This document shows, in pieces, positions 1 through 52,641 of a stretch of DNA of 52,641 nt (positions are counted from its first letter, which is position 1; each line of letters starts with the position of its first letter). The position numbers were made by a program, and so were the translations under genes. Source of the DNA: Minisyncoccota bacterium. GTDB lineage: Bacteria; Patescibacteriota; Minisyncoccia; Phycocordibacterales; UBA1550. The notes beneath the pieces were generated by a model that had not been told where the DNA came from, searched no databases, and saw only the letters and a list, made by a program, of their open reading frames with translations. The stretch lies in contig JAVHQE010000064.1 in NCBI GenBank assembly GCA_036170975.1, forward strand, positions 1 to 52,641, written 5' to 3'.

Positions 1-195
1 CCTAGTAAATTGAGGCAGTTCGGGTTTAAAAATATCGCTTGTGTTTTTTGAGAGTGGGTTGGTGTGGGGGCAAGGATGCTTAAAAACTTTGTATCTTGAT
101 TTTCTTTTGAGACTCAGGCTCTTTTTTGAGCCAGACGTGCAAGAGAGGTGTTTTTGGTAGAACCGCCTCTCTTGCACACACCCTTTGCTCGCGGT

Positions 196-1443
196 ATGAT
201 AGAGAGTATGAATGCATTCCAATCCCTTGATTTTTTGGGACTCTATAATCAAGTCAGTGTAATCCTCGTTTCTTTTTTTGCGCTGTTCCCCTATTGGGCA
301 CCAATTATTTTAGGGACACTCTTTTGGCACCATTGGGTACACTATGCTCAAACGCTCTACATTTCTCATATCAATTGGGTGATACTTGAAATTAAAATTC
401 CAAAAGAAACAAATAAGTCACCTCTTGCTATGGAGATAGTGCTCAGTGCTTTCCAGCAGGGAGGAAAAATAAATTGGTACGATAAATACTGGAAAGGGAA
501 AGTTCGTGATTGGTTTTCTCTGGAGATGGTATCCATTGAAGGGCAAATTCGTTTTTTTATTCGAACCCCTGCTATCTATAAAAATGTTATTGAAGCACAA
601 TTGTATGCGCAATACCCTGATGTTGAGATTTATGAAGTTCCTGATTACTCTCGTTATGTTGACTATCAAGGAAAAGAAGGAGAATGGGAGATGATCGGCG
701 CAGAGTACAAACTTTCAAAGGCAGATCCGTACCCAATAAAAACATATGTTGACTACGGCCTCGACAAAGACCCAAAGGAAGAGTTTAAAATTGACCCCTT
801 AACCTCGGTCATTGAGTACCTCGGTTCAGCAGGGAAAGGCGAGCAAATTTGGATTCAAATTATCGTGCAGGCAGCGGAGACCCGTTATACAAAGAAGAGT
901 GGAGAAAAGGGTGACTGGAAAGACGAAGGGAAGGAAATCATTGATGAGCTTACCAAACGTAACGAAAAAACTCCCGAGGGTATGCCGTCTTTTAAAATGA
1001 TGATGACAACAAAGGGAGAAAGTGAGATTGTTGCTGCTATTGAGCGCAGTATGGGGAAGCTTGGATTTGATGTGGGTATTCGTACCCTTTATCTTTCAAA
1101 AAGAGATAAATTTAACCCAAGTAACATCAAGGCGCTCGGGGGACTTTTTCGGGCCTTTAGTTCGAACAATCTTAACGGATTTAGGTATGCAGATCAGGCT
1201 ATTGGGTGGGACTTTCCGTGGCAAGATTACGAAAAAATACGCATTACTAAAAAACGCAAAGAATTCTTTGAAGCATACAAGTATCGTGCTTGGTTTCATG
1301 ACCCTCGCAAAATCACCCCGTTTGTCTTGACTACCGAGGAGTTAGCGACAATCTTTCATTTCCCTGGAGGAGTTGCGCAGACGCCAACGTTCGGTCGTAT
1401 CTCTTCGCGCAAGTCAGAAGCCCCCATCAATTTGCCTATCTAG
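196..1443 (+). CDS. hypothetical membrane-anchored protein with N-terminal hydrophobic segments and a large soluble domain
   Basis: Long ORF (track 148..1443). I place the start at ATG 196 because 148-177 lies inside a perfect 12-bp hairpin (137-177). No family motif recognised. Confidence 0.6.
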   Translation: MIESMNAFQSLDFLGLYNQVSVILVSFFALFPYWAPIILGTLFWHHWVHYAQTLYISHINWVILEIKIPKETNKSPLAMEIVLSAFQQGGKINWYDKYWKGKVRDWFSLEMVSIEGQIRFFIRTPAIYKNVIEAQLYAQYPDVEIYEVPDYSRYVDYQGKEGEWEMIGAEYKLSKADPYPIKTYVDYGLDKDPKEEFKIDPLTSVIEYLGSAGKGEQIWIQIIVQAAETRYTKKSGEKGDWKDEGKEIIDELTKRNEKTPEGMPSFKMMMTTKGESEIVAAIERSMGKLGFDVGIRTLYLSKRDKFNPSNIKALGGLFRAFSSNNLNGFRYADQAIGWDFPWQDYEKIRITKKRKEFFEAYKYRAWFHDPRKITPFVLTTEELATIFHFPGGVAQTPTFGRISSRKSEAPINLPI

Positions 1444-1536
1444 AGCTTTTTTGCAGAGCGCAGGATGTGCTATTGACTGGTTTGGTACTATTTACCATAA
1501 AGAAATAATAAACTCATTAATTTGAGATTACATGAA

Positions 1537-2601
1537 ATGAATGAAATAGAACAAGGGGAGACAAAAAAAGAAGACGAATTCTTGTCAGAAGAAATAAAAA
1601 GAAAAACAACAGGAGAGGAGCTCTCTCTCTTTATTGAGTCTATTCGTTTTGGGAAACAACGATCGAAAGTGCTCTTTTTCTCGGTACTCATTGTCGTCTC
1701 TTTTTCCGCGCTTGTCTCGTTTTTTCTTATGCCACCACTTGATTTTCCTCTTGATAAAACAATTGTAATTAAAAACGGTTTTTCTCTGGGACAGGTCTCG
1801 TTTCTTTTGGAAGAGCAACACCTTATCCGCTCGCGCCTTGTTTTTGAGTTTTGTGCTATGACGGTAGGAAAAGACAAGGAGATACGCGCGGGTACGTACT
1901 TACTAAAAACGCCTGTTGGCGCCTGCTCGCTTGCGTTGCGTGTTACCTCAGGTAATTTTGGTGTACCGGTTGTTAAGATAACTATTCCCGAAGGATTATC
2001 CAACCAGAAGATAGCAGGTATCCTCTCCGCAAAATTCCCACAATTCGACGCTACTTTTTTCATGAATGATACGCAGTCTCAAGAGGGGTATTTGTTCCCC
2101 GATACGTACTTTTTCTCAAGAGAAGCAACCGCACAAGAGGTTGAAGCAATAATGCATGCCAATTTTGACAAAAAAATCGCGACAATAAAACCCCTTCTTG
2201 ATGCGTCGAATCACTCACTCAAGGATATTATTATCATGGCGTCAATTCTTGAAAAAGAGGCAGCAACTGACACTGACCGAGAGATTATCTCGGGGATATT
2301 ATGGAAACGTATTAAGATAGGCATGCCTCTTCAGATTGATGCATCTTTTCTCTACCTTCTCGGGAAGAAATCAAGTGAACTTACACAGGCAGATTTACAA
2401 ATGGACTCGGTATACAATACCTATCGCAATCGCGGACTTCCAGCAGGGCCTATTGGCAATCCAGGATTGTCAGCAATTCGTTCGGCAATAAACCCACAGA
2501 AAACGGAGTACCTGTACTATCTTTCAGGTGCTGATGGGGTGATGCATTATGCGAAAAATTTTGAAGAGCATAAGGCGAACAAAATAAAATATTTGAGATA
2601 A
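1537..2601 (+). CDS. mltG: endolytic murein transglycosylase MltG (YceG-like)
   Basis: N-terminal TM helix followed by a YceG-type domain with GYLFPDTYFF and ASILEKEA motifs. The track starts at TTG 1522; the first ATG is at 1537. Confidence 0.85.
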   Translation: MNEIEQGETKKEDEFLSEEIKRKTTGEELSLFIESIRFGKQRSKVLFFSVLIVVSFSALVSFFLMPPLDFPLDKTIVIKNGFSLGQVSFLLEEQHLIRSRLVFEFCAMTVGKDKEIRAGTYLLKTPVGACSLALRVTSGNFGVPVVKITIPEGLSNQKIAGILSAKFPQFDATFFMNDTQSQEGYLFPDTYFFSREATAQEVEAIMHANFDKKIATIKPLLDASNHSLKDIIIMASILEKEAATDTDREIISGILWKRIKIGMPLQIDASFLYLLGKKSSELTQADLQMDSVYNTYRNRGLPAGPIGNPGLSAIRSAINPQKTEYLYYLSGADGVMHYAKNFEEHKANKIKYLR

Positions 2602-2687
2602 TTTTTGACAGAATGATATCGTTTTGATATGGTTTGCAGAGGAAACAAGTAAAGAAACTCCCTATTTACAAAGAAAGGAAAAATCAA

Positions 2688-2996
2688 ATGAACACTGGAA
2701 TAGTCGTAGTATGGTTACTGCTCTATGCACTGTATTTAATGGTAGTTATTTTTTTGGCAGGAGTTTTCTTGAAGAATTATTTCTTCCCTCGCAGAAAAAT
2801 CGTATGGTCGTCATTATCGTTTGGCCCCGTAAATTTGTGGACGATGACACCGGCGCTTGAATCCCGTGCTTCGCGAAGAGAACAGTGGGATCTGGTATGG
2901 AAAGAGTATCCTCTGCAAGAGGCCAGTGTTTGTTATGAGGGCAGGGGCGATAGTCTCCTTTTCCGAAGGATGGAGGATCTTGTTGCTCAACGATAA
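2688..2996 (+). CDS. hypothetical small membrane protein
   Basis: ORF track 2634..2996. ATG 2688 precedes a clear TM helix (IVVVWLLLYALYLMVVIFLAGVF) and follows a purine-rich stretch. A terminator hairpin follows. Confidence 0.45.
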   Translation: MNTGIVVVWLLLYALYLMVVIFLAGVFLKNYFFPRRKIVWSSLSFGPVNLWTMTPALESRASRREQWDLVWKEYPLQEASVCYEGRGDSLLFRRMEDLVAQR

Positions 2997-3019
2997 AGGA
3001 CCCTGCGGGGTTCTTTTTT
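2996..3019 (+). terminator. rho-independent terminator-like hairpin
   Basis: aaggaccc / gggttctt stem (8 bp, one G-U) with a tgcg loop, followed by a T run. Confidence 0.55.
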
Positions 3020-3029
3020 ATAAATAATA

Positions 3030-4121
3030 ATGCAAAAACAAATTAAAAAATCAAAAGGAAAAGTTTTTGTGGGTATGTCAGGAGGGGTAGATAGCTCAGT
3101 ATCTGTAGCGCTTCTTCAGGCGGAGGGCTATGACGTCGTCGGCGTTTTTATGAAGGTATGGCAACCGGATTTTTTGCCTTGCACTTGGCGCGAGGAACGT
3201 CTTGACGCGATGCGAGTGGCAGCGCATTTGGGTATCCCGCTCCTTACGTGGGATTTTGAGAAGGAATACAAAGAAGGGGTGGCAGATTATATGATTCGTG
3301 AATATCGCAGAGGACGCACTCCAAACCCTGATGTGATGTGTAACCGCGAAGTAAAGTTTGGCGCCTTTTTCCGCCGTGCGATCCAAGAGGGTGCAGACTT
3401 TGTGGCGACGGGGCACTACGCGCAAATAAAATATGATAAAAAAAACAACGTATATAAAATGCTTAAGGGGGTAGATGATACCAAAGATCAGGCATATTTT
3501 TTGTGGACCCTTAAACAAGAGCAACTTTCAAAAACATTGTTCCCGATTGGAAAATATAAAAAAACACAGGTTCGCATTTTGGCAAAAAAGTTCAACCTCC
3601 CTGTTGCAGAGAAGAAAGACAGTCAAGGCCTTTGTTTTATGGGCAAGCTCGATATGAAGGAATTTCTCGCACATTTTATAAAAGAAAAAGAGGGGTGTAT
3701 TTTGAACGAAGAAGGAGAGGTTATTGGAACGCATCGAGGAGCATTTTTCTATACGCTCGGTGAACGACATGGATTTACTATTTTACAAAAAAAAGCAGAA
3801 GACACTCCTTACTATGTTGTTGCAAAAGACCTCAAGGAGAATACGCTTACGGTGGCGCATCAAGAAAAAAGAGTCTCGATTTCTGCCACACAAGAGATTC
3901 AAGTTTCAGAGGTTAGTTTTTGTGAAGGAATAGTTCCGGATATCAATCGTTCATATTCTGCACAGGTACGTTATCATGGAGAATTATATAGGTGCAATCT
4001 TAGTATAGAAAAAAATGGTCATTGTTCAGTTCATTTTAAAAAAACAGTAATAGTTGACAAGGGGCAGTCTCTTGTAATCTATCATGATGATGAATGTGTC
4101 GGGGGAGGGATTATTAGTTGA
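3030..4121 (+). CDS. mnmA: tRNA 2-thiouridine(34) synthase MnmA
   Basis: PP-loop motif VGMSGGVDSSV, conserved catalytic Cys context (NPDVMCN, GLCFMG), typical length of 363 aa. Confidence 0.9.
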   Translation: MQKQIKKSKGKVFVGMSGGVDSSVSVALLQAEGYDVVGVFMKVWQPDFLPCTWREERLDAMRVAAHLGIPLLTWDFEKEYKEGVADYMIREYRRGRTPNPDVMCNREVKFGAFFRRAIQEGADFVATGHYAQIKYDKKNNVYKMLKGVDDTKDQAYFLWTLKQEQLSKTLFPIGKYKKTQVRILAKKFNLPVAEKKDSQGLCFMGKLDMKEFLAHFIKEKEGCILNEEGEVIGTHRGAFFYTLGERHGFTILQKKAEDTPYYVVAKDLKENTLTVAHQEKRVSISATQEIQVSEVSFCEGIVPDINRSYSAQVRYHGELYRCNLSIEKNGHCSVHFKKTVIVDKGQSLVIYHDDECVGGGIIS

Positions 4122-4147
4122 CATATATAGGTGTATGTGTCTATACT
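4118..4147 (+). promoter_or_regulatory. sigma70-like promoter (TTGACA, 18-nt spacer, TATACT)
   Basis: Consensus -35 at 4118-4123 and near-consensus -10 at 4142-4147, directly upstream of a small-ORF cassette. Confidence 0.5.
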
Positions 4148-4239
4148 GTAGGTAGAAATACGCAGTAGTTATTTTAAGATTAGTGTATGCGAATTTTCGC
4201 ACGCTTACTCCTCAGAGTTTTTAATGAGGAAGGGAGAAA

Positions 4240-4422
4240 ATGATGGGAGAAATTAGCTATATAATGGTCGGTGCTTCATTTGAGGAACGTTGTGCAAAAG
4301 CTAAAGACATTCTTTCTTTGTGCTTAAGAGAATCAGAGAAAATTGCAGAAAGAGAGCTTGATTTACTCCAGAATAACTATAAGAAAATCAGCAATGACAA
4401 CTCTGTTCTCTCGAAAATTTAG
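4240..4422 (+). CDS. hypothetical small protein (60 aa)
   Basis: ORF preceded by gaagggagaaa (SD-like). It lies between its own promoter (4118) and terminator (4593). No homology recognised. Confidence 0.4.
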   Translation: MMGEISYIMVGASFEERCAKAKDILSLCLRESEKIAERELDLLQNNYKKISNDNSVLSKI

Positions 4423-4592
4423 GAGATATTCACAAAGAAAGTAGCCAGGTAGTTGTGAATAATTCTCAGGAAACAATGAGGATACTATGGTTATTTTCAC
4501 AAGATGTATGCCTCATGATTTGCGGAGCAGATGCAACTGCTTTTGCAATGAAAGCCATTGAGCACGAGCGTAGAACTCGCTAGATATATTCC

Positions 4593-4626
4593 AACTCCGC
4601 ACTTTTGAAAGAGTGTGGAGTTTTTC
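4593..4626 (+). terminator. rho-independent terminator
   Basis: aactccgcact / agtgtggagtt stem (11 bp, one G-U), 8-nt loop, TTTTT tail. Confidence 0.7.
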
Positions 4627-4666
4627 TATTTCAACTTTATCGAGAATATGCGATAATCAACCTAAC

Positions 4667-5530
4667 ATGAGTTACGGAGAAAAGCATAACGATACCATCT
4701 GGGTCATAAAGACTTCAGGAGAACGCCAGCCGTTTTCTCTTACTAAACTTCGGCGGTCTCTGGTGCGTTCTGGGGCAGACAGCGAAATGGTTGAGCGAAT
4801 TGTCGATCATATCACCACGGAGCTTCATAATGGTATGCGCACTTCAGCGATATACAAGCATGCCTACTCGATTCTCAAAAGAAATAAATATCCTGTTGCA
4901 ATTCGCTATTCTCTCCGTAAAGCAGTCATGGAGCTTGGGCCGAGTGGTTTTCCTTTTGAAAAATTTGTTGCGGAGATATTACGAGGAAAAGGGTATATGG
5001 CACGAACAGGGGTTATCCTCCCTGGGTTTTGTGTATCTCACGAGGTTGATGTCCTTATGGAAAAAGACAATAAGCATATTTTTGTGGAGTGCAAGTTTCA
5101 TAACCAGCAGGGTATTAAGACTGATGTGAAGGTTGCTCTCTATGTACACGCGCGGTTTCTTGATTTACAAAAAGGCCATGACCTAAAGGAAGCAGGGAGC
5201 GTTCCTCGTGTGCATGAGGGGTGGGTGGTGACCAATACAAAACTTACGGGTGACGCAATACAGTATGCGAACTGTGCAGGGCTCACGATCATTGGTTGGG
5301 ATTATCCAGAACAAGGCAACCTTCAAGATCTTATCCTTGAGACGGGCGTACACCCTCTTACTTTTCTATCAACATTAAGTACTCACGAAAAAATAGCACT
5401 TCTTGAAAAAGGAATTGTTCTCTGTAATGATCTTAAAAAAGACAGCACGCACTTAAAAGCAATCGGCATCTCAGATGACCAGATAAAGAAAGTGGTAAAT
5501 GAGATCGATCGTGTATGCCAAGAATTTTAA
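4667..5530 (+). CDS. ATP-cone domain fused to a PD-(D/E)xK (Mrr-like) restriction-endonuclease-fold domain
   Basis: N-terminus IWVIKTSGERQPFSLTKLRRSL...IVDHITTEL is ATP-cone-like. The centre, HEVDVLMEKDNKHIFVECKFH, fits D...ExK nuclease motifs. The track start at 4613 lies inside the upstream terminator, so ATG 4667 is preferred. Confidence 0.7.
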   Translation: MSYGEKHNDTIWVIKTSGERQPFSLTKLRRSLVRSGADSEMVERIVDHITTELHNGMRTSAIYKHAYSILKRNKYPVAIRYSLRKAVMELGPSGFPFEKFVAEILRGKGYMARTGVILPGFCVSHEVDVLMEKDNKHIFVECKFHNQQGIKTDVKVALYVHARFLDLQKGHDLKEAGSVPRVHEGWVVTNTKLTGDAIQYANCAGLTIIGWDYPEQGNLQDLILETGVHPLTFLSTLSTHEKIALLEKGIVLCNDLKKDSTHLKAIGISDDQIKKVVNEIDRVCQEF

Positions 5531-5563
5531 TTTATTGCAGTTATTTGTTATAATAAAATCACG

Positions 5564-6043
5564 ATGATTACTGATATTATTACGGTGGATACGTGGGTGC
5601 TGATTTTAAAGCTTGGAGCAGCGCTTTTTTTAGGAATGTCGCTCGGGATTGAGCGTGCCCTTGCAGGGAAAACCGCGGGGATGCGTACGTATGGACTTGT
5701 TACGCTTGGCTCAACCCTCTTTGTTATTATAGGAATTCTTGCATCGGGAGGGTATCACAATAACCTTACTATTTTTACAGATTCTTCTGCTCGTATAACA
5801 GCGGCAATCATTCAAGGAATAGGTTTCATTGGCGCAGGGCTCATTATTTTCAAGGGTTCAAAAGTGAGTGGAGTTACTACAGCGGCAGGGATATGGGTTG
5901 CTGCAGGTGTTGGTGTTTCTATTGGATATGGATTTTACGTTTTGGCGATTATTACGACGATCTTTACCCTCTTTGTTTTTACGGGTCTTTGGTATATTGA
6001 AAATAAAGTAAAATCGCTCGCCCATCTTTTGCACGACGACTAA
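5564..6043 (+). CDS. MgtC/SapB family membrane protein
   Basis: LGMSLGIERALAGKTAGMRTYGLV motif and 4-5 TM helices typical of the MgtC family. Confidence 0.8.
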   Translation: MITDIITVDTWVLILKLGAALFLGMSLGIERALAGKTAGMRTYGLVTLGSTLFVIIGILASGGYHNNLTIFTDSSARITAAIIQGIGFIGAGLIIFKGSKVSGVTTAAGIWVAAGVGVSIGYGFYVLAIITTIFTLFVFTGLWYIENKVKSLAHLLHDD

Positions 6044-6060
6044 CCACTGATTAAACCTAC

Positions 6061-6156
6061 ATGACGTACCTTATTTTATTGGTGACAATTTTACTTTTTG
6101 TGTTTATTGCGAAGGATCTTTCTGTACACAAGAATAAGAAAAACAAAAAGATATGA
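6061..6156 (+). CDS. candidate micro-ORF encoding a 31-aa hydrophobic peptide (MTYLILLVTILLFVFIAKDLSVHKNKKNKKI)
   Basis: My own reading of the sequence; it is below the ORF-track size cutoff. It encodes a single TM helix plus a Lys-rich tail, and its TGA overlaps the ATG of the next gene (ATGA at 6153-6156). Confidence 0.35.
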   Translation: MTYLILLVTILLFVFIAKDLSVHKNKKNKKI

Positions 6157-6659
6157 GCAAAAACTCAGAACTCCATAAAAAGATTTGTGCAGCAAGTCTT
6201 CATCAAAAAAATACGGCTGAGTACGGAGAAACATACCGTGAACATGTTCTTGAGCAATACAAGATTGCTATCCAGGGTCTTGACTATACGAGTAAATGGA
6301 AACATATCGTTAATAATTATTTTTTAACTATTCATACCGCGCTTCTTGCGGGGATCAGTCTCTCTGTTACCCGTACTGATATGTCACTCTCTATCCTTAC
6401 GCACGATATTATCCCTTTTGTAGGCGCGGGGATAGCCATTTCCTGGTTTATCACTATCCGCGGGTATAACGAGGTTCTTGCAACGAAGTTTTCAATACTA
6501 CATTGCATTGAAACAGAACTTCCTCTCGCACTTTATACTACTGAATGGGAAATTCTTAATGCTTCATATAAAAACCCTCACCGTGCTGCGCGCATCGACC
6601 CCCTCGTACCTCTCTTCTTCGTGATTTTTTATATCGCTATTTTCCTTTTTGTGAAATAA
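6153..6659 (+). CDS. hypothetical 3-TM membrane protein. The N-terminal helical region plus TM pair resembles RipA-like/SLATT-like small membrane proteins (tentative).
   Basis: EQYKIAIQGLDYTSKWKHIVNNYFLTIHTALLAG precedes two TM helices, and there is a C-terminal TM. The family assignment is from memory only. Confidence 0.5.
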   Translation: MSKNSELHKKICAASLHQKNTAEYGETYREHVLEQYKIAIQGLDYTSKWKHIVNNYFLTIHTALLAGISLSVTRTDMSLSILTHDIIPFVGAGIAISWFITIRGYNEVLATKFSILHCIETELPLALYTTEWEILNASYKNPHRAARIDPLVPLFFVIFYIAIFLFVK

Positions 6660-6677
6660 GTGGTATGTATATACAGT

Positions 6678-8453
6678 ATGAATTCTAAAGAAATCAGAGA
6701 TAAATTCCTTCTATTTTTTGAGAAGCGAGGACATGCGATTGTTCCGTCTGCTTCACTTGTTCCCGAGAACGACCCCTCGGTCCTTTTTAATACTGCAGGT
6801 ATGCAACCACTTGTTCCGTACCTCATGGGGACGCCTCACCCGAGCGGAAAACGCCTTGCAAATAGCCAGAAATGTGTGCGAACGCAAGATATTGATGAAG
6901 TTGGCGACAAAACCCATGATACCTTTTTTGAGATGTTGGGGAACTGGTCGCTCGGAGATTATTTCAAAGAAGACGCTATCAAGTGGAGCTTTGAGTTCTT
7001 GACCTCAAAAGAAGAAGGCCTTGGTCTTGATCGTGCTCGTCTCTATGTGACGGTTTTTGAGGGTAACGATGATGCACCACGCGACACCGAAGCATTTGAA
7101 ATCTGGAAAAAGTATATGCCTGAGAGTCATATTTACTTTATGTCCGCTAAGTCGAATTGGTGGAGCCCTGGCGACAACGGTCCTTGTGGTCCTGATACCG
7201 AGATGTTCTATGATGTTACCAAAGATGGTCTTGGTGATCTGTCTAAAGAGCAGTACATGTCCGCAGACGACCGGCAAGAAGTTGTTGAGATTTGGAATGA
7301 TGTATTCATGGAGTATGAGAAAAAAGACGGCAAGGTAATTGGGAAGCTTGCGACGAAGAACGTAGATACAGGGTCGGGTCTCGAACGTGTTGTGATGGCA
7401 ATACAGGGGAAAGATAATGTTTTTGACACTGATCTCTTTGCGCCTACTATGGAGAAACTCAAAGAGTTAACAGGAGGGGAGATTGTGAATCTTCGCGCGC
7501 AACGTATTGTTGCGGACCACGTACGTACTTCGATAATGATGATTGCCGATGGGGTGCGCCCTTCGAACACCGACCAGGGCTATATTTTGCGCCGTCTACT
7601 CCGTCGTGCGGTCCGTTATGCGGACATGTTGGGCATTCGCCAAGGAACACTTGTTGACCTTGTTCCCGTCATCGCAGAAAAATATCAAGGAGTATATGAA
7701 AACGTTGGAGGGCAACTTTCCCTCATTGTTGAAGAAATTCGCGGGGAAGAAGAAAAATTCAGGAAGACACTTGAGAGGGGAATGAAGGAACTCGCAACCC
7801 TCTTTGGTCAAGGAACAATTACCGCAGAGGATGCTTTTAAGCTTTTTTCCACCTACGGTTTTCCTATTGAGATGACCGAGGAAATTGCGAGCGAAAAAGG
7901 AGTCAATGTTGATCGTAATGGTTTTGATATTGAGTTTAAAAAACACCAAGATCTTTCTCGTGCAGGTGCAGAGCAGAAGTTCAAAGGAGGACTTGCCGAC
8001 AGTAGCGAAAAGACAACCGCACTCCATACGGCGACACACCTCATGCTCGCAGGGTTGCGCAAATATTTAGGAAATGAAGTGCATCAAGCGGGCTCGAATA
8101 TTACTGAAGAGCGTTTGCGCTTTGATTTTAACTATCCTCAAAAAGTTGAGCGTGAAATTCTCGATAATGTAGAAACATATGTGAACGAAGCAATTGAAAA
8201 AAGATGTATCGTTGATAAGTCCCAGATGAAAAAAGGGGAAGCACGGGCTCAGGGTGTTGAAGGGAGTTTTTGGGAAAAGTACCCTGAAGAGGTTACTGTC
8301 TATACCGTAAAAAATGGTGACACTATTTATTCGCAAGAGCTTTGTGGGGGGCCTCATGTTGAAAGGACTGAAGGTATGGGCAAATTTAAAATAGTAAAAG
8401 AGGAGGCGTCGAGCGCAGGGGTTCGTCGTATTAAGGCGATATTAGAAAAATGA
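6678..8453 (+). CDS. alaS: alanine--tRNA ligase, short form lacking the C-Ala domain
   Basis: N-terminus MNSKEIRDKFLLFFEKRGH, class II motifs, and editing-domain HTATHLM and CGGPH motifs. The track starts at GTG 6660; ATG 6678 gives the canonical N-terminus. Confidence 0.9.
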   Translation: MNSKEIRDKFLLFFEKRGHAIVPSASLVPENDPSVLFNTAGMQPLVPYLMGTPHPSGKRLANSQKCVRTQDIDEVGDKTHDTFFEMLGNWSLGDYFKEDAIKWSFEFLTSKEEGLGLDRARLYVTVFEGNDDAPRDTEAFEIWKKYMPESHIYFMSAKSNWWSPGDNGPCGPDTEMFYDVTKDGLGDLSKEQYMSADDRQEVVEIWNDVFMEYEKKDGKVIGKLATKNVDTGSGLERVVMAIQGKDNVFDTDLFAPTMEKLKELTGGEIVNLRAQRIVADHVRTSIMMIADGVRPSNTDQGYILRRLLRRAVRYADMLGIRQGTLVDLVPVIAEKYQGVYENVGGQLSLIVEEIRGEEEKFRKTLERGMKELATLFGQGTITAEDAFKLFSTYGFPIEMTEEIASEKGVNVDRNGFDIEFKKHQDLSRAGAEQKFKGGLADSSEKTTALHTATHLMLAGLRKYLGNEVHQAGSNITEERLRFDFNYPQKVEREILDNVETYVNEAIEKRCIVDKSQMKKGEARAQGVEGSFWEKYPEEVTVYTVKNGDTIYSQELCGGPHVERTEGMGKFKIVKEEASSAGVRRIKAILEK

Positions 8454-8566
8454 GATATTCATGAGTTTGTTTATTAAGGACATTTTGAATGATGAAACTC
8501 GTTTTTGTTAAGAATTAGGGAGATTATCTAATTTGTATTTGATTTTGTACTTGGTATACTTACTGT

Positions 8567-8902
8567 ATGAAAAAAGAAGTTCAAAAACCTAAAAAAGTTA
8601 CTATCGATGATTTGGCGGTGATGGTTGCTAAGGGGTTTAATGAGGTGGGTAGGGAAATAGGTGAAGTCAAAGACCGTCTGGGTGCAGTAGAGAATCGTCT
8701 GGGTGCAGTAGAGAATCGTCTGGGTGCAGTAGAGAATCGTCTGGGTGCAGTAGAGAATCGCTTGGACACCGTAGAAGAAAACATCATCGCAACTCGTCGG
8801 GACTTACTTACGATGGGTGACCGATTTGTTTTAAAGTACGAGATGTACGACCTTTCAACTCGCGTTGGCGTGCTTGAGCAAAAAGCAAAATCAAAAAAAT
8901 AA
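8567..8902 (+). CDS. hypothetical coiled-coil protein with heptad tandem repeats (RLGAVEN x4)
   Basis: 111-aa ORF. Four identical 7-aa repeats are encoded by a perfect 21-bp tandem repeat. Confidence 0.6.
   Translation: MKKEVQKPKKVTIDDLAVMVAKGFNEVGREIGEVKDRLGAVENRLGAVENRLGAVENRLGAVENRLDTVEENIIATRRDLLTMGDRFVLKYEMYDLSTRVGVLEQKAKSKK
8675..8779 (+). repeat. tandem repeat: four perfect copies of the 21-bp unit cgtctgggtgcagtagagaat (8675-8758) plus one degenerate copy
   Basis: Direct reading of the sequence. The repeat is in frame within CDS 8567..8902. Confidence 0.95.
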
Positions 8903-8941
8903 TTGAAGTTATGAATACCATCGTGCTATAATGAAGACACG

Positions 8942-10156
8942 ATGGTATTTTCTTTTTTTAATAAAAACGCCGAAGATAAAACGTTAGTACTCCTTGTTGA
9001 TATTGGGTCGGCAAGCGTAGGGTGTGCACTGGTAAAGAGAAAAGAAGGGGAGGTCTCACAGATTCTCGCCACGACGCGAACAGAACTTCATTTCCAGGAA
9101 TCACTTTCATCAGCAAAGTTTCTTTTTGCAATGAACCACGCATTAGAGCGGGCTCTTAAGGTAATGCAGGTAAAGACAAAAGAAATCTCTCTTGACAAGA
9201 GGAACGAAGGATCAGTTTCTCCTGCGTATATTTTTTGCACACTCTCATCACCGTGGTTCATTTTGAAAAACCGCCATATTCAGCTTGTTCGCGATAATCC
9301 TTTTGAGATTAACAGAGAAATGCTTGATGATCTTTTAAATAAAGATATCGAACTTTTGAAAGAAGAAATAAAGGAAACATTGCCTCTTAAAGACATCGTG
9401 GTTATTGAGAAAAAGATTATTCAAATGAAGTTAAATGGGTATGAAATAAAAAATCCTTATGGGCAAAAAACTGCTCAGGTGGATATCATCATGAACGTTG
9501 GTATTTCTTCGGGGAAAGTAGTTCAAAGTATCGAGCAAAAGATTAGCCAGTTTTTTCACTCTCCTCTAATACACTTCGGGGCCTTTCCGGTAGCTGCGTT
9601 TAGTGCGATACGGGACATATTTCCCTCTGAAAAAAGTTTTATTTTTCTTGATATTACAGGAGAAGCAACAGACGTTTCCTTTTCCGCAAACGACATCCTT
9701 ATGGAGACAATGTCTTTCCCTTATGGAAAAAACTTTTTTATTCGCAAACTCTCAACCAGTCTTCATACTCCCCACGAAGAAGCAAGTACACTTTTTTCTA
9801 TGTTCCTTCGTAAAGAACTCCCTCAAGATCAACAGGTTCTTGTTGAAAAGAGTATCGCTGATACGGGAAAAGAATGGAGTATTCGTTTTGGAAAATCAAT
9901 CAGCATGCTCTCTCGAAATGGAGTAATACCCCGAAAGGTATTTTTTACTACTGACATCGATTTGGCTAGTTTCTTCTTGTCGCTGATTTCCAAAGAAAAG
10001 ACAGAGTTTTTATTAAATGAATCTTTTGATGTACAATATATTAACCAGCCCCTTGTTGCAAACTTCATTTCATTTTCCCCAGAAGTTTCCCGAGATTCTT
10101 TTTTGGTAATTGAAGCATTACTCGTTGAAAAACTAATACCCCAATCTCAACTATAA
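8942..10156 (+). CDS. divergent actin-like ATPase fold protein (FtsA/PilM-like, ASKHA superfamily)
   Basis: LVLLVDIGSASVGCALV (phosphate-1-like) and FIFLDITGEATDVSF (phosphate-2-like) at the spacing expected for an actin fold. Otherwise divergent. Confidence 0.5.
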   Translation: MVFSFFNKNAEDKTLVLLVDIGSASVGCALVKRKEGEVSQILATTRTELHFQESLSSAKFLFAMNHALERALKVMQVKTKEISLDKRNEGSVSPAYIFCTLSSPWFILKNRHIQLVRDNPFEINREMLDDLLNKDIELLKEEIKETLPLKDIVVIEKKIIQMKLNGYEIKNPYGQKTAQVDIIMNVGISSGKVVQSIEQKISQFFHSPLIHFGAFPVAAFSAIRDIFPSEKSFIFLDITGEATDVSFSANDILMETMSFPYGKNFFIRKLSTSLHTPHEEASTLFSMFLRKELPQDQQVLVEKSIADTGKEWSIRFGKSISMLSRNGVIPRKVFFTTDIDLASFFLSLISKEKTEFLLNESFDVQYINQPLVANFISFSPEVSRDSFLVIEALLVEKLIPQSQL

Positions 10157-10160
10157 GCAC

Positions 10161-11531
10161 ATGAAAGACATTAATCAAAAATCAATGAATGGAATAATTT
10201 CGCCTCAGCAGGGTGGTTTTCGCAGGGAAGGGGTAATCCACAGTGTACACAATGAGCCCTCGGTAAATACGATAAATACTCCATCAGAAAAGAGAGAAGA
10301 CCGTATTGAAGGTAATCCGTTCTTTGAAAAAGGGTGGACCAAGACTGTTGAAAAGAAGAATGTTTTCAATCAAAAAAGAAAAATAGGCACACGCCCTATA
10401 ATTTGGTTTTTAATACTCCTCCTTATTTCTGGGGTTGGTTTTGGAATTTCAAATTATTTTTCCTCAGCACTGATAACGATTAAAGCAACGACACGAGCTG
10501 TCATTATTAATTCAGATTTCACTGCGACAAAAGACGGTACTCTCGACGACCTCCCTTTTAAAACAATGAGTATCGAAGAAGAAGAATCGAGAGATATCCC
10601 CTCAACTCTTGATAAGAAAATTCAAAAAAAAGCTTCAGGTAAAGTAATTATCTATAATGCGTATAGCGGTGAACAGCAACGGCTGATTAAAAACACCCGC
10701 CTCGAATCACTCGACCATAAGATTTTTCGTATTGATGAGTCTGTTGTTGTTCCTGGAGCAAAGATGGTTAATGGCAAGGTTGGCCAACCGGGAGCTGTTG
10801 AAGCGGTCGTTTATGCAGATGTACCTGGAAAGGAATACAATATTGGGCTCTCTGACTTCACTATTCCGGGGTTTAAGGGTGATCCTCGCTATTCGAAATT
10901 TACTGCCCGTTCTAAACCAGAGGCTCCTCTCTCGGGCGGTTTTTCTGGTGCGGTAAAAGTTCCCTCTGATGAAGCCATCGTTGCTACTCAAGAAGAAATC
11001 AAGGATAATCTTAAAAATACTGCAATCGAAAAAGCACGTGCGCAGATACCACCAGAGGTATCATTTTTCCCGGGGAGCATGGTTCTAAAATTTGAGGAAG
11101 TACCCCAAGAGTTTAGTACGGACAGCAGTATGAAGGTTGTTGTTCGTGCGATTGTAACCGTTTTCTTTTTCGATACGCCACTTCTCGTAAAAAAGCTCAC
11201 CGAAGCATCATCTCTTGATGTGCAAGGTGGTGAGTATTCGGTACCTTCCATGTCGTCACTTGTTTTCTCTTTTATCGACCCCGTAGAGAGCGTTGTCTTT
11301 TCAGATCTTACTAAAATACGATTCCATGTTGCGGGAAACATTTTGTTTGTAGGAAAGATAGATGATCAAAATATTAAAACGGTTCTTATTGGAAAAGAAA
11401 AAAAAGATTTTGGAAAACTTATTGCAAATGAACACAATGTAGCAAAAGCAGAGGCGGTTATTCGCCCAATGTGGAAGACTGTATTCCCAAAAGATACTGA
11501 AAAAATTGTGGTCAAGGTGGTAACTAATTAA
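10161..11531 (+). CDS. hypothetical single-pass membrane protein with a large extracytoplasmic domain
   Basis: Long ORF starting 4 nt after the previous gene. One TM helix (IIWFLILLLISGVGFGISNYF) lies about 85 aa from the N-terminus. Confidence 0.6.
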   Translation: MKDINQKSMNGIISPQQGGFRREGVIHSVHNEPSVNTINTPSEKREDRIEGNPFFEKGWTKTVEKKNVFNQKRKIGTRPIIWFLILLLISGVGFGISNYFSSALITIKATTRAVIINSDFTATKDGTLDDLPFKTMSIEEEESRDIPSTLDKKIQKKASGKVIIYNAYSGEQQRLIKNTRLESLDHKIFRIDESVVVPGAKMVNGKVGQPGAVEAVVYADVPGKEYNIGLSDFTIPGFKGDPRYSKFTARSKPEAPLSGGFSGAVKVPSDEAIVATQEEIKDNLKNTAIEKARAQIPPEVSFFPGSMVLKFEEVPQEFSTDSSMKVVVRAIVTVFFFDTPLLVKKLTEASSLDVQGGEYSVPSMSSLVFSFIDPVESVVFSDLTKIRFHVAGNILFVGKIDDQNIKTVLIGKEKKDFGKLIANEHNVAKAEAVIRPMWKTVFPKDTEKIVVKVVTN

Positions 11532-11577
11532 GTAGTTTGACTGTTACTTCTTTTTTTGATACGATAAGAACTTACAA

Positions 11578-11793
11578 ATGGCAGAAATCGAAAAAGAGGA
11601 ACTTATACAAGGAGAGGTTACAGAAGCGCTTCCGAGCGCAATGTTTCGAGTAGAATTTTCTGAAGGAAAGATCCTCCTTTGTTATTTGGCAGGAAAGATG
11701 CGTCTCCACCGCATTAAGGTGCTTATCGGAGATAAAGTTCTTGTAAAGATAGATCCATATGGGGGTAAAGGGAGAATCATTAAACGTTTGTAA
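11578..11793 (+). CDS. infA: translation initiation factor IF-1
   Basis: 71 aa with S1-like fold motifs (GEVTEALPSAMFRVEF, GKMRLHRIKVLIGDKVLV). Confidence 0.9.
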   Translation: MAEIEKEELIQGEVTEALPSAMFRVEFSEGKILLCYLAGKMRLHRIKVLIGDKVLVKIDPYGGKGRIIKRL

Positions 11794-11920
11794 GGATAAA
11801 AGGTACGAATAAGCCAATGTTTTATGGGCGCTATATAAAAAAACTGCTAAATCAAAAGAAGAGAGAAAATGAGGGTTATCTCACAAGGGAAACACTTGCC
11901 TCTCTTTTCTAAAGATTGGC

Positions 11921-11949
11921 TTGCATTTAAATTAAAAATAATATATAGT
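11921..11949 (+). promoter_or_regulatory. sigma70-like promoter (TTGCAT, 17-nt spacer, TATAGT)
   Basis: -35 at 11921-11926 and -10 at 11944-11949. The same hexamer pair recurs upstream of rpoA. Confidence 0.55.
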
Positions 11950-11990
11950 ACTCCTACTGTTTCAGGTTTTTAAGTTCACACTATGCGTTG

Positions 11991-12052
11991 GTAATAAAGT
12001 CACTCTATCCATGACTACTCGAAAGTAAGCATGGACAGAGAATTTTTATTAC
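11991..12052 (+). promoter_or_regulatory. structured 5-prime leader hairpin upstream of rpmJ
   Basis: The outer stem gtaataaa/tttattac and the inner stem ctctatccatg/catggacagag (one G-U) enclose a 16-nt apical region. The hairpin lies between the promoter and the rpmJ start codon. Confidence 0.45.
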
Positions 12053-12072
12053 GAGACGATAAAATATTTTGT

Positions 12073-12186
12073 ATGAAAGTACGAGCATCAGTAAAAAAAA
12101 TCTGCGTAAAATGTAAGACGGTCAAACGAGGTGACCGTATTCGCGTTATTTGCGCAGATCCGCGCCATAAACAGCGTCAGGGCTAA
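12073..12186 (+). CDS. rpmJ: 50S ribosomal protein L36
   Basis: My own translation gives [37 protein letters not shown] (37 aa), the canonical L36 Zn-ribbon. It is below the ORF-track cutoff. Confidence 0.9.
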
Positions 12187-12211
12187 ATAATTAAAATATC
12201 AAAAGATTTTT

Positions 12212-12592
12212 ATGCGTATCCTAGGAGTAACAATACCAGATGAAAAAAGATTAGAGATCAGCCTGACTGCGGTCTACGGTGTTGGCCGTCCCCGTGCAAA
12301 GGAAATTCTTGATTCTACAAAAATTGCCCACAGTGCCCGTGCAAAGGATCTTTCTCCTGAGGAAGAGGCAAAAATTCGTAAAGAAATAGAAGGGCTTACT
12401 CTCGAAGGAGATCTCAAGCGCGAAGTTTCGATGAATGTAAAGCGTCTGAAGGATATCAAGTCATATCGTGGTTCACGACATGCAAAAAAGCTCCCCGTAC
12501 GTGGACAACGTACAAAAACGAACTCACGTACCGTGAGGGGCAACATGCGGAAGACAATGGGTTCAGGTCGTCGTAAAGCTGAAAAGAAATAA
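12212..12592 (+). CDS. rpsM: 30S ribosomal protein S13
   Basis: MRILGVTIPDEKRLEISLTAVYGVG and a basic C-terminal tail, in alpha-operon context. Confidence 0.95.
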   Translation: MRILGVTIPDEKRLEISLTAVYGVGRPRAKEILDSTKIAHSARAKDLSPEEEAKIRKEIEGLTLEGDLKREVSMNVKRLKDIKSYRGSRHAKKLPVRGQRTKTNSRTVRGNMRKTMGSGRRKAEKK

Positions 12593-12601
12593 AAGATTTT
12601 T

Positions 12602-13036
12602 ATGGGTAAAAAACGAATTATCAAAAAAGAAGGACAGAGCATTGACCAGGGATTGGTATCTCGTGCTCTTGCACGTACCGCGAAAAAGAAGCATGTTGAT
12701 GGAACACTTTTTGTTCAGTCAACCTACAACAATACAAAGCTACTCCTTACAGATAAAAAGGGGAATGCACTCATCTGGTCATCATCAGGTTCCCTTGGTT
12801 TTAAGGGTGCGAAGAAGGGGACCCCGTTTGCTGCAGCAAAAATTGGTGAGCTTGTTGGAGAAAAAGCATCAATGATTGGCATTAAAGAAGTCGACGTTGT
12901 TGTTAAAGGAGTTGGCGCGGGACGCGAGAGTTCAATTCGTGGTTTTAATTCAAAGGGGATTGAAATCACTGGAATTCGGGACGTTACACCAGTTCCCCAC
13001 AATGGACCAAAGCCCCCAAAGCCAAGAAGGATTTAG
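12602..13036 (+). CDS. rpsK: 30S ribosomal protein S11
   Basis: STYNNTKLLLTDKKGNALIWSSSGSLGFKGAKKGTPFAA is a typical S11 core. Confidence 0.95.
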   Translation: MGKKRIIKKEGQSIDQGLVSRALARTAKKKHVDGTLFVQSTYNNTKLLLTDKKGNALIWSSSGSLGFKGAKKGTPFAAAKIGELVGEKASMIGIKEVDVVVKGVGAGRESSIRGFNSKGIEITGIRDVTPVPHNGPKPPKPRRI

Positions 13037-13057
13037 AAGTTAAGAACTCAATATCAT

Positions 13058-13690
13058 ATGATTACTGACCAGAAATGTAAAAAATGTCGCCGCGCAGGTG
13101 AAAAACTCTTCCTTAAAGGGGAGCGTTGTTTTACGCCTAAGTGTGCTATGGAGCGTAAACCATACCCTCCTGGTAAACTTTTTTCCGAGAGAAAACATCG
13201 CTCATCGGTTACTGAATATGGTACACAATTGCGTGAAAAACAAAAGGTTCGTAATACGTACCGTGTAAGCGAGAAGCAGTTTTCTAACTACGTAAAAGAA
13301 GCTTCTGGAAAGCAAGGAGTGAATCCTTCAGAGTACCTCTTTGAGGTTCTTGAATCACGCTTGGATAGTGCTATCTATCGTGCAGGATTTGCAGGAGCTC
13401 GATCCCTTGCACGTCAAATGGTTTCGCACGGGCACATTACCGTTAATGGTCGTCGTACGGACATACCTTCGCGTCGACTAAAGATTGGTGATGTGATCGC
13501 GGTGCGTGCGGGGAGCTCTGAGTCTAAGCTTTTTGAAGGACTAGGTGAAAAACTCAAGACTCTTACTGTTCCAACATGGTTTAAACTGGATACTGAGAAG
13601 ATTAACGCAACCTTCCAAGGCAAACCAAAAGTTGGGCAAGGGGAATCGTCGTTTAATCTTATCTCGGTTATTGAGTTCTATAGCCGTTAG
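13058..13690 (+). CDS. rpsD: 30S ribosomal protein S4 (Zn-ribbon type)
   Basis: CKKCRRAGEKLFLKGERCFTPKC at the N-terminus, YGTQLREKQK, and a C-terminal S4 RNA-binding domain. Confidence 0.95.
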   Translation: MITDQKCKKCRRAGEKLFLKGERCFTPKCAMERKPYPPGKLFSERKHRSSVTEYGTQLREKQKVRNTYRVSEKQFSNYVKEASGKQGVNPSEYLFEVLESRLDSAIYRAGFAGARSLARQMVSHGHITVNGRRTDIPSRRLKIGDVIAVRAGSSESKLFEGLGEKLKTLTVPTWFKLDTEKINATFQGKPKVGQGESSFNLISVIEFYSR

Positions 13691-13737
13691 TAAGAAGGAG
13701 CTTCTGAAATTTAAAAATTTTAAAAAAAGACCACTGT

Positions 13738-13766
13738 TTGCATTTATTAAAGATATAAGGTATAGT
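13738..13766 (+). promoter_or_regulatory. internal sigma70-like promoter (TTGCAT, 17-nt spacer, TATAGT) upstream of rpoA
   Basis: -35 at 13738-13743 and -10 at 13761-13766. The hexamers are identical to those of the rpmJ promoter. Confidence 0.5.
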
Positions 13767-13789
13767 TTTATCGTCTAATTTACATCACA

Positions 13790-14755
13790 ATGCTCGACTA
13801 CAACATCACATTGCCATCAAAACCAAAAGTTCTTTCCGAGGATGGTATTAAAGGAAGTTACGAAATTGACAGTCTTTACCCTGGGTATGGACATACTCTT
13901 GGTAATTCACTTCGTCGGATTATCCTCTCATCACTTTTTGGTGCTGCGATTACGACCGTAAAAATAGAAGGTGCACCACATGAATTTGCTACTCTCGAAG
14001 GAATTAAAGAAGATGTTATTACCATCCTCCTTAATTTAAAGAAAGTGCGTTTTAAGCTTGCAACAATGGAACCACAGACGGTGATTCTTTCCGTAAAAGG
14101 AGTAAAGGAAGTAACTGCTGGAGATATCCAAGTTTCAGGACAAGTAGAGGTTTTAAACCCTGAACAGCATATTGCAACATTGACCGACAAAAATGCATCA
14201 CTCAATATTGAAATTGTAGTAACAAAAGGTTTTGGCTACGTTGCAAAAGAAAACCATCAAAAGGAAAAAGTTGATATTGGCACCATTGCCGTCGATGCAA
14301 TTTTTACCCCTATTCGTCGTGTAAACTATGAAGTAGATAATATGCGCGTTGGGGACCGTACTGACTACAACCGTTTATTAATTACCATTGAGACGGATGG
14401 AACAATCACCCCACGACGTGCATTGGAAGCATCTATTGAAATTATGGTAAACCAGTTCAAGTCCATTATAGGATTTGTTGAACAAGAAGAAATCATCACT
14501 GAAGAAGTTACTGATTTAAAAGAAACTCCTACTAAAAAGGACTCTACTGATAATGAGTTCTTGAAAACACGCGTTGAGAACCTTGTTCTCTCGACACGTA
14601 CAACAAATGCTCTTTCAAACGCAAACATCCGTACGATCGGAGGCCTTGCACGCAAGACAGAAGAAGACCTTCTCGAGATTGATGGCTTGGGAGATAAAGG
14701 TATCCAGGAAATTAAACGAGCTCTTGGTATACACAGCATTACTTTGAAGGATTAA
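13790..14755 (+). CDS. rpoA: DNA-directed RNA polymerase subunit alpha
   Basis: N-terminal-domain motifs (GYGHTLGNSLRRILLSS-like) and a C-terminal domain (LSTRTTNALSNANIRTIGGL). Confidence 0.95.
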   Translation: MLDYNITLPSKPKVLSEDGIKGSYEIDSLYPGYGHTLGNSLRRIILSSLFGAAITTVKIEGAPHEFATLEGIKEDVITILLNLKKVRFKLATMEPQTVILSVKGVKEVTAGDIQVSGQVEVLNPEQHIATLTDKNASLNIEIVVTKGFGYVAKENHQKEKVDIGTIAVDAIFTPIRRVNYEVDNMRVGDRTDYNRLLITIETDGTITPRRALEASIEIMVNQFKSIIGFVEQEEIITEEVTDLKETPTKKDSTDNEFLKTRVENLVLSTRTTNALSNANIRTIGGLARKTEEDLLEIDGLGDKGIQEIKRALGIHSITLKD

Positions 14756-14775
14756 ATTAATACCCGCGAAATACT

Positions 14776-15138
14776 ATGAAACATCACAAGTCGATTCGAA
14801 AATTTGGACGAGACCATGCAGGACGCATTGCATTGCTACGCTCTCTTGCATTAGCGCTTATTGAACGTGAACATATCCAGACCACTGAGGCACGCGCAAA
14901 AGAGCTCCGACCATTCATTGAGAAGCTTGTAACGCATGGAAGGAGTGCAGAGCTTGCTTCTCCTCGTCTTATTATTTCACGTTTAGGGGGTGTGGACGGG
15001 GAAAGTGGTGCAAAAAAGATTATTGACGAAATTGCTCCTCGCTACAAAGAACGTGCGGGTGGATATACTCGTGTAATCAAATTGCCGCGTCGCCAAGGGG
15101 ATGCTAGCAAAATGGCTATTATTGAATTTGTGAATTAG
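14776..15138 (+). CDS. rplQ: 50S ribosomal protein L17
   Basis: MKHHKSIRKFGRDHAGRIALLRSLA...TTEARAKELRPFIEKLVT. Confidence 0.95.
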   Translation: MKHHKSIRKFGRDHAGRIALLRSLALALIEREHIQTTEARAKELRPFIEKLVTHGRSAELASPRLIISRLGGVDGESGAKKIIDEIAPRYKERAGGYTRVIKLPRRQGDASKMAIIEFVN

Positions 15139-15211
15139 CAATTCTAACCCAGCAGGGTTACATCTTGGATGCAAACTCTTGGATATAGAATAAAATTATT
15201 AAATTACTATC

Positions 15212-15556
15212 ATGACATACAAAATTGACGCAAAAGGAAAATCCGTAGGACGAGTTGCCACTGAAGCAGCGAGCGTTCTTATGGGTAAAAATTCACCCGC
15301 ATTTCAAAAACATCTGGCTGCTGACGTTGAGGTAGTCATTGAAAATGCTTCAAAGGCATCTATTGCCCCAAGTAAACTTGGAGAAGTCCACATGAAATCA
15401 TATTCTGGTTACCCCGGAGGACTTAAGGAACGCACCGTTTCTCAAACTATTGAGAAAAAGGGATTTGGTGAAGTATTCGTGCATGCGATTTCTCGCATGA
15501 TTCCCCGCAATCGCCTTCACAAGGTGCGTATGAAAAATTTAACTGTTACTGAATAA
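15212..15556 (+). CDS. rplM: 50S ribosomal protein L13 (short, 114 aa)
   Basis: GRVATEAASVLMGKN...SGYPGGLKE...RMIPRN motifs. Located upstream of rpsI, as in the canonical L13-S9 operon. Confidence 0.85.
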   Translation: MTYKIDAKGKSVGRVATEAASVLMGKNSPAFQKHLAADVEVVIENASKASIAPSKLGEVHMKSYSGYPGGLKERTVSQTIEKKGFGEVFVHAISRMIPRNRLHKVRMKNLTVTE

Positions 15557-15557
15557 T

Positions 15558-16025
15558 ATGACGACTAAAGAAATTACAACAAAAGAAGAAGAAATCGCTG
15601 TTACGGAAAAGGCTCCCGCAGTGAAAAAAAATGCAGCTCGTTATATCGAAGCAGTAGGTCGTCGCAAGACTTCGACCGCACGTGTACGAATCACGGAAGC
15701 TTCAAAAGGATCTTTAGTTATTAACGGCAAAGACCTCGCTACGTATTTTCCTACTCTTGAATTACAAAAAATAGTAAACGAAGCAATCGTGAAATCAAAA
15801 GTCGCGGGCAAGTTTATGGTCACGGTTGTCGTGCGTGGAGGAGGTATCCACTCACAAGCAGAGGCGCTTCGTCACGGACTTTCTAGAACTCTTGTGAAAT
15901 TTGATGAAGAAATTAGAAAACCTTTAAAGAAACTTGGTTTTCTTAAGCGCGATCCTCGCATGAAAGAACGTCGTAAATTCGGACTCAAGAAAGCACGTAA
16001 GGCTCCACAATGGAGTAAACGTTAA
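15558..16025 (+). CDS. rpsI: 30S ribosomal protein S9 (with an N-terminal extension)
   Basis: GRRKTSTARVRI...GGGIHSQAEALRHGLSRTL...RKFGLKKARKAPQWSKR. Confidence 0.95.
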   Translation: MTTKEITTKEEEIAVTEKAPAVKKNAARYIEAVGRRKTSTARVRITEASKGSLVINGKDLATYFPTLELQKIVNEAIVKSKVAGKFMVTVVVRGGGIHSQAEALRHGLSRTLVKFDEEIRKPLKKLGFLKRDPRMKERRKFGLKKARKAPQWSKR

Positions 16026-16047
16026 CATTGGTATCGATATTCTCACG

Positions 16048-16088
16048 AAAGGGAGGTCATTACAAAAAGTAATTTCCTCCCTTTTGTT
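16048..16088 (+). terminator. rho-independent terminator ending the ribosomal-protein transcription unit
   Basis: aaagggagg...cctcccttt stem with an inner attac/gtaat extension, then a T run. Confidence 0.75.
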
Positions 16089-16111
16089 TAATATGTTAGA
16101 ATAGGTATCTC

Positions 16112-16780
16112 ATGACACAAAAAAAGGAAACAGAAGGCGGTGAAAATTTAGAAGAAATTATGTATGACCAACAAGGAACGAACTCTCTTGACAGTACACT
16201 TGGTGATGTATATGATGGTGTCGTTCTACCAGAAAAAGATATGAAAGATGAAGAAATCCAATTTGAAAATGAAGACGAATTAGAAAGCCCTGTCTTGGTA
16301 CTGAAGAAAATACGTGAAAAACTGCATCTTTGCGAAAAGGAGAAAAGAGAGTACCTTGATGGATGGCAACGAATGCGTGCAGACTTTGCAAATGTACGAA
16401 AAGAAGAAGAAACACGTCGTGGTGAGATGATAAAATTTGCATCAGAAGGTCTTGTTGAAGACCTCCTACCCGTCCTCGATAGTTTTTCTATGGCATTTGC
16501 AAATAAAGAGGCGTGGGAAAAAGTTGATGCAAACTGGCGCAAAGGAGTAGAATATATTTATGCGCAGATGTATGCAGTACTCGAGTCGCGTGGACTTACC
16601 GAGATAGGGAAGGTAGGAGAACCAGTAGACCCACGCTCCCACGTCACTATGGCAGAAGTAGCTACATCTTCAGAAGAACAGGTGCATACAATTGCAGAAG
16701 TCATACAAAAGGGGTATCGTTTACATAGTAAGGTTATTCGTCCCGCAAAGGTAAAAACATTTGGACATAAAGCAGGATAG
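16112..16780 (+). CDS. grpE: nucleotide exchange factor GrpE
   Basis: LDGWQRMRADFANVRKE and a C-terminal beta-domain (GYRLHSKVIRPAKV). Located upstream of dnaK. Confidence 0.9.
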   Translation: MTQKKETEGGENLEEIMYDQQGTNSLDSTLGDVYDGVVLPEKDMKDEEIQFENEDELESPVLVLKKIREKLHLCEKEKREYLDGWQRMRADFANVRKEEETRRGEMIKFASEGLVEDLLPVLDSFSMAFANKEAWEKVDANWRKGVEYIYAQMYAVLESRGLTEIGKVGEPVDPRSHVTMAEVATSSEEQVHTIAEVIQKGYRLHSKVIRPAKVKTFGHKAG

Positions 16781-16840
16781 GTTAGAAGGAAAAGTCGAAT
16801 TTTATAAATAAGATAACGAGCGAAGTGACATTAGATTATT

Positions 16841-16953
16841 TACCCAGTTAAATGATTTCAAATTTATACAAATTTGAAATCGCGATTTGGAAAATCGCAT
16901 TTAACCGGGTGCAAGTTTTTCTAAGCTCACTGCGTTCACTAATAAAAACTAAC
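16841..16953 (+). promoter_or_regulatory. structured leader element, copy A (three-way junction 16847-16905 plus stem 16914-16920/16944-16950)
   Basis: Perfect helices read directly from the sequence. A near-identical paralog lies at 42161-42336. The element ends at the dnaK ATG. Confidence 0.6.
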
Positions 16954-18855
16954 ATGGCAAAAATTTTAGGTATTGATTTAGGAACAACAAATAGCGCTGT
17001 CGCTATTATTGAAGGAGGCGAACCACGTATTGTAGAAAATATTGAGGGTGCACGTACCACACCGTCTATTGTTGCGGTGTCAAAAAGTGGCGAGCGCTTA
17101 GTGGGCTTATTGGCAAAACGACAGGCAGTAACAAATCCTCAGAATACACTTTTTGGGATTAAGCGTATGATCGGGCACACCTTTGAGGACGAAGGGGTAC
17201 AGCGGGACAAAAAAGTTGCGCCCTTTAGTATTGAAAAGTCACCAACCGGTGGTGTGATGGTAAAAATGGGGGATCGTCAATATCGTCCTGAAGAGATTTC
17301 TGCGATGGTACTTCAGAAATTGAAGGCAGATGCAGAAGCAAAACTTGGTGAAAAGATAACAGAGGCGGTAATTACGGTTCCTGCATACTTTAATGATTCA
17401 CAACGTCAGGCAACGAAAGATGCAGGGCAGATTGCTGGATTTGACGTAAAACGTATCATCAACGAACCAACTGCGGCGGCGCTTGCGTACGGTTTTAATA
17501 AAAAGAAAGACGAGAAGATCGTGGTATATGATATGGGTGGCGGTACTTTTGACGTGTCTATACTTGAGGTTGGGGGAGATGTTATTGAAGTGAAGTCTAC
17601 GGATGGTGATGTACATATGGGTGGTGAAGATATCGATCAAAAGATTATTCGCCATATCGCAAGCGAATTCAAAAAGGAATCAGGGATTGATGTTTCAAAT
17701 GATATTATGGCGCTCCAGCGACTCAAGGAGGCTGCAGAAAAAGCAAAACACGAGCTTTCGACAACCCTAGAGTCGGAGATAAATATTCCGTTCATCACCT
17801 CAGGCGCTGATGGTCCGAAACACTTACTCTTGAAACTTTCCCGCGCAACGCTCGAGGATCTTGCTCGTGAGTATATTGATAAATCAATTGAAATTACAAA
17901 GCGTGCTATTGCCGCCTCGCCTTTTAAAAAGGAAGATATCAATGAAATCATTATGGTTGGAGGGCAGACACGCATGCCAGCAATTGTAAATGCCGTAAAA
18001 GAACTTTTTGGGAAAGAACCAAATCGTTCTATCAACCCTGATGAAGTAGTTGCCATTGGAGCTGCTATTCAGGCAGGTATTTTACAGGGAGATGTAAAAG
18101 ATGTCTTGCTTCTCGACGTCATTCCTCTTTCTTTAGGGATTGAAACATTTGGAAATGTAGCAACAAAACTTATTGAAAAGAACACGACGATTCCTGCTTC
18201 ACGCTCGCAGGTATTTTCTACCGCAGCAGATAATCAGACGTCAGTGGAGATACACGTAGTACAAGGTGAACGTCCTATGGCTCCGGACAATAAGTCCCTT
18301 GGACGATTTATTCTCGACGGTATTCCACCAGCACATCGCGGTGTTCCTCAAGTGGAGGTAAGCTTTGATGTTGATGCGAACGGTATTTTGCAAGTAAAAG
18401 CAAAAGAAAAAACAACAGGAAAAGAACAATCGATTCGTATCGAGGCAAGCTCGGGACTTTCTAAGGATGATATCGCACGTATGCAAAAAGAAGCAGAGAT
18501 GAATGCAGAAGAAGACGCAAAGAAACGTGATAGTGCAGAATCAAAAAATGTTCTTGAACAAATGATTTATACAGCAGAGAAAGCACTTCGTGATAATGGA
18601 GATAAAATTTCCCCTGAAATTAAGACTGCGGTAGAAGAAAAAATTGCAACAGCAAAGACGGCAAGTGCGGGTGCAGACATTGAGGCAATGAAAAAGTCTG
18701 CAACAGATCTTTCAGAAGAAGTTTCAAAAATAGGTGAAGCAATGATGAAAGACTCAGAAGCCACAAAGAATCAAAGTTCTGAACCTGCGGGAGAAAAAAA
18801 AGAAGGAGGTGAGGGTACTGTACACGACGCTGAGTATAAAGAAGAAGGAAAGTAA
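16954..18855 (+). CDS. dnaK: molecular chaperone DnaK (Hsp70)
   Basis: The canonical N-terminus [14 protein letters not shown] begins at 16954. Full set of Hsp70 motifs. The track extension back to 16852 is rejected. Confidence 0.95.
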
Positions 18856-18901
18856 AATGTTTTAAGGAAAGGCGTGTGTGGCTTCGCTATCCGCGCCTTT
18901 C

Positions 18902-18910
18902 TGGTATAAT
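18902..18910 (+). promoter_or_regulatory. extended -10 promoter element (TGgTATAAT) upstream of dnaJ
   Basis: TG at 18902-18903 and TATAAT at 18905-18910, 11 nt upstream of the dnaJ ATG. Preceded by an 8-bp hairpin (18867-18901). Confidence 0.4.
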
Positions 18911-18921
18911 GGCACAATCAA

Positions 18922-20001
18922 ATGGCAAAAGATTATTATAAAATTCTTGGCGTAGATAAAAAGGCATCTCAGGACGAAATTAAAAAAGCATTTCGTAAAC
19001 TTGCGCACCAGCATCACCCTGATAAAGGGGGTGACGAAAATAAATTCAAAGAGGTGAGTGAAGCTTATCAGACTCTCTCTGATGAAAAAAAACGTGCTGA
19101 GTACGATACTTATGGTTCGGCAGACCATGGGCAAGGATTTGGAGGAGGGCAAGGAGGCTTTGATTATTCTGGTTTTGGTGGATTTCAAGGTGGGCAAGGG
19201 TTTGATGGAGTCGACCTCAATGACATCTTCGGTGATATCTTTGGTGGAGGTTTTTCTGGAGGAGGAAGACCTCAACCACGACGGGGGCGTGATATATCGG
19301 TCGATCTAGAACTTTCATTCTCTGAAAGTATCTTTGGGGTTGACCGAAAGGTAAAAATTACAAAAACTTCTTCATGTGAAATGTGTAAGGGTTCAGGAGG
19401 GAAACAGGGGACTACTATGAAAACATGCGGTGATTGTAATGGACAAGGGAGCATCAAAGAGATAAAGCGTTCATTTCTGGGGAACATTTCTCAAGTGCGT
19501 GAATGTACTACCTGTATGGGTTCTGGTAAGGTTCCCGAAGAAAAATGCCCAATTTGTAAAGGGCAAGGTGTCGTTCGCAAACAGGAAGATATTGTAATTC
19601 GGATTCCTGCAGGAATCCAGCATGGAGAGATGGTACGGCTAACAGGAGCAGGGGAGGCGGTGCAAAATGGTACTACGGGAGATTTATATGCGCGTATCTA
19701 CATTACTCCTCATAAAATTTTCTCCCGAGAGGGAAGTAATCTTGTTGCAACCCTTCGGGTGAAGTTTACTGACGCAATTCTCGGAGCAGAATATCCCTTC
19801 GAGACGCTAGAGGGTAATATACAAGTAAAAATTCCAAAAGGAATTTCATCAGGAGAGATTTTGCGTATTCGAGAGAAGGGAGTACCTCTAAATGGGAAAA
19901 AAATAGGGGACTTACTTCTTCGTATTGATATAAAAACACCCACAAAATTTTCAGGAAAGGCAGAGAGGCTCTTAAAAGAGTTACATGAAGAGGGGATCTA
20001 A
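18922..20001 (+). CDS. dnaJ: molecular chaperone DnaJ
   Basis: J domain ([11 protein letters not shown]), G/F-rich region, four CxxCxGxG repeats. Confidence 0.95.
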
Positions 20002-20008
20002 ACGTTGT

Positions 20009-20722
20009 ATGACTTTTTTTTCTTTTGTACCGTTTGTTTTACAGGCTGTTATGTGGATTACCGTGCGACCAGCATTGGCATTTTTTGCCCGCATACGTAT
20101 TCAGGGAAGAAAAAATATACCAAGAATACGAGGAGGGGTAATCCTTGCAATCAATCATTTGAGTGATTTCGATCCGATACTCATCCCCGCTACCCTCGGC
20201 CCTTTTTCGTGGATGATGCCTGTCTTTTCGGCATCCCTTGAGAAATCTTTCTACAAAGATACCCCCTTGGGCCCTCGCCCTTGGTTTATCAATTTTTTAT
20301 ATGGAGGAACTTTTTTTAAGATGTTGGGTGCTTATCCTGTTTTGATTGGCACAAAAGGGGACTATGAACGTTCTCTACAAAATCATATTAGATTTCTTGA
20401 GCGGGGTGAGACGGTAGGTATTTTCCCTGAGGGTCGTCGTAACAAAGATGGAGAAGTTGGAGAAGGAAAACCCGGTGTTGCGTATTTGGTATGGCGTACA
20501 GGGTGTCCCGTAGTCCCCGTTTCGATCCATGGGCACTATAAAATGCGCCCGCAAGATTTTTTTGCGCGCAAACATTCGATTACGATATCGTACGGCAAGC
20601 CAATCACCCGGGCGGAGCTTTTTGGTAAAAAGTTTGAAACGGCACAGCCTTCGCGAGACGAATTAAAAGATGTAACACAAATCATTATGTCGCATATTCG
20701 GAAGATGTATAAGAGGAGTTAG
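20009..20722 (+). CDS. plsC: 1-acyl-sn-glycerol-3-phosphate acyltransferase family protein
   Basis: NHLSDFD (HX4D) and FPEGRR motifs. The start is ambiguous: ATG 19985 overlaps dnaJ, so ATG 20009 is preferred. Confidence 0.8.
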   Translation: MTFFSFVPFVLQAVMWITVRPALAFFARIRIQGRKNIPRIRGGVILAINHLSDFDPILIPATLGPFSWMMPVFSASLEKSFYKDTPLGPRPWFINFLYGGTFFKMLGAYPVLIGTKGDYERSLQNHIRFLERGETVGIFPEGRRNKDGEVGEGKPGVAYLVWRTGCPVVPVSIHGHYKMRPQDFFARKHSITISYGKPITRAELFGKKFETAQPSRDELKDVTQIIMSHIRKMYKRS

Positions 20723-20807
20723 TTTTGTACGCGGTTGTTAAAATGTTATTTATGTGTTAGGATTCTAATCGGGTATATTTTTTTGTTCAATTACTGAGGA
20801 CTTTATT

Positions 20808-22139
20808 ATGGCTTCTATTAAACCAATTAGCGGGTTCCCTGAATGGCTACCTGCACAAAAACTTGTTGAAGAAGATTTTCTTTTGAAAATACGAAGGGTT
20901 TTTCAATTGCATGGGTATTCACCCATTGAAACTCCTGCCGTCGAACGTTCAAGCACGCTAGTTTCAAAAGGTGGAGATGAAAAAGAAATCTATCGGATCG
21001 AACGGCTACACGCTTCTTCTGAAGTTTCTGACGATAACGACTTGGCCCTTCACTTCGATTTAACTGTCCCTATGGCACGTTATGTTGCTCAACACGAGAG
21101 AGAACTCGCTTTTCCTTTCAAACGCTACCAAATGCAGCCAGTATGGAGAGGAGAACGTGCTCAGTCTGGTCGCTTTCGTCAGTTTTATCAATGTGATATT
21201 GATATCATCGGAAGGGGTAGTTTGCCACTTTCTTGTGATGCTGAAATTCCGTCGATTATGGCAGGCGTCTTACGTTCTTTGAACATTGGTGATTTTCAGA
21301 TTCGTATCAATAACAGAAAAATTCTGCAAGGTTTTTTATCTGGTGTTGGTATTGATGCTACACACCACAAAGCAGTAATGGGATGTATCGATAAAATTGA
21401 AAAAATTGGGGAAAGAGAGGTTCTCAGAGAAATACAGGAGATTTCAGGAGACAAGAGTTTTGATGCAAAAGTCATCTTACATTTTTTGTCACAAAAAGTA
21501 TCTCTCGATGGTCTTGAGGTGCTCCTTACTTTTTCAAAAGATCACTTATATCAGGAAGGCGTACGTGAACTTATTGAAGTTATTCAAATGTCGTTATCAA
21601 AAGGTGTTGCAAAACCTGAACTTGTCGTGGATTTAACGATTGCACGTGGCCTCGATTATTACACAGGAACTGTTTTTGAGACGCGTTTGGTACAGTATCC
21701 TCAAGTTGGGAGTGTGTGTTCTGGTGGAAGGTATGAGGATCTTGTCGGTGGCTTTGCGAAGGGTGATTTCCCTGGAGTGGGTATGTCTATTGGGCTTACG
21801 CGACTTCTTTCTCAGTTGTTTAAGTACGACGTCCTAGCCCCAAAAGCTCAGTCTTATTCAAAATTATTTCTTGTTCCCCTTTCTCAAGGAATAGAAGTTG
21901 TTGGCTATGTTGAAAAACTTGCGACAAAATTGCGCGGATGGGATGTTCCTTGCGAAGTTAGCTTAAGGGAAGGGAAGGTCTCTCGGCACATTGAGTATGC
22001 TAATAAAAAGGGGACTCAATATGTTGGTTTTGTCGGAGAGACAGAAGTTTCTGGTAACTATGTTCAGGTAAAAAACTTGGTGACGGGAGAGCAACAAGAA
22101 ATTAGCATTGCGGATGAGCTATTTTTCAAAAAGCTTTAA
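20808..22139 (+). CDS. hisS: histidine--tRNA ligase
   Basis: Class II motifs (RYQMQPVWRGERAQSGRFRQFYQCDIDIIG; GGRYEDLV; GVGMSIGLTRL) plus an anticodon-binding domain. Confidence 0.9.
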   Translation: MASIKPISGFPEWLPAQKLVEEDFLLKIRRVFQLHGYSPIETPAVERSSTLVSKGGDEKEIYRIERLHASSEVSDDNDLALHFDLTVPMARYVAQHERELAFPFKRYQMQPVWRGERAQSGRFRQFYQCDIDIIGRGSLPLSCDAEIPSIMAGVLRSLNIGDFQIRINNRKILQGFLSGVGIDATHHKAVMGCIDKIEKIGEREVLREIQEISGDKSFDAKVILHFLSQKVSLDGLEVLLTFSKDHLYQEGVRELIEVIQMSLSKGVAKPELVVDLTIARGLDYYTGTVFETRLVQYPQVGSVCSGGRYEDLVGGFAKGDFPGVGMSIGLTRLLSQLFKYDVLAPKAQSYSKLFLVPLSQGIEVVGYVEKLATKLRGWDVPCEVSLREGKVSRHIEYANKKGTQYVGFVGETEVSGNYVQVKNLVTGEQQEISIADELFFKKL

Positions 22140-22154
22140 TATTCAGTCACACTC

Positions 22155-22190
22155 AAAAATCCCCATGGTCACTGGTCATGGGGATTTTTT
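22155..22190 (+). terminator. rho-independent terminator after hisS
   Basis: aaaaatccccatg / catggggattttt stem followed by a T run. Confidence 0.8.
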
Positions 22191-22218
22191 ATAAGGTTGA
22201 AAAATTGGCCATTTTTTA

Positions 22219-22375
22219 ACTAGATTCCCTGTGGTCTCTGCCACAGGGCTCCCTGTAGGAAAGTTTGAAAACCCTCGGTTTTCAAGATAATCTTGTGCGG
22301 AGCCCTTACGATACCCCGCCGATATGGAGCGGTAGCGGAATGAGGGGACAGCTCTGCTGCGGGGAGGTTCATTGG
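22219..22375 (+). ncRNA. candidate structured RNA or riboswitch-like leader (unclassified)
   Basis: GC-enriched block (spot counts 48-57%) in an AT-rich spacer. Stems: ccctgtgg/ccacaggg (22227-22248), ttgaaaacc/ggttttcaa (22265-22285) enclosed by ggctcc/ggagcc, and ccccgc/gcgggg (22315-22364). No known family motif recognised. Confidence 0.4.
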
Positions 22376-22410
22376 AGATTTTGTTTAGTTTATGATAGTG
22401 TGGGGTTTAT

Positions 22411-22950
22411 ATGAATAGAAAATTACAAATTGGGGTTATGGGGTCTGCACAAGATCTTAATTATGGTGATGCTTTGCGTGACCTTGCGCGAGAAATAGGA
22501 AAAGAGGTTGCCCGTAGCGGTAATATTGTTCTGTATGGAGCAGAGAAAGATTACGACTCTCTTTCTACTCAAGCAGCAAAAGGAGCAAAAGAAGAAGGGG
22601 GTACAACTGTCGGGGTTACTTACGGGAAAGGGAAAGATATTTGGGAACAGGAAGGGTTTACTGACATTCTTATTGTCACAGGATTAGAAAGAGGGGGTGG
22701 CCGTGAATTTGTTTTAGTAAATTCATGCGACGCTATTATAGCGATATCTGGCGGGTCAGGGACTCTTACTGAAATAGCAATTGCTTATCAATCAAACATC
22801 CCTATCGTTGTTATGGCGAATACTGGAGGTTGGGCGGAAAAATTAGAAGGAGAATATCTTGATACGAGGAGTAGAATAAAAGCTGAAGTCGCCCATACTC
22901 CAAAGGAGGCAGTTGAAAAAGCGATAAGATTTTGCGATTTTAAAAAGTGA
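22411..22950 (+). CDS. LOG/SLOG-fold protein (TIGR00725-like Rossmann nucleotide-binding protein)
   Basis: N-terminal IGVMGSA and the ISGGSGTLTEIAIA (GGxGTxxE) signature of the LOG/lysine-decarboxylase-like family. Confidence 0.7.
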   Translation: MNRKLQIGVMGSAQDLNYGDALRDLAREIGKEVARSGNIVLYGAEKDYDSLSTQAAKGAKEEGGTTVGVTYGKGKDIWEQEGFTDILIVTGLERGGGREFVLVNSCDAIIAISGGSGTLTEIAIAYQSNIPIVVMANTGGWAEKLEGEYLDTRSRIKAEVAHTPKEAVEKAIRFCDFKK

Positions 22951-23031
22951 TTTTTGTTGCGTTAATCCTTACGGTATGGTAGCCTTGACAGGGGTTCTTT
23001 CTACTATGGTTCATATTTCTGGAGGTTTATT

Positions 23032-23997
23032 GTGAATAGTTCAACTAGCTTTTCTGGTAACGGCAGTCATCACCGACACTTTTCTGGGACACACTATGTG
23101 GTTTCCGAGGACGTCGATATCCTTGTTTCTCGTTGGTGCAAAAGAAAAGGATTCATCCCACCTAGCCTTGATTTTTATGTTTCTCAACGCGCTCGGACGA
23201 AAGCCTTTCTTCAGAATATCTTTGCGCGAGTTACTTTTATCGACGGGAAAGAGATACAGAATGGGTTGATTGCTTCTGTAGCTCAGCATAAAAAGAACGG
23301 TCTCATCGTGGTTGGCCTTGAACGGGTCTACCTCGAGGACTCTTTTTTTGATGCACGTATTGAAATTACACGAAGTGTTGATGGCGACAGAAGAGATATT
23401 CAGATTCCTATGCCACGCAAAGGCACACCTTCGAAGCGTGTCCAGTTCGAACAACTTCGAGGGAAGAACATTGCTCTGGTTGACGATGTGGTATTTTCTG
23501 GAAAAACACTCGTAGGTACGATTTCTGAACTCCATAAGTATCACGTAAATGTTCACGCAGTTACAGCAGCGATCGGTGTAAAAAATGGCGTGGATTACTT
23601 GAACAATGCGCAATTTGCTATTAGGGGGATGCCAGACCACCTGATTGTTCATTGTTTGGAAGAGTTTGATGGTGTAAGCGATCAGATTTGCGAAAGAGAT
23701 CTTTATCCAGGTGTTCCGTATTCAGGGCGTGAATTTTTTGGTGTTGAGAACTTCTCGTTCCCGTACGTGTACCCTTTTGGGCAGGTTCAGGAGTGGGCGT
23801 CAATTCCTGAAAAAGAAGCCAAACAATTCTCGCTCATTTGCCTTGAAAACACGATTGCACTGTTTGAAGAGATACAGAACTTAAATAATGTAGTCCTTAC
23901 ATGCCAAAATGTTCCAAGGCCTGTGTTCGGTTCTCCGAAAGACAGCACTCCATTCGTTTCGTTTCTTAAGGAGAAATGTGCATTATGTTTGAGTTAA
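23032..23997 (+). CDS. phosphoribosyltransferase-domain protein with unassigned N- and C-terminal regions
   Basis: GTG start 6 nt after GGAGG. PRPP-binding loop NIALVDDVVFSGKTL. About 130 aa upstream and about 150 aa downstream of the loop have no recognisable motif. Confidence 0.6.
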   Translation: MNSSTSFSGNGSHHRHFSGTHYVVSEDVDILVSRWCKRKGFIPPSLDFYVSQRARTKAFLQNIFARVTFIDGKEIQNGLIASVAQHKKNGLIVVGLERVYLEDSFFDARIEITRSVDGDRRDIQIPMPRKGTPSKRVQFEQLRGKNIALVDDVVFSGKTLVGTISELHKYHVNVHAVTAAIGVKNGVDYLNNAQFAIRGMPDHLIVHCLEEFDGVSDQICERDLYPGVPYSGREFFGVENFSFPYVYPFGQVQEWASIPEKEAKQFSLICLENTIALFEEIQNLNNVVLTCQNVPRPVFGSPKDSTPFVSFLKEKCALCLS

Positions 23998-24013
23998 GGT
24001 AATTTTTAGTTTT

Positions 24014-24052
24014 AGGGCCTATTACTTGTTAATAAGTAGTAGGCCCTTTTTT
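24014..24052 (+). terminator. rho-independent terminator
   Basis: agggcctattactt / aagtagtaggccct stem (14 bp, one G-U), 6-nt loop, T run. Confidence 0.8.
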
Positions 24053-24112
24053 ATTTTTATATAAATTTAAAGAAAAATTATTTGCGTTTTGCCATGGTTT
24101 TTGTTCTTTATT

Positions 24113-25048
24113 ATGAGTATGCTACAATTTATTAATAAAAGTTGTAGGTTTTTAATTTTTCAAAATATGAAAGTTTCCATTGATGATGATAATAGTATTG
24201 GGTACGAAAGGAATAGTTTACTTAAATCTTTTTTTAATAAACTTTATATACCATTTTTAAACCTCCTCCCTTCAAGTGCCCGAGGCTTTGTAAAGAATAC
24301 GCATACCTCTGCAAGAAATGTCATTGAAAAAGCAACGACTCATCACGCTATTGAGATTTTATATAAGTTTGGGGAACCTGAGAAGTCAAAAACGCTTCTT
24401 CAGAAGTTTTTTCATTATATCTGGTTCACTACGGATAATTCAAAAGCCGTACGAAATCGTTTACGGCTAGTCACCAAGAAATTAAAAGATGCGATTGCGG
24501 TACATCTTGCTTCTGGTAAACGAGTGAAAATATTAAGCGTAGCCGCGGGGTCAGCGCGCGCGATCCTCGATGCTACTTACATGCATGACCTAAAAGAGGT
24601 GGGGGCAGATGTTACCTTTTTGGATAAAAATCCGCAAGCGCATATCTATAGCAAGGGGCTTATCGAGAGTCGTCATTATAACAAAAATTATAAGTTTAAC
24701 TGGGTCGTTGACACTGCAAACAATTTCCCTCATTACTTTAAAGATGCTGGTAAGCCTAACATTATTGAGATTGTCGGATTATTGGACTATTTTGATGAAG
24801 CGGGGATCAAGAGATTATTTACTTCTGTTTTTCAAAATCTTGAGCAGGGGGGAGTTTTTATTACTTCAAATATCGTAGATAATCCAGAGCGTAGATTTAT
24901 AACAAAAGTAGTTGGTTGGCACATGCTTTACAAAAGACCTGAAGATTTTTACAAGATCGCACGAGAAGTTGGGTTCAAAGATGAAGAGCTGGAGTTTATT
25001 TATGAACCATTCAAGATTCATTTTATTATGATCGCGAACAAATCATAA
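24113..25048 (+). CDS. class I SAM-dependent methyltransferase-like protein
   Basis: Motif I-like VKILSVAAGSARAILDA, acidic FLDKNP, and post-I/II elements (IIEIVGLLDYF, GGVFITSNI). Start uncertain (track TTG 24089; ATG 24113 or 24167). Confidence 0.6.
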   Translation: MSMLQFINKSCRFLIFQNMKVSIDDDNSIGYERNSLLKSFFNKLYIPFLNLLPSSARGFVKNTHTSARNVIEKATTHHAIEILYKFGEPEKSKTLLQKFFHYIWFTTDNSKAVRNRLRLVTKKLKDAIAVHLASGKRVKILSVAAGSARAILDATYMHDLKEVGADVTFLDKNPQAHIYSKGLIESRHYNKNYKFNWVVDTANNFPHYFKDAGKPNIIEIVGLLDYFDEAGIKRLFTSVFQNLEQGGVFITSNIVDNPERRFITKVVGWHMLYKRPEDFYKIAREVGFKDEELEFIYEPFKIHFIMIANKS

Positions 25049-25081
25049 AAAGATTTCGTTTTTATGTGGTAAAATTATTCA

Positions 25082-26776
25082 ATGGACTATCAAATAAAAT
25101 TACTAGCAATTGCTACTGCGGTAAATATTTTTTTTAGTTTTTTTGTATCGCGACAGGAAAGAACTCCTGCAAATATTTTATTCGCGTTGTTTACCTTGTT
25201 GATTGGCCTGTGGTCCTTTGCCGTTGGCTTTTTTATTTATACAACAAATTGGGAATTAGTATTAATTACTGCCAATCTTTTTTATTTGGCGCCCCCTTTA
25301 ATTGCAACGGTCTTTCTTTACTTCTCCATTATTTTTACAGGAGGATCCTTTAAGAAAAAGTATTATTTAAATTTACTTCCATTTTTTATTCTTATTGGTA
25401 TTTTTATCTTTGATCCACACTTTCTTCTTGATAGTATTTATTCCGTAGATTATGGAACGTATAAGGATGTTGTGGTTAATAAAGCACACTACTTGTACTA
25501 CTCTGCTTATATTTTTTCCTACATAATTGCTTCTTATGTTGTTCTCTTGAGTGCGAAAAGAACGATTTTTGGAAAGAGAATTGAAAAACAGCTGGATATT
25601 TTAATTGTGGGGACATTCACTTCTTATGTTTTAGCGACTGTTTTTAATCTCGCTCTCCCCTTTACGGGGAACTACCAACTAATCGCTTTTGGGCCATTAT
25701 TTACACTTATCATGGTTTTTTCGATTGCCTATGCGATTTTTAAGTATCATCTTTTCAATGTACGGCTTATCCTTGTTGAAATGTTACTTATCTTACTTAA
25801 CTTATTCTTGTTCCTAAATATCTTCACTTCGTATGCTCAAATAGATTTTGTATTGAATATTTCAGTTTTGATTGCCGTATTTATCTTAAGTTTCCTCCTC
25901 CTCCGGGGTATCTATAAAGACATTGACGATCAAGAAAAAATTGCAGTGCTTGCTCAAAATATGTCCAGTGCAAATGATCGGTTGCGTACCATGGAAGAGC
26001 AAAAAACCGAATTTGTTTCGATTGCCTCACATCAACTACGCACACCCCTGACGGTTATCAAGGGTTATGCGTCAATGATCCTTGAGGGAACTTTTGGTGC
26101 AACAAGTCCTACTGTTCGTGAAGCCGTCGAGAATCTATACAAATCAAGCGAAAAGATTGTTGCCCTTGTCGAGGATCTTTTAACGGTGTCGCGTATCGAA
26201 CAGGGACGTATCACACTTATTTTTGAAAAGGTGAACTTGGTTAATTTTGCACAAGATGTTATTTCAGAGATGGTTACAGAAATAAGAGAAGCGGGCATTG
26301 ACATGGCCTTTAATGCTGAAGGGAATAAACAATTTTTTGTAAACTTAGACCCAATAAAATTCAGACAGGCCTTAAGGCATATTCTTGATAACGCTATCAA
26401 GTACACTCCAGAAGGAGGAAGAATACGAGTCTCTATTTTTCGAGAAAATCTCTCTGGGAAGGCGCACATCGCTATTTCTGACACGGGGATAGGTATGAGC
26501 CAAGAGCAATTAAAATCGATTTTTGAAGGCTTTAATCTGAAGGCAGAAATGAGCAATCAAAAATCTGTTGAAGTGAGCAGGGAAGCAAATGATGATGTTG
26601 AGCAAATACTCGCACGTTCTTCTGTATCTAAAAATAATACGATGGGAATTGGACTCTATATTGCCGAAGAGATTATTGATGCTCATCGTGGAACCCTGAG
26701 TATTGAATCTGCGGGAACAGGTACAGGTACGACGGTAATAATAAATCTACCTTGTGCACAAGAAAAAGAAAATTAA
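25082..26776 (+). CDS. sensor histidine kinase with an N-terminal multi-TM (7TM-type) sensor domain
   Basis: About 7 TM helices, H-box SIASHQLRTPLTVIKGY, N-box LDNAIKYTP, G1 DTGIGM, G2 GIGLYIA. The ATP lid is about 23 aa longer than in the paralog. Confidence 0.85.
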   Translation: MDYQIKLLAIATAVNIFFSFFVSRQERTPANILFALFTLLIGLWSFAVGFFIYTTNWELVLITANLFYLAPPLIATVFLYFSIIFTGGSFKKKYYLNLLPFFILIGIFIFDPHFLLDSIYSVDYGTYKDVVVNKAHYLYYSAYIFSYIIASYVVLLSAKRTIFGKRIEKQLDILIVGTFTSYVLATVFNLALPFTGNYQLIAFGPLFTLIMVFSIAYAIFKYHLFNVRLILVEMLLILLNLFLFLNIFTSYAQIDFVLNISVLIAVFILSFLLLRGIYKDIDDQEKIAVLAQNMSSANDRLRTMEEQKTEFVSIASHQLRTPLTVIKGYASMILEGTFGATSPTVREAVENLYKSSEKIVALVEDLLTVSRIEQGRITLIFEKVNLVNFAQDVISEMVTEIREAGIDMAFNAEGNKQFFVNLDPIKFRQALRHILDNAIKYTPEGGRIRVSIFRENLSGKAHIAISDTGIGMSQEQLKSIFEGFNLKAEMSNQKSVEVSREANDDVEQILARSSVSKNNTMGIGLYIAEEIIDAHRGTLSIESAGTGTGTTVIINLPCAQEKEN

Positions 26777-26836
26777 GCAGATTAGTTTTTCGATATCTTT
26801 TTAAAATTTTAGTGGTGGGTATGATACAATATTGAT

Positions 26837-28495
26837 ATGAATGTTTCGACACTTGATATTATTCACAACATATCGTTTGTAGGATGGGCGGTTGTTCTCA
26901 TAAGCTTTTTGCTCACTCTTTTTTCAGGGATTATTTTTTGGCAAGATGTAACAAAACGAAGTAATCGTTTTTTCTTTTTCTTTGGGGCAATCATCGGTGT
27001 GTGGGGTCTTGCGTACGCTTTTTTTGAGGGAACGTTGGGTACCCCTCTTGTACACCAGTCAATTATTGTGCTCTATCTAGTGTCGGGACTCGTTCCTCTT
27101 TTTACCTTTATCTATCTCTATGTTTTTTCTACAGAAAAAACCCCTTTTTCTTTTTGGAAATTTGTAGGACTCTTTAGTTCTTATTTGACTATTTCTGCGA
27201 CATTAATTCTTCCCGACTTTGTTGTTGGGTATCAAGACGCTTTAGGTGGCGAAGCGGGAAGAATAATTTTTGGGAAGGGATACTTACTTTACGCTATGTA
27301 TGTCTGTGGTTTTCTTGTTGCGGGGGTCTATATCCTTGTGCAGAAATATCGAGAAAGCGCGGGGATTTTTAAGATTGTTATTCGCGATCTTCTTATCGCG
27401 CTCTCCTTTGGTTTTCTGGTTGTCGTTTCTATAGAGGTTCTTTTCCCTTTGTTAAGTGGCGGAAGTAATTTATTTTGGGTTGGGCATCTAAGTGTCGTTA
27501 CTTTTGGAATTACTACTTCAGTTATTCTTGCGCGGTACAATTTTTGGAGTATTAAAGTAGTAATGACTGAGTTTTTTATTTCGATCGTCATTTTTATTTT
27601 AATAATAGAACTTTTTCTTGCAAACTCTATTCTTGATTTGTTTATAAAGACAGCCATCCTGTTGTTCATTGTTCTTTCGAGTTCATTTTTGGCAGGAAGT
27701 CTTCAGCGTGAGATTGAATCAAAAGAAAAGATTACGAGGCTTTTGCGTGACCTTGAGTTTCTTTCAAAACAGTTCAAGATTCTTGATAGGAAAAAATCAG
27801 AATTTCTTGCAATCTCATCTCATCATTTACGGGACCCGCTCACCGCAATTAACGGGTATGCTTCTATGCTCATGGAGGGGTCTTTTGGTGAGATCTCGCC
27901 CGCCCTCCACAGTGCTCTTGAAAAAATTTTTGAATCAAGCAAGCGCTTGATAACCATGGTGTCTGATTTTCTTGATATTTCACGTATTGAGAGTGGGCAT
28001 ATGAAGTATAATTTTGAAGAAGTTGATATGAAGAAAATAGTGGTTGAGGTTGGTGATGAAATGAAATTAAACGCTCAGCATGCGGGGCTTGTTTTCAACA
28101 TGGATATCAAAGAAGGGGAATATGGGAAAGAGACATTTTTTACCATAGGGGATGCTGGCAAGTTAAGGCAAGTTATTTCGAACCTTATTGATAATTCAAT
28201 AAAATATACACCTCATGGAGAAGTCATGATATCTCTAGAGAAAAGCGCTGATAGAAAGAAAATTATTTTTAGTATCACTGATACGGGAATCGGGATGAGC
28301 AAAGAAACTATTGGAAAGATTTTTAAAAAATTTAGTCGTGCGGATGGGGTGAGCAAACTTTACACGGAAGGCACTGGGCTTGGGCTCTACGTGGCAAAAG
28401 AAATTATGAAAAAACACGAAGGGCGTATCTGGGCAGATTCAAAAGGTGAGGGCGTTGGGTCATCTTTTCACCTTGAGTTGGAGGTAAAGTTATAA
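26837..28495 (+). CDS. sensor histidine kinase, paralog of the upstream gene
   Basis: Multi-TM N-terminus, H-box AISSHHLRDPLTAINGY, N-box IDNSIKYTP, G1 DTGIGM, G2 GTGLGLYVA. Confidence 0.85.
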   Translation: MNVSTLDIIHNISFVGWAVVLISFLLTLFSGIIFWQDVTKRSNRFFFFFGAIIGVWGLAYAFFEGTLGTPLVHQSIIVLYLVSGLVPLFTFIYLYVFSTEKTPFSFWKFVGLFSSYLTISATLILPDFVVGYQDALGGEAGRIIFGKGYLLYAMYVCGFLVAGVYILVQKYRESAGIFKIVIRDLLIALSFGFLVVVSIEVLFPLLSGGSNLFWVGHLSVVTFGITTSVILARYNFWSIKVVMTEFFISIVIFILIIELFLANSILDLFIKTAILLFIVLSSSFLAGSLQREIESKEKITRLLRDLEFLSKQFKILDRKKSEFLAISSHHLRDPLTAINGYASMLMEGSFGEISPALHSALEKIFESSKRLITMVSDFLDISRIESGHMKYNFEEVDMKKIVVEVGDEMKLNAQHAGLVFNMDIKEGEYGKETFFTIGDAGKLRQVISNLIDNSIKYTPHGEVMISLEKSADRKKIIFSITDTGIGMSKETIGKIFKKFSRADGVSKLYTEGTGLGLYVAKEIMKKHEGRIWADSKGEGVGSSFHLELEVKL

Positions 28496-28610
28496 AATAG
28501 GGGAGGGTATACTGATATAGACAAAATATGTTTTAAACGCTAGTCTTTTTTTGGAAAAGGCCCTTTAAAAAGGTTTTTTTAGTTCATTCACAACACTCTA
28601 GGGGCATATC

Positions 28611-29612
28611 ATGCATACCACTGAAACAATCCTTTCGGGCATTCGTGCTACAGGAAGGCTCCATTTTGGAAACTTCCTTGGCGCAGTTCAAAACTTCGTT
28701 AAATTCCAGCAACCCGGGAATACGTGTCTTTACTTCATCGCAGATTGGCATACCCTGACCACCCTTCAGAACCCTGAAGAGCTTCGGGGAAACCTGATCG
28801 AGATAGTGAAGGACTACATTGCCGCGGGTCTCGACCCAGAGCAGTCGACTATCTACGCTCAATCAAGTGTTCCGGAAATTTCGGAGCTTTGTTTGTACTT
28901 GAGTATGATTCAACCACTCGGAGACCTGGAGAGAATCCCAACGTTCAAGGATCTTATCCGTAAGAACCCTGACAATGTGAATTTAGGAATCGTCACATAC
29001 CCAGTTCTTATGGCGGCTGACATCTTAGGGCCGAAGGCGACATTTGTTCCAGTTGGTGAAGATCAGGTTCCAAATGTTGAACTTGCACGGGCCTTGGCTC
29101 ACAAGTTTAATAGTCGTTTTGGGGAAACGTTTATTATCCCCAACATGATGCAGCAAATGATTCGGGTGCCTGGTCTCGACGGAAGCAAGATGGGAAAGTC
29201 GGAATCGGATAATGCAATTGATATAAATTCCCCGATTTCTGTAATCAGGGAGCGTTATCTCAAAAAGGGGGTTACGGATATAGAGCGTAAACGCGCTTCG
29301 GATCCGGGTGACCCCTATGGTCGTTGTCAATCTGTGTACCCCGTACACGAGTTGGTTACGGCTGGCGAAACCGAAACACGAACTATTGCGAATGCTTGTC
29401 GCACCGCTCAGATAGGGTGCAAAGAATGTAAACATCGACTTGTAGACGGCATCGCCAAGATATTGGAACCGTTCCAAGCAGCACGCGCTGAACTTTCTGA
29501 AAAGGATGACTATATCGAAGAAATCCTCCATGAAGGTGGCAAAAAAGCACGTGTGATGATTTGCGAAACAACTATGGATGTCCGCGAGAAAATGGGCATC
29601 GTTATCTATTAA
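28611..29612 (+). CDS. trpS: tryptophan--tRNA ligase, paralog 1, with a Cys4 (4Fe-4S-type) motif
   Basis: HFGN (HIGH-like), KMGKS (KMSKS-like), and C-x23-C-x6-C-x2-C (GRCQSV...NACRTAQIGCKECK). The coding sequence is GC-rich. Confidence 0.85.
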   Translation: MHTTETILSGIRATGRLHFGNFLGAVQNFVKFQQPGNTCLYFIADWHTLTTLQNPEELRGNLIEIVKDYIAAGLDPEQSTIYAQSSVPEISELCLYLSMIQPLGDLERIPTFKDLIRKNPDNVNLGIVTYPVLMAADILGPKATFVPVGEDQVPNVELARALAHKFNSRFGETFIIPNMMQQMIRVPGLDGSKMGKSESDNAIDINSPISVIRERYLKKGVTDIERKRASDPGDPYGRCQSVYPVHELVTAGETETRTIANACRTAQIGCKECKHRLVDGIAKILEPFQAARAELSEKDDYIEEILHEGGKKARVMICETTMDVREKMGIVIY

Positions 29613-29637
29613 CTCAAATAAGTGAAAGGAGAATGTT

Positions 29638-30828
29638 ATGGAACAACAGCTCTTAAAATCCGAGAACCTTGATCTCAAGGAACTCGGGAAGCGTCTTTAT
29701 GGTGTGGATATGCTCATCGTTGCATTATTGAAGCGTCGGATGGATCTGGCTCTTCAAGTAGGCGAGTACAAGATCGAAAAAGGACAAAAGATTTTTCGCG
29801 CAAGCGTTGAGTCGAAACGACTAGCTCAGGTACGAGCTGAGGCACGCAGGTGCAAGTTAAGCCCGCATTTTGCCGCATCAATCTTGTATCAGGCTATCGA
29901 TGAGTCCTGTAAGCAGCAAATGATTCAATTGCAGAATGCAGCTACCTGCCGTCGCAAACGTCCAAAGACTGAAGACGATTGGTACCGCTTACTGAAAAAG
30001 AATTTGTTGCTTTTAGCAAAGCGGTGGGCTTATTCTTACGACGAGGACTATGACAAAGCTTTCTTCGCGACACACACCTATCTCGAGTTTGAGGAAGAAA
30101 TTCTTAAGCAAGAAATAAAGCAGGTTGCCAGAAATGGGCTTGCTTTGGATCTAGGGTGTGCGACGGGCAGGTTAGCCGTAAAGCTCACGTCTTCGTTTGA
30201 CCAGGTCGTCGGCTACGACATAAGCCCTCACATGGTAAAGAAGGCTAATGAAAAGACGGGCGAATTTCCAAATCTTTCTTTTGTCGAAGCTGACATAGAA
30301 AATGGAATTCCTCTGCCAGATAATTCGGTGTCGTTGGTGGTCATGAATCTTGGGACTGCGAGTGACATTCGTGATATTTCTGGAGTTCTCAAAGAAGTTG
30401 AGCGTGTTCTCGAGACAGGCGGAAGATTTTTCTTTTCGTTCTACAATCGGGATGGGCTCTTGTATCAGTGGGACTTTGTTCCTTGGCCAGTTGGGCTTGC
30501 TGCTGAAATTAATGTTCATAAGCATTGCTTGGATGTCCATGTGGGCGCAAAGGTTTTATCTGTGTACGCACGTCCGTATAGCGTTAAAGAAGTAGAAAGT
30601 TTGTTCTCGTCGTCGATGAAGGTTTTAAAAGTTCTGACACATCCAACGATTAGTTCAATTCTTCCGCATACTTTGTTTGAGGGGAAGCCAGCTATTCAGA
30701 AGTCGATGGTAGATATCGATCGCCAGCTTTCAATAGCGAGTCATGGTGCATACATTTTGGACACGATTGTCGGGTGGGCCAGCCGTTGTTTTGGTTTATG
30801 TGCGAAATCGATGAGTGTGCGTGCATAA
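29638..30828 (+). CDS. fusion of a chorismate mutase type II (AroQ) domain and a class I SAM-dependent methyltransferase domain
   Basis: N-terminus LGKRLYGVDMLIVALLKRRMDLALQVGEYK...FRASVESKRL is AroQ-like. Later ALDLGCATGRLAVKL (motif I) and VVMNLGT, GGRFFFSF. AGGAGA SD-like sequence upstream. Confidence 0.7.
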   Translation: MEQQLLKSENLDLKELGKRLYGVDMLIVALLKRRMDLALQVGEYKIEKGQKIFRASVESKRLAQVRAEARRCKLSPHFAASILYQAIDESCKQQMIQLQNAATCRRKRPKTEDDWYRLLKKNLLLLAKRWAYSYDEDYDKAFFATHTYLEFEEEILKQEIKQVARNGLALDLGCATGRLAVKLTSSFDQVVGYDISPHMVKKANEKTGEFPNLSFVEADIENGIPLPDNSVSLVVMNLGTASDIRDISGVLKEVERVLETGGRFFFSFYNRDGLLYQWDFVPWPVGLAAEINVHKHCLDVHVGAKVLSVYARPYSVKEVESLFSSSMKVLKVLTHPTISSILPHTLFEGKPAIQKSMVDIDRQLSIASHGAYILDTIVGWASRCFGLCAKSMSVRA

Positions 30829-30914
30829 ACATGAGGATGATGTAGGTCTTCGAAACTCAGGCTTGTGTAAGGCTTGGGTTTCTTTTTATAAACGGGTATC
30901 ATGTAGTAAATACT

Positions 30915-31721
30915 ATGAAGATAGAATACGATAAACAAGTTCAGGGAGGTGGTGGTGAAAATATCCTAGTTATTGGGTGTGTTCACGGAGATGAATTGAT
31001 TGGAGAGAAAGTAATCAAGGAACTTCGTAAACTCACTGTTCAAAATGGGACGTTAGTGACTGTGATTGCAAATACGCGCGCGATGAAAGAAGGCAAGCGG
31101 GTTATTGACCAAGACCTCAATCGGGTATTCCCAGGGAACCCGCAAGGAAACCACGAGGAACAGTTGGCGCACTCGCTAATCCCGTTATTAAAAGAAGTTG
31201 ATATTGTTTTGGATATTCACTCGACGACAACAGACACCACTTCAGCAATTATTCTTACAAAAGTAAATCAATCTATCAAGCAACTGCTTTTAGTTTTTAA
31301 TCCCAAGAAGGTTGTTGTGATGGAAAAGAAAGTTGGAAAAACTGCGCTTACTGGGTTTTGTAAAGCAGGTATTTCTTTTGAGTACGGTAAGGATAAAAGC
31401 GAGAAGGCATACAAAGAAACTCTTATGGATATCATAAAAATCCTTGAAGGATACGGAGTGATAAAAGGAAAGAAAAAAAAGATATCTAAACCTACACATA
31501 AAACAGAATATTTTGAGGTACTTGGTGTACTCGTTCGACCAAATGGTTTAAAACTTGAGAAAAAGATAAAAAACTTTTCACTTGTGCGAAAAGGGGAGGT
31601 TGTCGCTAGAGGTGGCGTGCATCTGCAAAAAGCACCACGCAATTTTTATCCACTTTTGTTTGGCCCCGTATCATATAAAGAGATTTGGGGTTTTATGGCA
31701 AAGAAAGTAAAGAGTATTTAA
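30915..31721 (+). CDS. succinylglutamate desuccinylase/aspartoacylase family (M14-like) metallohydrolase
   Basis: VIGCVHGDELIGEKV, DLNRVFPGN and LDIHST motifs, typical of the AstE/AspA family. Confidence 0.75.
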   Translation: MKIEYDKQVQGGGGENILVIGCVHGDELIGEKVIKELRKLTVQNGTLVTVIANTRAMKEGKRVIDQDLNRVFPGNPQGNHEEQLAHSLIPLLKEVDIVLDIHSTTTDTTSAIILTKVNQSIKQLLLVFNPKKVVVMEKKVGKTALTGFCKAGISFEYGKDKSEKAYKETLMDIIKILEGYGVIKGKKKKISKPTHKTEYFEVLGVLVRPNGLKLEKKIKNFSLVRKGEVVARGGVHLQKAPRNFYPLLFGPVSYKEIWGFMAKKVKSI

Positions 31722-31791
31722 TTAAAAGAACAAGTGTTTACGTACTACGAATTCCTTTTGAAAAAAGCTTGGTTTCTGGTAGTATAGGGGA

Positions 31792-32763
31792 ATGAAGAAA
31801 ACACTATTAGCGGGGATACAACCATCGGGAACTGTCCATATCGGTAATTATTTTGGTGCAATGCGCCAGTTTGCTGACCGTCAGGACGACTACCAGCAGT
31901 TTATTTTTATTGCAAACTATCATGCACTTACGAGTGTTTCTGACGGGGAAAAGCTTAAGAGACTTACTCTTGAAGTTGCGATGGATTATCTTGCTATTGG
32001 TGTTGATCCAAAAAAGACCGCAATATTCATGCAGTCTGATGTTCCCGAGGTTACCGAGCTTGCGTGGATTTTCAATACTATTACTACAGTACCATACCTC
32101 GCACGCGCGACTGCGTTCAAAGATGCTGAGGTAAAAAACAAAGAAGTGAATGTCGGGCTTTTTGATTACCCTATTCTCATGGCGGCAGATATATTGATAT
32201 ACAGTGCTGACGTGGTTCCTGTAGGGCTTGATCAAAAGCAACATATTGAGATTGCACGTGACACAGCGCAAAAGTTCAATCGCGTGTTTGGCGACACGTT
32301 CAAGACTCCAGAACCAATGATTCTTGAAAATGTTAAAACTGTTCCTGGCACCGATGGTCGCAAAATGAGTAAAAGTTACGGAAACACAATTCCGCTTTTT
32401 GGAACTGATGAAGAAATCAGGAAGGCCGTAATGAGTATCCCCACAGATTCGAAGGGTGTCGAGGAGCCAAAAGACCCAAATGGTTGCAAGGTGTTTGCAA
32501 TGCACGAGCTTTTTCCTGGTGACGAGCTGGAAGCACTTCGCACACGTTATCTTGCAGGGGGTATTGGCTATAAGGAGTCAAAGGATTTATTGGTGGCAAA
32601 AATAATCAACTTTATTTCGCCGATGCGTACACGCCGTGAGGAGATTGCGCGTAATCCTGACGCTGTGCTAAAAATCTTGAAAGAGGGTGGGGAAGTGGCA
32701 CGTGCAGAAGCTCAAAAGAAGATGCAAGAAGTGCGAGAGAAAGTGGGGTTAACTTTAAAATAA
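31792..32763 (+). CDS. trpS: tryptophan--tRNA ligase, paralog 2 (housekeeping-like)
   Basis: GTVHIGNYFGA (HIGH), KMSKS, no Cys cluster. Base composition resembles the surrounding genes. Confidence 0.9.
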   Translation: MKKTLLAGIQPSGTVHIGNYFGAMRQFADRQDDYQQFIFIANYHALTSVSDGEKLKRLTLEVAMDYLAIGVDPKKTAIFMQSDVPEVTELAWIFNTITTVPYLARATAFKDAEVKNKEVNVGLFDYPILMAADILIYSADVVPVGLDQKQHIEIARDTAQKFNRVFGDTFKTPEPMILENVKTVPGTDGRKMSKSYGNTIPLFGTDEEIRKAVMSIPTDSKGVEEPKDPNGCKVFAMHELFPGDELEALRTRYLAGGIGYKESKDLLVAKIINFISPMRTRREEIARNPDAVLKILKEGGEVARAEAQKKMQEVREKVGLTLK

Positions 32764-32767
32764 CATT

Positions 32768-33025
32768 ATGAATTTTTTTGAAGAAGTAGCAAAAAATAAC
32801 GGAAAGCTTATCAATACAGAGCAAATTGCTTTTGAAATTGCTCAAGCAACACAAATGCAACTCATGAAGGACGCTGGCACGGATGTGGGAAGCTGGATTA
32901 CGGTAAACAGTGAACGGTTCCGCGCTCTTATGCAAGACCCAGGGCTTAATTTGGTTGAACGACTTGCAAACAGGGAAACACGTACTGAAGCGATGGAGGA
33001 AATAAAAAGCAAACTTTATAATTAA
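32768..33025 (+). CDS. hypothetical small protein (85 aa)
   Basis: ORF packed tightly between trpS (4-nt gap) and aspS (7-nt gap). No motif recognised. Confidence 0.5.
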   Translation: MNFFEEVAKNNGKLINTEQIAFEIAQATQMQLMKDAGTDVGSWITVNSERFRALMQDPGLNLVERLANRETRTEAMEEIKSKLYN

Positions 33026-33032
33026 TATTATT

Positions 33033-34430
33033 ATGGAACGAACATACGTTAAAGACTTAAAAGAGAAAATCGGGCAGGAAATATCTATTTCTGGGTGGGT
33101 TGATGTTCGTCGTGATCAAGGGAAGATGGTTTTTATCGACTTGCGTGATGTCACCGGCAAAGTCCAAGCAGTCGTTCTTCCTATGCATACCGAGGCACTT
33201 GAGGTCGCACAGCGTGTTCGCCCAGAGTGGGTGGTATCTGTGTCTGCTAAGGTAAATAAACGCCCTGATCGTAATATTAAAGAAGGCGTATTGAATGGGG
33301 ACATTGAACTTGAAGTTTTAAATATTGAGGTTTTGAATGAAGCGCAGACACCACCGATGGATGTAACTTCAGACGGTCACGAAATTGGTGAAGAAACGCG
33401 CCTTAAATATCGCTACCTTGACCTTCGTCGTCCCCGCCTTCAGCATAATTTGCGTTTACGTCATGCAATCGCGCTTTATGTACGCAATTTTCTTTCAAAT
33501 CGTGGATTTATTGAAATAGAAACTCCTCTCCTTACCAAATCAACCCCCGAGGGTTCTCGAGACTATGTGGTACCTTCACGTATTGAACAAGGAAAGTTCT
33601 ATGCGCTTCCGCAATCACCCCAACAATACAAACAGTTACTTATGGTTGCAGGTATGGAGCGATATTTTCAAGTTGCGCGTTGCATGCGTGACGAGGATAC
33701 TCGTGGCGACCGTCAGCCAGAGTTCACTCAGCTTGATATGGAGCTTTCCTTTGCAACTCAGGAGGACATTATGAAGCTCAACGAGAAACTTTTGATTGAA
33801 CTTGTACAAACTTTGACCCCCGAAAAGAAAATTCAAACGATCCCATTTCCGCGTATTACCTATAAAGAGGCAATGGAAAAATATGGCAATGATAAGCCTG
33901 ATATGCGTGAAGACAAAAATGACCCTAACCTTTTGGCATTTTGTTGGGTTATCGATTTTCCTTTTTTTGAAAAAGACAAAATGGGAGGATGGACGTTTAC
34001 TCACAATCCGTTTTCTGCGCCACAGCAAGAGCACTACGAAGATTTAATGCAAAAGAAAAATATTGGGGATATTCTTGCTACGCAGTATGATATTGCGCTT
34101 AACGGTTTTGAGATTGGTGGTGGGAGTATTCGTAATCATCGCCCTGAGTCGCTCATCAAAGTTCTCGAGATTATGGGGCATACCGAAGAAAACATTCGCT
34201 CAAATTTTGGGCATATGCTTGATGCGTTTTCGTATGGCGCGCCTCCTCACGGTGGTATTGCCTGGGGACTCGACAGGCTTGTGTCGTTACTTACGAATGA
34301 GCCAAATATTCGTGAAGTTATTGCATTTCCAAAGACAGGCGAAGGTCGCGACCTCATGATGGAGGCACCGTCTGAAATTAGCGCAGAGCAGTTGCAGGAG
34401 TTGGGGGTAGGGATTTCAAACAGGAAATAA
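33033..34430 (+). CDS. aspS: aspartate--tRNA ligase, short form without the bacterial insertion (GAD) domain
   Basis: OB-fold N-terminus, FYALPQSPQQYKQLLMVAGMERYFQVARCMRDEDTRGDRQPEFTQLDME, class II motif 3 GGIAWGLDRL. 465 aa. Confidence 0.9.
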   Translation: MERTYVKDLKEKIGQEISISGWVDVRRDQGKMVFIDLRDVTGKVQAVVLPMHTEALEVAQRVRPEWVVSVSAKVNKRPDRNIKEGVLNGDIELEVLNIEVLNEAQTPPMDVTSDGHEIGEETRLKYRYLDLRRPRLQHNLRLRHAIALYVRNFLSNRGFIEIETPLLTKSTPEGSRDYVVPSRIEQGKFYALPQSPQQYKQLLMVAGMERYFQVARCMRDEDTRGDRQPEFTQLDMELSFATQEDIMKLNEKLLIELVQTLTPEKKIQTIPFPRITYKEAMEKYGNDKPDMREDKNDPNLLAFCWVIDFPFFEKDKMGGWTFTHNPFSAPQQEHYEDLMQKKNIGDILATQYDIALNGFEIGGGSIRNHRPESLIKVLEIMGHTEENIRSNFGHMLDAFSYGAPPHGGIAWGLDRLVSLLTNEPNIREVIAFPKTGEGRDLMMEAPSEISAEQLQELGVGISNRK

Positions 34431-34435
34431 AAAAT

Positions 34436-34870
34436 ATGGCTAAAAATAAACAATCGGGAGATGATGGGGAAAATGAAGTTTGCAACCTTGTGCCATGTCC
34501 AAATTGTAACAAGAAACTTATGTTGCTTCCGCCGAGCTATCCACTTTATGATGTTCAGTGTGTTGGATGTAGTTTCCGAGCCCAAGTAAAAACTAATAAT
34601 GTAAAACCGAAATCACAAATTTTTGGAGCAGGATGGGATATTATAGAAAAAGTATTAAAATCAGGGTTCATAACACCACCACTAATTACAAATTTTAAAT
34701 GGAAAGATGGGGAGGGTGAGCATCAAGAGATAAGATTTTATCCATTTATACCAAAGAAAAATCTAAAGATGCACAAATTATCATCGACCGCAAGAAGAGC
34801 AAATTACAAGATGTTTAATTACATTGGTATCGATAAATTACCATATTTTATTTCATATATAAAACTATAA
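34436..34870 (+). CDS. small Zn-ribbon-containing PD-(D/E)xK nuclease-like protein (hypothetical)
   Basis: GENEV, then CPNC...YDVQCVGC...AQVK (two CxxC pairs flanking D39, followed by QxK). Very AT-rich coding sequence. Family not identified. Confidence 0.45.
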   Translation: MAKNKQSGDDGENEVCNLVPCPNCNKKLMLLPPSYPLYDVQCVGCSFRAQVKTNNVKPKSQIFGAGWDIIEKVLKSGFITPPLITNFKWKDGEGEHQEIRFYPFIPKKNLKMHKLSSTARRANYKMFNYIGIDKLPYFISYIKL

Positions 34871-34891
34871 TGTGATTTATTTTTAAAATAG

Positions 34892-35638
34892 ATGACCTCC
34901 CCATACCAAATCAAAACAGAAGTATTTGAAGGACCGCTGGAGCTCTTGCTTGACCTTGTGGAAAAGCGGAAACTTTTTATCAACGAGATTTCACTTGCGA
35001 CGGTTACTGATGACTACGTAGCACACCTCAAACAATTTGAAAAAATGCCGGTTGATTTCGTTTCCAACTTTCTCATTGTTGCTTCTACTTTGGTGCTCAT
35101 TAAATCAAAGTCGCTTCTTCCAACTCTTAATCTGACCCCTGAGGAAACGCAAGACATTGACGAGCTTGAACGACGGTTGAGAGAATATCAGAAAATTCGT
35201 GAGCTTGCTGTTGGGGTGAAGCAAATGTTTGGCGCCAATATTTCTTTTCCAAAAGGACAGTCGCGAGAGCGCGCGGTGGTGTTCACGCCGAGCGAAGAAA
35301 TTACGCTTACGGGGATTAGGGAAGCAATACAATCTGTGATTGCTTATTTCCCCAAAAAGGTGACGCTCCCCAAGGTTTTGGTCAAAAAGGTAGTATCTCT
35401 CGAGGAAATGATGGATCGCCTTGCTACGCGCATTACAGGCAGTTTCAAGATGAGTTTTCGTGAGTTTGCGGGGGTGGGGAAGGAGGAAAAGGTAAATATC
35501 ATCGTGAGTTTTCTTGCTATGCTGGAACTGGTAAAGCAGGGAATGATTGCCGTAACCCAAGGTGCTCATGGCGACGATATTCAAATAGAAACCAATGTCG
35601 TAGAGACACCGCATTATGGCGGGCCTCCGTTACGGTAA
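34892..35638 (+). CDS. scpA: segregation and condensation protein A
   Basis: FEGPLELLLDLVEKRKLFINEISLATVTDDY is the canonical ScpA N-terminus. Confidence 0.9.
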   Translation: MTSPYQIKTEVFEGPLELLLDLVEKRKLFINEISLATVTDDYVAHLKQFEKMPVDFVSNFLIVASTLVLIKSKSLLPTLNLTPEETQDIDELERRLREYQKIRELAVGVKQMFGANISFPKGQSRERAVVFTPSEEITLTGIREAIQSVIAYFPKKVTLPKVLVKKVVSLEEMMDRLATRITGSFKMSFREFAGVGKEEKVNIIVSFLAMLELVKQGMIAVTQGAHGDDIQIETNVVETPHYGGPPLR

Positions 35639-35659
35639 TTTATCTTGTTATTGTTGTTT

Positions 35660-35722
35660 GTCATTGCGAGGCACGAAGCAATCTAGCGTTTAAACATGGA
35701 TTGCTTCGTGCCTCGCAATGAC
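35660..35722. repeat. perfect inverted repeat with 24-bp arms and a 15-nt loop (terminator-like palindrome)
   Basis: gtcattgcgaggcacgaagcaatc (35660-35683) is the exact reverse complement of 35699-35722. Confidence 0.95.
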
Positions 35723-35762
35723 GGAGAGAGATAGGCCAACGCTCGCTAGGTTTAACATCATT

Positions 35763-36152
35763 ATGAAAAAAAATACTATTTATATTATTGTGCTTGTCAT
35801 TGCAATTTTCATTGCTGGATTTTTTATTCACCTCTTTATCAAGAATTATAGGCACCTACAAAATAGTGGTGCATTTCGGTCGACTCCGCACACGTATCGA
35901 CAGGCACTCAATGAGCGGGCTCCCATCACTGACCCACACGCTATCGAAGCATGGATGACGTTTGATTATGTGAATAAAATGTTCAATCTCCCTGTTGATT
36001 TTTTAAGGACAGAGATGGGGGTAACGAGTACAAAGTATCCTCGACTCACTCTTTATCATGAAGCAAAATTGCAACAAATTCCCGAACCAATTTTTTTAGA
36101 AAGAGTAAAAAATGCAGTTCTCCAGCACGCGACCTCAACGCCACAAAAATAA
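35763..36152 (+). CDS. hypothetical membrane-anchored protein
   Basis: MKKNTIYIIVLVIAIFIAGFFIHLF signal-anchor. The track start at 35718 lies inside the palindrome arm, so ATG 35763 is preferred. Confidence 0.55.
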   Translation: MKKNTIYIIVLVIAIFIAGFFIHLFIKNYRHLQNSGAFRSTPHTYRQALNERAPITDPHAIEAWMTFDYVNKMFNLPVDFLRTEMGVTSTKYPRLTLYHEAKLQQIPEPIFLERVKNAVLQHATSTPQK

Positions 36153-36161
36153 TTATTTCGT

Positions 36162-36755
36162 ATGGAAACAATCCTCGGATCATTTTTATCTTTTCTTCTC
36201 CTCTACAAATATACCGCGCTCTTTGTCGTTTCTTTTTTTGCAGCTTTTTTGCTACCACTTCCTTCAAGTAGCACCCTTGCGGGTTCGGGAGCATTTGCTT
36301 CACAGGGATATTTTAGTTTAGCGATGGTATTGTTTGTGGCGCTCCTCGGAAATATCGGAGGAGACCTTGCGGGATATTTTCTTGCCCGACGATACGGAGA
36401 AGAATTTATGCGGAAGATTGGCTTTAAGAAAGTTTTTAGCTCGCGTTACTACAAGTCTGTCGTTGATTATTTGACGGGCGCCCCGCATTCGCTTATCTTT
36501 TTTAGCCGTTTCTTACCCGAAGTGGGTCCTGCCGTAAATATCCTTGCGGGGATTACTGGCGTGCCGGTGCGTACCTTCCTCGTCGTTGATATTATTGGCG
36601 AAGTTTCCTACGTTCTCCTTTATGGACTCGTCGGGTTTTTTATGGGGAGTGGGTGGGAGAACAATATGAGCTTTCTCGTCGAGGGAGGCATGGTGATGCT
36701 CTCGCTCGGTATCGTGATGGCGCTCATTCAGTATCTCCTTTTTCGCGCGCGATAA
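36162..36755 (+). CDS. DedA family membrane protein
   Basis: GNIGGDLAGYFLARRYG and FFSRFLPEVGPAVNILAGI motifs of the SNARE-associated/DedA family. Confidence 0.8.
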   Translation: METILGSFLSFLLLYKYTALFVVSFFAAFLLPLPSSSTLAGSGAFASQGYFSLAMVLFVALLGNIGGDLAGYFLARRYGEEFMRKIGFKKVFSSRYYKSVVDYLTGAPHSLIFFSRFLPEVGPAVNILAGITGVPVRTFLVVDIIGEVSYVLLYGLVGFFMGSGWENNMSFLVEGGMVMLSLGIVMALIQYLLFRAR

Positions 36756-36795
36756 GTATTTCCTCTTCGCACTGACAATATGTTAGAATATCAAA

Positions 36796-37386
36796 ATGAA
36801 TAGTGAATTAGATATTTCAGCAAGAATAGAGGCGCTCATCTTTTTTAAGGGGGAACCCGTGACTGTTGCCTTTTTGGTAAAAACGCTAGGTGTTTCAGAT
36901 GAAGAAGTGCGAGGAGGTCTCACGACGTTGGAGCAGTCTCTTTCTGGTCGCGGAATTGTATTGATGAAAAACGATGATGAATACATGCTCAGTACTGCGC
37001 CACAAATGGGACAAATAATAGAAACGATTATTAAAGACGAGCTTGCAAAGGAGCTTGGTAAGGCAGGGCTCGAGACACTCGCTATCGTGCTCTATCGTGG
37101 GCCAGTACTTCGCAGTGAGATAAACTACCTTCGGGGGGTAAACTCGAATTATATTTTGCGCGCTTTGCTGGTGCGTGGTTTAATCGAGAAAGTGGAGCAG
37201 GGGAGTCGCAGTACAGCGTATCGCCCTACGTTTGAGCTTTTGTCCTATATGGGGGTAAGTAAAGTAGAGGATTTGCCAGGATATGAAGATACCACTAAAG
37301 CGGTCGAAGAATTTCATGAGGAAAATGACAACAATGGACACAAAGAAGAAGGAGACGGAGTGGGTACTCCAGGAGGGACGGCTTAA
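36796..37386 (+). CDS. scpB: segregation and condensation protein B
   Basis: IEALIFFKGEPVTVAFL and a second wHTH (LETLAIVLYRGPVLRSEINYLRG). Confidence 0.85.
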   Translation: MNSELDISARIEALIFFKGEPVTVAFLVKTLGVSDEEVRGGLTTLEQSLSGRGIVLMKNDDEYMLSTAPQMGQIIETIIKDELAKELGKAGLETLAIVLYRGPVLRSEINYLRGVNSNYILRALLVRGLIEKVEQGSRSTAYRPTFELLSYMGVSKVEDLPGYEDTTKAVEEFHEENDNNGHKEEGDGVGTPGGTA

Positions 37387-38332
37387 ATATATTGCACTAC
37401 TTCTTGCTGGTGGGGCGCTAATCGCAGTTCTTTTACAGGGGCTTCTTTATATTATTTCTCCTTCGCAAAATAAAGGAGGCAATCAGAGTTCAAAAGGAGC
37501 AACAGCACAAGAGCAGGCCAACTCTTTTTCCAAGGTTTCTCTTGAGGCTCATGCGGTATATGTTCTCGACTTAAAAACGGATGCTGTTCTCTTTGAAAAA
37601 AATGGACAAGAAAAACTTCCCCTCGCTTCCGTAACTAAGACCATGACGGCACTTCTTGCGCGAGAAAATATTTCTCAAAATGCGGTAATCACGCTTTCAA
37701 AAGACGATCTCGCTGCTGAGGGGGATTCGGGACTACGTACAGGGGAGCGTTGGCGCGTGGAAGATCTTTTGAATATGATGCTTATCATATCCTCGAATGA
37801 TGCCGCGCATGCGATCGCAGGTTTTGTAGGTGGAGGCAATCAAAATGTCGAGCGCGGGACACCAGAAGCACGAGCGCGATTTATCGCTATGATGAACGAG
37901 AAAGCTCACATGCTAGGACTTTCTCAGATGGAATTTTTTAATGAATCAGGACTTGATATTATTGATGCAAAAAAAGGGGCACCCGCACGTGCTGGGGGGT
38001 ACGGCTCTGCGCATGATGTGGCACTACTTTTTGCAGAGCTTTGGAAAAAATATCCTGATACCGTAGAGATAACCACGCACAAAGTCGCGCGTATTGTTTC
38101 GCAGAGTGATATTGCACATATTTTACCCAATACCGACGAAATCACCGGGCAGATCCCTGGATTGATTGCTTCAAAAACTGGCTACACGACCCTCGCGGGG
38201 GGTAATCTTGTGGTAATTTTTGACCGTGGCATTGGTGATCCTGTAGTCGCGGTAGTCCTCGGCTCTACCTATAAAGGCCGTTTTGATGATATGCAGAAGA
38301 TTGTGGAGGTGGTGAGAAACGTGGTACAATAA
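37283..38332 (+). CDS. D-alanyl-D-alanine carboxypeptidase (S11 PBP5/6-type)
   Basis: SVTK (SxxK), SSND (SxN) and KTGYT (KTG) motifs plus an N-terminal TM anchor. The start is one of ATG 37283, 37316, 37325 or 37334, and every option overlaps the scpB 3-prime end. Confidence 0.85.
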   Translation: MKIPLKRSKNFMRKMTTMDTKKKETEWVLQEGRLKYIALLLAGGALIAVLLQGLLYIISPSQNKGGNQSSKGATAQEQANSFSKVSLEAHAVYVLDLKTDAVLFEKNGQEKLPLASVTKTMTALLARENISQNAVITLSKDDLAAEGDSGLRTGERWRVEDLLNMMLIISSNDAAHAIAGFVGGGNQNVERGTPEARARFIAMMNEKAHMLGLSQMEFFNESGLDIIDAKKGAPARAGGYGSAHDVALLFAELWKKYPDTVEITTHKVARIVSQSDIAHILPNTDEITGQIPGLIASKTGYTTLAGGNLVVIFDRGIGDPVVAVVLGSTYKGRFDDMQKIVEVVRNVVQ

Positions 38333-38336
38333 AACT

Positions 38337-39359
38337 ATGGAAAAGGCACCGCAGATTAGAGCTATAGGGAATGCAAGCGTAGAAGAAAAAGAGAAAGCAA
38401 AAGATGACTTGCACGACCTTCTTTTTAGTCATTTTGAATCATTGAAACCAGGAGATGTAGGTGAATTAAAAAAGTTGGAGTATCCAAAATCTGAGACCGA
38501 AATTGCTTGTATTAATTTTGCAAACAAAAAGACGGATGAGTTGATGCAAGAAGCAGGGGTGGCTCCGTATGATATTCCTGTACAAAATTTTCATATTATC
38601 CCGCCAGAATTATTTAAAAAAATAAGTAATAGCGATAGTGCGTCTGCTACCACGTATACAACACAACAGGGCATTATTTTTGATGCGGAACTATTTCGCA
38701 CAAATCCGGTATATTTTGGGGCAGTTGCCATGCATGAGGCTCTACATTTAAAAGCACATCTGTCTCTTGAGGTAAACAAGGACGAAGAGGGTGTGGACGT
38801 TACTCATTATCGTAAAGGAGTAACAATTCAAGCACTACAGAAACATGGATATAATGGTGCATACCACCAGCATTTTAAGGGATTGCATGAAGCTATTGTT
38901 GCAACGCAAGAGAAAAGAATACTCAGGGATCTTTTGGAGCTACCAGAACTATCTAATGAAAAAAAGTGGCTTCTGTCGGAGAAAGCACAGGAAATAAGAA
39001 GAGAACTTGTTCAAAAAAAAGGAATTCCTGAAGATGATTTTATTTGGGTTGGAGAAGAAAAGAACGATTGGGAAACCGTATACTATAAAACACAGAGAGA
39101 AGTACTTGATTATGTTTGTAGTGAAATACAAAAACAATTTTCAGGTACATACAAAGATACTGATGAGGTGTTTAAAGAATTTTTGAAATCTAATTTTACA
39201 GGGCGACTTTTGCCTATCGCTCGTCTTACTGACAAAACCTTTGGGGAGGGGAGTTTTCGTTTGTTGGGGAATATGGGCACAGAAGAAAGTAGTGGCGTGT
39301 TACACCTGGAATCCTTGAAGAAAGCGCGCATGAGGCAGGTGAGAGACGCGGTGGTCTAA
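38337..39359 (+). CDS. hypothetical protein with a HEXXH motif (possible Zn metallopeptidase)
   Basis: FGAVAMHEALHLKAH is the only recognisable motif. No signal peptide or TM helix is evident. Confidence 0.45.
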   Translation: MEKAPQIRAIGNASVEEKEKAKDDLHDLLFSHFESLKPGDVGELKKLEYPKSETEIACINFANKKTDELMQEAGVAPYDIPVQNFHIIPPELFKKISNSDSASATTYTTQQGIIFDAELFRTNPVYFGAVAMHEALHLKAHLSLEVNKDEEGVDVTHYRKGVTIQALQKHGYNGAYHQHFKGLHEAIVATQEKRILRDLLELPELSNEKKWLLSEKAQEIRRELVQKKGIPEDDFIWVGEEKNDWETVYYKTQREVLDYVCSEIQKQFSGTYKDTDEVFKEFLKSNFTGRLLPIARLTDKTFGEGSFRLLGNMGTEESSGVLHLESLKKARMRQVRDAVV

Positions 39360-39374
39360 AAGTCCTATTCATAT

Positions 39375-39899
39375 ATGAATTATCTTTATCACGGTGTGCC
39401 AGAAAAGATGCAGGGGGATTTTTTGTACCCGCTTAACGTTCTTAAGGATAGAGATCCAGAAGTATACCTGCAGGAAGTAAAAAAATATGCCGGGCGAGAG
39501 AGACTTTTAGGGAAGAGGGTAGGAGTTCTCGATTGTTTATGGAATGATGTTGTTCATTTGACTGCTGTCCCTCCTGCCCAAATTAAAAAGAACTTGATAG
39601 AGGGTGGTTTTGGAAAGAAGCCTCTATCATTTTTTAAAATCCCTATCGAAATGATACAAGGAGAACAGAGCGTTGCCTTTACTTATCGTCACGATGGGCA
39701 AGGCATTTCTGAGATCAACGAATATGAAAAATTTGACCCTGCAAAAATGGACGTATATAGTGCAGTGCCCAGAGAGGCCACTGCACATTATAAGCAGTGT
39801 AAAAAAGAAGGTAAGAAGCCTTTTTTGTTTCGTTTTACGCCCCACATCCTTTCTTGTGGAAGCATCGACATTCGCGGACTAGAAATTATCACGGTTTAG
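39375..39899 (+). CDS. hypothetical protein (174 aa)
   Basis: ORF starting 15 nt after the previous gene. No motif recognised. Confidence 0.5.
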   Translation: MNYLYHGVPEKMQGDFLYPLNVLKDRDPEVYLQEVKKYAGRERLLGKRVGVLDCLWNDVVHLTAVPPAQIKKNLIEGGFGKKPLSFFKIPIEMIQGEQSVAFTYRHDGQGISEINEYEKFDPAKMDVYSAVPREATAHYKQCKKEGKKPFLFRFTPHILSCGSIDIRGLEIITV

Positions 39900-39948
39900 G
39901 GGTACGTTTGCTTGCTTGTCCATTTGACGATATACTACGAGTATATCT

Positions 39949-41004
39949 ATGCCTATCGACGTTGTAAAAATTTTTCTTCCTACGGCCGTTGCCTTTTTTG
40001 TGGGTATTGTAATGACGCCGATTCTCACGAATTTTCTCTATCGTCACAAAATGTGGAAGAAATCGAGTGTGAAGCTCACCATGGACGGAAGGGAAGCGAC
40101 TATTTCGAGTAAACTTCATAATGACGAGGAGCGAAAGACGCCTCGCATGGGTGGAGTCGTAGTGTGGGGGTCGGTACTCCTTACGGTAGCTATCTTTTTT
40201 ATTCTTGCAACAGTATTCCCTGAAAGTATTTTTGCGAAGCTTTCATTTCTCTCACGTAACCAAACATGGCTTCCACTTTTTACCCTCATTGCAGGTGCGC
40301 TCTGCGGACTTGTTGATGATTACCTTGTTTGTCGCGAAGCTGGTACCTACGCGGGAGGTGGGCTTTCACTTCGTGTACGTCTCGCATTTGTGTCAGTGCT
40401 CGCTTTGTTGGGAGGGTGGTGGTTCTATGCAAAGTTAGGAATGGATAGCGTTCATATTCCTTTTGTTGGTGATGCTCACTTAGGGCTTCTGTTTATTCCT
40501 CTATTCATTATTTTTATGATTGGCATTTATTCAGGGGGGATTATTGATGGTATTGACGGACTTTCAGGAGGTGTCTTTGCTTCAATTTTTTCTGCATATA
40601 CGATCATTGCATTTTCTCAAGGACAGATTGATCTTGCTGCGTTTTCAAGTGTTGTTGTGGGTGGACTTTTAGCATTTTTGTGGTTCAATATTCCCCCTGC
40701 GCGATTTTTTAATTCAGAAACAGGCACTATGGCGCTTACTACTTCTCTTGTTGTTGTGGCCTTTCTCACCAAAGCAGTTCTCGTGCTTTTGATTGTCGCT
40801 TTTCTCCTCATTGCTACGAGTGCTTCAAGTAGTATACAGATTCTCTCAAAGAAGTTTCGTAAAGGAAAAAAAGTTTTTGTCGTGGCACCCTTGCATAATC
40901 ACTTTCAGGCAAAAGGTTGGCCACCGTACAAGGTGGTAATGCGCTATTGGGTACTCTCTATTATTTTCGCGATTATGGGGACGATTATCGCATTAATAGG
41001 ATAG
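39949..41004 (+). CDS. mraY: phospho-N-acetylmuramoyl-pentapeptide transferase
   Basis: 10-TM profile with DDYL, GGIIDGIDGLSGG and APLHNHF motifs. Confidence 0.9.
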   Translation: MPIDVVKIFLPTAVAFFVGIVMTPILTNFLYRHKMWKKSSVKLTMDGREATISSKLHNDEERKTPRMGGVVVWGSVLLTVAIFFILATVFPESIFAKLSFLSRNQTWLPLFTLIAGALCGLVDDYLVCREAGTYAGGGLSLRVRLAFVSVLALLGGWWFYAKLGMDSVHIPFVGDAHLGLLFIPLFIIFMIGIYSGGIIDGIDGLSGGVFASIFSAYTIIAFSQGQIDLAAFSSVVVGGLLAFLWFNIPPARFFNSETGTMALTTSLVVVAFLTKAVLVLLIVAFLLIATSASSSIQILSKKFRKGKKVFVVAPLHNHFQAKGWPPYKVVMRYWVLSIIFAIMGTIIALIG

Positions 41005-41037
41005 GGTGCTATCTAAGTAGTTCGCTTGTAATGAAAA

Positions 41038-42135
41038 ATGAAAAAAAATAACTCAATCGATAAAGTGTTTCTTGGTCTCGCGCTCGCCCTTGCACTCCTG
41101 GGTCTTTTTGTTTTTACGTCTGCCTCATTCGGACTTTTTGCGCGAAAAGGGTTCTCTTTGCAAGATCTCTTCTTCGATCAGGTTGCTCTCGGTTTGGTGT
41201 TGGGTCTCATTGCAATGATTGTCGCCATTCGTTTTCCTTTGGATCTTTTACGTAAATACTCGCTACATCTTTTTATTGTTTCAATTTTTTTAACCATTCT
41301 TGTTTTTGTTCCTCATATTGGGCTCGAAAAAATTAAAGGAGCGCACCGGTGGATAGACCTTCGCTTTACTTCATTCCAGCCATCTGAAGCGCTCAAGCTT
41401 GCTACGGTAATCTATTTTGCTTCACTTCTCCCTCTTTTTAAAAATCGTATTCATGAAATCAAATACGCTCTAGGAATCTTTTTTGGTATTGTTGCGGTAC
41501 CAGCACTGCTTCTCCTTAAAGAGCCTGATACGGGGACTCTGGCTGTTCTTTTTGCAGCTCTTTTAACAATGCTTATTGCAGGGGGAGCGAAATTGCGGCA
41601 TTTTTTTGTTGTCGTTATTATTGCGGTACTTTCGATATGGGTACTTGCGTTGGCAAAACCCTATATCATGGAGCGGGTACTTACTTTATTTGATTCATCA
41701 CGTGACCCTCAAGGGTCAAGCTATCAAATTCAAAAATCACTTCTTGCTATTGGGTCAGGTGGTATCACTGGGCGTGGATTTGGGCAGAGTATTCAAAAAT
41801 TTGGTTCACTCCCTGAACCAACAGGGGATTCGATTTTTGCTGTTGTCGGTGAAGAATTCGGGTTTGTGGGAGGAGCGTTGATTATTATACTTTTTTTCCT
41901 CTTTGGTCTTCGGGGGATTCAGATTGCACGCCGGGCACCTGATATGTGGAGTGGACTTTTAGCCACTGGAATTGTTATACTGATTATATCGCAGTCATTT
42001 GCGAATATTGCAGCAATGCTTGGGCTAATCCCGCTTACGGGAGTGCCTTTGGTTTTTGTGAGCCATGGAGGAACAGCTCTCCTTTTTGCTTTTCTCGAAA
42101 TCGGTATATTGCTCAATATCTCTAAGAGAAATTAA
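41038..42135 (+). CDS. ftsW: SEDS-family peptidoglycan glycosyltransferase FtsW/RodA
   Basis: Polytopic membrane protein with QPSE, LPEPTGDSIFAVVGEEFGF and GVPLVFVSHGG motifs. Located between mraY and murG. Confidence 0.85.
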   Translation: MKKNNSIDKVFLGLALALALLGLFVFTSASFGLFARKGFSLQDLFFDQVALGLVLGLIAMIVAIRFPLDLLRKYSLHLFIVSIFLTILVFVPHIGLEKIKGAHRWIDLRFTSFQPSEALKLATVIYFASLLPLFKNRIHEIKYALGIFFGIVAVPALLLLKEPDTGTLAVLFAALLTMLIAGGAKLRHFFVVVIIAVLSIWVLALAKPYIMERVLTLFDSSRDPQGSSYQIQKSLLAIGSGGITGRGFGQSIQKFGSLPEPTGDSIFAVVGEEFGFVGGALIIILFFLFGLRGIQIARRAPDMWSGLLATGIVILIISQSFANIAAMLGLIPLTGVPLVFVSHGGTALLFAFLEIGILLNISKRN

Positions 42136-42160
42136 GGAGTGTAGCAACTATAATTTCTCT

Positions 42161-42336
42161 TACCCCGTTAAATGATTTCAAATTCGTGTTTTGTTGTAGT
42201 TTTGTGTTAAAATCAACAAAAGGTTGTGAAATTGCTCACTAAAAACATACAGAAAATTTGGAATCGCGATTTGCAAAATCGCATTTAACTGGGTGTAAGT
42301 TTTCTGATTTCACTCCGTTCAATAATAAAAACTAAC
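42161..42336 (+). promoter_or_regulatory. structured leader element, copy B (paralog of 16841-16953, with a 70-nt apical loop in hairpin 1)
   Basis: The 5-prime block matches copy A at 25 of 26 nt and the 3-prime block is about 90% identical over about 88 nt. The helix-forming positions are preserved. Confidence 0.6.
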
Positions 42337-43476
42337 ATGAAAATTCTTTTTACCGGTGGAGGTAGTGGTGGACATTTTTACCCCATTATCGCCGTTGCAG
42401 AAAAATTAAATATTCTCCTTGAACGCGAAAAGATTGCAAGCGTTAATTTTTATTACATGTCGACTGAGCCTTACAATGAAGGACTTTTATCTGATAATAA
42501 AATTAAATTCATACCCGTCACTGCAGGTAAAGTTCGGGGCTATTTCTCGGTCCTTAATTTTGTTGATTTTTTCAAAATGGGGTGGGGTATGGTCAAAGCC
42601 TTTTTTCAACTTTTTGCCTTATATCCTGATGTAATTTTTAGTAAAGGTGGGTTTCCTAGTTTCCCTGTTCTTTTTGCTGCACGCTTTTTTCGTATTCCTG
42701 TAATTATCCATGAATCAGACAGTGCTCCAGGGCGTGTAAATGCGTGGGCAGGATCATTCGCACAAAAGATTGCGATATCGTATCCCGAAGCTGCACAATT
42801 TTTCCCTGCAGGGCGTACGGCACTTACGGGAAATCCCGTTCGTCAAGAAATCTTGCGCCCAACGGGAAAAGACGCATTCAAAGAGCTCGGTCTCGACCCT
42901 ACTATTCCTGTCCTCTTGATTCTCGGAGGATCTCTCGGTGCGCAAATAATAAACGCGCAATTTGAAACTCTTGCTCCGCGTCTTGTTGATAAGTATCAAA
43001 TTATCCATCAAACAGGAGAGGGTAATCTTGAGAGTGTGCGTACTACCGTTACAGGTCTTCTTGGCAACAGTCCCTACGCTTCACGGTATCATCTCTACGG
43101 GTACCTTAATACTGAAACGATGAAGCTTGCGGCCGAAGCTGCTACCGTTGTTGTTTCTCGCGCAGGGTCAGCAATTTTTGAGATTGCGGCGTGGGGTATT
43201 CCTGCGATTATCATCCCTATTACTGAATCAAATGCAAATCATCAACGAAAAAATGCTTATGCGTACGCACGCGCAGGTGCAGCGCTTGTAATAGAAGAGG
43301 CAAACCTTGGTCCAAATATTCTCCTCTCTGAAATTGATAATCTTATGTCAGACGAAAAAAGGAGAGGTATGATGAGAGAATCAGCAAAGGCATTTTCTCA
43401 TGTTGATGGTGCAGAAAAAATAGCAGAACAACTCGTCGCCGTTCTCTTGCGTCATCAAATCCCTTCTGCCCTATGA
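42337..43476 (+). CDS. murG: UDP-N-acetylglucosamine--N-acetylmuramyl-(pentapeptide) pyrophosphoryl-undecaprenol N-acetylglucosamine transferase
   Basis: GGGSGGHFYP N-terminus and GT28 C-terminal domain motifs (SRAGSAIFEIAAWGIPAIIIP). Confidence 0.9.
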   Translation: MKILFTGGGSGGHFYPIIAVAEKLNILLEREKIASVNFYYMSTEPYNEGLLSDNKIKFIPVTAGKVRGYFSVLNFVDFFKMGWGMVKAFFQLFALYPDVIFSKGGFPSFPVLFAARFFRIPVIIHESDSAPGRVNAWAGSFAQKIAISYPEAAQFFPAGRTALTGNPVRQEILRPTGKDAFKELGLDPTIPVLLILGGSLGAQIINAQFETLAPRLVDKYQIIHQTGEGNLESVRTTVTGLLGNSPYASRYHLYGYLNTETMKLAAEAATVVVSRAGSAIFEIAAWGIPAIIIPITESNANHQRKNAYAYARAGAALVIEEANLGPNILLSEIDNLMSDEKRRGMMRESAKAFSHVDGAEKIAEQLVAVLLRHQIPSAL

Positions 43477-44816
43477 GTAACGTAGTCACCCGATTCGCGC
43501 CCTCGCCCACAGGTGTCCTCCATATTGGCTCAGTGCGCACTGCGCTCTATTCGTGGCTCTATGCGCGACAGCATGGAGGTATGTTTATTTTACGTATCGA
43601 AGATACCGATAAAGAACGCTCAAAAAAAGAATTTGAGGAAAATATTATTGATGGACTTGGTTGGTTGGGGCTGACGCACGATGAATTCTATCGTCAGTCA
43701 GAACGAGGAGCCATTTATAAAAAACATCTTGAAACACTTATCACAAATGGTACAGCGTACCTCTCAAAAGAAGAAGTCACTGAAGAGGGTCAGCGTGCTG
43801 AAGTAATTCGTTTTAAAAATCCCAATCGAGTCGTTACATTCCATGATGAAGCGCGGGGAGATATTTCTTTTGATACTACTGAGCTTGGAGATTTTGTTAT
43901 CGCAAAAGATTTCGATACCCCTCTGTATCATTTTGCTGTTGTTGTCGATGATTTTGAAATGGGGGTAACGCACATTATCCGCGGAGATGACGGTATATCT
44001 AATACACCACGTCAAATACTCATTCAAGAAGCGCTCGGAGCCCCTCGTCCCGCTTATGCGCATTTACCGATGATACTCGCTCCGGATCGTTCAAAGCTTT
44101 CAAAACGTCACGGTGCCCTTGCAGTGACTGAATATCGCGATGAAGGATACCTCCCCCAGGCAATATTAAACTTTGTGGCACTTATGGGGTGGAACCCCGG
44201 CAATGATCAAGAAATTATTTCTCTTGATGAGATGATGAAGCTTTTTAGTCTTGAGAAATTACAAAAAGCAGGCGCTGTTTTTAATATCGATAAGTTGAAA
44301 TGGTTGAATAAACACTACCTGAAGCTTCTTTCTCCAGAAAGGGTAGGGGAGGCCCTTCTTGCTTATTTTCCCGACGATCTTCGTAATCAAGTTTCGCAAA
44401 ATCCGATAATTTTTTCAAAAATTATTCCCCTTATTCTCGACCGCATCTCAACTTTTTCTGAAGTGCAATCTCTTGTGGAAGAAGGCGAGCTTACTTACTT
44501 TTTTGAAGACCCGCGTTACTTATTTGAATCGCTTTTATGGAAAGACGAACGAGATCCAATGCGTGCAATCGTGCATGTTGACAAATCTATAGAACTATTG
44601 CATGGTATACCTTCTGAAAATTTTACGATTGAGGGCGTAAAGCTTGCTCTTTGGGATTATGCTACGGAGGTCGGTAGGGGAAATGTTCTCTGGCCAATGC
44701 GCTACGCATTATCAGGGCGAGATAAATCGCCCGATCCTTTTACCCTCGCAGAGATTCTTGGAAAAGAAACAACACTTCGTCGTCTTGAGACAGCAAAAAG
44801 GCTCTTACAGTCATAA
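43473..44816 (+). CDS. gltX: glutamate--tRNA ligase
   Basis: RFAPSPTGVLHIGSVRTAL (HIGH) and KLSKR (KMSKS). ATGA overlap with murG. Confidence 0.9.
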   Translation: MSNVVTRFAPSPTGVLHIGSVRTALYSWLYARQHGGMFILRIEDTDKERSKKEFEENIIDGLGWLGLTHDEFYRQSERGAIYKKHLETLITNGTAYLSKEEVTEEGQRAEVIRFKNPNRVVTFHDEARGDISFDTTELGDFVIAKDFDTPLYHFAVVVDDFEMGVTHIIRGDDGISNTPRQILIQEALGAPRPAYAHLPMILAPDRSKLSKRHGALAVTEYRDEGYLPQAILNFVALMGWNPGNDQEIISLDEMMKLFSLEKLQKAGAVFNIDKLKWLNKHYLKLLSPERVGEALLAYFPDDLRNQVSQNPIIFSKIIPLILDRISTFSEVQSLVEEGELTYFFEDPRYLFESLLWKDERDPMRAIVHVDKSIELLHGIPSENFTIEGVKLALWDYATEVGRGNVLWPMRYALSGRDKSPDPFTLAEILGKETTLRRLETAKRLLQS

Positions 44817-44826
44817 ATGAAGTACT

Positions 44827-46101
44827 ATGCGTAAATTTCTTTATCAACTTGGTGTGTTGCTAACGTTAGGAGGACTTATCCTTACTACACATTCTTTCGT
44901 TTACGCACAGACTATTGAGGAATTGCAAACAAAGATTTCTGCAAAAAATGAAGAGATACGGAAGCTTGAAGAATCGATAAAACAGCACCAAGACGATCTT
45001 GTCGTATTGGGTGCTCAAAAGAAGACATTAAAAAATTCCATTGCAGAACTCGATGTCTTACAAAGGAAACTCAATGCCGATCTTAAGCTGACACAGGTAA
45101 AAGTTGATACAACAGACCTTACGTTGCGCAAACTTGGTTCGGAGATATCAATTAAAGAAAATGAAATTAGCACTCATCAATCAGCGCTCAGAGAAGCAAT
45201 CCAGGCAATCTATCAACGCGATGAATACTCGCTCCCCGAAGTCGCCCTTTCAAATGAGAGTTTTTCTGGATTTTGGGGAGATCTAGAATCCCTGAATCAA
45301 TTTAGTGATAAAATTGAACAAAATGTCGGGTTGCTGAGGGTTTTAAAAGGAGACCTTGAGGACAAAAATATTGTTCAAGAAGCCGAGAAGAAGAAACTGA
45401 TAGGTTTGAAAACTGAGCTTGGTGACCGTAAAAAAATTACTGATGCAAACAAGAAAGAGCAAGCAAAGCTCCTTGCTCAAACGAGTAATCAAGAAATAAA
45501 ATTCAAGAAGATGTTGAGTGCTGAGCTAGCGTTAAAAGATGCTGTTGAACAAGAACTGCGAAGTTATGAGTCTTCACTCAAGTTTATTCTTGACCCCTCG
45601 TCGATTCCTCCTCGCGGGACAAAAGTTTTTTCGCCACCACTTAACAAACTCGTGATAACTCAGCAGTTTGGCAAGACAAGCTCGTCGGGGCGGTTGTACG
45701 CGTCAGGAACGCATAATGGAACGGATTTTCGCGCACTTGTCGGTACCCCCGTGAAGGCCATGCTCAGTGGAACAGTAATAGGGACAGGGGATACCGATAT
45801 CGTGTGTAAGGGGGCATCCTATGGTAGATGGGTGCTTATCCGACACAACAATGGACTCGCGACCCTCTACGGTCATTTTTCTGTGGTGAAAGTTTCTCAA
45901 GGACAGGAAGTAAACACTGGTGAACTTATTGGGTACAGTGGAAATACGGGATATTCAACAGGTCCACATTTGCATGTTACTGTTTTTGCTGCCGCGGCAG
46001 TCAAAGTAGAAAGTCTTCCTAGTAAAGCATGCGGAGGAAGAGTGTATACAATGCCGTTGGCAGCAATCAATGCGTACCTTGATCCGATGGATTATTTGTA
46101 A
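44827..46101 (+). CDS. M23 family peptidase with an N-terminal coiled coil (EnvC-like)
   Basis: Signal/anchor sequence, long heptad-rich region, then HNGTDF and GNTGYSTGPHLH LytM motifs. Confidence 0.85.
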   Translation: MRKFLYQLGVLLTLGGLILTTHSFVYAQTIEELQTKISAKNEEIRKLEESIKQHQDDLVVLGAQKKTLKNSIAELDVLQRKLNADLKLTQVKVDTTDLTLRKLGSEISIKENEISTHQSALREAIQAIYQRDEYSLPEVALSNESFSGFWGDLESLNQFSDKIEQNVGLLRVLKGDLEDKNIVQEAEKKKLIGLKTELGDRKKITDANKKEQAKLLAQTSNQEIKFKKMLSAELALKDAVEQELRSYESSLKFILDPSSIPPRGTKVFSPPLNKLVITQQFGKTSSSGRLYASGTHNGTDFRALVGTPVKAMLSGTVIGTGDTDIVCKGASYGRWVLIRHNNGLATLYGHFSVVKVSQGQEVNTGELIGYSGNTGYSTGPHLHVTVFAAAAVKVESLPSKACGGRVYTMPLAAINAYLDPMDYL

Positions 46102-46114
46102 AATAAAAGTTACA

Positions 46115-46345
46115 ATGGGAAAAATGAAAAGAAACATTTCAAAAAATAAAGGATTTATTCAGTTGGTGATACTTGCAATTGTAATCATTGCGACCTTAGC
46201 ATATTTCAAAATCGATTTACGAACTTTGCTCAATAGACCTGAGCTTCAAAAAGTATGGGGGATTTTTGTAAGTGCATGGACACTCTATATCAAGCCATTA
46301 TTTTGGTTTCTCTTTACGAGTATTTCTGGATTGTTTGTGAAGTAA
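46115..46345 (+). CDS. hypothetical small 2-TM membrane protein
   Basis: ORF track 46070..46345 overlaps the M23 gene. ATG 46115 or 46124 gives MGKMKRN... with two hydrophobic helices. Confidence 0.45.
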   Translation: MGKMKRNISKNKGFIQLVILAIVIIATLAYFKIDLRTLLNRPELQKVWGIFVSAWTLYIKPLFWFLFTSISGLFVK

Positions 46346-46661
46346 AAATACACACGGGTTGTTTTTTCTTTTTGTATTTATAAAAATGAGAACCAGGTTT
46401 TTGCGGAAAAGAAAACAATAGAAGGTACATAGAAGGTACAGAAGAAGCGTCTTCAAGTAATAAGAAGTAAGGAGTAGAAAGCACCTACTTGGGAAAGAAT
46501 CCCTAAAAGTAGGTGCTTTCTGCGATAGGGGGTTTAATTTATCTATACTACGTCGCAAAAGATATATTGTGCGACGTAGTGCTGATAAAGAATAAGGATC
46601 TTTTAGGCCCTTTACCCTATTTGTTCCCTATGCCGAGGATCCTCCTGTAGTGTGTAGGGCG

Positions 46662-47351
46662 TTACTTGTCTTTCTTATAAAATTCCCTGAGCGGGCACGC
46701 TGTGTGTTTACAATGTGCAGGACAATATTCTCTTCCGTATAAAATAATGAGGTGCGAAAATCTAACCCAATCTTTTTTTGGAACAACTTCCATCAAGTCA
46801 CGCTCTATTTTTATCGCATCACTATGCTGAGTGAGTCCAAGGAGTCGTGCAATACGGATGACGTGCGTATCGACTGCAATACCCTCGGCACTGCCATAGA
46901 GTTCACCCAAGACGACATTTGCAGTTTTTCTTCCTACTCCTGGAATGGTAACCATCTCCCCCATCGTTTTTGGAATCTTTCCGTCAAAATTTTCCTTGAC
47001 TGCTTGTGCCGCCTTGAGAATACTTTTTGTCTTCGCACGATAAAATCCCGTGGAATAAATATCCTGCTCAAACTCTTTCGCATCTGCCCGTAGATAGTCA
47101 TCGAGCACGCGGTATTTTTTAAAAAGAGACTTCGTGACCTCGTTCACCCTTTTGTCCGTGCATTGTGCTGATAAAATGACTGCCACGAGAAGTTCAAAGG
47201 GTTTCGCATAATGAAGTGCGCAGGCAGGCTCAGGGAAAAGCTGGGTAAGGATGCGTATGATTTCAGGTATTTGGAGTCTTTGCGAGTAGGTATTCCGACG
47301 TGGCAATCCAGTACCCATTATCTTAGGCAAGTTGGTATTTTCTTTTTTCAT
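46662..47351 (-). CDS. nth: endonuclease III-like DNA glycosylase/lyase with a non-canonical C-terminal Cys pattern
   Basis: HhH-GPD motifs (PGVGRKTANVVL with the catalytic Lys; VDTHV). The C-terminus is CPAHCKHTAC (C-x3-C-x4-C) instead of C-x6-C-x2-C-x5-C. Confidence 0.8.
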   Translation of the reverse strand: MKKENTNLPKIMGTGLPRRNTYSQRLQIPEIIRILTQLFPEPACALHYAKPFELLVAVILSAQCTDKRVNEVTKSLFKKYRVLDDYLRADAKEFEQDIYSTGFYRAKTKSILKAAQAVKENFDGKIPKTMGEMVTIPGVGRKTANVVLGELYGSAEGIAVDTHVIRIARLLGLTQHSDAIKIERDLMEVVPKKDWVRFSHLIILYGREYCPAHCKHTACPLREFYKKDK

Positions 47352-48150
47352 ATTTTATAAAGCCATCTTTTATGAGTGCTTCGAGTGCTTCTGTTGTTCG
47401 TGGGTCACCGTCGCATATTTTTTTTATAGAGAGTATTGCCTTCGGCTCATCACCTAGCACACGAATTATTTTACCGCGTAATTCACGGAGCGAACCTTTA
47501 AACGTACTTTGTTTCGTATAATGCTTGCTCTGTTTGTTGTGGTTTGTTTTTGTAATTTTTGGTAATTGCGCGCCATAGTCCATGAGTGCGTAGTACCATT
47601 CGCGTGGGTTGTCAGTATCAAGCGTTGTTTGTATGAGGGGTAAAATTTCTTGGTCGCTCACTTCTCTTTTCTCTATGAAAAAATGATGAATGAAGATACG
47701 GCGAATATTGGTCTCGATGAAAACTTCGGGCTCATTAAAGGCAAATGCGCGCACTGCTCCTGCGGTATAGGGTCCGATCCCCGGAAGTGCTTCAAGTAAG
47801 TGTCGTTCGCGAGGGATTTTCCCTTTGTGCCCTGTTACGATTTTCTCTGCCATACGCTTAAGTGCAAGTGCACGTCTATTGTACCCCATCCCCTGCCAGA
47901 CTTTTAGCACCTGCGATAGCGGAGCTTCTGCAAGTATGTTGACAGTTGGAAATGCCTTCAAAAATTCCGGGTATTTTTCGAGGACGCGCGTCACTTGCGT
48001 CTGCTGGAGCATTACTTCAGAAACGAGTATTTTGTAGGGGTTTTTGGTCTTTCGCCACGGCAAATTATGCCTCCCCGAATGCCCATAAAACGCCCAAATT
48101 TGAGCCTGGAAGGCCTGTATCTGTGTTGGGGGTAGTTTGGGTGCTGGCAT
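47323..48150 (-). CDS. MutY-like HhH-GPD glycosylase lacking the Fe-S cluster loop and the NUDIX-like domain
   Basis: NLPWRKTKNPYKILVSEVMLQQTQV and PGIGPYTAGAV. There is only one Cys in the whole protein. The C-terminus looks like a winged helix. 29-nt overlap with nth. Confidence 0.7.
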   Translation of the reverse strand: MPAPKLPPTQIQAFQAQIWAFYGHSGRHNLPWRKTKNPYKILVSEVMLQQTQVTRVLEKYPEFLKAFPTVNILAEAPLSQVLKVWQGMGYNRRALALKRMAEKIVTGHKGKIPRERHLLEALPGIGPYTAGAVRAFAFNEPEVFIETNIRRIFIHHFFIEKREVSDQEILPLIQTTLDTDNPREWYYALMDYGAQLPKITKTNHNKQSKHYTKQSTFKGSLRELRGKIIRVLGDEPKAILSIKKICDGDPRTTEALEALIKDGFIKYEKRKYQLA

Positions 48151-48217
48151 TTGGGTATTTTAACATGAAAGGTTATGAAAACAGCCACGTATTTCTACAT
48201 GGCTGTGAACCTTCATT

Positions 48218-48736
48218 TTAGGTAAAAGATGTTATCTCGTAAGCATTTTTATTTCCCCGCGCAGAGAGAAGGACTTTTGCCATAAAAGGAAACCCGTCAC
48301 ATACGTTGTGGTAAAGATTTGCATACGACTCGACCTTCCTTCTCTCGAAAGAAGTTGCGAGATCTTTAAATGCCATGCGCCCGATTTCAACAAAATATGA
48401 AGGTGATACATTGAGCCTCTTTGTTCGCTCAGGGAAAAGTCCTGCGAGAATGAGACTTATATCTCCGACTTCACTAAGTACCCGTTCTTTATTGTGCCCC
48501 GTATATTCAGAAGAAGCATTAAGAAACTCAAGTGCAAGCACAACAGAGAAGAGATCGGTTCGGCGCATAAAACGCATAAGAGTAAAAACAAGGAAACTCT
48601 CCATCTCTTCTGTGAGATCTTGACCGATTTTTTGCTCACCGTTTCTTACAAAATCAACCCAGGTTGCCACTGCTGTTTTTTCAAAGTTTGTATCTAGCGC
48701 CCTGTCTGGTTTTTGGAGCAATATAATGTCGCCCAT
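48218..48736 (-). CDS. hypothetical protein (172 aa)
   Basis: Long ORF, divergent from the downstream nuclease gene. No motif recognised. Confidence 0.5.
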   Translation of the reverse strand: MGDIILLQKPDRALDTNFEKTAVATWVDFVRNGEQKIGQDLTEEMESFLVFTLMRFMRRTDLFSVVLALEFLNASSEYTGHNKERVLSEVGDISLILAGLFPERTKRLNVSPSYFVEIGRMAFKDLATSFERRKVESYANLYHNVCDGFPFMAKVLLSARGNKNAYEITSFT

Positions 48737-48841
48737 GGTTACCCCCTTTTTTTGATGTTTGATGGAAGGAACTACTTTTTATCTACTCTATTCTTATTTT
48801 TTACTGCTGTCCAGTTTTCTCTTTTATGTTAACATACCCCT

Positions 48842-50053
48842 ATGCGAACGTCATATTCTGCACTCGAAACTTACAAAAACTGCCCCCTGAAATACAAATT
48901 TCAGGAAGTTGATAAAATCCGTATGCCTAAGGGCGCGGCGGCGGTTTTCGGTACGATTGTACACAGCGCGCTCAATTACATGTTTGAACGCAATCCTCTC
49001 TACCCTACCATTGATGAGGTTATTGATTTTTATGCGACGCATTGGAAAGAAAAATCAGAGAGTATCATCTGGTCAAGCCCTGACCGAAAAGAACAAGAAG
49101 AAAAAATGTATTTTGACGAAGGTCTCGCTATTCTTAAAAATTTTTACAAAAAAAATCAACCATGGATGTTTAACGTGGTGGAGCTTGAGGGGCGTTTTTC
49201 CCTTGATCTTCTCGACGAGAAAACTGGTACGACGCACACTCTTGCGGGTATTATTGATCGCCTCGACAAAGATCCCGAAACGGGAAGATATGAAATTATC
49301 GACTACAAAACGGGCAAGCGTATGCCGAGCGAAGCCGAGCTCGTGGATAATTTACAGTTGGGTGTCTACCACCTTGCGCTCACCGCACGCTGGCCTTCGA
49401 TGGATCCTGAGAATTTCACAACGAGCCTTTATTTTTTGAAACACAACGAGAAGGTCTCAGTCGTCCCTTCGCGTGAGACGCTTGTCCATACACGAGACTT
49501 TGTCCTTAAAACAATTCGGGAAATCGAAGAGCATTTGCAAGACGGCAACTTTCCGCCGATGCCGAGCCCACTCTGTGGATGGTGTTCGTACCAAAAGCTC
49601 TGTCCTATGTGGGCGCACGAGTTCAAAGATGAAGAAACAAAGACTGCCAGCGATGCAGAGGTTGCAGAAGCTATTCAGGAATTTTTTGAAATTAAAAAAA
49701 GTGATGACAAAAACAAGAAACGCTTGGCGGAAATTCGCGGAATTATTTTGCAGTATATGCAACAGGAAAATCTTGCGCGGGTCTTTGGCGAGAGCGGTTA
49801 TATTACTAAAAATGTGCAAGAGCGAACGAGCTTTGACCTCGAGCGTGCTGAACCCCTGCTTAAAAAAGGCGAGGTGTGGGAAAAGATATTGGAGCCAAGC
49901 GAGAAAAAGCTCGAAAAACTCCTCACTTCCCTCCCCCAATCTTTGCAGGAAGAAATTTTAAAATTTGAGACTAAAAAAATGATAACGGTATTGAAGCCCA
50001 CAAAAAAGAAAGGTGGTGCAGATGAAGAGGAGGAGGACAGCTTGCTGGTATAG
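48842..50053 (+). CDS. PD-(D/E)xK nuclease of the RecB/Cas4 type with an Fe-S Cys pattern
   Basis: N-terminus YSALETYKNCPLKYKF, IIDRLDK...YEIIDYKTGK (D...DYK), and C-terminal CGWCSYQKLCP, giving the Cas4/AddB-like 1+3 Cys arrangement. Confidence 0.75.
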   Translation: MRTSYSALETYKNCPLKYKFQEVDKIRMPKGAAAVFGTIVHSALNYMFERNPLYPTIDEVIDFYATHWKEKSESIIWSSPDRKEQEEKMYFDEGLAILKNFYKKNQPWMFNVVELEGRFSLDLLDEKTGTTHTLAGIIDRLDKDPETGRYEIIDYKTGKRMPSEAELVDNLQLGVYHLALTARWPSMDPENFTTSLYFLKHNEKVSVVPSRETLVHTRDFVLKTIREIEEHLQDGNFPPMPSPLCGWCSYQKLCPMWAHEFKDEETKTASDAEVAEAIQEFFEIKKSDDKNKKRLAEIRGIILQYMQQENLARVFGESGYITKNVQERTSFDLERAEPLLKKGEVWEKILEPSEKKLEKLLTSLPQSLQEEILKFETKKMITVLKPTKKKGGADEEEEDSLLV

Positions 50054-50057
50054 CTAT

Positions 50058-51953
50058 TTATTCCACGGTGACTGACTTTGCGAGATTACGCGGTTTGTCT
50101 ACATTGTTGCCAAGTGCGCGTGCGTAATGATATGCAAAAAGTTGCAGAGGTAATATTTCGAGGATGGGATACAAAAGTGCGTTATTTAGCGAAGGGATTA
50201 TAACTACGTCGATGTGTTCCTGATTTAATTTTTGGGCCCCGAGCTCGTCCGTAATGACAATAACGTTGCCTCCTTTTGAGAGAATCTGTTCAAGAGAATT
50301 TTTACTGAGCGCAAAGAGGTCGTCGTAGGGCATAACGATCACCGAGAGAGCGTTGTTATCAATAACCGCGATTGGCCCGTGTTTCAGCTCTCCGAGAGGA
50401 TAACTCCCCGCCTCGAGGTAGGTAAGCTCTTTGAACTTAAGGGCTGCTTCGTTGGCGACGGGTACGTGAATCCCTCTTCCTAGGAAATTTATCGTGTGCA
50501 CCTTTTTTGCATGATAACGATATGCAAGTGCACGGATAGTTGCTTCTGTTTTTGTAATTGTCTTGGTCATAAGGTCGGGGATTTCTTCAAGTTCAGTAAG
50601 GATTGCGTAACCTTCTTGAGGTGTCATGGTACGTTCACGCGCAAATTTAATCGCAAGTAAATAGAAGACAGCGATTTGTGCAATGAAAGCTTTTGTTGAA
50701 GCAACCCCTACTTCTATTCCCGCACGTGTGTATACTCCTGCGTCTACAGTTTCAGCAATAGCACTTCCTACAACGTTTATGATTCCAAATGTTGTAAAAC
50801 CTCTGCGCTGTGCTTCTTTTACTGATTCAAGAGTATCGGCGGTTTCTCCAGACTGACTCGTTGCAAAAAGTATAGTGTTCTTCGGGCTAAGAGGCATTTT
50901 TTTATACCTGAACTCTGAGGCAATCTCATTTCGCACGGCAACCCCTGCAAGTGTTTCAATGAGCATTCCTCCAATAACCGATGCATTGTGCGCTGTTCCG
51001 CAGGCGATCGTAACAATCCCCTCTGTGCTACGGAGCGTGTCTTCATGATCAATAAGTCCGCCAAGGACAGCATCTCCTATTTTTTTGTTATAGCGACCGA
51101 GGATTGTGGTGCGAAAGATAGAAGACTGCTGGTGAATCTCTTTTTCCATGAATGATTCATACTCTTCTTTTGAAATGTCATCCATGGTTTGATTAGTGAT
51201 GGTGATTTTTTCTTTCTTGATTATTTTTTCAGGCTCTACGATATCCCCTATTTTATAAGCAACATTTCCATCCTCTATAAAAAGCTCTGCATACTCACCG
51301 TCAGAAAGAGAAATAAACGTATTGGTATAGGAGAGAATTGCATTTGAGCTAGATGCCGCAATAAGTGTATTTTTCAAAATTCCAAAAATAAGGGGGCTAC
51401 CTCGTTTTGCAAGAAATAAATGATTTGGTTCATCTGTTGAAATAAGGGCAATCCCAAAGCTTCCTTCGAGCGTTGAGGCTGTATCAAGAAAGGCGTTTCG
51501 AAGAGAAGCCCCCTCTTTTATTTTTTGTTCGATGAGATGAGGAATGACTTCAGTATCTGTTGTTGACGAGAACGTGTGTCCTTGGGCAACCAATTCTTCG
51601 CGAAGAATCTCATGGTTGAGTATTGTGCCATTGTGTACAATCGCAATATTTCCTGAACAATCAAGGTGAGGGTGAGCATTTTCCTCGGAGGGTTTACCGT
51701 GAGTTGCCCAGCGGTTGTGTCCAATACCAAGCAAGAAACCTTCATCGATGCCACCAAGCTCGCTCGTTATTTCTTGCGGTAAAAATGCATCGCTCGGCGC
51801 TCCCAATTTTCGTATGCGTTTTATTTTACCGGCATCGAGGATAGCAATACCCGTACTGTCATAGCCACGGTACTCGAGGTTTTTAAGCGAAGAAATAATC
51901 TCCGGTATGAGGTTCCTTTTTTCGCTGGTGATAATGCCGACAATGCCACACAT
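50058..51953 (-). CDS. glmS: glutamine--fructose-6-phosphate aminotransferase
   Basis: MCGIVGI Ntn start, two SIS domains, C-terminal NLAKSVTVE. Confidence 0.95.
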   Translation of the reverse strand: MCGIVGIITSEKRNLIPEIISSLKNLEYRGYDSTGIAILDAGKIKRIRKLGAPSDAFLPQEITSELGGIDEGFLLGIGHNRWATHGKPSEENAHPHLDCSGNIAIVHNGTILNHEILREELVAQGHTFSSTTDTEVIPHLIEQKIKEGASLRNAFLDTASTLEGSFGIALISTDEPNHLFLAKRGSPLIFGILKNTLIAASSSNAILSYTNTFISLSDGEYAELFIEDGNVAYKIGDIVEPEKIIKKEKITITNQTMDDISKEEYESFMEKEIHQQSSIFRTTILGRYNKKIGDAVLGGLIDHEDTLRSTEGIVTIACGTAHNASVIGGMLIETLAGVAVRNEIASEFRYKKMPLSPKNTILFATSQSGETADTLESVKEAQRRGFTTFGIINVVGSAIAETVDAGVYTRAGIEVGVASTKAFIAQIAVFYLLAIKFARERTMTPQEGYAILTELEEIPDLMTKTITKTEATIRALAYRYHAKKVHTINFLGRGIHVPVANEAALKFKELTYLEAGSYPLGELKHGPIAVIDNNALSVIVMPYDDLFALSKNSLEQILSKGGNVIVITDELGAQKLNQEHIDVVIIPSLNNALLYPILEILPLQLFAYHYARALGNNVDKPRNLAKSVTVE

Positions 51954-51958
51954 AATAG

Positions 51959-52546
51959 TTATAGGTGAATGATAGGATACTGTTCAAACTCTGGTAATAA
52001 ATTTTTCCCATACAAAATACGAAAAATTGCTTCAGCCTCATACTTTGCGCCATTGATGCCAATGTGCGGTTTCGGTTCTTCCGGAAGTCCAAGATAGACA
52101 AGAATGCTGTCGAGAGTAAGATCTGCGCGGTCGTTCCTTTGGGGTACGGGGATTCCTCGCTTTATCATATCCATATAAGCCATCGTGTTGAGGTCGAGCG
52201 TACGGTAGGCAAAGTGCCAACCGATGTGTGAACGGGCGAAAGAGTCATTGAGAAAATCACGATCAAAAGAAGGATTTTTCCCTGCGAGGGTTTTGTCTCC
52301 GCATTGCTCAATCCAATGCAGAAAGTTCTCCATGAGTTCTTCAAGAGAATGCTTTTTGGGGTCGGTACATTCTTCCTCGGTAAACCCGTTGACGGCAAGC
52401 GCATCACTCATTATACTCGCGCCTTCCCACATGCGACATTCTCCGTAAAACTGTCGTTCAGGGTGCTCAAGTTCAATAGCACCGATACTTAGAATGGAGT
52501 GCTTGTGGGGGTCAAGCCCGCTTGCTTCGATGTCGGCGACGATCAT
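51959..52546 (-). CDS. DEDD-family 3-prime to 5-prime exonuclease domain protein
   Basis: MIVADIEASGLDP (ExoI DxE), GKNPSFDRDFL (ExoII), and a C-terminal H-containing ExoIII-like segment. Confidence 0.7.
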   Translation of the reverse strand: MIVADIEASGLDPHKHSILSIGAIELEHPERQFYGECRMWEGASIMSDALAVNGFTEEECTDPKKHSLEELMENFLHWIEQCGDKTLAGKNPSFDRDFLNDSFARSHIGWHFAYRTLDLNTMAYMDMIKRGIPVPQRNDRADLTLDSILVYLGLPEEPKPHIGINGAKYEAEAIFRILYGKNLLPEFEQYPIIHL

Positions 52547-52641
52547 GGTGATAACAGTTTAGCATTTTTACACCAAAAAATCCCAGTTTGTACAGTTAAC
52601 CTTATGGGGTGACACTTTGATAGAATTGGGGTGACAAAGGT

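Follow-up and report, generated by a model that had tools for sequence, protein, structure and literature searches.

A clade-restricted family of modular structured elements before housekeeping genes in Patescibacteria

Closely similar non-coding sequences upstream of unrelated genes in one genome, some of them common to several genomes and neither Rfam families nor insertion sequences, were described as putative mobile promoters by Matus-Garcia, Nijveen and van Passel in 2012 (as summarised in PMC3575422). In that summary they form an operational class, with no structure stated: two non-homologous genes of a genome must share, in the region from -150 to -50, a stretch of at least 50 nt with an identity of at least 80%. 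The two elements described here, which precede dnaK and murG in a Minisyncoccota bacterium, are 92% identical over 50 nt and so fall within this class, but have in addition a nested architecture, conserved RNA pairings, a putative promoter module and a fixed junction with the start codon. The Correia elements of Neisseria (CREE/NEMIS), which are reported RNase III substrates (PMC3575422), resemble the present cassette as multi-copy, short, non-coding repeats of about 100-160 bp with terminal inverted repeats and a long mRNA hairpin, in full-length and internally deleted forms, with promoter elements and co-transcription with their neighbours. Correia elements, however, insert at TA, duplicating the target; they face either way and lie at differing distances from genes, and MITEs likewise occur in either orientation and in varied contexts, whereas the present cassette shows no target-site duplication, keeps a single orientation and ends on ATG.

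REP/BIME and ERIC sequences, which are transcribed and thought to influence mRNA stability, are similarly mosaics of nested palindromic units in the intergenic regions of operons, but REP elements lie mostly at gene 3' ends or between genes, in either orientation, are RAYT-linked and supply no translation start region. FourU thermometers, too, have a meltable, AU-rich helix between a U-run and the translation start region; there, however, the partner of the U-run is the Shine-Dalgarno sequence of heat-shock or virulence genes, whereas the U-run of the cassette pairs with an A-run at -10 to -5, GUG(G) pairs with (C)CAU, and the targets are mostly ribosomal-protein genes. The intercistronic RNase III sites of phage T7 are irregular, internally looped hairpins between cistrons, placed like the cassette just upstream of the next start codon, but they have no sequence similarity to it, do not recur as mobile modules and contain no promoters. 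To our knowledge, the gene-expression signals of CPR bacteria (Patescibacteria) are almost unstudied.

Two homologous copies and their parts

The window (the whole stretch of 52,641 nt analysed here, contig JAVHQE010000064.1) contains copy A at 16806-16956 (+), between grpE and dnaK, and copy B at 42126-42339 (+), between ftsW and murG; a covariance model run with its filters off found no third copy in the window. Both copies close on an ATG, and the downstream products DnaK and MurG were confirmed by Pfam. The initial annotation had described a structured leader of about 115 nt before dnaK with one near-identical paralog before murG. The homology itself is borne out by aligned blocks identical at 24/25 nt, at 92% over 50 nt (16870-16919 against 42254-42303) and at 80% over 51 nt, none of which recurred in 100 shuffles. 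Its extent and number have to be revised, since the homology begins about 35 nt further 5' than noted (16806 in copy A, about 42126 in copy B) and the two copies belong to a family of dozens rather than forming a pair of paralogs.

Copy A, on the + strand throughout, starts with the A-rich left end AAATAAGATAAC (16806..16817), which is identical across the non-orthologous rpoC, S18 and dnaK copies and whose left junction lies 3' of AAAGTCGAATTTTA, a sequence common to the element-free dnaK sites of relatives. It is followed by a 5' arm (16818..16841) that is complementary to the 3' arm and part of the minimum-free-energy long hairpin, and that consists of the up-box GAGCGAAGTGAC (16818-16829) and the AT-rich segment ATTAGATTATTT (16830-16841). 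The palindromic module (16842..16910) is a three-way junction according to both RNAfold and covariation, made up of P2 (16842-16853 with 16899-16910), hairpin 1, or P3 (16854-16881), and hairpin 2, or P4 (16882-16898). Downstream lie the 5' strand of a further helix, P5ext (GTGcaAGTTTTT, 16909..16920; RNAalifold consensus and anchor-based count), which in copy A overlaps the final two bases of P2, then the down-box CTCACTGCGTTC (16926..16937), the partner of the up-box in the 3' arm, and an A/C-rich tail with the dnaK ATG (16938..16956, ATG at 16954-16956) that includes the 3' strand of P5ext, AAAAACTaaCAT (16944-16955).

The helices of the junction are as initially described: an outer helix GTTAAAT/ATTTAAC, here lengthened to ACCC/GGGT past one mismatch, a hairpin 1 of 12 perfect base pairs around an ATAC loop, and a hairpin 2 that reads GCGATTT-GGA-AAATCGC. 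RNAfold of copy A returns exactly this three-way junction (-31.8 kcal/mol, z = -4.77, 0/200 shuffles as good), and z reaches -5.8 when the outer arms are included; the minus strand folds equally well (-44.0 kcal/mol, z = -5.9). The element is a structured non-coding one, co-oriented with its downstream gene as had been proposed, and the ORF-track extension of dnaK over 16852-16953 should not be read as coding. The sequence GTTAAAT/ATTTAAC also fits the core and inverse-core consensus of integron attC sites, but this identification was rejected on inspection, the order being inverted relative to attC and the sites lying between essential genes. A leader peptide was likewise rejected: ORFs of 11-13 codons start from an ATG in the left end (AATGAGC...) of some copies, but the ORF is not conserved, this codon being ACG or AGG elsewhere, or a stop following early.

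Copy B, also on the + strand, corresponds to copy A with a 70-nt insert (42185..42254) within the loop of hairpin 1. Its left end and 5' arm (42126..42161) contain the ftsW stop codon (42133-42135), the up-box GAGTGTAGCAAC (42137-42148) and the hexamer TATAAT (42149-42154). The palindromic module (42162..42294), the counterpart of the copy A junction region, comprises P2 (42162-42173 with 42283-42294), the P3 stem (42174-42184 with 42255-42265) and P4 (42266-42282), and is followed by the 3' arm, tail and murG ATG (42293..42339, ATG at 42337-42339), with P5ext at 42293-42303 and 42328-42338 and the down-box at 42309-42320.

The insert was aligned with its homologues, giving a set of 20 inserts of 64-70 nt. 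The block TATGnTAAAAT(C)AC is the best conserved, at a fixed position and in sense orientation in every case; a strict TGnTAnnnT is present in 14/20 modules, and the rest of the inserts have diverged. In copy B the block contains the putative extended -10 element TGtTAAAAT (42205-42213), which matches the host consensus, the same motif being found 4-13 nt before the ATG of 14/46 window genes (background 1.1%). By sequence, then, the hairpin 1 insert of copy B is a candidate sigma-70 extended -10 promoter of the host's own type; searches for such a module outside hairpin 1 found none. Two other promoter candidates were set aside. The TATAAT-like hexamer located 6-8 nt before ACCC is probably not one, as it reads ATTAGA or ATTGGA in about half of the copies and in none has the TG extension seen in real promoters of this host, and GCGACA-N17-TTAAAT, read as a -35/-10 pair, lacks the A at -11 and is missing from copies with other interiors. 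Shine-Dalgarno motifs precede 3/46 host genes against a background of 8%, in agreement with the earlier remark that core genes of this organism lack them, and, from the sequence, expression in this genome seems to depend on extended -10 promoters 4-13 nt before ATG, and hence on leaderless mRNAs, without Shine-Dalgarno use.

Distribution and separable layers of the family

The family that includes copies A and B is clade-restricted and consists of repeated modular elements located before dozens of housekeeping genes. Public scans, HMMs and the covariance model together identified carriers in at least five Yonathbacteria-like genomes and in metagenomes, with 15 genome loci and 14 metagenome loci from exact-pattern scans, 42 sense copies (34 unique) from nhmmer, and about 36 distinct sites, all sense, from the covariance model. 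A search of Rfam (release 15) gave no match in the window at gathering thresholds, and only noise far below threshold in E-value mode. Two scans of viral contigs for phage carriage found nothing.

The position of the element is strict as well. All copies but one have the ATG of a housekeeping gene as their right end, the genes served being those for S10, S19, L22, L14, S14, S8, S4, L17, L13, L35, S18 and L11 as well as rpoB, rpoC, pyrG, murG, dnaK and others, and each site separates two cistrons of a long operon (S10, spc, alpha, rpoBC, dcw, grpE-dnaK), with the left end 0-30 nt past the upstream stop codon. The notion of a dnaK leader with a single paralog must therefore be given up, and the motif should not be treated as a gene-specific riboregulator. 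The left flank is constant within subfamilies; the right flank, which is the start codon, varies. Many genomic copies, in both orientations and in non-5' contexts with target-site duplications, had been put forward as the signature of a MITE rather than a leader. Copies are indeed many, but none among the approximately 36 sites is antisense-only, antisense matches being weaker mirrors that are each outscored by the corresponding sense match (e.g. 164.6 versus 44.9 bits with the covariance model); none of these sites is at a gene 3' end or between convergent genes; and the copies compared have no copy-specific direct repeat that would represent a target-site duplication. No transposase was linked to the element.

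Three layers can be separated, each present or absent at orthologous sites. The outer frame consists of the 5' arm (up-box and AT-rich segment) and the complementary 3' arm (U-run block and down-box), followed by an A/C-rich tail of about 18 nt that ends in ATG. The second layer, set between the frame arms, is the palindromic module bounded by ACCCAG...CTGGGT, with ends ACCCAGTTAAAT/ATTTAACTGGGT, which is a three-way junction in copies A and B. The third, in long copies such as B, is the insert of 64-70 nt at the tip of hairpin 1 with the host extended -10 consensus. At dnaK the site is occupied in the window as well as in L013, L021, L031 and L026, and empty in L032-L035, close relatives having a grpE-dnaK spacer of 48-84 nt without the element. 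At the S4 site the frame stands alone in L007, and is combined with junction and promoter module in L006; rpoC and dnaK copies exist both with and without the promoter module, and the interior of the S10 copy differs wholly between L005 and L017. At orthologous sites the palindromic module can be absent, swapped or reduced, its minimal form being a perfect 41-bp palindrome (L010 at 4636). A possible 12-nt footprint of the element, ACCCAGCAGGGT, is found at 15147-15158 of the window, where other genomes have a full cassette.

A riboswitch has an unpaired ligand-binding core in all its members, but here the junction has no unpaired nucleotides, and bona fide members have it replaced by unrelated hairpins or lack it. 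Hammerhead and other self-cleaving ribozymes were rejected on account of the same missing unpaired core and of the Rfam result, and a CsrA site at the GGA of the hairpin 2 loop because this loop varies (GGA, GAA, GCA, ACA, TTC).

Conserved pairing and the start codon

In 21 distinct copies, 97.7% of the junction cells are paired, and hairpins 1 and 2 contain 6 doubly changed pairs against 1.3 in shuffles (0/500 shuffles reach 6), in line with the pairing-preserving differences noted earlier between the two copies. The outer arms are paired in 77% of cells in 30 copies, compared with 33-48% when the partners are slid; one of their columns is unpaired in 15/30 cells. Compensatory changes across 30 copies maintain the AGTTTTT/AAAAACT stem seen near the dnaK ATG in the initial annotation, but the stem is longer than described: in P5ext, GUG(G)..GAUUUU is paired to AAAAUC..(C)CAU, so that the helix extends into the start codon and takes in its A and U. 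By the anchor-based count, 90.6% of P5ext cells are paired in these copies against 81.4% in shuffles (0/500). Its compensatory pairs include one of AU 19 and UA 11, and one in which position -2 covaries with x2, the second base past P2 (GC 15, UA 8, AU 3). Position -1 is C in 27/29 scorable copies, and position -5, C in 27 copies and U in 3, departs only to a wobble pair. In part this covariation tracks two subfamilies, a GA type and an AG type, and it may thus represent few independent events.

P5ext competes with the long hairpin in predicted folds. The latter, in which more than 25 bp stack into one helix interrupted by internal loops, is the minimum-free-energy fold of most copies. It keeps about 18 nt at the 3' end single-stranded, and in most copies P5 is predicted to form only at a cost of 10-20 kcal/mol. 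In the grpE-dnaK co-transcript the start-covering stem is predicted to lose to the long hairpin by about 14 kcal/mol, leaving the start region open. P5ext is the RNAalifold consensus of the predicted promoter-derived leaders, while the minimum-free-energy fold of the predicted leader of copy B is without it. Predicted accessibility of the start region is 0.63-0.73 when the 5' arm is present and 0.49-0.58 when it is missing, a modest and uneven gap, and rises by about 0.1 from 15 to 37 C. G.U pairs are no commoner than A.C mismatches (30 vs 33 in P1, 5 vs 8 in P5), which makes these counts uninformative for strand assignment; with no such excess, the conserved pairing other than P5ext could act at the DNA level. 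In L017 a TTGACA-N16-TAGGAT promoter precedes the S19 copy, which implies that the whole element is transcribed there.

A candidate expression cassette and its alternatives

The reading that we tentatively prefer, without considering it probable, is that copies A and B are clade-restricted composite leader cassettes, portable units of promoter plus leader that carry a translational gate. The cassette would fill the entire spacer from the upstream stop codon to the next start codon and so provide the 5' untranslated region of the downstream gene. RNA reading through from the upstream gene, as from grpE into dnaK, would fold into one long hairpin that leaves the tail and AUG single-stranded for a Shine-Dalgarno-free start by the ribosome. 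In RNA without the 5' arm, which would arise at the internal promoter of long copies or when the long hairpin is cleaved, GUG(G)..GAUUUU could instead pair with AAAAUC..(C)CAU, covering the start codon, so that the gate would be set by presence or absence of the 5' arm. Spread or exchange among sites would proceed by recombination or conversion, and not by cut-and-paste transposition with target duplication. This two-state mechanism is drawn from conserved pairings and predicted folds. It has one odd consequence, namely that transcripts from the element's own promoter would be those with the covered start codon.

Alternatively, the family could be a selfish miniature palindromic mobile element (of the MITE, REP or Correia kind) with no role at the RNA level, its pairing representing DNA hairpins or terminal inverted repeats for mobilisation and its copies surviving where they are harmless. 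The many copies in a single clade, patchy at orthologous sites, the nested separable layers, each inside the tip of the preceding hairpin, the perfect 41-bp palindrome, the equal folding of both strands with no G.U excess, and the possible footprint near 15147 are all in line with such an origin. We nevertheless regard it as unlikely, since the sites are all sense and all but one abut a start codon, neither copy-specific target-site duplications nor a linked transposase were found, the insert carries a host promoter consensus that is always sense, and P5ext, which lies outside the palindrome, exists in one orientation only, takes in the AUG and is maintained through compensatory changes. A punctuation or stability element, in which cleavage of the long irregular hairpin (outer arms and P2) by RNase III would separate messages, the halves protecting the ends and the 3' arm refolding into P5ext, is in our view distinctly unlikely, but it is compatible with the portable cassette rather than exclusive of it. 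It fits the sites between cistrons of long operons, the left end shortly past a stop codon, the stacked helix with internal loops and an interior free to vary while a stable hairpin remains, and it accounts for P5ext forming in promoter-less short copies, although no sequence mark of a cleavage site is present.

The fourU-like thermometer proposed at first, which would gate translation of dnaK (and murG) by melting of the U-run/A-run stem, now appears improbable. A conserved AU-rich helix does adjoin and include the AUG, predicted accessibility rises slightly with temperature and the host lacks Shine-Dalgarno sequences; yet classical fourU elements pair with just such a sequence, predicted folds of copy A in its own context do not contain the helix, dnaK is expressed in close relatives that lack the element, and a heat-shock-specific device is hard to reconcile with the same cassette before many non-heat-shock housekeeping genes, mostly for ribosomal proteins and RNA polymerase. 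Gating of this kind as a function specific to dnaK is thus not supported. Still less credence goes to a Nus-factor BoxA leader, in which NusB/S10 would bind RYTC-NN-TAARA, formed by the down-box with the first part of the tail, after a BoxB-like hairpin and cause antitermination in long operons or repress translation as at E. coli suhB. As to the likeness of the down-box to BoxA, many of 28 copies tabulated by eye fit GYTC..TAA.A exactly, a frame that accounts for 9/11 consensus positions, about half beginning with A and not G, the motif lies less than 50 nt from the start codon, and the target genes are mostly translation genes, S10 itself among them. Against GYTCTTTAANA (PMC5725501), a gamma-proteobacterial consensus that may not be the host's, typical copies score 8-9/11 and some 10/11 (e.g. 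L004 ACTCTTTAAAA, L010 GCTCCTTAAAA). The motif is of low complexity, however, and the two central T positions vary, among them T6; in E. coli, SuhB was no longer recruited when this position was mutated together with C4 (C4T/T6C; PMC5725501). Highly improbable, in turn, is a terminator-promoter insulator, in which the junction and GAUUUU would stop read-through from upstream while transcripts from the hairpin 1 promoter, lacking its 5' half, would escape. Every copy does have a U-run of 4-5 that begins 2-6 nt past the module, other parts of the window use small ACCC..GGGT hairpins as terminators (3000-3011 plus T-run), and a putative promoter lies inside the hairpin; but promoter-less short copies would then silence essential dnaK, rpoC, S10 and L14, a terminator scan makes no call at the site in copy A or B, the U-run does not follow the stem immediately, and conservation of the U-run is already accounted for by P5ext.

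One sub-clade has a repeated structured leader, often with its own putative promoter, before ribosomal-protein, RNA-polymerase, chaperone and cell-wall genes. If its two-state fold is true, it would offer a testable case of Shine-Dalgarno-free translation and of the tuning of internal cistrons, and would show promoters and leaders propagating as units. It is tempting to go further, on what we consider a long shot, and to see in it a new portable expression unit for mostly leaderless, Shine-Dalgarno-free translation, one that would install itself at start codons, hold a promoter in its hairpin tip, bring stop codon and AUG close together through the long hairpin, allow re-initiation or shunting over 150-230 nt, and cover the AUG with a helix when the 5' arm is missing. 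Insertion layer by layer into hairpin tips would then point to an undescribed route of mobilisation that targets hairpins.

Two copies in the window and a wider family

The initial annotation had described a structured leader of dnaK with a paralog upstream of murG, and its sequences at 16840-16956 and 42160-42339 were found as described when the window was re-read. Copy A (16806-16956) fills the grpE-dnaK spacer and copy B (42126-42339) the ftsW-murG spacer, each ending at the ATG; both flanking gene orders, grpE-dnaK and ftsW-murG, were confirmed by Pfam. Pairwise alignment shows copy B to be copy A with extra sequence inserted into the hairpin 1 loop. A repeat finder reported two matching stretches, one of 50 nt (92% identity) and one of 51 nt (80%), and three diagnostic blocks occur exactly twice each in the window and not at all in shuffled sequence. 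The three-way junction proposed for copy A is also the RNAfold structure (-31.8 kcal/mol, z = -4.77), in which the outer helix (P2) runs on to ACCC/GGGU, and the corresponding stems are predicted to close around the insert in copy B. Since the DnaK domain match begins at residue 4, dnaK truly starts at 16954, and the upstream extension in the ORF track (from 16852) is non-coding, as had been claimed. The element had not been recognised as any named RNA family, and indeed an Rfam search returned nothing above the gathering thresholds; in E-value mode its hits were no more than noise.

The family extends well beyond the two paralogs first recognised. An exact scan with GCGATTTNNNAAATCGCATTTAAC (one genome per species) gave 15 loci in five MAGs labelled Yonathbacteria, Nomurabacteria, Minisyncoccia or plain "bacterium", and a metagenome scan with ACCCAGTTAAATGATTTCAAAT gave 14 further loci; scans of viral contigs with either pattern were negative. 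Profile HMMs of the 5' and 3' blocks detected 42 sense copies, 34 of them unique, including members without the scanned patterns. A covariance-model search, a step that the initial annotation had proposed, was here trained on eight short copies and run with filters off; it located about 36 distinct sites across 34 loci of related genomes and metagenomes. The window yielded its two known copies only, and at every site the sense match scored far above its antisense mirror (e.g. 164.6 vs 44.9 bits).

All copies but one end at the ATG of a housekeeping gene. These encode ribosomal proteins (S10 after tuf, S19, L22, L14, S14, S8, S4, L17, L13, L35, S18 and L11), or are rpoB, rpoC, dnaK, murG, pyrG and a few genes for membrane or unknown proteins. 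The sole exception, the L3 copy of locus L005, lies in front of the native leader, about 85 nt from the ATG. At locus L017 (12026-12170), the S17 stop codon lies 3 nt before ACCCAG, so that the up-box of the L14 cassette is inside the S17 coding end. The S10 operon of the same locus carries, between rplB and rpsS (6348-8924), two foreign ORFs with their own terminators and promoters, one of 487 aa with a weak CarboxypepD_reg-like domain and one of 332 aa without a Pfam domain; upstream of its S19 cassette is TTGACA-N16-TAGGAT, followed by a hairpin with a U-run.

Nested layers and a promoter-like insert

When the copies were aligned without their interiors, a constant frame emerged; in 5'-to-3' order, its parts are an A-rich left end, usually 0-30 nt past the upstream stop codon, the up-box GAGCGAAGCGAC, an AT-rich segment of 12-14 nt, ACCCAG and CNGGGT on either side of the variable interior, G-N-N followed by GAUUUU or AGUUUU, the down-box TCGCTTCRCTC, which is the complement of the up-box, the tail NNTAAGAAAATCAACC or its variant AATAAAAACTAAC, and the ATG. 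Several interiors occur. Copy A has the junction with hairpin 1 short, and in copy B and the majority of the others hairpin 1 of the junction holds a 64-70-nt insert. The interior may also consist of hairpin 2 only, a 41-bp perfect palindrome (locus L010 at 4636), or of an unrelated long hairpin (loci L014, L017, L005 and L003). At the S4 site, one genome has the frame without any interior and another the frame, junction and insert. The insert is likewise present or absent at orthologous rpoC (L003 vs L004) and dnaK sites (L026 vs the window), and the S10 copies of L005 and L017 differ by a swapped interior. The layers are thus nested and separable, each lying in the tip of the previous hairpin.

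A third insertion point within the cassette lies between U-run block and down-box: the L11 copy of L019 (~540-620) and the rpoB copy of L003 (~3490-3560) hold further sequence there, about 55-80 nt long and in one case a GC-rich hairpin. In the L17-L13 spacer of the window (15147-15158), ACCCAGCAGGGT joins both P2 strands directly with no interior, where other genomes have a full cassette; this could be a footprint, an unoccupied site or a product of chance.

Twenty inserts could be aligned over their whole length. Their most conserved block, TATGnTAAAAT(C)AC, has a fixed position, with a strict TGnTAnnnT in 14 of the 20, and a search for the insert outside hairpin 1 found none. The same TGnTAnnnT, ending 4-13 nt before the ATG, precedes 14 of 46 gene starts in the window (background 1.1%), the 46 including 16112, 18922, 25082, 26837, 36796, 38337 and 48842 on the plus strand and 48150 and 52546 on the minus strand. 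Shine-Dalgarno-like tetramers are not enriched (3/46, background 8.4%), which bears out the statement that core genes lack them. Together, these frequencies suggest mostly leaderless mRNAs from extended -10 promoters. The copy B insert, with TGtTAAAAT at 42205-42213, some 125 nt upstream of the ATG, resembles such promoters, and from this consensus we infer promoter activity. No TGnTAnnnT is present in short copies such as A; dnaK is therefore presumably transcribed together with grpE, from a promoter whose motif TGtTAGAAT lies 9 nt before the grpE ATG.

Conserved pairings and competing folds

Pairing in the junction, outer arms and small stem was counted on pseudo-alignments, made by joining fixed-length blocks that had been cut from the actual sequences at fixed anchors, with interiors replaced by N. 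Over 21 distinct copies the junction is 97.7% paired (slid controls, 14-57%). Differences between copies had been noted to preserve pairing, and six junction pairs are changed on both sides (1.3 in shuffles; reached by 0/500), for example, in hairpin 2, GCG/CGC to ACG/CGT, AAG/CTT or ACA/TGT; L004 adds two in hairpin 1. Pairing in the outer arms is 77%; they form two sub-helices that flank an internal loop, and 15/30 cells of one column are unpaired. The core of the small stem recognised initially is paired in 30/30 copies. In predicted promoter-derived leaders, RNAalifold extends this stem to GUG(G)/(C)CAU, covering the first two bases (AU) of the start codon; the extended stem, P5ext, is 90.6% paired by anchor-based count vs 81.4% in shuffles (0/500), with pairs AU 19/UA 11 and GC 15/UA 8/AU 3, and at position -5, 27 copies have C and 3 have U.

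P5ext has GU in common with the 3' strand of P2 and crosses the outer-arm helix, and is therefore mutually exclusive with the long hairpin that, with 30 nt upstream included, is the MFE fold of most copies. This irregular hairpin runs from the arms through P2 to the interior and keeps the last ~18 nt as well as the AUG single-stranded; in most copies, a fold forced to contain P5 is 10-20 kcal/mol less stable. With the 5' arm present, positions -10 to +3 have a predicted accessibility of 0.63-0.73; in its absence the figure is 0.49-0.58, with wide variation between copies. In the predicted promoter-derived leader of copy B a copy-specific alternative pairing wins over P5ext. A two-state model hence rests on covariation and topology rather than on a clear thermodynamic switch. 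The long fold of copy A reaches -44.6 kcal/mol (z = -5.8), but its minus strand folds equally well and G.U pairs are not in excess over A.C mismatches, so that energy and wobble counts do not assign the palindromic part to RNA or DNA. It is P5ext that speaks for a role in sense-strand RNA.

The best-supported reading is a clade-specific, composite, repeated promoter-plus-leader cassette. In read-through RNA the long hairpin would form and expose the A/C-rich, Shine-Dalgarno-free start region, whereas in RNA without the 5' arm P5ext could close over the AUG. Among the rivals, a purely selfish palindromic element is unlikely, and RNase III punctuation, which is compatible with the cassette reading, is somewhat less probable still. 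The structural part of the initial annotation was largely right; its gene-specific reading, a fourU-like dnaK thermometer, was not supported and is now quite improbable. A BoxA/Nus leader is marginally more doubtful again: typical copies match 8-9 of 11 positions of the gamma-proteobacterial consensus GYTCTTTAANA (PMC5725501). A terminator-promoter insulator is the least probable of these readings. With no Rfam match, and with defining features that differ from those of Correia elements, REP/ERIC and fourU, the element is distinct from the described families compared. The cassette belongs to a known kind, that of promoters and leaders propagated as units or of palindromic repeats between genes, Correia elements being the closest mechanistic analogue and the "putative mobile promoters", an operational class, the closest published concept (PMC3575422). 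Its strict abutment on the start codon, nested layers and start-codon-occluding helix are unusual.

History at the dnaK site and other repeats

Syntenic dnaK loci were reached through GrpE homologues. The relative at L031 (GrpE 89% identity) also carries this short cassette. In L032-L034 (76-80%), the grpE-dnaK spacer is 48-62 nt long and no covariance-model match was found in ~20 kb each; JBAQCU01, though cassette-rich elsewhere, also has an empty dnaK site. Copy A begins directly after AAAGTCGAATTTTA, a sequence common to empty sites, and replaces the native 35-45-nt leader up to the ATG without target duplication. Copies A and B have a common genome-specific down-box/tail variant, yet their 5' arms come from different subfamilies, a mosaic suggestive of exchange between copies by recombination or gene conversion.

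The native dnaK leader and the family's 3' arm both carry TTTAATAGTC(...)TCACT, a hint that a leader of this kind gave rise to the frame. In element-free spacers (L033 10638, L034 10654, L035 10687), the conserved leader AAAGTCGAA(T/A)TTTAATAGTC(T/C)CAC..AATCACA resembles the 3' arm GATTTTAATAGTCGCTTCACTC; this could be the frame in its ancestral form, or else a conserved dnaK signal in its own right. The genes rpsI and grpE, adjacent in the window, are separated in relatives by variable islands (L032 3398-9801, L035 1677-9952) with Fic, restriction-modification and GmrSD/HNH genes, and with PRiA4_ORF3 or RhuM.

Other repeats were noted in the window. A small ORF without a Pfam domain (8588-8902) contains five tandem copies of a 21-nt unit (8639-8775), i.e. 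a 7-residue repeat. Just past the stop codon of an ORF ending at 2996, ACCCTGCGGGGT followed by TCTTTTTT (3000-3011) resembles an intrinsic terminator, with an ACCC..GGGT foot as in P2. At 35660-35722, GTCATTGCGAGGCACGAAGCAATC and its complement form a perfect inverted repeat of 24 nt, with arms 15 nt apart and the second overlapping an ATG at 35718; together with similar '...TTGCGAG...CTCGCAA...' hairpins in intergenic regions of L035, it may represent a second repeat family.

Follow-up and report, generated by a model that had tools for sequence, protein, structure and literature searches.

A SLOG and PRTase-like gene pair recurrently accompanied by an extra histidyl-tRNA synthetase gene in Patescibacteria and other bacteria

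Conserved linkage of the SLOG and PRTase-like genes

A gene for a SLOG protein and a gene for a 321-aa PRTase-like protein lie next to each other in a 52,641-nucleotide stretch of DNA from a Minisyncoccota bacterium (here called the window, meaning the whole stretch analyzed), and conservation of the gene neighborhood supports a functional link between the two. The pair is the core of a module whose recurrent third partner, missed in the original prediction, is an upstream hisS gene encoding a histidyl-tRNA synthetase paralog (HisRS-M). The module is rare and horizontally spread across phyla. Our literature searches (TIGR00725, SLOG with HisRS, and HisR with Patescibacteria) found no paper describing it, and the histidine-linked HisRS-SLOG-PRTase module is apparently undescribed.

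The neighborhood check covered 23 nonredundant PRTase-centered loci from Patescibacteria, Saccharibacteria, Bacilli, Clostridia, Mollicutes, and proteobacterial metagenome-assembled genomes (MAGs), and SLOG adjoined the PRTase-like gene in 22 of them. We also took a SLOG-centered census of 27 metagenome loci flanked by 2.5 kb or more on each side: within 3.5 kb of SLOG, a PRTase gene was located in 19 loci, HisRS in 15, and histidine ammonia-lyase in 7. Among 88 flanking genes, tRNA-synt_His was by far the most frequent family, with 12 matches. The module genes overlap or abut in three loci (L008, L032, and L033). Besides, there are many SLOG-PRTase pairs with no HisRS nearby (L016, L024, L028, L029, L031, and G335), and one PRTase family member (L018) lies in a nucleoside/ribose operon without SLOG. 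Of 24 other species in the genus, one has the PRTase-like gene, as does one of 400 genomes sampled from the phylum.

Organization of the locus

All three same-strand ORFs described in the original prediction are present (Table 1). The GTG start and strong GGAGG Shine-Dalgarno sequence reported for the 321-aa gene were confirmed as well, and homologs starting with MNSSNSF back this start; the terminator claimed between the PRTase-like and methyltransferase genes has a 15-bp stem at 24014 to 24047. The hairpin trailing hisS was not listed by an automated terminator scan. Only groundwater-metagenome DNA runs carry a match to the window sequence, no RNA run being among those listed.

Table 1. Features of the locus, in window coordinates
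Feature	Position	Strand	Remark
HisRS-M, histidyl-tRNA synthetase paralog	20808-22139	+	443 aa, immediately 5' of the pair
Terminator-like hairpin CCCCATG...CATGGGG, then T run	22161-22190	+	Directly 3' of hisS; read from sequence
Dispersed repeat element	22215-22373	.	Between hisS and the SLOG gene
SLOG ORF	22411-22950	+	179 aa
GGAGG ribosome-binding site	23019-23023	+	8 nt 5' of the PRTase-like GTG; read from sequence
PRTase-like ORF	23032-23997	+	321 aa, GTG start
Intrinsic-terminator-like hairpin, 15 pairs and T run	24014-24057	+	Closes the SLOG-PRTase unit
Methyltransferase ORF as called	24089-25048	+	Begins earlier than homologs suggest
PF12147 class I SAM methyltransferase	24167-25048	+	Neighbor outside the module

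The structured spacer upstream of SLOG had been proposed as a candidate riboswitch. We rejected this assignment, since an Rfam search of the spacer gave no match and the spacer is a multicopy repeat. By blastn against the genome, it has at least five further near-full copies (156 to 164 nt; 98.8 to 100% identity) on contigs C162, C62, C149, C4, and C90, and fragments of it occur at many contig ends.

The third protein is SAM-methyltransferase-like, as predicted (PF12147, 28.6 bits versus a gathering cutoff of 21). Its homologs form at least 200 clusters across Patescibacteria, mostly of 293 aa and carrying PF12147, and because of this length we place its real start at the ATG at 24167. It adjoins the module solely in the window and in the closest relative (L136), and a genome without the module (G024) has the methyltransferase with other cargo between it and the acyltransferase. 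On the basis of these neighborhoods, the terminator, and the wide independent distribution of the family, we rejected the methyltransferase as a module member. Thus, from the nucleotide-centered three-gene module that had been proposed, the linkage of SLOG and PRTase stands and the membership of the methyltransferase does not. The downstream orphan kinases, mentioned there together with the module, are common to the window and L136 only and were left out.

The PRTase-like protein

The PRPP-binding loop (IALVDDVVFSGKTL) was indeed the sole library match of the 321-aa protein. Its scores were under the cutoffs of both PF00156 (23.7 bits versus a gathering cutoff of 26.3) and PF24390 (20.3 versus 27). 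The loop lies at residues 147 to 160; its stretch IALVDDVVFSGKT (residues 147 to 159) shows the hydrophobic strand, the acidic dyad, and an xxxTGxT-like turn, and among 45 distant members of the family, 90% or more keep D151/D152. The family comprises 621 cluster representatives at an E value of ≤1e-3, which are unmodelled proteins of about 300 aa; its conserved residues include W35, R114, D151/D152, C220, R222, D223, Y245, and W255, and several Arg residues vary little or not at all within it. Foldseek searches with an AF2 model (pLDDT, 87.4) returned APRT, OPRT, XPRT, and HGPRT as the top matches, covering the core alone, with a probability of 1.0 for APRT, OPRT, and XPRT and TM-scores of about 0.5 when target normalized and about 0.3 when query normalized. 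Judging from the model, the protein is predicted to have the type I PRT α/β core fold, and with an intact DD..SGKT loop in such a fold, PRTase chemistry is plausible.

The original prediction regarded a simple nucleotide-salvage role as equally possible. The result named there as refuting the module idea did not arise: no assignment to a standard salvage enzyme was obtained, and the gene linkage proved to be conserved. Ordinary nucleobase or nucleotide salvage would make the protein a divergent purine/pyrimidine PRTase and SLOG an NMP phosphoribohydrolase, with the position of hisS being inherited synteny, and we consider this unlikely. The Foldseek matches and the top phmmer match in the PDB (HGXPRT) do favor it, as do HAD fusions, a nearby nucleoside hydrolase, and one family member heading an operon that also encodes a HAD phosphatase, nucleoside hydrolase, PfkB kinase, FBA, and FBPase. 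However, no equivalog was approached: every NCBIfam PRTase model scored 12 to 25 bits versus cutoffs of 113 to 327, and the matches were confined to the PRPP loop. Besides, no PRPP synthetase (Prs) above the cutoff was found in the genus, a 100%-complete genome included. Prs scores were under the cutoff in G000 (the genome of the window), G022, G439, G440, G441, G018, and G023 and in the 100%-complete G024, and five of six Patescibacteria-type carriers have no Prs above the family cutoff. The rarity of the gene would also be odd for a needed step, and salvage accounts for no part of the histidine context (the HisR operator, histidine ammonia-lyase, the dedicated HisRS clade, and HisG at the position of the PRTase-like gene).

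The SLOG protein

The first gene had been described as encoding a TIGR00725-like LOG/SLOG protein with the GGxGTxxE signature. Its SLOG fold family and loop were borne out, since the protein contains SGGSGTLTE and scores 105 bits against PF18306 (SLOG cluster 4; gathering cutoff, 26.3) over model positions 1 to 134 of 151; the likeness to TIGR00725 fell short of the cutoff (96.8 versus 106.9 bits). PF03641 (24.7 versus 27) and TIGR00730 (36.5 versus 96.35) were also under their cutoffs. No other module member is as conserved as SLOG, whose PRTase-adjacent orthologs in other phyla are 55 to 84% identical. Its PDB relatives are 1rcu and 2iz5, the latter being the Moco carrier protein. SLOG keeps the phosphate loop of the LOG type and has R98 and E121 where LOG has its Arg/Glu pair, and the same residues are found in the noncatalytic Moco carrier protein; therefore, they are no proof of hydrolase activity.

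A role of SLOG and PRTase domains in conflict systems had also been raised. Shosta consists of a PRTase toxin and a DprA-like (SLOG-fold) partner, and a PRTase-SLOG anti-phage or toxin-antitoxin system (Shosta-like or of the retron type III-A effector type) would be in keeping with the rare and patchy distribution, with the variable interval containing IS200-type elements in which the module lies, and with the toxin-antitoxin genes near it in L001 and L007. Nevertheless, PADLOC made no defense assignment: the best matches (top score, 15.3 bits; E value, 0.0026) covered the PRPP loop only, ShosT reached an E value of 0.042, and SLOG gave no match. On this negative result we rejected identity with a defense system. 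The subthreshold PF24390 score and the lack of a reverse transcriptase among the 25 commonest flanking-gene families argue in the same direction, and the HisR operators, HisRS clade, and metabolic neighbors indicate metabolism. A conflict system is thus highly improbable.

The extra histidyl-tRNA synthetase

HisRS-M of the window scored 357.6 bits against TIGR00442 (cutoff, 286.75) and 152.7 bits, under the cutoff of 271.65, against the HisZ model TIGR00443. It keeps the HGTP_anticodon domain (PF03129; E value, 4.7e-12) and R114, E116, R122, R280, GGRY, and R332, and its sequence predicts a catalytically intact enzyme. HisRS-M comes in addition to the housekeeping HisRS on contig C4, to which it is 23% identical. 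Two HisRS genes were likewise found in all five other carrier genomes tested, and in G022. Phylogenetically, 35 of 36 module-linked HisRSs, that of the window included, belong to one 37-sequence clade (SH-aLRT, 96) standing apart from two housekeeping HisRS clades, and 33 to 37 of its 37 members preserve the residues of motif 2, HisA, HisB, and motif 3.

An arrangement like that of HisZ and HisG, in which the extra HisRS would be the histidine-sensing subunit and the PRTase-like protein a nonhomologous analogue of ATP phosphoribosyltransferase, appears quite unlikely to us. The HisRS paralog beside a PRTase gene does mirror hisZ-hisG; a HisRS-M copy in G023 overlaps a short-form HisG, a HisG-adjacent sub-branch of the clade has degenerate motifs, and L020 carries an additional HisRS-like gene (320 aa) that lacks the anticodon-binding domain. 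The HisRS of the window, in contrast, retains the anticodon-binding domain along with all catalytic motifs, and it scores as hisS, not hisZ. It also weighs against such a holoenzyme that many SLOG-PRTase pairs occur without a nearby HisRS, that there is no downstream histidine pathway to consume PR-ATP, and that the HisGs of L053 and L087 are of the long form, which is independent of HisZ.

A second aminoacyl-tRNA synthetase beside biosynthetic genes is a classic self-resistance pattern. The pair and its variable neighbors could accordingly make a histidine-related or nucleotide-like inhibitor whose resistant target is the extra HisRS. The patchy, cross-phylum distribution and tailoring-type neighbors (GNAT, AstE/AspA, a PanC-like ligase, and a GNAT-PRTase fusion) would suit such an antimetabolite pathway, whereas no exporter and no recognizable scaffold enzymes were found, many module copies are without HisRS, and histidine-repressor control suits nutrition better than antibiosis. 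We give this possibility little credence.

Two other accounts of the duplicate HisRS were considered. Separate enzymes for two types of tRNA-His were rejected, since only one tRNA-His was found, which is canonical with encoded G-1 and C73. Queuine salvage for tRNA-His was set aside, as it leaves hisR, histidine ammonia-lyase, and HisG unexplained; the queuine test does not discriminate because all five of the carriers examined for TGT have it.

Histidine control and metabolic background

In other genomes, the SLOG-PRTase pair is found behind a hisR gene, and the TrpR-like neighbors of the module match the HisR structure 3g1c. The operator consensus for HisR (YerC/TrpR family) is of the cacTTTAn6TAAAgtg type (Ashniev et al. 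2022; PMC9413887), and we found it, with 12 to 13 of 14 positions matching, at 16 of 20 hisR-like genes of related loci, 17 to 45 nt upstream of the called hisR start or overlapping it. None of 200 shuffles per locus reached the observed match. The main text of that study treats genes for the biosynthesis and transport of histidine in Firmicutes plus several further phyla and makes no mention of hisS or Patescibacteria. The copy in the window bears no sign of histidine control: tblastn found no hisR in its genome, no operator site within three mismatches lies near the module, and the terminator-like hairpin and repeat insertion part hisS from the SLOG gene.

In other genomes, the SLOG-PRTase pair also adjoins histidine ammonia-lyase. 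Besides, HisG lies beside the same SLOG ortholog in four loci (L053, L075, L087, and L089) and beside a HisRS-M copy in G023, which is the only carrier tested where HisG was found; the genome of the window has none. PF00977 (HisA/F) had no match in seven carriers and a weak partial match (34 to 39 bits; one 333-aa ORF each) in two Bacilli carriers. Because HisA/F and HisG are missing in carriers, including two Bacilli MAGs, we rejected the reading that the PRTase-like enzyme stands in for HisG in a histidine pathway whose other steps are all present. Taken together, standard salvage, histidine biosynthesis, and known defense systems all suit the module poorly.

Proposed role

On balance, we lean toward an accessory module for histidine limitation. 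Such a module would be put to use at low histidine supply: the additional HisRS, beside the housekeeping enzyme, would keep tRNA-His charged, and the PRTase-like enzyme may add, or pyrophosphorolytically remove, a 5-phosphoribosyl group at a ring nitrogen. Its substrate might be adenine-nucleotide-like or of the imidazole type, as HisG acts on ATP, and SLOG would bind or hydrolyze the resulting N-ribotide, so that the pair may set the level of this metabolite by histidine supply. A PR-ATP-like product is a tentative and rather doubtful idea. It counts against the explanation that a phosphoribohydrolase acting after a PRTase in the forward direction would, on paper, make a futile cycle, and that a histidine-degrading enzyme such as histidine ammonia-lyase is a paradox among genes induced by starvation, unless the reaction runs in reverse. 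The copy in the window with no sign of histidine control, the many pairs without a nearby HisRS, and the L018 operon without SLOG weigh against it too.

The same genes could instead form a histidine-starvation signaling or growth-control device, with a PRTase-made nucleotide signal, SLOG as hydrolase or receptor, and HisRS as sensor or output; we hold this to be improbable. At low histidine, the type I PRTase, or HisG in the same slot, would make a PR-ATP-like nucleotide with no biosynthetic fate in the carrier genomes. The conserved SLOG might then hydrolyze or receive it, and the dedicated HisRS paralog would act as the histidine-sensing or output arm.

The tiny-genome carriers cannot make histidine, and the genus has no recognizable PRPP synthetase, yet some of them keep the module and exchange it across phyla. 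Its chemistry, once solved, would assign a function to two sizeable uncharacterized protein families, explain the persistence of aminoacyl-tRNA synthetase duplicates in minimal genomes, and could show how host-dependent bacteria sense or survive amino acid shortage. The module further provides a parallel to HisZ-HisG that can be tested directly.

Comparison with known systems

The PRTase-like protein shares its core fold and acidic-dyad/SGKT loop with the type I enzymes APRT, HGPRT/XPRT, and OPRT (5znq, 2dy0, and 1y0b). However, only about 160 to 195 of its 321 residues superpose, at 12 to 17% identity, it has added elements at both termini and a block specific to its family (DQxCERDFYPGxPYSGR...PYxxPFG...WASIP), and it is under every curated cutoff. 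SLOG, for its part, resembles LOG and SLOG cluster 4 proteins (TM1055 1rcu, 2iz5, and LOG 7w2i) in its PF18306 membership, GGxGTxxE loop, and aligned Arg/Glu, whereas it differs in being under the TIGR00725, TIGR00730, and PF03641 cutoffs and in forming a tight orthologous group tied to the PRTase-like gene.

HisRS-M leans toward the PRK12420-type ligase (NF009085), scoring 242 bits versus 129 for the housekeeping copy, and the Bacilli-type copy in L008 reaches 473 bits; all module-linked HisRSs nevertheless stay under the 540-bit cutoff. Our search of the literature on NF009085-type HisRS found no published function setting it apart from ordinary HisRS. As in the HisR regulon, the module-flanking hisR bears the published operator in most related loci, unlike the genome of the window, which has neither hisR nor an operator at the module.

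Shosta (ShosT and ShosA) and retron type III-A systems likewise have a PRTase-domain protein paired with a SLOG-superfamily protein or serving as an accessory effector; the module is distinguished from them by insignificant HMM matches, a metabolic, histidine-related context, and no reverse transcriptase or noncoding RNA seen. The short-form ATP phosphoribosyltransferase system HisZ-HisG(S) also encodes a HisRS paralog beside a phosphoribosyltransferase in a histidine-controlled gene set, and in some genomes HisG itself fills the PRTase position beside the SLOG ortholog or HisRS-M. In contrast to that system, the PRTase of the module has the predicted type I fold and not the HisG fold, a constant SLOG partner is present, and the carriers are without the remaining histidine pathway; unlike HisZ, HisRS-M retains the catalytic motifs and anticodon-binding domain, in a genome that has no HisG.

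Gene content of the module

The original prediction had grouped SLOG, PRTase-like, and methyltransferase genes as one module behind a candidate riboswitch, and we found all three ORFs where it had placed them. The first encodes a TIGR00725-like LOG/SLOG protein, as predicted, with a PF18306 (SLOG cluster 4) match and the motif SGGSGTLTE, and it missed the TIGR00725 cutoff itself (96.8 versus 106.9 bits). Among solved structures, TM1055 (1rcu) and Moco carrier proteins come closest to it; in the alignment, residues R98 and E121 fall at the LOG catalytic positions, and the Moco carrier proteins keep both residues too. A second SLOG cluster 4-like paralog of about 220 aa, approximately 35% identical, is encoded elsewhere in the window's genome, G000 (contig C100, 60-497; locus L015). 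Of 24 other species in the genus, 20 have this paralog, which is unlinked to the module.

The PRTase-like gene has a strong SD sequence (GGAGG, 8 nt 5' of the GTG), and the PRPP loop was indeed the sole library-matched region of its product: PF00156 (23.7 versus 26.3 bits), PF24390 (20.3 versus 27 bits), and every NCBIfam PRTase model (only 12 to 25 bits) stayed below cutoff. The predicted terminator 3' of this gene was likewise confirmed, and the third ORF is a methyltransferase by its PF12147 match, with the start placed from homolog lengths. A defense system is one of the less well supported explanations of this gene set, and PADLOC gave no significant match.

Features of the window
Feature	Position	Strand	Remarks
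HisRS paralog gene (hisS)	20808-22139	+	
Terminator-like hairpin	22161-22190		in hisS-SLOG spacer
159-nt repeat	22215-22373		in hisS-SLOG spacer; at least 5 further near-identical copies in genome, 99-100% identity
SLOG cluster 4 protein	22411-22950	+	179 aa; PF18306 105 bits
PRTase-like protein	23032-23997	+	321 aa; GTG start; PRPP loop IALVDDVVFSGKT
Terminator	24014-24047	+	15-pair stem; between PRTase and methyltransferase genes
Methyltransferase start	24167		ATG
Two tandem 7TM-type histidine kinases	25082-28495		HisKA_7TM + HisKA + HATPase_c
TrpRS-like ORF	28611-29612		333 aa; 3.5 kb downstream

Conservation of the SLOG-PRTase linkage

The proposed linkage of the SLOG and PRTase-like genes is established, whereas adjacency of the methyltransferase is restricted to the window and its closest relative, locus L136. 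A SLOG ortholog adjoined the PRTase gene in 22 of 23 nonredundant PRTase-centered loci, drawn both from encoding contigs and from species genomes in GTDB that carry the labels Patescibacteria, Saccharibacteria, Bacilli, Clostridia, Mollicutes, and proteobacterial MAGs. Across these loci, identity was 55 to 84% for the SLOG ortholog and only 26 to 69% for the PRTase; the sole exception, L018, has the order PRTase-HAD-nucleoside hydrolase-PfkB. The PF12147 methyltransferase family occurs widely across Patescibacteria, without any tie to the module.

HisRS was by far the commonest family in a tally of 88 genes around the pair (12 genes), followed by AstE/AspA (4) and by histidine ammonia-lyase, nucleoside hydrolase, TrpR-like, WYL, CYTH, NUDIX, and PfkB (2 each). 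Besides, a SLOG-centered scan of metagenome contigs, counting 27 loci with at least 2.5 kb on either side, placed PRTase (19/27), HisRS (15/27), and histidine ammonia-lyase (7/27) within 3.5 kb of the SLOG gene, and 20 of these loci contained one or more histidine markers (HisRS, hisR, histidine ammonia-lyase, or HisG). In loci L019, L042, L071, and L073, the histidine ammonia-lyase, PRTase-like, and SLOG genes form an uninterrupted same-strand run, spaced about 75 to 110 nt apart; HisRS lies about 0.4 to 4 kb from this run in the first three, and none of the remainder of the Hut pathway was seen in the four loci. Between the module HisRS and the SLOG gene of another locus (L020, 5395-7283, minus strand) are a HisZ-like gene (320 aa, HisRS-like, no anticodon-binding domain) and a homolog of pantoate-beta-alanine ligase (PanC-like).

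The PRTase-like family

Close homologs of the PRTase-like protein (about 37 full-length, 53 to 70% identity) come from Patescibacteria-type metagenome contigs. A profile search retrieved 621 cluster representatives at an E value of ≤1e-3, mostly of 285 to 320 aa and aligned end to end, and thus the protein belongs to a sizeable uncharacterized family. Its AF2 model was confident (pLDDT 87.4, pTM 0.86), and Foldseek matched it to type I PRTases only (APRT, OPRT, XPRT, and HGPRT, some of them ppGpp-bound), superposing about 160 to 195 residues at 12 to 17% identity with TM-scores of about 0.3 (query-normalized) and 0.5 (target-normalized). The remaining N- and C-terminal elements had no PDB counterpart. 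Residues conserved in at least 90% of 45 distant members include W35, P44, R114, R129, D151, D152, G157, D217, C220, R222, D223, G232, Y245, P248, and W255, and the family signature is the block DQxCERDFYPGxPYSGR...PYxxPFG...WASIP. Among family members (P0064 and P0086), the domain is fused to a GNAT acetyltransferase at the N terminus (475 aa) or to a HAD hydrolase (516 aa), and NadD-like nucleotidyltransferase fusions are listed among its structural neighbors in Atlas.

A dedicated HisRS copy

The genome of the window (0.86 Mb, 92.8% complete) encodes two full-length HisRS proteins that are 23% identical and both pass the TIGR00442 cutoff, one in the window and the other flanked by ybeY and signal peptidase on contig C4. 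Two HisRS genes were also found in all five further carrier genomes tested and in G022, a genome of the same genus. In a maximum-likelihood tree of 58 HisRS sequences, built with a quick search from loci picked by adjacency, three supported groups were resolved, two of them housekeeping clades (both 100). The third (37 sequences, SH-aLRT 96) included 35 of the 36 HisRS located within 5 kb of a SLOG gene, as well as the copies of two congeneric genomes, G018 and G023. This clade structure is established, and the window hisS is an extra, dedicated HisRS copy. Class II and histidine motifs were kept in 33 to 37 of the 37 sequences, the few degenerate members including those adjoining HisG in L053, and the window HisRS has the full set of these motifs together with the anticodon-binding domain. 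It did not reach the hisZ model (152.7 versus 271.65); a HisZ/HisG-like holoenzyme is a less well supported reading, as is an antimetabolite pathway with self-resistance.

In addition, the same genome has a third HisRS-like sequence, an N-terminal fragment cut off by the end of a 2-kb contig (C122, 1848-2003; L011, 1465-1650). It is 47% identical to the window HisRS over 51 aa and could represent a further HisRS/HisZ-like paralog; the ORF of 366 aa preceding it had no Pfam match.

Histidine control, HisG, and PRPP supply

In many loci, a TrpR-like gene sits directly 5' of the SLOG gene; the matches for these genes fall in the HisR/YerC group, PDB 3g1c among them. The HisR operator consensus is cacTTTAn6TAAAgtg (PMC9413887), and we identified 12-13/14 matches to it in 16 of 20 such hisR genes, 17 to 45 nt 5' of the called start or overlapping it; none of 200 shuffles per locus was as good. 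HisR control is established in other genomes. The window copy gives no sign of histidine control, because hisR is absent from its genome and the surroundings of the module contain no HisR-type site.

HisG is a positional alternative, adjoining the same SLOG ortholog in L053, L075, L087, and L089 (L053 and L087 have the long form). In G023 (L014, contig C5, 2956-5216), a hisR-like gene is followed by a copy of the module-linked HisRS type, HisRS-M (436 aa, hisS score 400 bits), and then by an overlapping short-form HisG. This genome has no HisA/F; its HisG is an orphan ATP-PRT, and the organism a histidine auxotroph. The histidine pathway is lacking in the carriers: PF00977 (HisA/F) had no match in seven of nine tested and only a weak partial one (34 to 39 bits, in a 333-aa ORF) in both Bacilli carriers, and HisG was found in G023 only. 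Therefore, the module does not belong to histidine biosynthesis.

PRPP synthetase is lacking in most Patescibacteria-type carriers. No TIGR01251 match above cutoff was obtained in G000, G022, G439, G440, G441, G018, G023, or the 100%-complete G024, although every "not found" in this work is provisional, the genomes being MAGs of 82 to 100% completeness; the enzyme was present in two Bacilli carriers and near cutoff in G335. Thus, no tested genome of the window's genus reaches this cutoff, yet G023 has HisG, and G000 and G022 have the PRTase-like gene. Plain salvage is accordingly less well supported: with no synthetase above cutoff and only one other PF00156-type match in G000, forward PRPP-dependent base salvage would be hard to sustain in the genus.

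Distribution, local setting, and interpretation

The PRTase family was detected in one of 24 additional congeneric species (G022, which carries on the same contig a SLOG gene and a HisRS-M gene with 84 and 75% identity to those of the window) and in one genome of a 400-genome sample spanning the phylum. The window's module is bordered by acyltransferase and methyltransferase genes, and its GC content (0.41 to 0.44) equals the window mean. This site is a variable region. The same interval in the module-less G024 (L137, contig C7, 25500-35000) holds different cargo: one inositol-1-phosphate-synthase-like gene, one NTP_transf_2 gene, another methyltransferase, a single gene of unknown kind, and an IS200 Y1 transposase. 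The tandem kinases downstream have a lower GC content (0.36 to 0.38) than the window mean (0.416), and the first is kept 3' of the methyltransferase in L136.

The riboswitch proposed for the hisS-SLOG spacer did not hold up, as these 270 nt contain a repeat copied elsewhere in the genome (contigs C162, C62, C149, C4, and C90). Fragments of it lie at many contig ends, often exactly there, and it probably causes much of the breakup of the assembly into 167 contigs.

We found no paper that describes a HisRS/SLOG/PRTase module. The best-supported reading is a histidine-linked accessory module, in which a dedicated HisRS paralog accompanies the SLOG/PRTase pair. Such a module would serve when histidine is short, and the pair would add and remove (or bind) 5-phosphoribosyl on an adenine-nucleotide-like or imidazole-type compound.

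Follow-up and report, generated by a model that had tools for sequence, protein, structure and literature searches.

What does a bacterium with a genome of 0.86 Mb do with two tryptophanyl-tRNA synthetases (TrpRSs), only one of which carries a motif for an iron-sulfur cluster? The question is raised by a 52.6-kb contig, analysed here over its full length of 52,641 nucleotides (the window), from a mesophilic groundwater Parcubacterium available as a metagenome bin of 167 contigs (92.8% complete, 1.3% estimated contamination). An Fe-S TrpRS beside a cluster-free copy has been reported before: in organisms with several TrpRS genes, the motif is found on one only, and the role of the cluster in TrpRS was called still unclear in the same structure paper (PMC2954223, 2010). 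Two observations go beyond an earlier note on this DNA, namely that of the two copies it is the Fe-S one that is accessory and moves horizontally, and that its gene forms a conserved module with that of a neighbouring methyltransferase fusion. No paper was found on this module, none linking TrpRS to a CM-methyltransferase fusion and none linking Fe-S TrpRS to Patescibacteria.

The two synthetase genes and the signatures of the first are located as follows.

28611 to 29612, + strand: accessory TrpRS with [4Fe-4S] motif, P0001, 333 aa (TIGR00233 250.6 bits; best PDB sequence match 2G36)
28662 to 28673, + strand: HFGN (HIGH-type) signature, residues 18-21 (among 121 clade members H 117, F 112, G 121, N 121)
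29187 to 29201, + strand: KMGKS (KMSKS-type) loop, residues 193-197 (K193 and K196 invariant; KMGKS in 115/121)
29286 to 29288, + strand: Arg226, equivalent of Thermotoga maritima (Tm) Arg224 by alignment to 2G36 (invariant, 121/121)
29325 to 29429, + strand: predicted cluster-binding segment C239-x23-C263-x6-C270-x2-C273, including His246, equivalent of Tm His242 (2G36 alignment; all invariant, 121/121)
31792 to 32763, + strand: native, cluster-free housekeeping TrpRS, P0002, 323 aa (TIGR00233 314 bits; conserved synteny)

The earlier note had described two full-length bacterial-type trpS genes, and both open reading frames are indeed present, exceeding the cut-off of 176.75 bits of the NCBIfam trpS equivalog TIGR00233, of which they are the two matches in the whole genome. 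On P0001 the match covers residues 5-330, which indicates a full-length bacterial TrpRS with catalytic Rossmann and anticodon-binding domains. The distance of about 2.2 kb given for the pair was measured as a gap of 2,179 nt, the "3 kb" also mentioned being the start-to-start distance. P0001 and P0002 are 39% identical and therefore do not represent an assembly duplication, P0001 being a second and divergent TrpRS in addition to the housekeeping enzyme, and the signatures differ as claimed (HFGN/KMGKS in P0001, HIGN/KMSKS in P0002). Neither copy has the appearance of a pseudogene: no frame is interrupted, and in both the class I motifs are intact, as are GEDQ and the Asp that binds indole, which in P0001 correspond to G149-E-D-Q152 and Asp137 (for the roles of these residues, see PMC10201369). 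Among the 121 close homologues, class I motifs and Asp137 vary little or not at all, the Trp pocket (Met134, Asp137, Ile138, GEDQ) looks canonical, and no sign of inhibitor insensitivity was found in the P0001 sequence. With such residues P0001 is predicted to be active in aminoacylation.

The cysteine motif GRC-x23-C-x6-C-x2-C is, as the note had it, confined to P0001 (Cys239, 263, 270, and 273), P0002 retaining just the first Cys. Its likeness to the cluster motif of TmTrpRS (TM0492, PDB 2G36) was to be given up if the cysteines failed to align with the cluster ligands; they do align with Cys236/259/266/269 (HMMER, E 9.4e-72), which are the ligands in the Tm enzyme (PMC2954223). The spacing lies inside the published range C-x(21-24)-C-x6-C-x2-C (PMC2954223), and C-x(22-24)-C-x6-C-x2-C is found in 121/121 members of the P0001 clade, with x23 in 119, so that a chance arrangement can be set aside considering this clade-wide presence with invariant Cys. 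In the same HMMER alignment, Arg224 and His242, which define the R-FeS-H motif (PMC4027196), are matched by Arg226 and His246, and all six residues are invariant among the close homologues. Arg224 in the Tm enzyme touches the cluster and has been proposed as the reader of C34 (PMC2954223, PMC4027196). The two proteins share 40% identity, the N-terminal strand "SG(I/M)R(A/P)TG" and the ADWH motif, and in a fold comparison of the PDB with the AlphaFold model of P0001 (pLDDT 93.9), 2G36 ranks first (TM 0.90/0.93, rmsd 2.1 Å). P0001 is thus equivalent to TmTrpRS in sequence, fold, and ligand positions, and is predicted to be a [4Fe-4S]-type enzyme; a counterexample is the TrpRS from Pyrococcus horikoshii, which has the Cys motif, yet a crystal structure without cluster (PMC4027196). 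Regarding differences, TmTrpRS belongs to a thermophile, whereas P0001, known from its sequence, is an accessory and mobile copy in a mesophile, with HFGN/KMGKS signatures and a tie to a CM-like methyltransferase gene.

Which of the two copies belongs to the lineage can be read from their distribution. An orthologue of P0002 is found in nearly all relatives, while the P0001 type occurs in 2/24 genomes of the genus, in 4/400 genomes of a class-wide species sample and, at E<=1e-85, in none of 400 genomes sampled phylum-wide. P0002 is the native enzyme and P0001 the accessory one. P0001 falls into a tight clade consisting entirely of Fe-S enzymes (SH-aLRT 99) and P0002 into a separate clade without Fe-S members (SH-aLRT 100). 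Each carrier checked has a second TrpRS of roughly 40% identity. Copies of the P0001 type are 90% identical in two congeneric genomes; in other carriers the accessory copies are 83, 74, 73, and 74% identical to P0001, whereas the native TrpRSs of these carriers share 36-43% identity with P0002, the accessory copy being better conserved across carriers than the native one. Since 73-83% identity across families stands against 36-43% for the native TrpRS, the Fe-S trpS spreads horizontally across families. The phylogeny proposed in the earlier note for identifying the donor lineage did not deliver one: no donor can be named from the tree, the closest named relatives outside the P0001 clade are also CPR (Parcubacteria, Berkelbacteria), and deep nodes are unsupported. 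With P0001 as query, no relative was found in IMG/VR that would point to carriage by phages.

The accessory gene is part of a 3.3-kb island, comprising the Fe-S trpS, a gene for a CM_2-like::SAM-methyltransferase fusion and a gene for an AstE/AspA-like hydrolase, which lies directly upstream of the native trpS.

28496 to 28610, + strand: left island junction and 5' leader of the Fe-S trpS; the island starts after the kinase stop codon
29638 to 30828, + strand: CM_2-like::class I SAM-methyltransferase fusion, P0003, 396 aa, 25 nt 3' of the Fe-S trpS (Pfam CM_2 58.8 bits)
30852 to 30882, + strand: terminator-like hairpin (13-bp stem and T run) closing the trpS-methyltransferase pair, by consensus scan
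30915 to 31721, + strand: AstE/AspA-family zinc hydrolase-like protein, P0004, 268 aa, third island gene (Pfam AstE_AspA_cat 80.7 bits)
31758 to 31785, + strand: promoter-like site TTGAAA-16-TAGTAT with TG, just 5' of the native trpS, by consensus scan

In three genomes of the same genus (G001, G006, G024), the native trpS lies within about 55-85 nt of the kinase gene with no island between them. The native gene stands in a conserved kinase-trpS-aspS-scpA synteny, with copies 73-84% identical in these three and in G004, and it is into this synteny, between kinase and trpS, that the island has been inserted. G004 and G008 also have the island, at another location. Flanking repeats, direct or inverted, were looked for as a signature of insertion, with no convincing result. 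A strong compositional island was considered and set aside, the rise in GC being real but mild: GC/GC3 values are 47.1/47.3% and 45.6/46.9% against window means of 41.6/36.6% (GC 41.6 ± 3.3%). Likewise, control by a riboswitch or T-box was rejected, positions 28300-32000 containing no T-box, attenuator or other Rfam family, bar a chance-level bglG match, and the genome containing no T-box anywhere. As to the third gene, the P0004 motifs HGDE, NRVFPG, and DIHS align with 3CDX; genes of this type are rare (7/400 class genomes) and recur near the module in G004, G008, G290, G322, L015, L028, L031, and G027. At one further locus (L013), TrpD-like and BtpA genes are found downstream of the module; neither family was found in the present genome.

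The fusion protein P0003 belongs to a small family of 332 proteins at E<=1e-20, in which all organism-named matches are from the Parcubacteria group. Its N-terminal domain passes the Pfam CM_2 (PF01817) gathering score of 27 and is comparable with the AroQ chorismate mutases and their fusions, e.g., EcCM (1ECM, the mutase domain of the E. coli P-protein), from which it differs by the fusion to a class I methyltransferase. By a gapless alignment to 1ECM and by conservation within the family, Arg28, Lys39, Glu52, Ser84, and Gln88 are kept (R34, K45, E58, S90, and Q94 in P0003), whereas Arg11' and Arg51 are replaced by Gly17 and Val57, with R19, R54, and R61 conserved instead; the EcCM-type active site is consequently incomplete. 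Nor is there an apparent supply of chorismate from a shikimate pathway of the cell itself: chorismate synthase (PF01264) and chorismate-binding enzymes (PF00425) were not found in the 92.8%-complete genome, the same searches being positive in 14/14 control genomes. The C-terminal part matches Methyltransf_11/25/31 (Pfam). In the model (pLDDT 88.7), fold matches are generic class I methyltransferases with TMq <= 0.48, among them CmoM, a tRNA wobble-base carboxyl methyltransferase (4HTF/8JOZ, TMt about 0.68), and a Protein Atlas search with P0003 retrieved its own cluster and generic methyltransferases, nothing else. A CmoA-like enzyme, making carboxy-SAM from chorismate via prephenate, was considered and found unsupported: NCBIfam matches are generic (UbiE, ArsM, BioC, etc., far below cut-offs), and neither the 25 best NCBIfam families listed nor the 50 listed PDB fold matches include CmoA.

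The association of the Fe-S trpS with this fusion is an observed gene linkage. In all four class genomes with the Fe-S copy the fusion lies directly downstream, and it is present in just 7/400 genomes, which gives a hypergeometric p for co-occurrence of about 3e-8, calculated by hand with genomes counted as independent and kinship ignored. At loci seeded from the fusion, an Fe-S TrpRS is adjacent or nearby in 3/4. More generally, an extra TrpRS, in some cases of a non-Fe-S type, accompanies a P0003-type fusion at 15/17 loci examined; G087 and L029 have the fusion with no extra TrpRS nearby. The extra TrpRS genes beside this fusion in G339 and G322 are of non-Fe-S type and have the signature "TGDRPTG...HLGHY", which is seen in Chlamydia TrpRS (6NCR) by alignment, and at L017 and L019 the linked extra TrpRS is entirely devoid of the Cys motif. 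Direct fusion of CM_2 to a bacterial-type TrpRS was not seen among the long TrpRS relatives of the representatives, which carry tRNA_edit, B3_4, tRNA_bind or a second TrpRS domain. The Fe-S trpS and the fusion gene form a real accessory module and not a plain gene duplicate.

Extra TrpRSs that work beside a second enzyme on tryptophan chemistry have a precedent in Deinococcus radiodurans, where TrpRS II (1YI8/2A4M) is the stress-induced partner of nitric-oxide synthase. P0001 is placed in the Fe-S clade and not in that of TrpRS II, which presumably carries the "TGDRPTG...HLGHY" signature as well. Another comparison is offered by the auxiliary inhibitor-insensitive TrpRSs of antibiotic producers, e.g., TrpRS1 and indolmycin in Streptomyces (PMC9437257). 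Shared features are a second copy about 30-40% identical to the housekeeping one, a patchy distribution, horizontal transfer and adjacent enzyme genes. In contrast, P0001 has no recognisable inhibitor pathway or attenuator, its neighbours being a CM_2-like methyltransferase and an AstE/AspA-like hydrolase, apparently unlike those of known indolmycin-type pathways.

The reading we favour, and regard as probable, is that P0001 is the [4Fe-4S]-type accessory TrpRS of a mobile Parcubacteria module and serves as a backup for charging when the native enzyme is compromised. In this working model, the anticodon-binding domain would contain a cubane cluster bound by Cys239, 263, 270, and 273, with Arg226 and His246 next to it, in a position to assist in reading C34 of tRNA-Trp(CCA). 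A single gene for this tRNA, with G73, was found (contig C80), and since the set of 36 tRNA genes is incomplete, a second tRNA-Trp may exist. The cluster would be supplied by the SUF system of the genome, which encodes SufBD (SUFBD core), a SufS-type desulfurase and a NifU_N/SufU scaffold on contig C74 and has in these the capacity for Fe-S cluster assembly. The module, made up of the Fe-S trpS, the presumably co-transcribed fusion gene and often the hydrolase gene, would move among Parcubacteria, and P0001 would keep tRNA-Trp charged under a compromising condition, perhaps a shortage of tryptophan or an antimetabolite that resembles tryptophan or derives from chorismate. The small molecule involved may be what the partner methyltransferase and hydrolase act on. 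The data show the equivalence in sequence, fold, and ligands, the accessory status, the horizontal spread and the gene linkage, while cluster binding, aminoacylation and, most of all, the physiological role are inferred.

A different use of P0001, outside housekeeping, is possible though unlikely. It would provide Trp-AMP or Trp-tRNA(Trp), or charge a modified tryptophan, for a pathway of the methyltransferase and hydrolase, the module making or processing a Trp-linked small molecule or a modified tRNA. The tight, apparently operonic linkage across three TrpRS lineages would fit such a role; CmoM among the fold matches and the YbaK-type editing domains fused to other TrpRS relatives, which hint at near-cognate substrates in some lineages, also point that way. 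However, P0001 lacks none of the normal features of a translational TrpRS, and the residues for reading the anticodon are among those kept. The methyltransferase matches are as generic as described above, the island encodes neither a dedicated tRNA nor a carrier protein nor an enzyme for peptide formation, and no source of chorismate was found in the genome.

Distinctly less probable is a redox-, oxygen- or iron-conditional isoenzyme, in which the cluster would act as a sensor or stabiliser, the two TrpRSs would serve different conditions (one of them anoxic and iron-replete ones) and the neighbouring genes would be incidental. An invariant cluster motif confined to the accessory copy of a groundwater organism is consistent with this idea, and condition-specific duplicates of aminoacyl-tRNA synthetase genes are well documented (PMC9437257). 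It is nevertheless difficult to reconcile with a fusion linkage too consistent for chance neighbours and with the motif-free extra TrpRSs at L017 and L019, which imply that the module needs an extra TrpRS and not specifically the cluster. Neutral redundancy, or a xenologous replacement still underway, would require a transferred trpS that landed beside the native gene and has no distinct role. While aminoacyl-tRNA synthetase genes are often exchanged, and the adjacency of the two genes fits insertion at a homologous target, this is very unlikely: both copies are retained in every carrier checked (seven genomes, i.e., the present one, G004, G008, G367, G290, G158, and G207), the accessory copy is the more conserved, dispensable genes are unlikely to persist in genomes of just 0.6-0.9 Mb, and the island lies away from the native trpS in G004 and G008. 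An artefact of assembly or binning, by which the Fe-S trpS would come from another organism, is extremely improbable in spite of the 167 contigs, the estimated contamination and the slightly raised GC of the island, which is internal to its contig with genus-typical gene order on both flanks. Moreover, 90%-identical copies are found in two congeneric genomes, and every sampled word of 28611-30828 is contained in four sequencing runs (possibly the source samples).

Returning to the module favoured here, with P0001 as probable backup, bacteria whose genomes rank among the smallest known are seen to trade the Fe-S TrpRS horizontally as an additional, dispensable copy. This copy is more strongly conserved than the native enzyme, which is essential, and a single enzyme family, as yet uncharacterised, is its regular companion. 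P0001 and P0002 provide a natural comparison with and without the cluster motif inside one cell, and P0003 is a defined partner that could show what a cluster-bearing enzyme does beyond an ordinary one. More speculatively, and with considerable doubt on our part, the Fe-S TrpRS and the CM-like methyltransferase might operate as a pair of enzymes whose function lies outside ordinary translation, the methyltransferase acting on Trp-AMP, on Trp-tRNA(Trp), on the cluster-read anticodon loop of tRNA-Trp, or on a host-derived chorismate-like metabolite controlling charging. If this were true, it would give the iron-sulfur cluster of TrpRS a testable role and would equip host-dependent Parcubacteria with a transferable means of sensing the tryptophan supply or taking advantage of it. 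With regard to the biology of the CPR, the locus is further evidence that these host-dependent bacteria invest in accessory functions specific to tryptophan.

The window encodes two intact TrpRS copies, both scoring above the cut-off of the NCBIfam trpS equivalog TIGR00233 (176.75 bits) and together accounting for all matches to this model in the genome (864 kb, 167 contigs, 92.8% complete). The two genes and the features between them are as follows.

28496-31791: inserted island, 3.3 kb
28611-29612, + strand: trpS, P0001 (333 aa), intact, TIGR00233 250.6 bits
29638-30828: P0003, CM_2 (AroQ-like) domain fused to a class I SAM methyltransferase, 25 nt downstream of P0001
30852-30882: terminator-like hairpin after P0003
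30915-31721: P0004, AstE/AspA-family zinc hydrolase, third island gene, HxxE...H motifs intact
31792-32763, + strand: trpS, P0002 (323 aa), intact, TIGR00233 314 bits

The coordinates agree with an earlier note reporting two full-length trpS genes here, and its description of the copies as clearly divergent is borne out by their 39% identity and by their signatures, HFGN/KMGKS in P0001 and HIGN/KMSKS in P0002. The C-x23-C-x6-C-x2-C motif was likewise rightly assigned to the first copy only: P0001 carries Cys239-x23-Cys263-x6-Cys270-x2-Cys273, of which P0002 retains just the first Cys.

Among solved structures, P0001 is best matched by Thermotoga maritima TrpRS (2G36, E 9.4e-72) and P0002 by a cluster-free Campylobacter enzyme. 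In T. maritima TrpRS, the [4Fe-4S] ligands are Cys236, Cys259, Cys266 and Cys269; the family motif is C-x(21-24)-C-x6-C-x2-C, found in just one copy in organisms with several TrpRS genes (PMC2954223). When P0001 is aligned with 2G36, its four motif Cys fall on these ligands, confirming the likeness pointed out in the earlier note. A theoretical study proposed that an Arg224-cluster-His242 unit, conserved in bacterial Fe-S TrpRS, recognizes C34 (PMC4027196), and the same alignment places Arg226 and His246 of P0001 in the corresponding columns. A comparison of P0001 with its 120 top-scoring database homologues (72-93% identity) shows the four Cys, Arg226, His246, Gly20, Asn21, Lys193 and Lys196 to be invariant (121/121) and Asp137 to be conserved in 120/121. 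Fold comparison of the P0001 AlphaFold model (pLDDT 93.9) with the PDB ranks 2G36 first (TM 0.90/0.93, rmsd 2.1 A), and contig C74 of the genome carries a SUF cluster comprising a SufBD core together with SufS and SufU. P0001 would be predicted to bind a [4Fe-4S] cluster and to be enzymatically active.

The two copies are distributed very differently, with P0002 as the native enzyme of the lineage and P0001 as the accessory one. P0002-type genes occur in nearly all of 24 genomes of the same genus, and a P0001-type gene (90% identity) is found, in addition, only in G004 and G008. In an even class sample of 400 species genomes, four (G367, G290, G158 and G207) carry a P0001-type gene (73-83% identity), each with a second TrpRS; identity then drops, without intermediates, to ≤47%. 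None was found in a phylum-wide sample of 400 genomes at E≤1e-85. A phylogeny built from 130 TrpRS sequences places P0001 in a tight clade (SH-aLRT 99) inside an all-Fe-S group (SH-aLRT 98), far from P0002, which lies in a cluster-free clade (SH-aLRT 100). The sister clade is typified by the Fe-S copy of G027, from another family of the same order, which is 55% identical to P0001 and has a Cys-rich N-terminal extension. No outside donor can be named, as the nearest named relatives outside the P0001 clade are CPR bacteria too. The extension in this sister clade (L020:6474-7844 of G027; P0246, P0247, P0394 and P0396) is ~126 aa long, with five CxxC pairs, zinc-ribbon-like, and precedes a C-x24-C-x6-C-x2-C motif; near the G027 gene lies an AstE/AspA-like gene, with no CM-methyltransferase within 14 kb. 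Other bacterial-type TrpRS relatives among the database representatives also carry added domains (P0348, P0368, P0390, P0330, P0312, P0284 and P0287), namely YbaK-type aminoacyl-tRNA editing (three proteins), B3_4, C-terminal tRNA_bind or a tandem second TrpRS (714-789 aa). TrpRS is not known to have an editing domain, which makes the YbaK-type fusions unusual.

Between this genome and G367, G290, G158 and G207, the native TrpRS are only 36-43% identical, as against 83, 74, 73 and 74% for the accessory Fe-S TrpRS. The order kinase-kinase-trpS-aspS-scpA recurs in the same-genus genomes G001, G006 and G024 and, at its native locus, in G004, with only ~55-85 nt between kinase and trpS, and the island sits exactly at this kinase/trpS point. 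In G004 and G008 the same three genes lie on other contigs with unrelated flanks. GC and GC3 of the first two island genes (47.1/47.3% and 45.6/46.9%) are the highest or near-highest of the 29 window genes measured (means 41.6 ± 3.3% and 36.6 ± 5.3%), a modest shift. Searches revealed neither convincing flanking repeats nor mobility genes at the island, nor a viral carrier of P0001. The Fe-S TrpRS of G004 (L025) and G008 (L026) are each 90% identical to P0001, but their methyltransferase fusions diverge strongly, at 42% and 87% identity to P0003, so that the module is mosaic.

The native trpS has a promoter-like site of its own. The fusion represented by P0003 belongs to a small family: at E≤1e-20, a search of 5.8 billion proteins yielded 332, and all hits with an organism name are from Parcubacteria-group bacteria. 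The fusion is present in 7/400 genomes of the class sample, including the four Fe-S TrpRS carriers, in all of which it lies directly downstream of the Fe-S trpS (hypergeometric p ~3e-8 for co-occurrence, uncorrected for kinship). In metagenomic loci seeded from P0001 homologues the fusion is ≤2.2 kb away in 4/4, and in loci seeded from the fusion a P0001-clade Fe-S TrpRS (67-82% identity) is adjoining or near in 3/4. P0004-type genes are as rare in the class (7/400) and turn up close to the module in eight or more further loci. A ~250-aa protein without Pfam hit, not in this window, has its gene flanked by the AstE/AspA-like gene on one side and the TrpRS/methyltransferase genes on the other at L015:8408-9178, L028:7133-7870 and L019:2537-3280 (30-49% mutual identity) and may be a fourth, facultative component. 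L029, a CM-methyltransferase locus without nearby TrpRS, has a Trp_repressor-family gene (PF01371, L029:1913-2227) ~3 kb upstream, and AstE/AspA-like and MR_MLE (racemase-type) genes downstream. In L013 (Candidatus Azambacteria bacterium), Glycos_transf_3 (TrpD-family) and BtpA-family genes directly follow the module (L013:9609-11901); a search of the genome studied here found neither family.

The CM-like domain of P0003 retains the equivalents of Arg28, Lys39, Glu52, Ser84 and Gln88 of E. coli chorismate mutase, with Gly at the Arg11' position and Val at Arg51; other Arg residues are invariant in the family. Neither a chorismate synthase nor a chorismate-utilising enzyme was detected in the 92.8% complete genome. 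The fold matches of the confident P0003 model (pLDDT 88.7) are all generic class I methyltransferases (Hvo_0019, TM1389 and CmoM), and family and Atlas searches added nothing specific. At its C-terminus (30766-30828), P0003 extends ~20 residues beyond nearly all homologues, which are ~375-380 aa and alignable only to about residue 376; this tail, of low model confidence, may be a lineage-specific extension or reflect a late stop codon.

We conclude with good confidence that P0001 is an intact Fe-S-type TrpRS with an accessory role, acquired horizontally with a conserved three-gene module. The favoured role would be alternative tRNA charging when the native TrpRS is compromised, either because tryptophan is scarce or because of a tryptophan-like or chorismate-derived compound, itself a possible substrate of the partner enzymes. 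One tRNA-Trp(CCA) with G73 was detected; the 36 tRNA genes are visibly incomplete, with none for Met, Ile, Asn or Asp, most likely through assembly incompleteness, and allow only a limited statement on a second tRNA-Trp. Of the two main competing explanations, one is that the partner enzymes put Trp-AMP or Trp-tRNA to a specialised non-translational use. The other, a redox- or iron-conditional isoenzyme, which the predicted cluster might suggest, is weakened by G339 and G322, where the same fusion adjoins extra TrpRS genes without the Cys motif, elsewhere in the tree, so that the conserved partner is an extra TrpRS and not specifically the cluster.

Reports of Fe-S TrpRS, and of its occurrence alongside a cluster-free copy, date from 2010 (PMC2954223); our literature search found no paper on coupling of TrpRS to a CM-like methyltransferase or on cross-family transfer. 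P0001 adds a further member to this known kind, in a lineage, Parcubacteria, and a lifestyle not discussed in the 2010 paper.

What the first reader, a model, noticed from the sequence alone, without database searches (positions are those of the whole stretch)
29638..30828. Chorismate-mutase/SAM-methyltransferase fusion protein encoded next to the extra TrpRS
A single 396-aa ORF joins an AroQ-type chorismate mutase domain (residues about 10-95) to a class I methyltransferase (motif I LDLGCATG). It starts 25 nt after trpS paralog 1 and has an AGGAGA SD-like sequence. No other aromatic-amino-acid biosynthesis gene is in the window, and CPR genomes generally lack that pathway, so a classical role in Phe/Tyr synthesis is doubtful. 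AroQ-fold domains also act on isochorismate or serve as regulatory domains. Pairing with a methyltransferase and a dedicated TrpRS hints at small-molecule (aromatic or indole-related) modification with a self-resistance synthetase. That interpretation is speculative.
Basis: partly seen in the sequence, partly recalled or inferred. Interest (0 to 1): 0.6.

Follow-up and report, generated by a model that had tools for sequence, protein, structure and literature searches.

The report
TrpRS-linked chorismate-mutase-like methyltransferase fusion
This gene really does join a remodelled chorismate-mutase-type domain to a SAM methyltransferase, and across many tiny-genome bacteria it travels as a pair with an extra iron-sulfur-type tryptophanyl-tRNA synthetase (often with its own tRNA-Trp gene), so it most likely serves tryptophan-tRNA handling, by an unknown chemistry, and not aromatic amino acid synthesis.

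Summary
ORF 29638-30828 encodes an AroQ/CM_2 domain followed by a class I SAM methyltransferase (MT). It starts 25 nt after a TrpRS paralog (TrpS1), has an AGGAGA Shine-Dalgarno sequence, and is followed by a terminator-like hairpin.

The family is conserved in Patescibacteria but rare: 4 of 201 sampled genomes of the class. It is tightly tied to TrpS1.
- A Cys4 (4Fe-4S-type) trpS lies within 800 nt in 31 of 44 related loci, in three different orientations.
- In the class sample, TrpS1-type genes occur only in genomes that have the fusion, and always adjacent to it.
- 15 of the 25 tRNA genes in those loci are tRNA-Trp.

None of 41 fusion-bearing genomes has chorismate synthase or a chorismate-binding enzyme. 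The AroQ pocket keeps Arg28, Lys39, Glu52, Ser84 and Gln88 equivalents but has moved Arg11' and Arg51.

Outside the CPR, the same MT subfamily is fused to a YbaK-type aminoacyl-tRNA deacylase domain, again next to trpS in some loci.

My best reading (about 0.4) is a methyltransferase acting on Trp-tRNA(Trp), tRNA(Trp) or bound tryptophan together with TrpS1. The antibiotic/self-resistance reading is neither supported nor excluded.

I found no paper describing this family. This scan had already noted it on other genomes (e1-801966, e1-1295996, e1-1012232, e1-1296364, e1-4899694).

The parts
28611..29612 (+). trpS paralog 1 (TrpS1): accessory TrpRS with a C-x23-C-x6-C-x2-C (4Fe-4S-type) motif; first gene of the module
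   Evidence: TIGR00233 trpS scores 250.6 bits against a cut-off of 176.75. It is 39% identical to paralog 2. Cys239, 263, 270 and 273 are kept in all module-linked orthologs, together with GIRATGxLHFGN and KMGKS. The motif matches that of the T. maritima Fe-S TrpRS (PMC2954223).
29627..29632 (+). AGGAGA Shine-Dalgarno-like sequence, 5 nt before the ATG, inside the 25-nt spacer 29613-29637
   Evidence: Read directly from the sequence.
29638..30828 (+). CM-MT fusion gene (396 aa, P0001)
29656..29946 (+). Remodelled AroQ (CM_2) domain, residues ~7-103, three helices
   Evidence: Pfam CM_2 at 6.2e-16. Profile match to 1ecm at 5.6e-11. Model helices at 13-48, 55-71 and 76-103. Invariant residues: R19, D24, R34, K45, E58, R61, C91 and Q94.
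29971..30774 (+). Class I SAM methyltransferase module, residues ~112-379: helical cap, Rossmann core and family-specific C-terminal elements (FSFYN, PW, TYPTxSxxLP, GAYI)
   Evidence: Pfam Methyltransf_11/25. Foldseek best hits are TM1389 (2avn), Hvo_0019 and CmoM. A distinct subfamily of 139 representatives at E<=1e-30. hhalign against the MT-YbaK group gives probability 100 and E 5.5e-66.
30760..30828 (+). Aberrant 3' tail of this copy: the last ~22 codons and stop are unlike the GAYIIVTGxK* end of relatives
   Evidence: Alignments. DNA alignment to L002. The tail is not repeated elsewhere in the genome.
30852..30892 (+). Terminator-like hairpin (13-bp stem, T-run) that closes the trpS1/CM-MT pair
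30915..31721 (+). AstE/AspA-family (succinylglutamate desuccinylase/aspartoacylase-like) deacylase; a frequent but not universal neighbour of the module
   Evidence: Pfam AstE_AspA_cat at 1.3e-22. Labelled AstE among the three nearest genes in 18 gene slots of the related loci. Within 5 kb in 9 loci by strict tblastn.
31792..32763 (+). trpS paralog 2 (TrpS2): cluster-free, canonical TrpRS, probably the housekeeping enzyme
   Evidence: TIGR00233 at 314 bits. It lacks the Cys motif. Most fusion-bearing genomes hold two trpS genes over the cut-off.

Best explanation
The ORF encodes a real, conserved two-domain protein. It joins a remodelled AroQ-type (chorismate-mutase-fold) domain to a class I SAM methyltransferase (MT) of a distinct, undescribed subfamily. 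It is the second gene of a two-gene accessory module whose first gene is a [4Fe-4S]-motif TrpRS (TrpS1). In many other genomes the module also carries its own tRNA-Trp(CCA) gene.

It is not part of Phe/Tyr biosynthesis.

The most likely mechanism is inferred, not shown. TrpS1 activates tryptophan and charges tRNA-Trp. The MT domain then methylates a tryptophan-derived substrate at or near the aminoacyl end of tRNA-Trp. That substrate could be Trp-tRNA(Trp), the tRNA 3' end, or enzyme-bound Trp.

The AroQ-like domain would dimerise the enzyme and hold a carboxylate-bearing ligand in its cationic pocket. Non-CPR relatives carry a YbaK-type aminoacyl-tRNA deacylase domain as the accessory domain, at the C-terminus where the CPR form has the AroQ-like domain at the N-terminus.

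Shown here: the domain architecture, the operon layout, the conserved linkage to TrpS1 and tRNA-Trp, the YbaK fusions, and the absence of chorismate synthesis.
Inferred: the substrate, the atom methylated, and the role of the AroQ-like domain.
For: Linkage to TrpS1:
- A TrpS1-type gene lies within 800 nt of the fusion gene in 31 of 44 loci from different species. It is co-directional in 20, divergent in 7 and convergent in 4. Four more loci have it within 2.3-8.7 kb.
- In an even sample of 201 genomes of the class, the fusion occurs in 4. TrpS1-type genes (E<=1e-80) occur in 3, all of them fusion-bearing and adjacent.
- All module TrpS1 orthologs keep the four Cys.
- Pairwise identities of TrpS1 and the fusion correlate (Mantel r=0.45, p=0.002). 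In L034 the adjacency is kept although TrpS1 is 90% and the fusion only 42% identical to the window's copies.

Linkage to tRNA-Trp:
- 15 of the 25 tRNA genes in the 44 loci are tRNA-Trp(CCA), and 10 lie within 400 nt of the fusion gene.
- 11 such genomes hold a second, different tRNA-Trp elsewhere.

Rosetta-stone evidence:
- The same MT subfamily (hhalign probability 100, E 5.5e-66 over the whole MT module) is fused at its C-terminus to a YbaK/tRNA_edit domain with its Lys and GxxxP-type loop conserved.
- In L050 and L053 that fusion gene is followed at a 2-nt gap or a 4-nt overlap by a trpS gene.
- L057 has tRNA-Trp, YbaK, an Fe-S-motif TrpRS, the MT and a standard TrpRS in a row.
- YbaK-like genes also occur in CPR loci L006 and L007.

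Against a metabolic chorismate mutase:
- 0 of 41 fusion-bearing genomes have chorismate synthase or Chorismate_bind.
- The canonical Arg11' position is an invariant Gly17, and Arg51 is variable.

Structural neighbours of the MT include the tRNA methyltransferase CmoM and a Trm112-partnered MT.
Against: - The MT domain is acidic (median pI 5.1, median net charge about -10 over 84 relatives). That is unusual for a protein that grips a whole tRNA.
- Most sequence and structure neighbours are small-molecule methyltransferases or of unknown function.
- The AroQ pocket keeps the equivalents of Arg28, Lys39, Glu52, Ser84 and Gln88 invariant or nearly so. It also has extra invariant Arg19 and Arg61 and nearly invariant Arg54. 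It therefore still looks like a working site for a chorismate-like dicarboxylate.
- Prephenate dehydratase is more frequent in fusion-bearing genomes (11 of 41) than in the class sample (15 of 201).
- The window's own genome shows only one tRNA-Trp and no YbaK domain.
- No biochemical or expression data exist; only DNA runs hold this sequence.
Confidence: 0.4

Rival explanations
1. Small-molecule reading. The remodelled AroQ pocket binds, and perhaps rearranges, a free aromatic carboxylate such as tryptophan, indole-3-pyruvate, an arylpyruvate or a chorismate-like compound taken from a host. The MT methylates it. TrpS1 is the synthetase that tolerates, discriminates against, or uses the methylated product.
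For: - The MT domain is acidic and its conserved positions are rich in aromatic residues (Y134, Y138, Y269, Y276, W278, W283, Y314, Y372) together with D243 and E152. This suits a small cationic or aromatic substrate.
- The nearest sequence neighbours include amino-acid-derivative N-methyltransferases (OvoM/OvsM, phosphoethanolamine N-methyltransferases).
- Deacylase or dipeptidase genes that could release free amino acid lie nearby: AstE/AspA-like in CPR loci and an M20 dipeptidase in L057.
- Pairing of an extra aaRS with biosynthetic genes is a known pattern in antibiotic gene clusters (my own knowledge, for example indolmycin and a resistant TrpRS).
Against: - The core is only two genes, in 0.6-1.2 Mb genomes with almost no biosynthesis.
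- No other biosynthetic genes are consistently linked.
- Linked tRNA-Trp genes and YbaK-type deacylase fusions are not expected for a free-metabolite pathway.
- TrpS1 keeps the canonical Trp-binding motif YPVLMAADIL, as TrpS2 does. There is therefore no visible resistance or specificity change.
Confidence: 0.25
2. Sensor or regulator. The AroQ-like domain is a ligand-sensing and/or TrpRS-docking domain that binds Trp, prephenate or a similar signal, as regulatory AroQ-derived domains do in DAHP synthases and in yeast chorismate mutase. It controls an MT that methylates TrpS1 or another protein.
For: - AroQ-fold domains are known as regulatory or partner-binding modules (my own knowledge: B. 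subtilis-type DAHP synthase, the M. tuberculosis CM-DAHPS complex, and the Trp/Tyr allosteric site of yeast CM).
- The linkage to TrpS1 is strict.
- An earlier scan note reports a CM-like domain fused to a TrpRS-like protein in another phylum (e1-2821150; not tested here).
Against: - No test of a protein-protein contact was possible.
- The invariant Lys45, Gln94 and Glu58 suggest chemistry or tight ligand binding, not mere docking.
- The YbaK-fused relatives point to an RNA-ester substrate.
Confidence: 0.12
3. Genuine chorismate mutase coupled to prephenate-dependent SAM chemistry, in the manner of CmoA. The AroQ domain makes prephenate from imported chorismate, and the MT-fold domain uses it with SAM (for example to form carboxy-SAM) for a tRNA or Trp modification.
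For: - Five canonical catalytic residues, including Lys39 and Gln88 equivalents, are kept.
- CmoA is a class I MT-fold enzyme that consumes prephenate (my own knowledge).
- Prephenate dehydratase is present in 27% of fusion-bearing genomes against 7.5% of the class sample, which hints that prephenate exists in some of these cells.
- CmoM is among the closest structures.
Against: - The CmoA model TIGR00740 scores only 20.7 bits at this locus against a cut-off of 193.3.
- None of 41 genomes has chorismate synthase.
- Arg11' and Arg51 are not at their canonical positions.
- The YbaK-fused relatives carry out the same MT function without any CM domain.
Confidence: 0.08
4. Ordinary chorismate mutase of Phe/Tyr biosynthesis that happens to be fused to an unrelated methyltransferase.
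For: The Pfam CM_2 match is above the gathering score.
Against: - No chorismate synthase or Chorismate_bind enzyme in any of 41 genomes. No prephenate dehydratase in this genome.
- The active site is remodelled.
- The fusion and its trpS linkage are conserved.
Confidence: 0.03

Closest known systems
AroQ-class chorismate mutases (Pfam CM_2, PF01817; E. coli P-protein mutase domain, PDB 1ecm) and their fusions (CM-prephenate dehydratase, CM-prephenate dehydrogenase, CM-DAHP synthase)
   Same: Both have a three-helix AroQ fold of about 95 residues. The gap-free profile match to 1ecm scores 5.6e-11. Equivalents of Arg28, Lys39, Glu52, Ser84 and Gln88 are conserved.
   Different: The canonical Arg11' position is an invariant Gly, with an invariant Arg two residues later. 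Arg51 is not conserved, while a nearly invariant Arg54 and an invariant Arg61 are new. The fusion partner is a methyltransferase. The host genomes lack chorismate synthesis. The genomic partner is trpS and not aromatic-pathway genes.
MT-YbaK fusions and stand-alone members of the same methyltransferase subfamily (P0338, P0351, P0363, P0372, P0377 and others), all uncharacterised
   Same: The whole MT module, including the helical cap and the C-terminal substrate-side elements, is shared (hhalign probability 100, E 5.5e-66, 35% identity). They recur next to trpS and, in L057, tRNA-Trp.
   Different: They carry a C-terminal YbaK/tRNA_edit domain (or none) where the CPR form has an N-terminal AroQ-like domain. 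They occur in non-CPR DNA of 30-65% GC. The adjacent TrpRS lacks the Cys4 motif in L050 and L053.
[4Fe-4S] TrpRS of Thermotoga maritima (TM0492; PMC2954223)
   Same: The partner gene TrpS1 carries the same type of motif, C-x(21-24)-C-x6-C-x2-C, in the anticodon-binding domain. That paper already notes that in organisms with several TrpRS genes only one carries the motif.
   Different: That paper does not describe a linked methyltransferase or tRNA gene. In T. maritima this enzyme is charged with ordinary tRNA-Trp aminoacylation.
tRNA-dependent amino-acid transformation systems and auxiliary aaRS/tRNA cassettes (GatCAB, SepRS/SepCysS, Met-tRNA formyltransferase, pylT-pylS-pylBCD); named from my own knowledge as a functional analogy only
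   Same: A dedicated synthetase, often with a dedicated tRNA gene, is encoded next to an enzyme that could modify the amino acid.
   Different: No homology to any of them. The anticodon is the ordinary CCA. No evidence that the amino acid is modified on the tRNA.
CmoM / Trm9-type and TM1389-type Methyltransf_11 enzymes (PDB 8joz, 4htf, 6f5z, 2avn)
   Same: These are the best structural matches of the MT module (TM-score by target 0.70-0.76).
   Different: Sequence identity is only 18-20%. The family-specific motifs are absent from them. The substrate cannot be transferred from them.

Membership tests
AroQ chorismate mutase (CM_2, PF01817) | Match to the family HMM above the gathering score | tested here: met
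   58.8 bits against a cut-off of 27, residues 23-94. Family profile against 1ecm gives 5.6e-11.
AroQ chorismate mutase (CM_2, PF01817) | Three-helix AroQ fold | tested here: met
   The AF2 model has helices at 13-48, 55-71 and 76-103 with pLDDT around 90-98. The dimeric state was not modelled.
AroQ chorismate mutase (CM_2, PF01817) | Catalytic and binding residues Arg28, Lys39, Glu52, Ser84, Gln88 (EcCM numbering) | tested here: met
   R34, K45, E58 and Q94 are invariant and S90 is nearly invariant over 84 relatives.
AroQ chorismate mutase (CM_2, PF01817) | Arg11' (from the partner subunit) and Arg51 at canonical positions | tested here: not met
   Arg11' aligns with the nearly invariant Gly17 in gap-free alignments to four canonical mutases (1ecm, 3rmi, 1ybz, 2gtv). 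Arg51 aligns with a variable position (Val57 here). Arg19 and Arg61 (invariant) and Arg54 (nearly invariant) lie nearby.
AroQ chorismate mutase (CM_2, PF01817) | Substrate available: a chorismate-producing pathway in the organism | tested here: not met
   Chorismate synthase in 0 of 41 and Chorismate_bind in 0 of 41 fusion-bearing genomes, including this one (92.8% complete).
AroQ chorismate mutase (CM_2, PF01817) | Chorismate-to-prephenate activity | not testable with these tools
   Needs an enzyme assay.
Class I SAM-dependent methyltransferase (Methyltransf_11/25) | HMM match, glycine-rich motif I, acidic residue after strand 2, Rossmann fold | tested here: met
   PF08241 at 7.9e-20. LDLGCATG at 170-177. 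D194 nearly invariant and D219 invariant. Foldseek probability 1.00 to many class I methyltransferases.
CmoA (carboxy-SAM synthase, TIGR00740) | Match to the equivalog model above its cut-off | tested here: not met
   20.7 bits at 30103-30315 against a cut-off of 193.3.
UbiE/MenG quinone C-methyltransferases (TIGR01934) | Match above the cut-off | tested here: not met
   52.7 bits against a cut-off of 158.35.
TrpRS-linked MT subfamily (undescribed; defined here by P0001:105-375 relatives at E<=1e-30) | Family-specific motifs (YDxxYD..FAT, FSFYN, PW, TYPTxSxxLP, GAYI) and a neighbouring trpS | tested here: met
   The window copy has every motif except the last strand after GAYI.

The most novel reading that the evidence does not exclude
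TrpS1, its private tRNA-Trp (where present) and this methyltransferase form a tRNA-dependent tryptophan-modification system. Tryptophan is methylated while esterified to tRNA-Trp. The product is then either used by the ribosome at UGG codons or released. Release would be by the YbaK-type domain in non-CPR relatives, and by an unknown route involving the AroQ-like domain in CPR. This would be a previously unknown pretranslational amino-acid modification pathway in ultra-small bacteria.
Probability: 0.15. Interest if true: 0.9.

Novelty: new variant of a known kind. Interest (0 to 1): 0.68.

Why it matters
Patescibacteria with genomes of 0.6-1.2 Mb discard almost everything non-essential. Even so, a scattered subset keeps a second TrpRS with an Fe-S motif, often a second tRNA-Trp, and this fusion enzyme.

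Working out what the methyltransferase does could have several consequences:
- It would explain why an Fe-S TrpRS exists alongside a normal one.
- It would give a first function for a chorismate-mutase fold in organisms that cannot make chorismate.
- It might reveal a new reaction on aminoacyl-tRNA or on tryptophan.
- The recurrent swap between an AroQ-like domain and a YbaK-type deacylase domain on the same methyltransferase is a concrete, testable clue.

Tried and rejected
- Classical CM role: rejected. No chorismate synthase or Chorismate_bind in 41 genomes.
- CmoA-like carboxy-SAM synthase: the CmoA model scores far below its cut-off. Kept only as a low-probability rival.
- Prephenate-dependent U32 hydroxylase partner: Peptidase_U32 is present in only 7 of 41 genomes and not in this one.
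- T-box or other riboswitch in front of the module: no Rfam match anywhere in the window, and only tRNAs in 8 related loci.
- tRNA gene in the window: none. The genome's only detected tRNA-Trp is on another contig.
- Mobile repeat as the source of the odd 3' tail: the tail is unique in the genome.
- Literature: no paper links a CM-MT fusion, Patescibacteria and TrpRS. The PIRSF paper does not mention such a fusion.
- ESM Atlas: only generic methyltransferase neighbours.
- Transcription evidence: only DNA runs hold the stretch, so co-transcription is inferred from layout only.
- L047-L049, which matched only the CM part, are ordinary CM genes (L047 is CM plus prephenate dehydratase). They were left out of the counts.
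- The metagenome scan with MT-YbaK proteins returned mostly generic methyltransferases. Only L081-L086 were true relatives, on short contigs.
Full report
**1. The observation**

ORF 29638-30828 on the + strand is open and encodes 396 aa.
- Pfam finds CM_2 (AroQ chorismate mutase) at residues 23-94 (6.2e-16). It finds the Methyltransf_11/25/31 group at about 169-270 (about 1e-19).
- NCBIfam gives only sub-threshold, generic methyltransferase and chorismate mutase hits.
- The upstream gene 28611-29612 is a tryptophan-tRNA ligase (TIGR00233, 250.6 bits). A second one lies at 31792-32763 (314 bits). The two are 39% identical.
- The spacer between trpS paralog 1 (TrpS1) and the fusion is 25 nt, with AGGAGA at 29627-29632.
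- A terminator-like hairpin with a 13-bp stem follows the fusion at 30852-30892. By layout the two genes therefore look like a bicistronic unit. No RNA data exist to show this; only DNA runs hold the stretch.
- AlphaFold2 with an 84-sequence alignment gives a confident model (pLDDT 90.7, pTM 0.86). It has three long helices followed by a capped Rossmann methyltransferase.
The only correction is that this copy's last ~22 residues differ from all relatives.

**2. The family**

- The word-indexed protein search found 336 relatives. Nearly all are 373-385 aa with the same two domains, from Parcubacteria/Paceibacteria-type metagenome bins.
- A scan of one genome per species returned 44 loci with a full-length relative.
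- The family is nevertheless rare. In an even sample of 201 genomes of the window's class only 4 carry it, this genome included.
- phmmer of the methyltransferase (MT) part alone against 1.84 billion cluster representatives gives 139 proteins at E<=1e-30 and 275 at E<=1e-10, and then merges into generic methyltransferases. The MT is therefore a distinct subfamily.

**3. Is it a chorismate mutase?**

- Homology to AroQ is secure. The profile against 1ecm gives 5.6e-11 with no gaps over residues 7-98.
- Retained are the equivalents of EcCM Arg28, Lys39, Glu52 and Gln88 (R34, K45, E58, Q94), invariant over 84 sequences, and Ser84 (S90), which is nearly invariant.
- The position of Arg11' is a nearly invariant Gly17 in alignments to four canonical mutases. 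The position of Arg51 is variable.
- The family has its own invariant Arg19 and Arg61 and nearly invariant Arg54, plus an ESCK motif.
- The pocket is therefore conserved and cationic, but remodelled.
- None of 41 fusion-bearing genomes has chorismate synthase or any Chorismate_bind enzyme, while all 14 control genomes do. The window's genome (864 kb, 92.8% complete) has one CM_2 domain, this one.
- Prephenate dehydratase occurs in 11 of 41 fusion-bearing genomes but not in this one. It occurs in 15 of 201 genomes of the class sample. This is a weak hint, not corrected for phylogeny, that prephenate matters in some lineages.
- Peptidase_U32 is present in 7 of 41 genomes.
- The CmoA model scores 20.7 bits against a cut-off of 193.3.
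- A classical role is thus very unlikely, and a CmoA-type role has no positive support.

**4. The link to TrpRS**

- tblastn of the window's neighbours against the 44 loci shows a TrpS1-type gene within 800 nt of the fusion gene in 31 loci. It is co-directional upstream in 20, divergent in 7 and convergent in 4.
- Four more loci have it within 2.3-8.7 kb. Three of the nine loci without one lack upstream flank. L023 has a different TrpRS type 31 nt downstream.
- Every module-linked TrpS1 keeps Cys239, Cys263, Cys270 and Cys273, together with GIRATGxLHFGN and KMGKS. TrpS2-type genes lack the cysteines.
- The motif is the C-x(21-24)-C-x6-C-x2-C motif of the [4Fe-4S] TrpRS of Thermotoga maritima. 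The authors of that structure already noted that only one copy carries it in organisms with several TrpRS genes (PMC2954223).
- Most fusion-bearing genomes have two trpS genes above the model cut-off.
- In the same 201-genome class sample, TrpS1-type genes (E<=1e-80) occur in only 3 genomes. All three are fusion-bearing and have the genes adjacent.
- TrpS1 orthologs are much more conserved than the fusion (median pairwise identity 66% against 41%). The two identity matrices correlate (Mantel r=0.45, p=0.002). L034 combines a TrpS1 that is 90% identical to the window's with a fusion that is only 42% identical, so adjacency survives discordant histories.

**5. The link to tRNA-Trp**

- ARAGORN finds 25 tRNA genes in the 44 loci, of which 15 are tRNA-Trp(CCA). 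Ten lie within 400 nt of the fusion gene.
- A covariance model of these tRNAs, followed by ARAGORN on the best extra hits, shows that 11 such genomes also hold a second tRNA-Trp(CCA) elsewhere.
- The module copies encode the 3' CCA and share an unusual D-arm. Most of the other copies encode no CCA.
- The window itself has no tRNA gene. Its genome shows a single tRNA-Trp on another contig.
- No T-box or other Rfam family is present in the window.

**6. A Rosetta-stone clue**

- Among the MT-subfamily representatives, a group of proteins of about 450 aa lacks the AroQ domain. These carry a C-terminal Pfam tRNA_edit domain (YbaK/ProX aminoacyl-tRNA deacylase). The conserved Lys and the G-x-x-x-P-type loop are intact.
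- Profile-profile comparison shows that the whole MT module is the same subfamily (probability 100, E 5.5e-66, 35% identity), including the helical cap and the C-terminal elements.
- In two non-CPR contigs (GC 47% and 65%) this MT-YbaK gene is followed, at a 2-nt gap or a 4-nt overlap, by a trpS gene.
- In L057 (GC 30%) the order is M20 dipeptidase, tRNA-Trp, stand-alone YbaK, Fe-S-motif TrpRS, stand-alone MT, standard TrpRS.
- YbaK-like genes also sit in two CPR loci, one directly after TrpS1.
- A caspase-MT-YbaK protein lies in an island with a reverse transcriptase, PRTase-CE, NUDIX, an integrase and HicAB.
- Several other MT-YbaK contigs are too short or show no trpS, so this linkage is recurrent but not universal.

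**7. What it most likely does**

- Shown: a conserved enzyme with an intact SAM site, partnered with an accessory Fe-S-type TrpRS, often with a tRNA-Trp. In relatives it is physically fused to a domain whose known job is to bind and hydrolyse the aminoacyl end of tRNA.
- Inferred: the MT acts on tryptophan in the context of tRNA charging. The substrate would be Trp-tRNA(Trp), the tRNA 3' end, or TrpRS-bound Trp. The AroQ-like domain would provide dimerisation and a carboxylate-binding pocket.
- I put this at about 0.4.
- Against it: the MT domain is acidic (median pI 5.1). Its closest structures are a mix of small-molecule enzymes, enzymes of unknown function, and a few tRNA methyltransferases such as CmoM.
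- The free small-molecule reading (Trp, indolepyruvate or a similar compound, with TrpS1 as the matching synthetase) stays at about 0.25.
- A sensor/regulator role is at about 0.12, a CmoA-like prephenate chemistry at about 0.08, and ordinary Phe/Tyr synthesis at about 0.03.

**8. Other neighbours**

- Frequent but not universal neighbours are AstE/AspA-like deacylases (present in the window at 30915-31721), a TrpD-like phosphoribosyltransferase paired with a BtpA/SgcQ TIM barrel (14 loci), a YbdK/GCS2-like ligase (10 loci), and 7TM histidine kinases.
- The window's genome lacks the TrpD-like, BtpA and GCS2-like genes.
- These agree with earlier scan notes of a larger tryptophan-centred gene set (e1-1296364, e1-4899694). 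I did not work out their role.

**9. Novelty**

- Full-text searches found no description of a CM-methyltransferase fusion, of its trpS linkage, or of MT-YbaK fusions.
- The domains are known kinds. The combination, its remodelled AroQ site in chorismate-less organisms, and the TrpRS/tRNA-Trp/YbaK association are not described.
- This scan had already met the same family on other genomes (e1-801966, e1-1295996, e1-1012232, e1-1296364, e1-4899694). The present window is a further, minimal copy consisting of TrpS1, the fusion and an AstE-like gene.
- I rate it a new variant of a known kind, with interest 0.68.

Noticed in passing
window 30760-30828: This copy of the fusion gene has a unique 3' end. 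The last ~22 codons replace the family's GAYIIVTGxK* ending. The DNA diverges abruptly from the 87%-identical relative L002, and the tail is not repeated elsewhere in the genome.
   Followed up: partly
window 33033-34430: The aspS gene encodes a 465-aa bacterial-type AspRS. It matches the 590-aa equivalog model in two stretches, so it appears to lack the usual insertion domain.
   Followed up: no
window 22411-25048: A SLOG (LDcluster4) protein, a protein with weak PRTase / PRTase-CE hits and a Methyltransf_20-like protein lie upstream of the two 7TM histidine kinases. A PRTase-CE gene also lies in the island that holds the caspase-MT-YbaK relative (L054). A homolog of the Methyltransf_20-like gene sits near the module in L018, and a SLOG gene next to TrpS1 in L041.
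   Followed up: no
L015, L026, L028, L035, L038, L042, L043 and others; second copies in L061-L072: Eleven fusion-bearing genomes of 0.6-1.2 Mb hold two different tRNA-Trp(CCA) genes. The module-linked copy encodes the 3' CCA and has a GGTTAGCGGCTAAACC-type D-arm. The other copy mostly encodes no CCA.
   Followed up: partly
L054:5482-8676 and L055:808-4002: An 891-aa caspase (Peptidase_C14)-MT-YbaK protein follows a stand-alone YbaK-like gene. It sits in an island with a reverse transcriptase, PRTase-CE, NUDIX, a phage integrase fragment and HicAB, which looks like a defence or mobile context.
   Followed up: no
L003, L004, L010, L016, L027, L035, L045 and others (14 loci): A TrpD-like Glycos_transf_3 protein (153.8 bits, below the trpD cut-off of 199) is paired with a BtpA/SgcQ TIM-barrel protein close to the module. 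A YbdK/GCS2-like ligase occurs in 10 loci. All three are absent from the window's genome.
   Followed up: partly
41 fusion-bearing genomes (G000-G043): Prephenate dehydratase is present in 11 of 41 fusion-bearing genomes although none has chorismate synthase. The class-wide sample has it in 15 of 201.
   Followed up: partly
L034:8163-10302: TrpS1 is 90% identical to the window's copy, but the adjacent fusion gene is only 42% identical. One of the two genes was replaced while adjacency was kept.
   Followed up: partly
L057:2321-8003: In 30%-GC DNA the order is M20 dipeptidase, tRNA-Trp, stand-alone YbaK, Fe-S-motif TrpRS (C-x21-C-x6-C-x2-C), stand-alone MT of the same subfamily, standard TrpRS.
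   Followed up: partly

Follow-up and report, generated by a model that had tools for sequence, protein, structure and literature searches.

The 201-nt gap between ftsW and murG in the groundwater genome analysed here (ftsW stop at 42135, murG start at 42337) is filled by a palindromic element, copy B, which is probably an ORF-less, long-form derivative of a GIY-YIG nuclease cassette that was recently inserted and uncouples murG from ftsW. The genome (G000; 864 kb, 43% GC, 167 contigs) is that of an ultra-small groundwater bacterium, and the window, i.e., the whole stretch of 52,641 nt that was analysed, corresponds to its contig C64. The original prediction had described copy B and a shorter element before dnaK (copy A) as an RNA leader present twice, with about 66 nt inserted into the apical loop of hairpin 1 in copy B. 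The observation itself was confirmed and the reading as an RNA leader was partly supported; the supposed insertion corresponds instead to a middle segment that the nuclease cassette had ancestrally, and the change went the opposite way to the one proposed, copy B being the common long form and copy A a further deletion. New here are the identification of the long-form loop as the front end of the nuclease gene and the preserved relic reading frame that it contains.

Results

Structure of the element between ftsW and murG

The coordinates of ftsW (41038 to 42135) and murG (42337 to 43476; orthologues in 28/28 congeners) were taken from the list of open reading frames, and the limits of copy B (42126 to 42336) from the comparison of the filled site with the empty site of the sister genome G041 (92% protein identity; fetched almost completely) as well as from the alignment of the cassette family. 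All features of the window described here lie on the forward strand. A left outer arm (A) was assigned to 42136 to 42159 from the RNAfold structure; its GGAGTG pairs with CACTCC at 42311-42316 in the fold, and a TATAAT lies within it at 42149-42154. The 5' arms of the outer helix (ACCCCGTTAAAT, 42162 to 42173) and of hairpin 1 (42174 to 42184) were defined by sequence and fold, and are followed by 70 nt (42185 to 42254) with a stem of their own (42190-42196/42214-42220, read from the sequence), the 3' arm of hairpin 1 (42255 to 42265), hairpin 2 (42266 to 42282), and the 3' arm of the outer helix (42283 to 42294). A start-proximal stem spanning 42298 to 42333, assigned by duplex energies, is formed by S (AGTTTT, 42298-42303) and S' (AAAACT, 42328-42333), and the right outer arm A' sits inside its loop.

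Direct reading of the sequence bore out the arms, the helices, hairpin 2, and the stem within the insert as originally described. The arms of hairpin 1 pair at 11/11 positions when one U.G wobble is counted, and the outer helix (42167-42173/42283-42289) can be prolonged to 42162-42173/42283-42294 if one mismatch is accepted. As had been claimed, 70 nt separate the hairpin-1 arms in copy B vs. 4 nt in copy A; in the latter, i.e., the short form of the same cassette before dnaK (16830 to 16957), hairpin 1 (16854-16881) is a perfect palindrome. Folding of 42136-42345 with RNAfold reproduced the described architecture at -45.3 kcal/mol (z = -3.08; 0/200 shuffles as good). A scan of the window for tRNA and tmRNA genes returned none, and the covariance-model check, performed as an Rfam search of the window at gathering thresholds, gave 0 matches.

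Presence and absence at the ftsW-murG junction

The junction was compared across 28 genomes of the genus. The ftsW TGA overlaps the murG ATG (ATGA) in 11 genomes, nine genomes have a gap of 1-8 nt, and two have a gap of 43 nt; a long-form cassette (gap 201-288 nt) was found in five genomes, and a different GIY-YIG cassette in one. The element is absent from the junction in 22/28 congeners, 11 of these 22 showing the overlap. On a tree of FtsW and MurG, the filled state required at least four changes, at least three of which were forced by well-supported branches, and filled and empty genomes occurred as sister pairs.

In the comparison with the sister genome, 42125 is the last position at which both genomes align; they differ from 42126 onwards, and ftsW of G041 runs to a TGA overlapping the murG ATG. 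The final two codons and the TAA stop of ftsW in G000 (42127-42135) come from the cassette instead of the ancestral gene end, and the 3' end of the cassette (42336) is flush with the murG ATG at 42337, i.e., the native spacer was replaced as a whole from the ftsW stop region to the murG start. The native overlapping stop and start were replaced and ftsW was given a new stop; therefore, translational coupling was removed. The unusual 201-nt gap and the break in ftsW-murG coupling that had been pointed out from the sequence are hence real, as judged against the 28 congeners (11 with overlap, nine with gaps of 1-8 nt).

Nine long-form sites of G000 were comparable in G041, of which eight were empty and one contained only the 3' tail; neither a long-form copy nor this nuclease subfamily was found in the near-complete sister genome. 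As the cassette is absent in 22/28 congeners and in G041, it represents a recent, mobile insertion that uncouples murG. A co-conversion tract at ftsW was considered and rejected, since the flanks match G041 up to 42125, leaving no long imported tract. No target-site duplication could be defined from the pairs of filled and empty sites, in which the whole spacer is replaced and the A-rich ends are alike. Among the contigs of four groundwater metagenome runs, the murG site was recovered in the filled state only, with no empty site, and apparent "joints" in these contigs proved to be paralogous copies such as copy A.

A cassette family before housekeeping genes

G000 and loci from four relatives were searched for further members by BLAST as well as by nhmmer, the latter with a profile built on the 3' module. 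This yielded at least about 21 cassette sites in G000 and 71 matches of the 3' module across the five sampled genomes, copies that are related by descent, such that their counts are non-independent. Nearly all modules of the family have the same orientation, their 3' end adjoining the start codon (ATG) of a housekeeping gene; the host genes encode, for example, ribosomal proteins, EF-G, TypA, NusA, NusG, RpoC, SecE, Obg, DnaK, and MurG. The picture of two copies consequently gave way to one of about 21 sites in the genome, with the long form commoner than the short one: hairpin 1 was classified as long in 10 copies of G000, short in four, and mini in one, at least two further copies being broken at contig ends. 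The nearest relative of copy B is the paralogue before rplX in G000, not the murG copies of other genomes.

ORF-less and ORF-bearing copies have in common the left arm, the outer helix, the arms of hairpin 1 and of hairpin 2, and the 3' module. The left and right halves of the cassette form an imperfect palindrome, i.e., terminal inverted repeats, with a mean duplex energy of -15 kcal/mol for A/A'. The apical loop of hairpin 1, which had been regarded as variable, measured 66-72 nt in 32/32 long copies analysed (vs. 72 nt in ORF-bearing copies) and carries a fixed box and a kept reading frame.

The GIY-YIG nuclease gene of full-length copies

An intact ORF of 86 codons, with 261 nt between the outer arms, was found in cassettes of G001, G043, and G007 (two copies). 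It matches the GIY-YIG domain (PF01541, E = 7.5e-16) and encodes a single-domain protein of 86 residues, for which the nearest PDB chains are the stand-alone UPF0213 proteins 1zg2 and 1ywl. The hairpin arms of the cassette are partly coding in these copies. The ORF starts 3 nt past the 5' arm of hairpin 1; the 3' arm of hairpin 1 (N-L-K-S for the arm by itself) and the 5' arm of hairpin 2 are the codons T-E-N-L-K-S-R-F-E within the conserved motif Y-T-E-N-L-K-S-R-F-E-Q-H; and the 3' arms of hairpin 2 and of the outer helix encode the C-terminal L-K-S-Y-L-T-G (Y-L-T-G for the outer arm), with the TGA stop directly past the outer helix. In full-length copies, a stem encloses the last two thirds of the ORF, and hairpin 2 of copy B is probably what this stem has collapsed to.

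In G000 the ORF is present as fragments at contig ends. Two ORF pseudogenes of G020 at different loci have an identical TGA and an identical 1-nt deletion in common; therefore, dead copies still spread or convert one another.

The hairpin-1 loop as a probable relic of the nuclease gene

The 70 nt between the hairpin-1 arms of copy B match the first third of the ORF by position and length, and by sequence in the 3' half. Similarity to the corresponding ORF segment reached z-scores of 3.8-4.7 (0 of 200-300 shuffles as good), the signal residing in the 3' half; similarity of the 5' half was not significant (z 0.7-1.8). We infer that the loop is the degenerate first third of the nuclease gene, that hairpin 2 is the leftover of an in-frame deletion of the last two thirds, and that copy A went through a further deletion in which the hairpin-1 loop was lost to 4 nt. 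The combined length of the hairpin-1 3' arm and hairpin 2 was 13, 28, 37, or 40 nt, all in frame. The order of forms would run from ORF-bearing via long and short to mini, because a sequence coding for a catalytic motif cannot arise from a hairpin arm. The long forms have the same N-terminal degeneration and the same deletion in the hairpin-2 loop, and therefore descend from ancestors that were already ORF-less. In the four metagenome runs, the insert was covered at single-copy read depth and the arms of the cassette at 5-12 times that depth.

A conserved box and an open relic frame

The insert contains a box (G-TGTTAAAAT, 42204 to 42213), which combines the relic start codon, GTG in copy B, with a motif resembling an extended -10 element. 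The consensus (A/G)TGnTAAAAT was present in 24/32 long copies vs. 3.5 expected, starts 19-24 nt past the 5' arm of hairpin 1, and ends 41 nt before the 3' arm in 17/24. The distance from box to arm was 35, 38, 41, or 44 nt, i.e., in frame, in 23/24 copies, and the relic start codon within the box was ATG in 22/24. Aligned to the intact ORF, the box falls on the V-L-R-S codons, and it is the main conserved block of the otherwise diverged inserts of the five murG copies.

Of the 24 box-bearing long copies, 21 have a relic frame that runs uninterrupted across both hairpin arms as far as L-T-G, the two alternative frames closing after 0-7 codons in most copies. Among 17 copies of equal length, 15 have an open relic frame vs. 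5.6 expected (maximum 12 in 1000 shuffles), and length differences in both loops, i.e., from box to arm and in the hairpin-1 3' arm plus hairpin 2, are multiples of 3. In one subfamily, 1 nt separates the TAA that ends the frame from the ATG of the host gene. The pN/pS ratio was 0.40 in the relic frame of a 7-copy subfamily vs. 0.57 in one shifted frame, and the entropy of codon positions in the relic frames showed no third-position excess. It seems that openness, not protein sequence, is under selection; such selection may act on openness only, or openness may be partly inherited. The open frames in 21/24 copies suggest that the host has recruited a piece of a defunct selfish gene for the expression of its own genes. 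Translation of the frame in copy B (42204 to 42335, 44 codons) starts at GTG, runs into one internal TAA (42240-42242), and is then open to a final TAA at 42333-42335, one nucleotide before the murG ATG; this particular frame is probably dead.

The box (TGnTAAAAT) is a near-perfect extended -10 element and may also serve as a promoter. An extended -10 promoter type is plausible in this organism, given that TGnTAnnnT occurred within 70 nt upstream of 12/35 tRNA genes vs. 7.4% of random 70-mers. A scan for consensus promoters, which needs a -35 element, did not call the box, and no -35 partner was found; a candidate partner in the 5' arm of hairpin 1 was rejected on the grounds of its spacing (22-27 nt). 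Pairing of the box region with the S strand was likewise rejected, the box being constant while S/S' vary.

Covariation of the single-strand structure

Covariation was assessed across cassette copies. The start-proximal stem covaries, with cognate S/S' duplexes at -6.94 vs. non-cognate ones at -4.27 kcal/mol (0/2000 permutations as low), and several double compensatory changes were found in hairpin 2 and in hairpin 1 of the short forms. The long outer stem (A/A') and the outer helix showed no significant copy-specific covariation and are complementary in the consensus only, as would be the case for terminal inverted repeats. Covariation of this kind cannot separate RNA from single-stranded DNA. 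A hammerhead-like three-way junction was rejected, the junction being without unpaired core nucleotides and without a match in Rfam.

Discussion

Alternative explanations

The reading as a cis-regulatory RNA leader common to dnaK and murG, with a hairpin 1 whose apical loop is free to vary and an insert that is functionally neutral, now appears improbable. The argument that had been made for a function at the RNA level stands in one respect, i.e., compensatory changes identify the palindromes as single-strand hairpins and not as a dimeric operator. It is true that the read-through RNA folds as described (z = -3.08), that hairpin 1 of copy B contains a U.G wobble, and that hairpin 2, the short-form hairpin 1, and the start-proximal stem carry compensatory changes. 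The loop, however, is constant at 66-72 nt throughout the 32 long copies analysed, in which the box is fixed and the frame preserved, the arms are codons in full-length copies, Rfam is without a match, and both the outer helix and the long stem are without copy-specific covariation. The element also precedes about 20 unrelated genes, and its presence before murG differs between sister genomes. The leader reading is largely refuted because both findings named at the outset as speaking against it were made: the insert is part of a repeated mobile sequence, and ftsW and murG are adjacent without the element in 22/28 related genomes. A dimeric repressor binding the 12-bp palindrome of hairpin 1 as its operator can be practically dismissed; the hairpin-1 palindrome of copy A is perfect, but most copies have 70 nt between the half-sites, the compensatory double changes keep pairing instead of sequence, and the element precedes about 20 functionally unrelated genes.

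Two further explanations accept the nuclease origin and differ in what the insert does. It is conceivable, albeit doubtful, that the insert is a fragment of a pseudogene in neutral decay and without a present function; the box and the open frames would then reflect recent descent from nuclease genes whose Y-V-L-(R/K)-S codons had been selected at the protein level. The alignment of the box to the V-L-R-S codons of the intact ORF, the internal stop and GTG start of copy B, the recent age of the long copies in G000 relative to G041, and the missing third-position excess are consistent with this. Neutral decay is, on the other hand, difficult to reconcile with inserts that are strongly diverged outside the box and still open in 15/17 cases vs. 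5.6 expected, with indels in threes in both loops, with the descent of all long forms from ORF-less ancestors (same N-terminal degeneration and hairpin-2 loop deletion), and with the box as the main conserved block of five murG copies whose inserts are otherwise diverged. We regard it as unlikely that the copies are genomic target sites of a GIY-YIG nuclease on ssDNA hairpins, comparable to Ssn nucleases with their NTS repeats. Such sites would influence recombination or transformation in the vicinity of essential genes, and the insert would have no bearing on murG expression. An 86-residue single-domain GIY-YIG protein with its own hairpin repeats and dozens of ORF-less copies is what has been described for Ssn (PMC11893778), the covariation of the hairpins suits ssDNA as well as RNA, and the junctions are without unpaired bases. 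Nevertheless, the cassette is devoid of the published SRM motif, which has 2 matches in the whole genome, the nearest solved relatives are UPF0213 proteins instead of established Ssn nucleases, and neither the strict orientation nor the flush fit to the start codon is a feature of NTS repeats.

Proposed mechanism and implications

For the preferred reading, i.e., an ORF-less nuclease cassette that was recently inserted, a mechanism can be proposed from the sequence comparisons. In most long copies, selection would keep the relic frame open from the ATG of the box onwards, and ribosomes on this frame would melt the start-proximal stem, followed by reinitiation at the host start codon. In copy B, where the frame is broken, murG most likely relies on read-through from ftsW and on the structured, SD-less leader of the cassette, with the box perhaps acting as an additional promoter for murG. 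Spread of the cassette would involve the nuclease acting in trans on hairpin ends, movement by the nuclease being putative. More speculatively, the cassette might be an "expression adaptor" transposon that replaces spacers from stop to start, supplying the upstream gene with a new stop and the downstream gene with a promoter-like box, a structured, SD-less leader, and an upstream frame that closes 1 nt ahead of the host ATG; once the nuclease is lost, the truncated frame would be kept because its translation drives initiation of the essential gene, and the nuclease would recognise its own perfectly stacked three-way hairpin junction in ssDNA.

A well-folding, covarying "leader" can be the skeleton of a selfish cassette, and covariation alone is no proof of a regulatory RNA. 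Mobile DNA is tolerated here within essential coupled operons (ftsW-murG, rpsL-rpsG-fusA) of a streamlined genome, which may be possible through the cassette bringing its own stop codon, leader, and possibly promoter. If confirmed, the family would provide a testable model for the spread of promoters and leaders in uncultured CPR bacteria as well as a new set of small hairpin-associated GIY-YIG nucleases. In the literature on GIY-YIG nucleases combined with Patescibacteria or MITEs, no description of cassettes flush with start codons was found.

Relation to known systems

Free-standing GIY-YIG homing endonucleases are known from T-even phages as Seg proteins, which have about 200+ residues and a DNA-binding domain. 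Seg genes resemble the cassette in placing a GIY-YIG gene between conserved genes and in presence/absence at the same site among close relatives; unlike the cassette, they are not known to be flanked by palindromes or to have given rise to ORF-less derivatives. Bacterial MITEs and palindromic repeats (Correia/CREE, ERIC, RUP) are short, non-autonomous elements with long inverted ends in intergenic positions, including within operons, and such transcribed repeats can bring promoters and alter mRNA structure. The ORF-less cassette is similarly a short derivative with inverted ends in intergenic and operon sites, but it is without a recognised transposase or clear target-site duplication, replaces the whole spacer, and has its relic frame open.

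The closest published system are the Ssn nucleases with their NTS/SRM hairpin repeats (Chenal et al., Nat Commun 2025, PMC11893778), for which an IS-like layout of repeat, gene, and repeat was remarked by the authors. Both systems have a small single-domain GIY-YIG gene between its own hairpin repeats, and many ORF-less copies that adjoin important genes. The cassette differs in that its hairpin arms lie partly within the coding sequence and its copies are strictly oriented, ending at a start codon; the degenerate SRM motif, searched as a regular expression, had 0 matches in the four ORF-bearing cassettes and copy B, and 2 in the whole genome. Putative mobile promoters, i.e., highly similar upstream regions that recur before unrelated genes of one genome and of its close relatives, were grouped by similarity only (PMC3575422). 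In contrast to these, the origin of the cassette from a nuclease gene cassette and its structure are identified, its promoter activity being putative.

Mycobacterial MIRU are tandem direct repeats in operons and contain short ORFs, which directly adjoin the genes on either side and thereby point to coupled translation. The cassette is likewise an intergenic operon repeat with a short ORF abutting its neighbour, and differs from MIRU, which are tandem direct repeats, in being palindromic and derived from a nuclease gene.

Turnover of cassettes at dnaK and murG

The junction between ftsW and murG, which holds the long-form cassette copy in the window (42126–42336), was occupied in the congener G010 (locus L017) by a different GIY-YIG ORF of 89 codons, located inside an ACCCG...TTTTTACTAAT inverted repeat and with its end directly adjoining the murG ATG; therefore, one site is used by two cassette families. 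In the murG cassettes of two further congeners, G016 (L024) and G001 (L026), the left outer arm carried additional sequence of ~45–85 nt, which suggests nested insertions. Cassettes are also removed by deletion, as the dnaK spacer of the sister genome G041 (contig C8, about 43264–43392) retained no more of its cassette than a short remnant (AATCGCATTTAA...).

Structural variation and start-codon context

The outer helix (window positions 42162–42173/42283–42294 in the murG copy and 16842–16853/16899–16910 in the dnaK copy) retained one mismatch at which both sides change together, i.e., A.C in ACCCAG/CCGGGT copies and C.U in ACCCCG/CTGGGT copies. This paired change may be characteristic of subfamilies, or the mismatch may form a bulge that is recognised. 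Further cassette classes with common flanks and differing inner hairpins were located on contigs C13, C19, C48, and C81 of G000 (the genome containing the window) as well as at C93:4791 and C133:897. A class combining a GC hairpin with an AT hairpin was situated upstream of gap-, obg-, atpD-, and recA-like genes, and the fusA and typA copies carried the long loop in the second hairpin, not the first. No Shine-Dalgarno-like sequence was found before the ATG of cassette-led genes, either at window positions 16830–16957 or G000-wide, and the ATG was preceded by an A-rich tail (e.g., AAAAACTAAC). Native ftsW-murG junctions in relatives were likewise without a Shine-Dalgarno-like sequence.

Other GIY-YIG ORFs in the genome

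On the minus strand of G000 contig C110 (8965–9198), a GIY-YIG ORF lay between direct copies of a GC-rich repeat, 36 nt in length, that starts with CATCGTCTTTGCGAGC. This is a distinct nuclease/repeat pair within G000, and it had no match to the published regular expression for the SRM, the hairpin-repeat motif of the Ssn nuclease system (PMC11893778). Another small GIY-YIG ORF, separate from the window (contig C133:8018–8251), had the inverted repeat CCCCGTGAGATA / TATCTCACGGGG on its flanks. The apparent 5′ end of the RNase P RNA was observed directly downstream of this ORF.
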